This document shows positions 1 through 19,272 of a stretch of 19,272 nt of DNA, one piece after another (positions within the stretch are counted from its first letter, which is position 1; each line of letters opens with the position of its first letter). Position numbers and translations under genes: made by a program. Origin of the DNA: Octopus sinensis (Eukaryota); the NCBI RefSeq assembly GCF_006345805.1, contig NW_021824272.1:1-19272 (forward strand), written 5' to 3'. The notes under the pieces are model-generated. The model was not told where the DNA came from and did no database searches. It was given only the letters and a program-made list of their open reading frames with translations.

Positions 1-200
1 AGAGAGGAAGAAGAAGAAGAAGAGAAAGGAGGAAGAAGAAGAAGAGGAGGAAGAAGAAGAAGAAGAAGAGAGGAAGAAGGAAGAAAGGAAGGAAAGAAAA
101 GAAGAAGAAGAAGACGAAGAAGAGGGGAGAGAAGAAGAAGAAGAAGAGGAAGAAGAAGTGGAGAAAGAAGAAGAGGAGGAAGAAGGAGAGGAGGAGGAGG
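1..200. repeat. Purine-only (GAA/GAG)n low-complexity tract
   Basis: Near-continuous gaa/gag triplets on the + strand, running off the window start. Confidence 0.95.
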
Positions 201-637
201 TGCATGGGTGAAGCTGGTACTGGTGCTTCTTCTACTCTTCTTTTTCTTCTTCTTCCAATCAGGACTCACTAATTCGAGCCTACTCTAAGCTACTAAGAGT
301 GCGCGTGGCAACTTGAAGATCCACCCACCACGCGCGATAGACTGGCGGTTGCACGGGCACAAAAGCTACGTTGTTGTCTCCATTCCGTAAACGGTGGTTT
401 TTAACGGGTGGGGTGCTGAACCATCTTGGGGTACAGAGGATTCGCAATCTAGACTAGGGTCTGAAAGTTACCACACCATTGTGGGTTACATCATGGTTCC
501 TCTGCTTTGTGGCAGAAGTAGGAAGAAAGAGTGAGAGAACGTTGTGAAAGATTATAGCGGGGTTGTGGAAGAGTACAGTGGAGCTTAAGGTGTTTTTGCT
601 CAATAAACAGTAGTATTGCTCAATAAGCAGTAGTATT

Positions 638-908
638 GGTGGTGGTGGTGGTGGTAGTGGTGGTGGTGGTAGCAGTGGTATTGGTGGTGGTGGTGGTAGT
701 GGTGGTGGTGGTGGTGGTGGTGGTGGTGGTGGCAGTGGTATTGGTGGTGGTGGTGGTGGTGTAGCAGTGGTATTGGTGGTGGTGGTGGTGGTAGCAGTGG
801 TATTGGTGGTGGTGGTAGTGCTGGTGGTGGTGGTGGTGGTGGTGGTGGAAGTGGTGGTGGTGGAGGTGGTGGTGACGGAGCTGCTTTCCGTTGTTGTTGT
901 TGTTGCTG
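638..908. repeat. (GGT)n microsatellite with a higher-order unit, ending in (GTT)n
   Basis: ggt runs interrupted by gcagtggtattggt at 672, 732, 764 and 794. Explains the poly-T/P/H/V ORFs 454..939, 620..1033 and 767..955. Confidence 0.95.
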
Positions 909-1317
909 TTTCTGGTTGCATTGGTGACGAGGATAACAACGACGACAGTGTATAACCGCAGGTCAGACTTGATCCAGTCGACCACGATCAAAGATGCCAG
1001 AGTGTCCCTTCCTTTTCCCTGCACACAATACACTCGAACCTACATCATCTGACGTTAACGGATCATTTGAGGAAGCGTTCGACTGTTATTTCTAGCAGGT
1101 CGAATTACCAAGGTGAGCAGGGGTCTCCGAAGTGTGCTTCGCGGCACTTTAATGTGTCGCCAATAATCTTTATAGGAGACGTGCAATTAAGTCAAATGTG
1201 ATTAATTTTTGGAGAAGTATAATTAGGATTTTGTCATCTCTGTATGCAATCAGACACGTGACTGGTGACACGTGATTGATCTAATTGTTTATTTGATGGT
1301 TGGGCTGGTCTTGATCA

Positions 1318-1683
1318 TGGTGGTGGTGGTGGTGGTGGTAGTTTTGTAGAGGATGATGATAACGAAAACGAGGATGAGGAAGAAGTGGAAGAGGAGAAGG
1401 GGAGGAGGAGGAAGATGAGGTGGAGGAAGAGGAGGAGGAAGAAGAAGAAGAGAAGGAGGAGGAGGAGGAGGAGGAGGAAGAAGGAGAAGAAGGAGAAGAA
1501 GAAGAAGAAGAAGAAGAAGAAGAAGAGGAGGAGGAGGAGGAGTAAGATAGAGCTGGTGACTTCGACGACGACGATGATGATTGTGATGTTGGCGTTAATA
1601 AGAGTGAGGATGCTGCTAATGACGACGACGACGATGCTGATGACGATGATGATGATGATGATGATGATGACGATGATGATGAC

Positions 1684-1715
<32 letters not shown>

Positions 1716-1772
1716 CGATGATGATGATGATGATGATGATGACGATGATGATGATGATGATGATGATGATGT
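1318..1772. repeat. Compound triplet microsatellite (GGT)n-(GAG/AAG)n-(GAC/GAT)n
   Basis: Read directly. Explains the poly-S, poly-I and poly-M ORFs 1281..1793, 1315..1806 and 1385..1852. Confidence 0.95.
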
Positions 1773-2402
1773 TGACGGCGACAATAAAGTCAATGTTTAA
1801 CCCCAAAATCAGCCCCGGTGGATCAGATCAGGATCAAAGGTATGCAATTTGACACGTGATATTTATTTTTGCTTGCAACAACCGGTTCTTCTGGTCAAAC
1901 TATCGTATCTCCACCTGCTTCAGATGCCAAGATATCAAAAATTGTCAAAGTGTAGTGCAACAGTTTTGCTATGGAATGATGAAACTACTTTTTTCGTTTT
2001 CTGAAAGGAAAAAGAAAAGGCAACGTTTTGGACTTACGACACTTTTACATAATACCAACGATATATTCTTGAGCAAATTTTTTAATGTTTAACAGACGTT
2101 TACACCTCACAGAGTTTGAATACCTCATGCAATTTGAACTATTAGCACCAAACTTTGAAATACATGTGGCGACTTGATAAGACCCTGCGCGGAATTTGAT
2201 CGTCAGAGATTTCGCATAATTTTTTCTCTTCTCACACAGGGAAGTCTTCGAATATTCTTGCATCAACGAATTTAGTATAGTTCTACACTCTAACTCGATT
2301 CTCTGGTCTGTCAACATGCGACTGCGACTAACGCTGTTGTTGTTGATGTTGTTGTTACGCTTTTTTTCCTATGCTTTTTGTACACTTTTTTTTCTATGGA
2401 AA

Positions 2403-2490
2403 TTATGAAGACGCCGCCATGTTTTTATGAGCAATTCCCGAAATGATCTTTCCAAAATAAGTGCTTGAAAACTAATAGAGATTGGTCGAG
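2403..2490 (-). promoter_or_regulatory. Candidate promoter-proximal region: YY1-type motif plus CCAAT box
   Basis: Minus strand reads CCAAT (2481-2485) and then AAAAACATGGCGGCG (2411-2426 region), matching the YY1 consensus AANATGGCGGC. Motif match only, no functional evidence. Confidence 0.25.
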
Positions 2491-2694
2491 TTTTTAATGG
2501 CACTTGTGGTTTCAAGAAACACTTGCTTCTTTTAAGAAAGTAGAAATCGATATATATATATATATATATATAAATTTTAAAAGATAAGAAACATTTTCTT
2601 GAACCAAAAATCAAAACTTTCGCCATTCAAAATTTAACTTCTCTTGATTTTCAAAAACAAAAAAATGTTATTGTTTTGCATTTTCGTTTGAATA

Positions 2695-3005
2695 TTTTTT
2701 TTCGTTTTTTTTTTTAATTTTTTATTTATATTATTTTTATTTTTATACTATTTTTATTTTTATTTCTATTATTTTATTTTTATTTTCATTTCTATTTTTT
2801 ATTCCTATTTTTCATTTTTTACTTTTTATTTTTATTCTTCTAATTTTTATTTTTTTACTTTTTAATTTTTATTTTTATTTTCATTTGTATATTTTTTTAT
2901 TTATGCTTTATTTTTTATTTCTATTCTTTTTATCTTTTATCTTTACACTTATTTTTATATATTTATTTTGTTTATTTATATCTATATATTTTACTTCTTT
3001 TTTTA
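2695..3005. repeat. T-rich low-complexity tract (degenerate TTTTTA/TTTTA)
   Basis: Almost only T and A, with sparse C. Confidence 0.9.
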
Positions 3006-3224
3006 CTTCCTTAATGAGAGGTTCCTCTTCGTTAGTGGTTTTAGCGATAGAGCTGTATTTGTGAAAAGGTCTGCTGTTAATGGGTAGATATATCTGTTCT
3101 GATGAGGGTGGCGAGAGAGAGAGCAGGGCTGTGGCGGTGAGAGTGAATATATATTGGCGTAGGTATGACGTTTGTAGGAATGAGTGCTGAATATGAGGAG
3201 GAGGATTGTGATGTAGGTTTACAT

Positions 3225-3560
3225 GAATGTGTATGTGTGTGTGAATGATTGAGTTTTGTAGAATGTTGTGTGTATATGTCGTGGTATATTGTATATGACC
3301 ATATGAGAGCCTGTATGGGTTATGGTATGTTGTGTATGTTATGTTGTGTGCATGTAGGTGAGCGTGTATGTTTTGGTATATTGCATTGTATGTGTGTGTG
3401 CATGTGTGTGTATATGTGTGTTACAGTATGGTGTGCATGTGTTATGGTATGTTGTATGGGTGAATGAATTATTTCATGTGTGCGTTATAGTATGATTCGT
3501 GTATGTGTGTGTACATATGTATTATGTCATGTGTACTATGATATGTGTGTGTGTGTGTCT
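3225..3560. repeat. Degenerate (TG/TA)n tract
   Basis: Eroded tgtg/tatg repeats. Explains ORF 3249..3467. Confidence 0.85.
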
Positions 3561-3834
3561 ATTATGGGTGTAGATATAGACTATTGACGGCTTTCGAGTA
3601 AACATCGCTGTAGCTTGCTATGTATATATCTCAATGATGTGAGTGCATGTAGTGTAGTGTATATACTTTATATGTGTGTAGAGATGTTGCATGTAGATAA
3701 AGGCTTTGTATTGAGTGAGTGTATATTAACGTTTGTATATTCATACAGATATATCGAGTGAATGTCTTTAGATGTTGTAGTGTGCATTGATACGTAAAGC
3801 ATATGCAGAAGGCCTAGTTTAAAATAATTCTATA

Positions 3835-4100
3835 CATACATACACACATACACATACATATATATACATATATATCTGTGTTATATATATATATATATAT
3901 ATATATGTAATATATATATATATATATATATACTATATATTTTGTGTGTGTGTGTGTATATAACATATATATGTGTGTATATTATATATATATATATATG
4001 TGTATGTGTGTGTGTGTGTGTACGTACGTGTGTATGTATGTATGTATGTATATGTGTGTGTGAGAATGTATATAGAGAGAGGGGGAGGAGAAGGAGAGAA
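3835..4100. repeat. Compound (CATA)/(TA)n/(TG)n/(AG)n microsatellite
   Basis: Read directly. Confidence 0.95.
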
Positions 4101-4135
4101 ATGGTACTGGCCAAAGTAGCATTAATTTTTTTAGG

Positions 4136-4210
4136 TCGTTCAATTTTTCTCAATTGATCAATAGACCAATTGAGTAAACCTATCAGTAATGTACCTATAA
4201 TGACTACTGG
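4136..4210 (-). mobile_element. Possible short relic of an R4/Dong-type non-LTR reverse transcriptase (thumb region)
   Basis: Minus strand translates PVVIIGTLLIGLLNWSIDQLRKIER, resembling from memory the PV..Y..GI..W...EL..ID.K segment that follows the RT domain in R4/Dong elements. Short and unverified. Confidence 0.25.
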
Positions 4211-4390
4211 AAACAGCTGTAAGCCAAATTTGCTATAATAATAGAAAGATATGTAATGACCATTATTTATACCTTGTCTTATATGTATACAAGTATAGAG
4301 ATTGCACAAATGTGTACGGATGTATGAAGTGTGCGTAGAACAGTTTGATGTATGAAGTGTTAGGGTGAGTGTTGCATGTATATATATATA

Positions 4391-4826
4391 TTCTTTTATG
4401 CTTTTCCTTGTTTCGGTCATGACTGTGGCGATGCTGGAGCACCGCCTTAAAGTGATTTTTAGTTGAACAAATCGACCCCAGGGCTTATTCTTTGTAAGCC
4501 TAGTACTTATTCTATCGGTCTCTTTTGCCGAACCGTTATGTTACGGGGACGTAAACACACCAACATCGGCTGTCAAGTGATGTCAAGCGAGGAGGACAAA
4601 CATAAACACAAAAGCACACATACATAAATACACACACACATACATATATATATACATATATACGACGGGCTTCTTTCAGTTTCCATCTACTAAATCCACT
4701 CACAAGACTTTGGTCAGCCCGAGGCTATAGTAGAAGACACTTGCCTAACGTACCACGCAGTGGGATTGTACCCGGAACTATGTGGCTGGTAAGCAAGCTT
4801 CATACACACAGCCACTCCTGCGCCTA
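4391..4826 (-). mobile_element. tRNA-derived SINE, family A, full-length copy (octopus OK/OR-like)
   Basis: Minus strand: tRNA-like head, degenerate B box GGTACAATCCC (4762-4772), internal CA/TA microsatellite (about 4600-4662), 3' body and tail. 4484-4535 matches 17724-17775 at 51/52 nt. Confidence 0.92.
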
Positions 4827-4874
4827 TTATATGTGTGTGTGTATTTATGTATGCATGGATGTAAGCATATACAC

Positions 4875-4875
<1 letters not shown>

Positions 4876-4963
<88 letters not shown>
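4876..4963. repeat. (AGAT)n tetranucleotide microsatellite
   Basis: Perfect array of about 22 units. Confidence 0.97.
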
Positions 4964-5069
4964 ACTACGTAGATACAAGCTTGTTAAATTTTCCTCGTTC
5001 TCCGTAGACTGAAGACATGATCGATTTTCGAACCTTGCTGAATTTTTAAGAGTGGTTGCTACATCTCTT

Positions 5070-5156
5070 GACCAATCCCAGAGCAATACGTAGCCAATCT
5101 GTTTATATACACAACAAATTCGGCAGCTTCTGTAAACAGAAGCCACTAATTTGCAT
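5070..5156. promoter_or_regulatory. Candidate cis-regulatory cluster (two CCAAT, two forkhead-type, one octamer)
   Basis: GACCAATC (CCAAT 5072-5076), AGCCAATC (CCAAT 5094-5098), TGTTTAT 5100-5106, TGTAAACA 5131-5138, ATTTGCAT 5149-5156. Motif matches only. Confidence 0.25.
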
Positions 5157-5841
5157 ACGATACGCATTTAACACTTCATTTAATATTCGTAGAGAATGGT
5201 CGAATATACAAAAGAAAGTTGCACTCGACGTGTTTAGTCGTAGATGTGAATATATTTAACAAGATGATTCAGGTGTGCATTACTTAAAGTTTCTTTAGTG
5301 TAGAAGTTATCCACATCCTCAAATGTCTGGAGTTAGGAAGACGTCAGTACAATCTGCTCTCGATAAGTAATGCAGAACTGAGCTAATCTGGTACCCGTAC
5401 GCACACACACGCACATACACGCACATACACACATATTGCTCTTACTTTTCTGAATTTATCATTTTAAAAAAAATCAACCCTGATTGAATTTTTTTTTTTT
5501 TAGTGACACTCCATATTTGAGCGTTCCGTATATGGCCTAATGCATTATCTGATGCAAACTTGATTTATGTAAAGTGTATAATGTAATTTAAAGAAAGTGT
5601 AGCTGTTATTTCTGGTTGATCATGCGCATAAAGGCGCCCACTTAGGCCCACAATGTCGGAACTGCTAATGGTGTTAATCTTGAAAAACATTATTTGCTCT
5701 ATCTGTTGCAAAATAAATTACGTAATCAGAGTTAACTAATCATCAGAGGGCCCAGAGTAGAAATGCTGTCAAGCTTGTTACAGGTGTGTGTTTTTGCAAT
5801 GAGAATGTCGTTATATTCAAAACCTTGCTAGTCACCACCGT

Positions 5842-5911
5842 ACATACACATACATATATGTATACACACACACATATCTATCTATATATATATATAGTGT
5901 GTGTGTGTGTG

Positions 5912-5968
<57 letters not shown>
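5842..5968. repeat. (CA/TA)n followed by (TG)n microsatellite
   Basis: Read directly. Confidence 0.95.
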
Positions 5969-5969
<1 letters not shown>

Positions 5970-6147
5970 TTCTGAAATTAGAGTAACTACACTCCAGTCC
6001 GTAAACACCATAAAAATTAATCAAAGAATTCTAACATTCTTTCTGTTAGCTTCCAGACTCCATTATCAGTTTCAAAATCACTGGAATTGAACGAGACCTA
6101 TGGTGCTCTGCGTCCGCAAAAATCTAACCAAGAAAGCAAAAAAAAAT

Positions 6148-6432
<285 letters not shown>

Positions 6433-7206
6433 AAAAATAACACAAAAGCAAAAATTGTAAACGTTTTAAAAAAACAGAATTATCATTTAAATGCCCACCC
6501 CACCGCTAATGATTTATAATGAACTCCTGCATTGGCTAAATAAGGGGTACATAAGCCGCTATAATCTGTTTAGTTGTTGTTGTTGTTTCTTTGTTGTTGT
6601 TGATGTTGTTGTTGCTTAGCCTCATGTGATCCCTGATAGAGTAATGATGAAAAGCTTGCCAGTTTTGTTAAAACCAGTTTTGTTTTTAGCAGTTTTTTTT
6701 CCCTGATTGTCTTTCTCTGACATATTATATCTTGCATTATTCAATGATTTTAAGCTGAGCTTCACAAACGCTTTTTCTGAGGGGTTTTTTAAATTTTTAC
6801 TTTTAACTGTCGCCTTCTTTTCTCTCACTAATACTTTTTTTCAAAGCAACAGGAAAAGCAGCAACAGGAAACTTCAAAACAACAACAATTATACGAATAA
6901 TAGAACGAACCACCTCTCCTAAGACAGGCCTCTCCCCGATCGAGCGCACACAGACATGTCTGTGTGGTGAAAGGAGCGGTGAGGGGGCATAAATGATGAA
7001 AATGACCCTTGCAAAGGAACGGAAACGAAGTAAAAAAAAGCGCCAACGAAAACACTGGCAGATATGAACAAACAGAAGAGAAGCATTTGAGCAACGATGC
7101 ACCAGCACCACCCCACATCAGCAGCCACACGACTGATATCAGTGATGTCGACCCCCATCACCGACACCACCACCATCGCTGACACAACCACCACAAATAC
7201 AGACAC

Positions 7207-7530
7207 GGCTAATTTATACGCACGCGCACATACACGCATACACACATACACACACTCACTCACACACACGCACTCACGCACACGCATATTCTAGCATATA
7301 CACACGCATACACATACACGCACACAGAAACACACATACACACACGCGCACACACGCTTATACACAGACGCACACACGCACACACGCACACACATACTCT
7401 AGCATATACACATATACACATATACACATACACATACACGCACACACAAACACACATACACACACGCACACACACGCTTATACACAGACGCGCACACACA
7501 TACACACAGTACACACACACGCACACATAC
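7207..7530. repeat. Degenerate (CA)n tract containing a 108-nt tandem duplication
   Basis: Unit starting ctagcatatacac at 7291 and 7399. Both copies contain cacacgcttatacacagacgc. Confidence 0.9.
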
Positions 7531-7899
7531 AAACATTAAAAAAGTAAACCAACACGAAGAGAAAAGCAAGAAATCATTAACTCTACAAGTAATAAACACG
7601 AGTAATAAAAAGACTAATGGATCACATCCAACACACAAGCTTCTCTCACACACAAAACTTCATTACATTAATTAATAGCACTACAGCTCTCACATATAAA
7701 TTATCCAAATATCACAACACCCATAAAGCATTTCATAAAATAAATACCCAAATGGAGTAGGAAATTCTGTGAGAATATAAACAAAAGACTATAAAGAACC
7801 GCTTGTGATAAGACTCACAGCCATCCAGCGCAACAGAATACTTATCTCCCCTTGGAAATAAGGTTCGTGGCCCTTTCCTACCTTATTCCTTCCGTGTAA

Positions 7900-9722
7900 C
7901 TCGGAATAGGCAGTATAAATGCTCGTTGCCTGGAGTCACCGTGGAAGTAGTACCACCAGCTTCACAGACACAGGTCACCGGATATATATGTGGTGACATC
8001 AGCGAGAACAGAATTTCCAAGCCACGAACCTTCACGCCCGTTTTCGGGTGGATACGTGCCTGTGTTCTTACGGAAGGGTTTGGATCTCAAGATATGGACC
8101 GTCCTCTTGGACCCAGAAAGTAAGTTTTTGGTCCTGGAGGTGGCGAGTAACGATCGGAATGTATTCAGATTTGTAGCTGTCCACGCTCCGACGGGAGTGA
8201 GCGACCAGGTTTTGCTGAGACATCTGGAAATTTATGCGAATGCAAGGTTTGGAAAGCTGATATGTAGGTAGGGCTAGCTGATATGGAAAGTAAGTGCAAA
8301 ATCCATGCAAATCTACTCGCACGTTTCCAACCGCCTGAAAAGAGCCGACTAGATTTCCCAAATGTGCCAGTGTGGATATAGACTAACAGCATCAGGTCAT
8401 CCAGATAGTATTTAAAGTTTTCTGTAGCGCAGAAGATAGGATAGTATAAGCTGTGCTCAATTTAAAATCACCAGCTACACAGCCACACCGCAAATTTAGG
8501 TGCTGTAGTATCCAACTTAAATATACTGCATAAACAAGGAACCGGTCACTGGAAGCTGAACGCGTATTTCTTAGCATGCTCAAAGAGCAGATTAGAAAGT
8601 AGTTAAGCGGGACTTGAAAGAGTCAATCGTTAACAACAAGTTATGTTTCGTCCTGAAACGGGAGATCAGAATTTAAAAGATTTCGTAAGATTGCAACAAT
8701 TGAGGAAATTAGAATAGAGAGAGAGACTTAGTCAAAAATTTAGAAGAGGCTCTCAGAATATCCATTGCAATGGATGTGCTTGAGTTGAGATTGGTCCTGG
8801 ACAAATTCTTCAACGTGAAGCACGAAGGCTGCGCTATCGTAGACACGAGGGGACGAAAGTCCTCCGATGGTTTCGAATGGCAAAAGCGCAACGGGGCAAC
8901 GGAGCTACAATTCGGAAATATGTGGATCATGATGGACGCATGTAACTTGATTCCAAGTGGATGTGCGTGGCTTTTCAATAGTATTTCATTCGGTTGTTTG
9001 AGACGAATGGCAGGCCAAAACACAGGATGAATTTCAGTGCCTTTACACGACTAGCGGATGGGTTTCAGACGCTTTACATGACTAGCGGCAAGAGAGACGG
9101 AATGGTACGAGGAGCCCATAAAAGCTCAAGAAATACAGGAAGCGATGGTTGGCTGAGGTTGGGGCGGGAACAAATCGCTTAGTTTGTATTGTCTGCCCTA
9201 CGAGATTTAGTTTTGTATACCAGACTTGTTTGGGGACCTCTTGGCCGATAGCTACTGCCACTGCAAAACAACGCAAGAATTCTCAGTTCAACGAGTCGAG
9301 AAGCAGTGGAGCAACTGAAAAAGGACCCAAACAATGGGGATAATTTTGGCTCATAAATCTGATAAACGCAGATTTCATAATCTTGGGAATGTTGATGGCG
9401 CATGTTGTCGTCGCTCTTATTGGTGATTTTCAAACATCTCGAACAGATATAGCCACAGCCTCCATCTCATACGATACATCATAGATAGCATTGGTAAAGA
9501 ACCTGGCGTGGATGAAGTTCTGATCAATTTATATCAGTCAAAGGCTTTCGATGTAGTTGGCCATCAGTATTTAGCGGCTGTCCTCATGGCAGCCGGTTTT
9601 GGCCCTGTCTTCCGCGGTTGGACGGCCGCAATGTAGAGGGACACTAGACTCATACTTTCGCTCGGTTTATCGATGCTGCCCGTCACGTCTCTTCTGTATG
9701 TTCTGACTGTTGTGCCACTAGT
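7900..9722 (+). mobile_element. Decayed Tx1/L1-type non-LTR retrotransposon ORF2 (APE endonuclease, linker, N-terminal half of RT), 3' part missing
   Basis: Across frames: IGSINARCL (7905-7931, APE start NVRGL-like), FLRKGLDLKIWTVLLDPESKFLVLEV..FRFVAVHAPT (to 8193), GTGHWKLNAYFL (WKLN 8550-8561, L1/Tx1 linker hallmark), INLYQSKAFDVVGHQYLAAVLMAAGFGPVFRGW (QSKAFD 9535-9552), SLLYVLTVVPL (to 9720). Many true stop codons and indels. No YADD segment. Confidence 0.88.
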
Positions 9723-9816
9723 AAAACCAAAAACGTACGGGGAAACAAAAATCGTACGGCGGAAACAAAAAACATATACATACATACATTCATACATACA
9801 GACAGACAGACATATT

Positions 9817-9954
9817 CGACGGGTTTCTTTCAGTTTCCACCAACAAAATCCACTCATAGGGCTTTGGTCGGCCCGAGGCTATGACAGAAGACACTTGCCC
9901 AAGGTGTCACACAGCGGGACTGAATCGGAACTATGCGGCTGGGAAGCTACTTAC
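9817..9954 (-). mobile_element. tRNA-derived SINE, family A, partial diverged copy (head and core only)
   Basis: cgacgggtttctttcagtttcc..aaatccactca..ggctttggtcggcccgaggctat..agaagacacttgcccaaggtg..gggactgaa matches the copies at 4663-4826 and 17886-18050. A box and 3' body are not recognisable. Confidence 0.88.
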
Positions 9955-10243
9955 GCGTTAATTTCATGAGCAGGTTGTTCCGTTTCTAAGATCAACTGAA
10001 ACACCCATCCTAGTAAACCGACGAAGTACCAGTTTAATTTGCATGTCTGGATTTCAATATCTTTATCTAATTTCAATTTCTTTATCGAGTATGATATTCT
10101 TGGTCTTAAATAGTTCTCCTCTCTTCAATGTCACTTTGGCACGTTTTTTCTAAACCGAATCTTATAACGATTTCTTTACTAGAACCGTGTACTATCAGCA
10201 GGAGTATTATTATTAATTTGATTATTATGAAAGCAATATTGAA

Positions 10244-10433
10244 TTCATTCTAGGCAAGGAATTCCACTAATTATAAGAGGAAGGGTCCATTGTCGATTCT
10301 ATTGACTTCAGTATTTTGTTGGTACTTTATTTTATCAAACCCGATGGGATTTGAACTCGGAATGTAAAGATCCATATCTAACGTGCATACAAAGCATTCG
10401 TCTCATATTCTGACGTTTCTGACCATTCTGCCG
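10244..10433 (-). mobile_element. tRNA-derived SINE, family B, degenerate copy
   Basis: B box GAGTTCAAATCCC on the minus strand (10346-10358). The + strand order ctaggcaagg..gtcgatt..ggtactttattttatc..gatttgaactc.gaa.gtaaaga..aagcatt..ttctgcc follows a second octopus SINE that I recognise from memory, with an internal deletion. Confidence 0.7.
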
Positions 10434-10474
10434 GACAATCATTCTTTGATAGTATTATCAATAAACAATAAGGG

Positions 10475-10888
10475 ATGACGATGAAGATGGTGGGGTGGGG
10501 TTCATAGTGGTGGGAAGGGATGATGATAATGATGATCATTATCATCATCATCATCATCATGGTGAAATTGTAATCTACACCATTCTTGCTATTAACCGCC
10601 ACGTTCTCTTTCTCTTCTTCCCCTTCTTCATCATCATCATCATCACCACCACCACCACCATCATCATCAGCATCATCATCATCACCACTACCACCACCAA
10701 CACCACTATCACAATCATCACCATCATAATCATCATCATCACCACCATTATCATCATAATCATCATCATCATCAACATCATCATCATCATCACTACCACT
10801 ACCACCTCCACCACCATCATCACATCACCATCACCATCATCAACATCATCATCACCAACACTACCACTACCACCACCACCACTACCAC

Positions 10889-10923
<35 letters not shown>

Positions 10924-11525
10924 CCAGTATCATCATCACCATCATCACCATCATCATCCCCAGTATCATCATCACCATCATCACCATCATCATCACCATC
11001 ATCATCACCATCATCACCATCATCATCACCATCATCATCATGATTATCGTGATCGCCGCCGTCGTCGTCACTATCGTTATATAATCAACTCAATAATCGT
11101 CATCGTCACCGTTTTTGTTGTTGTTGTTGTCAGTATAGGTTATATAATTCTCAACATCATCAGCATCTTCCCTATCGCTGCCATTATCCTCCTCTTCCAC
11201 CTCCTCATCATCATCATTGTCGACGGCGTCGTCGTCAACATCGCCACAACCGCCACCATCACCACCATCATCAGCATCATCACCACCATCATCAATGTCG
11301 TCGTCGTCATCATCATCATCACCACCACTACCACCACCACCAACACCACCACAACCACCATCATCATCCGCTTCGTTATTGCCATGTTTTATTAATAATA
11401 CGAAGTCTGCTTCCCTCCCTTATTCTCCCCAACACCTCATCAACACAACCGCCACCACTACCATCATCAATATCATTACCATCATCAACACCACCACCAC
11501 CTCTACGGCCATGACCACCACCGCA
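10475..11525. repeat. Large mosaic (CAT/CAC/CGT)n triplet repeat field
   Basis: About 1 kb of cat/cac/gtc triplets, including a 36-nt internal duplication (ccccagtatcatc at 10922 and 10958). Explains the ORFs between 10378 and 11567. Confidence 0.95.
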
Positions 11526-11635
11526 TCACTCCGTTTCGTGCGCCATATTGCCGCTTTTCATTGCTAAAAGCCAAACGTACTCCTTTTGTCACTATAATAT
11601 GGGTACCGACTACAAAAGCACCTTATTTTCTGTGC

Positions 11636-11644
11636 ACATATACA

Positions 11645-11728
<84 letters not shown>

Positions 11729-12445
11729 CATACACAAACTTACACGCATATACAGAGACACAAGTTCAGATATGTTGACAGCTACGCGTTAACAAATGCG
11801 TATACATACATACACATATATACAAATATGTACGCATTCTTAGACACAAGTACATGTGTAACATACATACATGTGTGTGTGTGTGTGTGTGAACTGCACA
11901 CGTATAGGCAAACATACAAGCATAGATATACTCATACCAACAAACACATACGCATAGACATGTCATAGAGAAGTATACACATGTAGAAAGACGGAAGAGT
12001 GGCGGGAAGAGAGAAGATAAGAGAGAGTATTAAAAAGGTAACCAGAGAGAGAGAGGAGAGAGAGAGAGCGAGGAAGAGAGAGAAGGAGGAAGAGAGATTA
12101 TGAGAAAGTGGGTGACAGAGAGAGTGCAAAGAATAGGATGCTAGACAGACGGAGGGATCAAGATTCGGAGAAAGGGGGTATGTGATACAAGGAGAGATAG
12201 TAATCGGAAAAAGAGAGAGAGTGGAAGAGAGGGAGAGAGAAAAGGAGGGATAGGTAGAGGCAGAGACAGAGGTCGATAATGGTGAATTCCAGAGAAATGA
12301 GCGAGTATTAGAAGGAGTGAAAGAGAGAGGGAGAGAGGGAGGTGGGGAGACAATAACACGGAGAAGGGGAGAAAAAGAGCGAAGAGGGGAGACAGAAAAA
12401 GAGAGACACATAGATAAAGGTATATACATGTGTTTGTATACATAC

Positions 12446-12483
<38 letters not shown>

Positions 12484-12890
12484 TCATACATAAGTATATA
12501 CGCTTTCAATTATACACACACATATTTATATATATATATATACATATACATACATACATACATACATATATATATGATAGGGAGAGAGAAAGGGAGAGGA
12601 AGAGACCACCAGAGAAACAGAGAGAAAAACATAAAGATGTATATATATATATATATCATATTATAATATATTATATATTATATCATATATTATATATGCA
12701 TTATGTGTATCTGCCTATATAGATATATACACACGCACACACACACATAAATATATACATAAATATATACATATATATATATATATATATACGGTGAGAG
12801 GGAGAGATTGTTAGTGAAAAAGAGAGAGAGTGTGTGGAGCGGAGGAAGGGATAGTGGGGTGAGGGTGAGTTAGAGAGAGGCTGGGTCGGT
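11636..12890. repeat. Consecutive (CA)n, purine-rich (AG)n and (TA/CATA)n tracts
   Basis: (CA)n and derivatives 11636-11990, A/G-rich tract 11990-12420, (TA/CATA)n 12420-12790 with an AG insert, AG-rich again to 12890. Confidence 0.9.
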
Positions 12891-13094
12891 TAGAAGACCC
12901 TCATAAAGCAAGGCCTTTCACAAGATTACGTGCAATGCAATTTGTTAGGCGCTGAGAAACAATAATGGCGGATCCACTTTGATTTTACAACGGACATCTC
13001 AGCGGCAGCAAATTAATGACTGGTTTTCATTAGCTTTAATAGTGTACAGAGTCAATCTAATGAATTACGGGTTTTTATTGTTCTACTTCAATCG

Positions 13095-13400
13095 CCACCA
13101 CTACCATCACTGGCAGCGCCCATACCACTGCCGCCGCAGCCAGTAAAAACACCAACGCCGATGCCATAAGCGTAGTAGCTGAATCGTCATCATCACCGTC
13201 ATCAGCATCATCAACATCATCACTGCCATTATTAAAACTACAACAAGAGTCAGTGTTCGCCAGTAACACCACCACCATCACAACCACTACCACCACCACC
13301 ACCTCTATCTCCACCGCTACCATCACCATTACCACATTCTTCACCGTGATAATGGTGACTGGTGACATTACTACCCTATTCTATCACCAATATCACTATG
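13095..13400. repeat. Degenerate (CAC/CAT)n triplet tract
   Basis: Read directly. Explains ORF 13075..13368. Confidence 0.85.
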
Positions 13401-13449
13401 TCAACACGCGATACGTACCTATATAAATACTACAGGTAATGATTCGGAT

Positions 13450-13648
13450 CATATATGTGTGTGTGTGTGTGTGTATACATGCATATATATATATACATAT
13501 ATATACATACATATATAGATACATACATACATATATATATATAAACATACATATATATATACATATATATATATATATTATATATACATATATATATATA
13601 CATATATATATATACACATAGAGATATGTGTATATGTGTGTGTGTGTT

Positions 13649-13720
<72 letters not shown>
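13450..13720. repeat. (TG)n-(TA)n-(TG)n microsatellite
   Basis: Read directly. Confidence 0.95.
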
Positions 13721-13722
<2 letters not shown>

Positions 13723-13877
13723 CTGAATCGGGATATTTTAATAATCGGGAAACCAATTAAAATATCTGAAACAGCTGTAGCGAACCTTAACCCGTTGTGA
13801 GAGTGTATTGACCTCTCTCTCTATATATATATGTATATATATAATATATATATTATATATATATAGTATGTATATAT

Positions 13878-13972
13878 AGGGAGAATTCACGAAAAAAACA
13901 CAAGACGAAGACAGGTGGTGTAGAAAACAAAAAGATGTATTAGTATAACGCTCGGGAATTGAAAAAGTCTTT
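13878..13972. repeat. Fragment of an octopus interspersed repeat (class uncertain, possibly Penelope-like)
   Basis: gggagaattcacgaaaaaaacacaagacgaagacaggtggtgtagaaaacaaaaagatgtattagtataacgctc lies between two (TA)n runs and resembles, from memory, an abundant octopus repeat. Single copy in this window. Confidence 0.4.
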
Positions 13973-14112
13973 TATATTTTTATATATATATATATATATA
14001 TAAAGAGAGAGAAAGAGAGAGAGAGAGGAGGAGGGGAGAGACAGAGACGTCAATACACTCACACACAGTGACACCTAAATGCACAGATACATACATATAT
14101 ATATATATATAT

Positions 14113-17100
14113 CCTTAAAAAAAATGTTTTAGCCCGAAGGCCGCGGCCATGCTGGGGCACCACCGCTGAATGAGCCACACTAGTTTGTGAATCCACCTCT
14201 GATACGTGGCACTTGATCAACAAGGGAGTTCGATGCTGCTGCCCGCATCCGCGTCTCCTGTCGTGAGGTAGGTTCATCTGGGACTTCCAACAAGAAGAGA
14301 TCCAGTTTAGTTTTAAAGAAACCCACATCCACACCATGTAAGTCTCTCAGGCATTTAGGAGGATGTTGAAAGCTGTGGTCCTCTGAAACCCAAGCTGTTG
14401 CAGTATCTGGACCTGTATTTTGATGGTGATGTTGGAATCCTTGGCACCACGCAGCGGCGCCCCGTTCTGCGGTTGGAGTAACTTGAATGCCAAAGTTTGG
14501 GATAAGACCCTCCAGGATTTTCCAGATGTATATTACTGCATATCTCTCCCGCCTCCGCTCCAGGGAGAAGAGGTTTAATACCTTCAGTCTTTCCCAGTAG
14601 CTGACATTTTGCATTGAGACGATTTTCTTGTGTAGCTTCTCTGAGTTGCTTCGAGTTCTGCTGTTTGTTTTATATTGTGTGGTGACCAAAAGTTGGGAGC
14701 AGTAGTCCAAGCGGCTGAGGACAAATGTTTTCCATAGGACCATCAGTGTCTCTTCTCTCTTGTTCTGAAAGTTCGGAGAATCCATCCAGCTAGCCGTCTG
14801 CATTTATCACCAGATTAGCAATATGCATTTGGAAAGATGCATCATTGCTCATGTCAATGCCCAGGTCACGCACTGATTTGACTCAGGGATTGCAATTCTT
14901 CCTGGGCCAGTGTATCCAGTCTTCACGTCATTTACCTTGTGTGCCAGTAGCGCAGGGCCTGGAACTTACCTGCATTAAACTGCATGTTGTTGTCCTCAGC
15001 CCACCTGTATATTGTGTCCAGCTCATGTTGCAGATGCGCAATATTTTCAGGGTTCTGTATTGCGTGGGAGACCTTTGTGTCATCTGCATAGCTAGCAAGG
15101 GTGGTCATCGTAGCAACTGAAGGCATGTCTGAAAGGGCCACTATGAACATCAGTGGCCCCAAGACAGTGCCCTGTGGGACACCGCTTGTTATTTGCGTTT
15201 CCCTGGAGGTGGCTCCATTGCTCACAACTGCCTGTTTTCTGTCTTTTAGGAATTGTGCAGCCACTCCCAAGTTTCCCGCCTATGCCGAGACCACGCAGTT
15301 TGTGACAGATCATACCATGGTCGACTTTATCAAAGGCTTTTGCAAAGTCAAGATATATTACATCCACATTTGAGCCATTTAGTAGCTGTTTCAACACCCA
15401 GTCATAGTGCTGCAGGAGCTGTGTTAGGCAGCCTCTACCTGGTCGAAATCCATGCTGGGTGTCAGACAGTAAGTCATTTTCTTCAAGGAACATGATTAGT
15501 TTCTTACGGACTATTCGTTCCATGACTTTGCTGATGTGTGAGGTCAGAGAGATAGGCCTATAATTTTTAGCATCTGCTCTGCTACCTCCCTTATGGATAG
15601 GGCATATTACCCCCTCTTTCAGTTTGACTGGGAGCTTACCACTTGCAAGAAAGCTCTGAAAAAGAAGCTGTAGCGGTTTTGCAAGGCTCGTTTGCACGAT
15701 TTGAGAAGGATCGCTGGGAATCCATCAGGTCCAGCAGCTGAGTTTGTGTCATCTCATCAATGGCTAGTGTGATATCATCTTCTTCGATGTTGATGTACTC
15801 AATTTTTGTCTCTTTGGCCGCTGGTAAAGTGGCAAAGAATTCTTCTGGGTTGTTTACTTGCCTGTGTCCTAGAGGTGTAGTGAACACACTTTGGAACTGT
15901 TCGTTCAGTATTTCACTTATCCTCGTGGGATTTCCTGTGAGAGAGCCATCTTTTTGGAAGAGAGGTCCTATTCTCTGGTGCACTGTGGCTGTCTCTTTGG
16001 CAAACTTAAAGAAAGCTTTAGGGTTTGATTTTATATTTTCTATTATTACCCAAGCTTCTTATCTGCTCTCTCCTTTTCATGGGACTGATGTAGACTTTTC
16101 TCAGTTTCCATTAGCATTCTTTCGAGCCGAGACTTCTCACCACTTTGGTGCTTGCTCAGGCGGTTTGCAATCCTTGTCCGTCGTCTCATAAGAATCCTCC
16201 TTTCTCTAGGGATCCTGTTTTATTCTTGTGTGTGCTGGCCCTGCACATTGGGACATATTTGTCACATATGGCTTGTATTATGGACATGAAGTGTTTGTGT
16301 TTCATGTTTATGTCCGGTGTGGAGAGACATTCAGGCCAATCCTGTTTGAGGATCTCTTTCTCAATCGACTTCCAGTTGGCTTTATGAAAGTTTAAGTTGG
16401 AGAGATGGTGGGTGCTTCGTATAGGCTGTGTGTCTGCGGGGGCTTTTGTTCCATACATAGACAGCTCTATTATGTTGTGATCCGAGATCATTGTCGGCAT
16501 CACATTAACATTATGGATAATATCCATATTGTTTGTAAAGCAGAGATCCAGTATATTATCTGCCCTTGTTGGTTGCAGAAACTATTTGCTCCATGAAAGA
16601 GGTATTGTGAGATGGAGCAGGGACTCCACCTGTGCCTGCTGATGGTGTGTCATCCCTGGGAGCATCTGCCCCCCAGGCCATTCCACATGGGGAGGTTAAA
16701 GTCACCCATGAAGAATACACTGTGTGCTGTTCAAGGTTGGTGAGGACTTCTCCTATTTTTGTTAGGCAGTCTCAAAACATGCCTGAGTGTTTGGGGCGTC
16801 TGGTGGGCGATATGTAGTGCATATGACGATATTCAGTTGTCTTATGTGTACAATTTGAGTTCACATACTGAGTTTGAATATGACAGCAGGACCTGGGGGT
16901 GAGGTCATCTCGGATGTACATTGCAACTCCACCATGGCTCCTCCCTTTTCTATCTGTGCGTATGACTGCATATGCGGCATGTGTATTTCTGCATCACCTA
17001 TATCGGGTCAAGATGCGTTTGTGAGTGCCATGCATATAGCTTGATTGCATGTCACAAGGTCTCTCAGGAATGAAATTTTCTTTTTACAGTTTCCGCGCAG

Positions 17101-17137
17101 CAGCCCTCCTACATTCAGTAGAAATATTTTTGTGGTG
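14113..17137 (-). mobile_element. CR1-clade LINE: complete ORF2 region plus 3' UTR, no ORF1
   Basis: APE motifs LLNVGGL, RTDR..SHGGVAMYI, TYRPP, MGDFN (GDFN 16695-16706), LDLCFTN, SDH (16477-16485). CR1 linker IGPL..SEILNEQFQSVFT. RT motifs NYRPISLTSHISKVMERIV, QHGFR, YLDFAKAFDKVDH, SGVPQGTVLGP, YADD (15079-15090). C-terminus SLERRRERY..FKTKLDLFL..VPDEP..SNSLVDQ, stop at 14180-14182. 3' UTR of about 65 nt with hairpins. Flanked by (TA)n on both sides. Confidence 0.96.
14180..17137 (-). pseudogene. LINE ORF2 (APE endonuclease plus reverse transcriptase), about 990 codons when frameshifts are repaired
   Basis: Track ORFs 17008..17313, 16186..16527, 15636..15983, 15092..15697, 14932..15270 and 14180..14803 are consecutive pieces of one protein joined by about 25 small indels. 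Confidence 0.9.
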
Positions 17138-17161
17138 TATATATATATATAAAGAGAGAGA

Positions 17162-17185
17162 AGACAGACAAACAAACAAACAAGC

Positions 17186-17283
<98 letters not shown>

Positions 17284-17303
17284 GTAGATAGATAGATAGA
17301 TAG
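17162..17303. repeat. (AAAC)n-(AGAC)n-(AGAT)n compound tetranucleotide microsatellite
   Basis: Read directly. Confidence 0.97.
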
Positions 17304-17622
17304 CTATTTCCATGGATAGATGGTGGGGTATTTACTGGTGCATTTATTTATTTCTTCTCTTTGTCACTGACTGAATGTCACCACACAGGTGCGATGTTGC
17401 TGTGATCACTTCACCTGACAACAAATCGTCAATATTTCTTGTGTTAAGTGACATCTAACACCTAACAATAATAGTACACCTCTCTCCATACGATGTGTTT
17501 TGCCGTTGAAGACATACAGCAAGCCATGAAAACACTTGTAATAATGCCTGCCATTACCTGATTAATAAAAGAAATATTGACATTACATACACACACACCC
17601 ATACACACACGCACATATATAT

Positions 17623-17846
17623 ACTCTCTTTTACTCTTTTACTCTTTTACTCTTACTTGTTTCAGTCATTTGACTGCGGCCATGCTGGAGCACCGCCTTT
17701 AGTCGAGCAAATCGACCCCGGGACTTATTCTTTGTAAGCCCAGTACTTATTCTATCGGTCTCTTTTGCCGAACCGCTAAGTGACGGGGACGTAAACACAC
17801 CAGCATCGGTTGTCAAGCAATGCTAGGGGGACAAACACACACACAT

Positions 17847-17877
<31 letters not shown>

Positions 17878-18050
17878 CATATATACGACAGGCTTCTTTC
17901 AGTTTCCGTCTACCAAATCCACTCACAAGGCATTGGTCGGCCCGGGGCTATAGCAGAAGACACTTGCCCAAGATGCCACGCAGTGGGACTGAACCCGGAG
18001 CCATGTGGTTGGTTAGCAAGCTACTTACCACACAGCCACTCCTGCGCCTA
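17623..18050 (-). mobile_element. tRNA-derived SINE, family A, best-preserved full-length copy
   Basis: Minus strand: A box TGGCTGTGTGG (18028-18038), B box GGTTCAGTCCC (17985-17995), CORE-like TCTTGGGCAAGTG, internal CA/TA microsatellite (about 17833-17885), 3' body, LINE-like hairpins (17658-17697), tail of AAAAGAGT repeats (17623-17654). Confidence 0.95.
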
Positions 18051-18085
18051 TATATACATATATATATTTACAAATACATATACAA

Positions 18086-18086
<1 letters not shown>

Positions 18087-18167
<81 letters not shown>
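18087..18167. repeat. Perfect (TG)n microsatellite
   Basis: About 40 units. Confidence 0.97.
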
Positions 18168-18169
<2 letters not shown>

Positions 18170-18338
18170 CAGAGAAAGAAAACGGAGAAACTGGTGTATA
18201 GACATAAATTTATTTGAACATATTCAGTTCTGTACAATATCAAATTCCTTGCTCCTACAGCTGTTTCCATGCCCAATTAATTTAATTTGACGAATCAAAT
18301 TAAATTCAAATTTAATTGAATTTATATATATATATTAT

Positions 18339-18381
<43 letters not shown>

Positions 18382-19057
18382 CGAGGGGGAATCAAAAAGT
18401 AATGCCGTTTTCTTTATTTATTTCATGTGAAGTTTTTGATAAAAATAACTGAAAATTTTCCCAGTTATAAATGATTATATCATTCACGTTCTGAAATATT
18501 TTGTTTCTTACTTTTCAGGTTTTTAGGCTGGTAAGGAAAATTCAAAATGGCTGCCCCCTCAGAGTTACGTCAAAAGCAAGCAAAGAGAGCAGTGATTGAA
18601 TTTCTTATTGCTGATAGGTAAACGCTTGTGAACATTCACCAACGATTACAAAATGTCTTTAAGGACAATACTTTAGATTATAGCAATGTACGCAGATGAA
18701 AAGGTGGGAACTGTGAGTGTGACCGATAAACCCCGTTCTGGCCGTCCGTCCGCTTCTCTGAATCCTGCCAATAAAACAAAAGCAGATGCTCTGATCAGAG
18801 AAGACAAGCACATAACTCTTGATGAGTTGGCAGAAAACTTTGAAGTGGGCCATGGAAGTGCTTAAAACATTGTCGAATCACTTGGCTTTTCAAAAGTATG
18901 TGCCCGTTGGGTACTGAGAGAGCTGACTACCAAACGCAAGACTGACCGCATCCTTCATGCTCACTAGATTTAGCGCCTTCAGATTATCATCTCTTCGGCA
19001 CCATGAAAGAGGGTTTGAGAGGCAAACATTATTCTAGTGACGAGGAAGTGAAAACCG
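18382..19057 (+). mobile_element. Mariner (Tc1/mariner) DNA transposon, internally deleted, 3' end missing
   Basis: TA followed by a 5' TIR-like CGAGGGGGAATCAAAAAGTAATGCC (18382-18406). Transposase relic from ATG 18547: KRAVIEFL..NIHQRLQNV, DKPRSGRP, IREDKHITLDELA, LGFSKVCARWVLREL (WVLREL 18908-18925), HPSCSLDLAPSDYHLFG (from 18949), LRGKHYSSDEEVK. In-frame stops present. No matching 3' TIR downstream. Confidence 0.93.
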
Positions 19058-19272
19058 TATATCTATATAGTAGTGTTTGGTTTACGTATTCCACTTGATG
19101 TATGAAGACGATCGATAGGCTAGTTAATTGACATTTATCCTAAAATAAAAACCCTTATTGTGTTTTTAACACTAATCATGGAGGGTCGTGGGTCGCTTGA
19201 CCAGAACGAGAGGAAAATAGTGAAAGCTGAGAGAAATATTTTCTTTGAAAAGAGAAAAGATAGAAGAGAGAG

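What the first reader, a model, noticed from the sequence alone, without database searches (positions are those of the whole stretch)
14125..14164. SINE and CR1 LINE share a 3' end with covarying hairpins: a probable parasite-partner pair in one window
Minus-strand LINE 3' UTR (14125-14164) GGTGGTGCCCCAGCATGGCCGCGGCCTTCGGGCTAAAACA aligns without gaps to the SINE 3' end (17658-17697) GGCGGTGCTCCAGCATGGCCGCAGTCAAATGACTGAAACA at 30/40 nt. Four of the ten differences are the loop of hairpin 2. Hairpin 1, GUGC-[YCCA]-GCAU, is shared. Hairpin 2 is CGGCC-[UUCG]-GGCUA in the LINE and CAGUC-[AAAU]-GACUG in the SINE, with a compensatory C-G to U-A swap and a G.U to A-U swap. The SINE copy at 4408-4446 keeps the same tail with a shortened loop. 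It is established (for example eel UnaL2/UnaSINE1 and turtle CR1/PolIII SINE) that stringent LINE RTs recognise a 3' stem-loop that SINEs borrow. The inference is that this CR1 lineage, or a close relative, mobilises this abundant SINE, and that structure rather than loop sequence is recognised. I do not know whether this particular pairing has been reported.
Basis: partly seen in the sequence, partly recalled or inferred. Interest (0 to 1): 0.78.

Follow-up and report, generated by a model that had tools for sequence, protein, structure and literature searches.

The report
Octopus SINE borrows CR1-like LINE tail
The most abundant short repeat of octopus genomes ends in the same 40-base, two-hairpin tail as a CR1-like LINE next to it, so this LINE lineage very probably copies the SINE; the arrangement is textbook, but I found no published report of it for octopus.

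Summary
The minus-strand stretches 14125-14164 and 17658-17697 match at 30 of 40 bases without gaps. No unrelated place in the window exceeds 21 of 40, and shuffled queries never exceed 25.

The 40 bases are a real LINE 3' end, not a stray SINE fragment. Five other LINE-type tails carry the same tail. Four sit at or just after the ORF2 stop, in relatives with about 70% nucleotide and 43-44% C-terminal protein identity. The fifth follows an RT fragment.

RNAalifold independently predicts two hairpins followed by AAAC and octamer repeats:
- Hairpin 1: GGY.GUGC[NCCA]GCAU.RCC.
- Hairpin 2: a 5-bp stem with a variable loop of 3-5 nt.

Across seven lineages, 83 of 84 pair cells are paired and three pairs show compensatory double changes.

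The window's LINE copy is decayed and is not the best partner. A sister subfamily in Octopus sinensis (L140) matches the SINE at 36 of 40, shares its U-A pair in hairpin 2, and has a near-identical octamer repeat.

The kind is well known: CR1 or L2 tails on SINEs, including in bivalves. I found no report of the octopus pair, and the latest O. vulgaris annotation leaves most SINE families unclassified. CR1 clade membership and actual mobilisation remain untested.

The parts
14125..14164 (-). 3' tail of the LINE. Hairpin 1 is at 14164-14145, hairpin 2 at 14143-14130, and the single-stranded AAACA at 14129-14125.
   Evidence: 30 of 40 to the SINE tail. The same tail is found in five other LINE-type copies. 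Fold. Covariance-model hit of 61 bits.
14113..14124 (-). Sequence after the LINE tail (TTTTTTTTAAGG on the element strand), then (AT)n. This is a degraded terminal repeat. Relatives carry octamer repeats at this position.
   Evidence: Read directly. Octamers in L001 (TTAAAACA), L002 (AATAAAAG), L125 (AATTAAAG) and L140 (TAAGAGAG).
14180..17080 (-). Decayed, 5'-truncated ORF2 of a CR1-like LINE. The endonuclease remnant is at about 16500-16850, the RT at about 14932-15697, the C-terminal domain at 14183-14803, and the stop at 14180-14182.
   Evidence: ORF fragments in different frames. RVT_1 hits at E=8e-14 and 3.5e-11. Exo_endo_phos_2 at E=2e-5, below the gathering score. Similarity to O. sinensis and Argonauta copies starts at window position ~17080.
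17658..17697 (-). 3' tail of the full SINE copy, identical to the SINE consensus tail. Hairpin 1 is at 17697-17678 and hairpin 2 at 17676-17663.
   Evidence: z = -3.2. Covariance-model hit of 70 bits.
17625..17657 (-). Terminal octamer repeats of the SINE, (TAAAAGAG)n.
   Evidence: Read directly. The same repeats follow most intact SINE tails in L137-L140.
17698..18048 (-). Head and body of the full SINE copy: a tRNA-like head with A- and B-box-like motifs, an internal (TA/TG)n stretch, and the 3' body.
   Evidence: Self-BLAST. A peptide from the body is 88% identical to an Octopus vulgaris 'hypothetical protein'. ARAGORN and Rfam find no tRNA.
4389..4832 (-). Second SINE copy, 82% identical to the first. 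Its tail is at 4407-4446, with hairpin 1 tightened and hairpin 2 destroyed.
   Evidence: 45 bits.
9772..9954 (-). Fragment of the SINE covering the 5' half only, with no tail.
   Evidence: 78% identity over 188 nt.

Best explanation
The window comes from an Octopus genome. A CR1-like LINE lineage of octopods ends, at or just after its ORF2 stop, in a module of about 40 nt. The module has hairpin 1, GGY.GUGC[NCCA]GCAU.RCC, then hairpin 2 with a 5-bp stem and a loop of 3-5 nt, then AAAC and tandem octamers.

The abundant tRNA-like octopus SINE carries the same module as its last 40 nt, followed by the same kind of octamers.

By analogy with stringent LINEs (eel UnaL2/UnaSINE1, turtle CR1/Pol III SINE, amniote CR1), the LINE's ORF2 protein would bind this module on the RNA and prime reverse transcription on the octamer repeats at a nicked target. 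The SINE transcript, which carries the same module, would then be copied in trans.

What is shown:
- The shared sequence.
- Its position at both 3' termini.
- Its conservation in six LINE-type tails.
- The conserved, covarying fold.

What is inferred:
- That the module is the RT recognition site.
- That this LINE lineage mobilises the SINE. The likeliest partner is an L140-like subfamily, not the decayed copy in the window.
For: 1. Match of 30 of 40 without gaps, far above the background maximum of 21-25.

2. The same tail sits at or just after the ORF2 stop in L001, L002 and L125 and across the ORF2 stop in L140. A further LINE-type tail lies about 60 nt downstream of an RT fragment in L139.

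3. In relatives whose ORF2 3' part is only about 70% identical in nucleotides and 43-44% in protein, the tails are 79-83% identical. They lie after stop codons in different frames, so the conservation acts on the RNA or DNA and not on a protein.

4. RNAalifold predicts the two hairpins without guidance. Across seven lineages, 83 of 84 cells pair and three pairs show double changes: G-C/A-U, C-G/U.G/U-A and C-G/U-A. None of 500 shuffles reaches the observed paired fraction or covariation score. Slid controls give 18-45% pairing.

5. The SINE and L140 tails fold better than their shuffles, with z = -3.2 and -3.3.

6. L140 matches the SINE at 36 of 40, shares the U-A pair of hairpin 2, and has the octamer TAAGAGAG against the SINE's TAAAAGAG.

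7. The covariance model finds 21 SINE-type and 3 LINE-type tails in 83.7 kb of Octopus DNA.

8. A 3' hairpin followed by an octamer microsatellite is the described recognition structure of CR1 (PMC8665684, PMC4316615). CR1-tailed SINEs with stem-loops and compensatory changes are described in bivalves (PMC4824008, PMC4758252, PMC11481361).
Against: There is no functional evidence.

The window LINE's own tail is no more stable than its shuffles (z = -0.18), and one of its pairs is broken.

The covariation rests on few independent events, spread over seven lineages and three pairs.

The direction of transfer is not proven. An L140-type LINE could have taken its tail from the SINE by template switching.

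Only about 84 kb of Octopus DNA and a handful of LINE copies were available. Other octopus LINE classes (RTE, Dong-R4, L1-Tx1) were not screened for better matches.

All LINE copies seen are decayed, so no active partner was identified.

One relative (L003/L004) lacks the tail. More distant relatives (L126, L128) have different 3' UTRs.
Confidence: 0.85

Rival explanations
1. The 40 nt at the end of the window's LINE is a severely 5'-truncated SINE copy, or a SINE-derived patch, that happens to abut a tail-less LINE. It would then not be part of the LINE.
For: The matching stretch is short at 40 nt. The window LINE is decayed. One relative (L003/L004) has no such tail after its ORF2.
Against: Four other LINE copies from diverged subfamilies and at least two host lineages (Octopus sinensis and an argonaut-like source) carry the tail at or across the ORF2 stop, with no SINE body between. 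A fifth LINE-type tail follows an RT fragment in L139. Five of the six LINE-type tails share a C-G pair in hairpin 2 that none of the SINE tails aligned here has. In L140 the ORF2 reads into the tail.
Confidence: 0.03
2. The tail is shared, but it moved from the SINE into one or more LINE subfamilies, or both took it from a third element. The present similarity would then say little about which LINE mobilised the SINE burst.
For: Tail exchange by template switching is documented for SINEs and LINEs (PMC5786205, PMC11481361). The SINE-type hairpin 2 occurs in only one LINE copy seen here, L140. Authors of bivalve studies warn that a sibling LINE may be mistaken for the true partner (PMC11481361).
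Against: The tail is found across LINE subfamilies that differ by about 30% in ORF2 nucleotides, including an argonaut-like one, so it is old in the LINE lineage. The SINE tail nests inside LINE tail diversity, closest to L140. Whatever the direction, sharing the module implies use of the same RT.
Confidence: 0.1
3. The similarity is real, but the module has another role in both elements, such as transcript 3'-end stability or processing. The SINE would then be mobilised by a different octopus LINE, for example RTE or Dong-R4.
For: RTE and Dong-R4 are the most abundant LINE classes in O. vulgaris, and an RTE is the only full-length LINE reported as expressed in octopus brain (PMC9115989). No assay links this module to an RT.
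Against: In the intact copies the SINE ends in the same module followed by the same kind of octamer repeats as these LINEs. It has no poly(A) and no RTE-type tail. This is the arrangement shown experimentally to be required for stringent LINEs in other animals (PMC3747384).
Confidence: 0.05

Closest known systems
Bivalve SINEs with CR1 or CR1-Zenon tails: BivaV-SINE2, BivaCORE-SINE1 and Vhc_1 with CR1-14_CGi and CR1-1_CGi (PMC4824008, PMC4758252, PMC11481361)
   Same: A mollusc tRNA-derived SINE shares only its last few tens of bases with the 3' end of a CR1-type LINE. Reported homologies are 35-61 bp at 72-95% identity. They form conserved stem-loops with compensatory changes.
   Different: The host class is different (cephalopod). 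I could not compare the actual tail sequences because the figures and supplements are not held, so I do not know whether this is the same tail motif. The octopus SINE makes up a far larger share of its genome.
Amniote CR1 3' UTR: hairpin plus (ATTCTRTG)n octamer microsatellite, and the turtle CR1 / Pol III SINE pair (PMC8665684, PMC4316615, PMC3747384)
   Same: There is no poly(A). A hairpin sits immediately upstream of tandem 8-nt repeats at the very 3' end, and a SINE borrows the tail.
   Different: Here there are two hairpins. The octamers have a different sequence (TAAAAGAG, TAAGAGAG, AATAAAAG, TTAAAACA). The 3' UTR is almost absent, and in L140 the ORF2 stop lies inside hairpin 2.
Eel UnaL2 / UnaSINE1 (L2 clade), the experimentally tested stringent pair (cited in PMC3747384)
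   Same: This is the model for the mechanism: the RT recognises a conserved 3' stem-loop, repeats at the end serve for priming, and the SINE is mobilised in trans through the shared tail.
   Different: The LINE clade and the sequence are different. Nothing has been tested for the octopus elements.

Membership tests
Stringent-type SINE/LINE pair with a common 3' tail | The SINE 3' end is homologous to the LINE 3' end, above chance. | tested here: met
   30 of 40 for the window LINE and 33-36 of 40 for relatives. Background maximum is 21-25.
Stringent-type SINE/LINE pair with a common 3' tail | The homology lies at the extreme 3' terminus of both elements, just before the terminal repeats. | tested here: met
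   The LINE tail starts 15 nt after the ORF2 stop and ends at the element end. The SINE tail is the last unique sequence before the octamers.
Stringent-type SINE/LINE pair with a common 3' tail | The tail belongs to the LINE family and is present in other copies and subfamilies. | tested here: met
   L001, L002, L125 and L140 carry it at or across the ORF2 stop, and L139 carries it after an RT fragment. L003/L004 do not carry it.
Stringent-type SINE/LINE pair with a common 3' tail | The tail forms a conserved secondary structure supported by compensatory changes. | tested here: met
   RNAalifold predicts two hairpins. 83 of 84 cells pair, three pairs show double changes, and 0 of 500 shuffles reach the observed values. 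The number of independent events is small.
Stringent-type SINE/LINE pair with a common 3' tail | The SINE has an RNA polymerase III head (tRNA, 5S or 7SL derived). | tested here: inconclusive
   A-box-like and B-box-like (GGTTCAGTCCC) motifs can be read in the head. ARAGORN and Rfam find no tRNA.
Stringent-type SINE/LINE pair with a common 3' tail | The LINE proteins mobilise the SINE in trans, and this depends on the tail. | not testable with these tools
   This needs a retrotransposition assay.
CR1 clade of non-LTR retrotransposons | ORF2 has an APE-type endonuclease and a reverse transcriptase. | tested here: met
   RVT_1 at E=8e-14 and 3.5e-11. Exo_endo_phos_2 at E=2e-5, below the gathering score in a frameshifted remnant.
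CR1 clade of non-LTR retrotransposons | The 3' end has a hairpin followed by an octamer microsatellite and no poly(A). | tested here: met
   8-nt repeats follow the hairpins in L001, L002, L125, L140, L139 and the SINE. The feature is defined in PMC8665684 and PMC4316615. The window copy's own repeats are degraded.
CR1 clade of non-LTR retrotransposons | The RT domain groups with CR1 in a phylogeny, as opposed to CR1-Zenon, L2, Rex1 or Jockey. | not tested
   No reference RT set was available. The only named non-cephalopod hit is 'RNA-directed DNA polymerase from transposon BS'. The O. vulgaris annotation lists CR1 but no L2 or Jockey class. Both are circumstantial.
CR1 clade of non-LTR retrotransposons | ORF1 of CR1 type lies upstream of ORF2. 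| not testable with these tools
   The window copy and L140 are 5'-truncated.

The most novel reading that the evidence does not exclude
A single CR1-like subfamily (L140-like) drove the octopus-specific SINE expansion, which fills roughly a tenth of the genome. It would have done so through a two-hairpin-plus-octamer module conserved across Octopoda. That module is so close to the coding end that in this subfamily the ORF2 stop codon lies inside the recognition hairpin. The pairing would be absent from current octopus repeat annotations, where most SINE families are 'unclassified'.
Probability: 0.45. Interest if true: 0.55.

Novelty: new member of a known kind. Interest (0 to 1): 0.4.

Why it matters
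SINEs are the largest repeat class in Octopus genomes. They cover about 11.7% of O. vulgaris, and 1279 of 1317 families are unclassified. They have been linked to octopus-specific genome expansion and to brain-expressed transcripts (PMC8967140, PMC9115989).

Naming the LINE lineage whose tail they carry gives a testable driver for that expansion. It also gives a rule for classifying the 'unclassified' SINEs: the tail module, which is searchable with a covariance model. And it gives a defined 40-nt RNA element for a retrotransposition assay.

For the general biology of SINE/LINE pairs it adds an example, not a new principle.

Tried and rejected
1. Exact-pattern scans of metagenome contigs, genome contigs and viral contigs for the tail gave only chance hits in GC-rich bacterial contigs, or nothing.

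2. ARAGORN and Rfam found no tRNA or other family in the window. The sub-threshold Rfam hits are microsatellite artefacts.

3. More distant LINE relatives (L126, L128, 36-37% protein identity) have unrelated 3' UTRs. L127 has a similar two-hairpin layout (GUAC[CCCA]GUAC), but its energy is no better than shuffles (z = -0.75), so I did not count it.

4. L003/L004, a Logan relative, lose similarity at window position 14237 and have no tail.

5. The repeat finder on the whole window was swamped by microsatellites.

6. I tried to compare the tail with the published bivalve CR1 tails and with SINEBase alignments. This failed because the supplements are not held. A search for the tail sequence in the paper library found nothing.

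7. I considered counting covariation over individual SINE copies. I rejected this as the main test because inserted copies decay neutrally, so the lineage-level alignment A4 was used instead.
Full report
**The observation**

The reverse complement of 14125-14164 is GGTGGTGCCCCAGCATGGCCGCGGCCTTCGGGCTAAAACA. The reverse complement of 17658-17697 is GGCGGTGCTCCAGCATGGCCGCAGTCAAATGACTGAAACA. They match at 30 of 40 bases without gaps.

I slid the SINE 40-mer over both strands of the window. The LINE tail is the best hit that is not a SINE, and unrelated places reach at most 21 of 40. For 300 shuffled queries the best match averaged 21.7 and never passed 25. The match is therefore not chance, and it is anchored at the 3' terminus of both elements.

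**What the two elements are**

On the minus strand, from about 17080 down to 14125, lies a decayed and 5'-truncated LINE ORF2.
- An endonuclease remnant gives Exo_endo_phos_2 at E=2e-5, which is below the gathering score.
- Two RT pieces give RVT_1 at E=8e-14 and 3.5e-11.
- A 207-aa C-terminal piece ends at the stop codon at 14180-14182.
- The tail begins 15 nt after that stop, so there is almost no other 3' UTR.

The SINE is a roughly 400-nt element on the minus strand at 17658-18048. It has a tRNA-like head with a B-box-like GGTTCAGTCCC, an internal (TA/TG)n stretch, a 3' body, the tail, and then (TAAAAGAG)n. The window holds a second copy at 4389-4832 and a 5' half at 9772-9954. ARAGORN and Rfam do not call a tRNA in the head.

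A peptide read from the SINE body is 88% identical to a 'hypothetical predicted protein' of Octopus vulgaris. The best named relatives of the LINE RT are from Argonauta hians and Octopus sinensis, at 74-78% identity. The window is therefore from an Octopus-type genome.

**Is the 40-nt segment really part of the LINE?**

Relatives of the C-terminal ORF are only 43-44% identical in protein, and about 70% in nucleotides over the ORF. The contigs that encode them carry the same tail at or just after the ORF2 stop:
- L001: GGTGGTGCACCAGCATGGCCACAGCCAACTCGGCTGAAACA, then (TTAAAACA)n.
- L002: GGCGGTGCTCCAGCATGGCCTCAGCCACTGGCTGAAACG, then (AATAAAAG)n.
- L125: GGTGGTGCTCCAGCATGACCACAGCCATATGGCTGAAACC, then (AATTAAAG)n.

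P0001, the protein of L001, is 94% identical to a LINE fragment in the Argonauta hians genome. L001 therefore probably comes from an argonaut-like source.

In an O. sinensis chromosome (L140), a LINE copy about 68% identical to the window LINE ends in GGCGGTGCTCCAGCATGGCCACAGTCATTTGACTGAAATA, then (TAAGAGAG)n. Its ORF2 reads into the tail, and the stop TGA lies in the 3' arm of hairpin 2.

A sixth LINE-type tail lies about 60 nt after an RT fragment in L139. That copy is probably internally deleted.

No SINE body lies between ORF2 and the tail in any of these. In four of them the tail sits after stop codons in different frames. The conservation is therefore on the nucleic acid, and the tail belongs to the LINE lineage. 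The tails are 79-83% identical where the neighbouring ORF is about 70%.

One relative (L003/L004) lacks the tail. More distant relatives (L126, L128) have other 3' UTRs.

**Structure**

RNAfold gives the same fold for all intact tails:
- Hairpin 1 is GGY.GUGC[NCCA]GCAU.RCC, with 3 + 4 bp around a G/G mismatch.
- Hairpin 2 follows after one base, with a 5-bp stem and a loop of 3-5 nt.
- Then comes single-stranded AAAC, followed by the octamers.

RNAalifold on 16 sequences predicts exactly this structure without guidance.

On a lineage-level alignment (six LINE-type tails plus the SINE consensus), 83 of 84 pair cells are standard pairs. Three pairs show changes on both sides:
- G-C to A-U in the outer stem of hairpin 1.
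- C-G, U.G and U-A in the outer stem of hairpin 1.
- C-G to U-A in hairpin 2.

None of 500 shuffles reaches the observed paired fraction or covariation score. Sliding the partners by 1-3 columns gives 18-45% pairing.

The number of independent events is small, so I read this as good but not overwhelming support.

The SINE and L140 tails fold better than their dinucleotide shuffles (z = -3.2 and -3.3). The window LINE tail does not (z = -0.18). It is GC-rich and has a broken C.A pair.

The loop of hairpin 2 differs in every lineage: UUCG, AACUC, ACU, AUAU, AUUU, ACAU, AAAU. Hairpin 1 and its NCCA loop are almost invariant. 'Structure, not loop sequence' is therefore supported for hairpin 2 only.

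**Which LINE is the partner?**

Identity of each LINE tail to the SINE consensus tail:

| LINE tail | Matches |
|---|---|
| Window LINE | 30 of 40 |
| L125 | 33 of 40 |
| L001 | 34 of 41 |
| L002 | 34 of 40 |
| L140 | 36 of 40 |

L140 alone shares the SINE's U-A pair in hairpin 2. Its octamer TAAGAGAG differs by one base from the SINE's TAAAAGAG.

It separates LINE subfamilies, and the SINE sides with one of them. The window copy is a decayed member of a sister subfamily. An L140-like subfamily is the more likely source of the RT and the more likely donor of the tail. The direction of transfer cannot be fixed with these data.

**Abundance**

A covariance model of the tail finds 21 SINE-type and 3 LINE-type tails in 83.7 kb of Octopus DNA (window, L137, L139, L140). 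That is about one SINE tail per 4 kb. It finds only one weak hit in 21 kb of Argonauta.

The tail is attached to several slightly different SINE bodies.

**Mechanism**

By analogy with stringent LINEs, the ORF2 protein would bind the two-hairpin module and prime reverse transcription on the octamer repeats. The SINE transcript would be copied in trans because it carries the same module.

The analogy rests on published work. The 3' UTR is required for retrotransposition, the eel UnaL2/UnaSINE1 experiments support it, and the hairpin plus octamer microsatellite is the proposed RT recognition site of CR1 (PMC3747384, PMC8665684, PMC4316615). For the octopus elements this is inference, and nothing here tests function.

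**Comparison with what is known**

The kind is textbook. In molluscs, bivalve SINEs share 35-61 bp at 72-95% identity with CR1 or CR1-Zenon 3' ends, with stem-loops and compensatory mutations (PMC4824008, PMC4758252, PMC11481361).

For octopus I found no report.
- Ohshima's 2013 table of SINE/LINE pairs has no octopus entry.
- The cephalopod repeat papers give the SINEs as tRNA-Core, tRNA-Deu or unclassified, with no partner.
- The 2026 O. vulgaris annotation lists 1279 of 1317 SINE families as unclassified. Its only LINE-tailed class is tRNA-CORE-RTE.
- I could not consult Repbase or Dfam notes.

**Clade**

The 3' architecture (hairpins plus octamers, no poly(A)) fits CR1. The O. vulgaris annotation has CR1 but no L2 or Jockey class. 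I did not run an RT phylogeny, so 'CR1-like' is as far as the evidence goes.

**Verdict**

This is a new member of a known kind. It is of moderate interest, because it names a probable driver for the largest repeat class of octopus genomes.

Noticed in passing
window 7900-9600 (+): A second, unrelated LINE-like remnant, with an endonuclease-like 'FRFVAVHAPTG' and an RT-like 'YQSKAFDVVGHQYL' motif in broken frames. It gave no Pfam hit at E<=0.01.
   Followed up: partly
window 450-1800 and 10500-11400: Long imperfect trinucleotide arrays (GGT/GAT-rich and ACC/ATC-rich) that are reverse complements of each other, about 9 kb apart. Arms are 70-75% complementary over about 200 nt.
   Followed up: no
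L140 13093-13132: In this O. sinensis LINE copy, ORF2 reads through the tail (...GGAPAWPQSFD*), and the stop codon TGA lies in the 3' arm of hairpin 2. Coding sequence and the presumed RT recognition element overlap.
   Followed up: partly
L140 2042-2147: Two SINE 3' ends lie head to head as an inverted pair, joined through their octamer tails.
   Followed up: no
L139 12400-12640: A LINE RT fragment is followed after about 60 nt by a LINE-type tail, with the roughly 1-kb C-terminal region missing. It may be an internally deleted, non-autonomous LINE derivative. Its hairpin 1 outer stem is rebuilt by compensatory changes.
   Followed up: partly
L127 1104-1150: A 36%-identical relative from a marine metagenome has a 3' UTR with a similar two-hairpin layout, GUAC[CCCA]GUAC then UGAC...GUCA, followed by (AATA)n. 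The fold is no better than shuffles.
   Followed up: partly
L003/L004 (Logan SRR11869391 and SRR11869385): This relative has a C-terminus 63% identical to the window LINE, but the similarity ends at window position 14237 and no tail follows.
   Followed up: no
L141 1693-1741: The only tail-model hit in 21 kb of Argonauta hians, at 17.9 bits. Hairpin 1 is kept (GGUGC[ACCA]GCAU) and hairpin 2 is degenerate. The element it belongs to is unknown.
   Followed up: no
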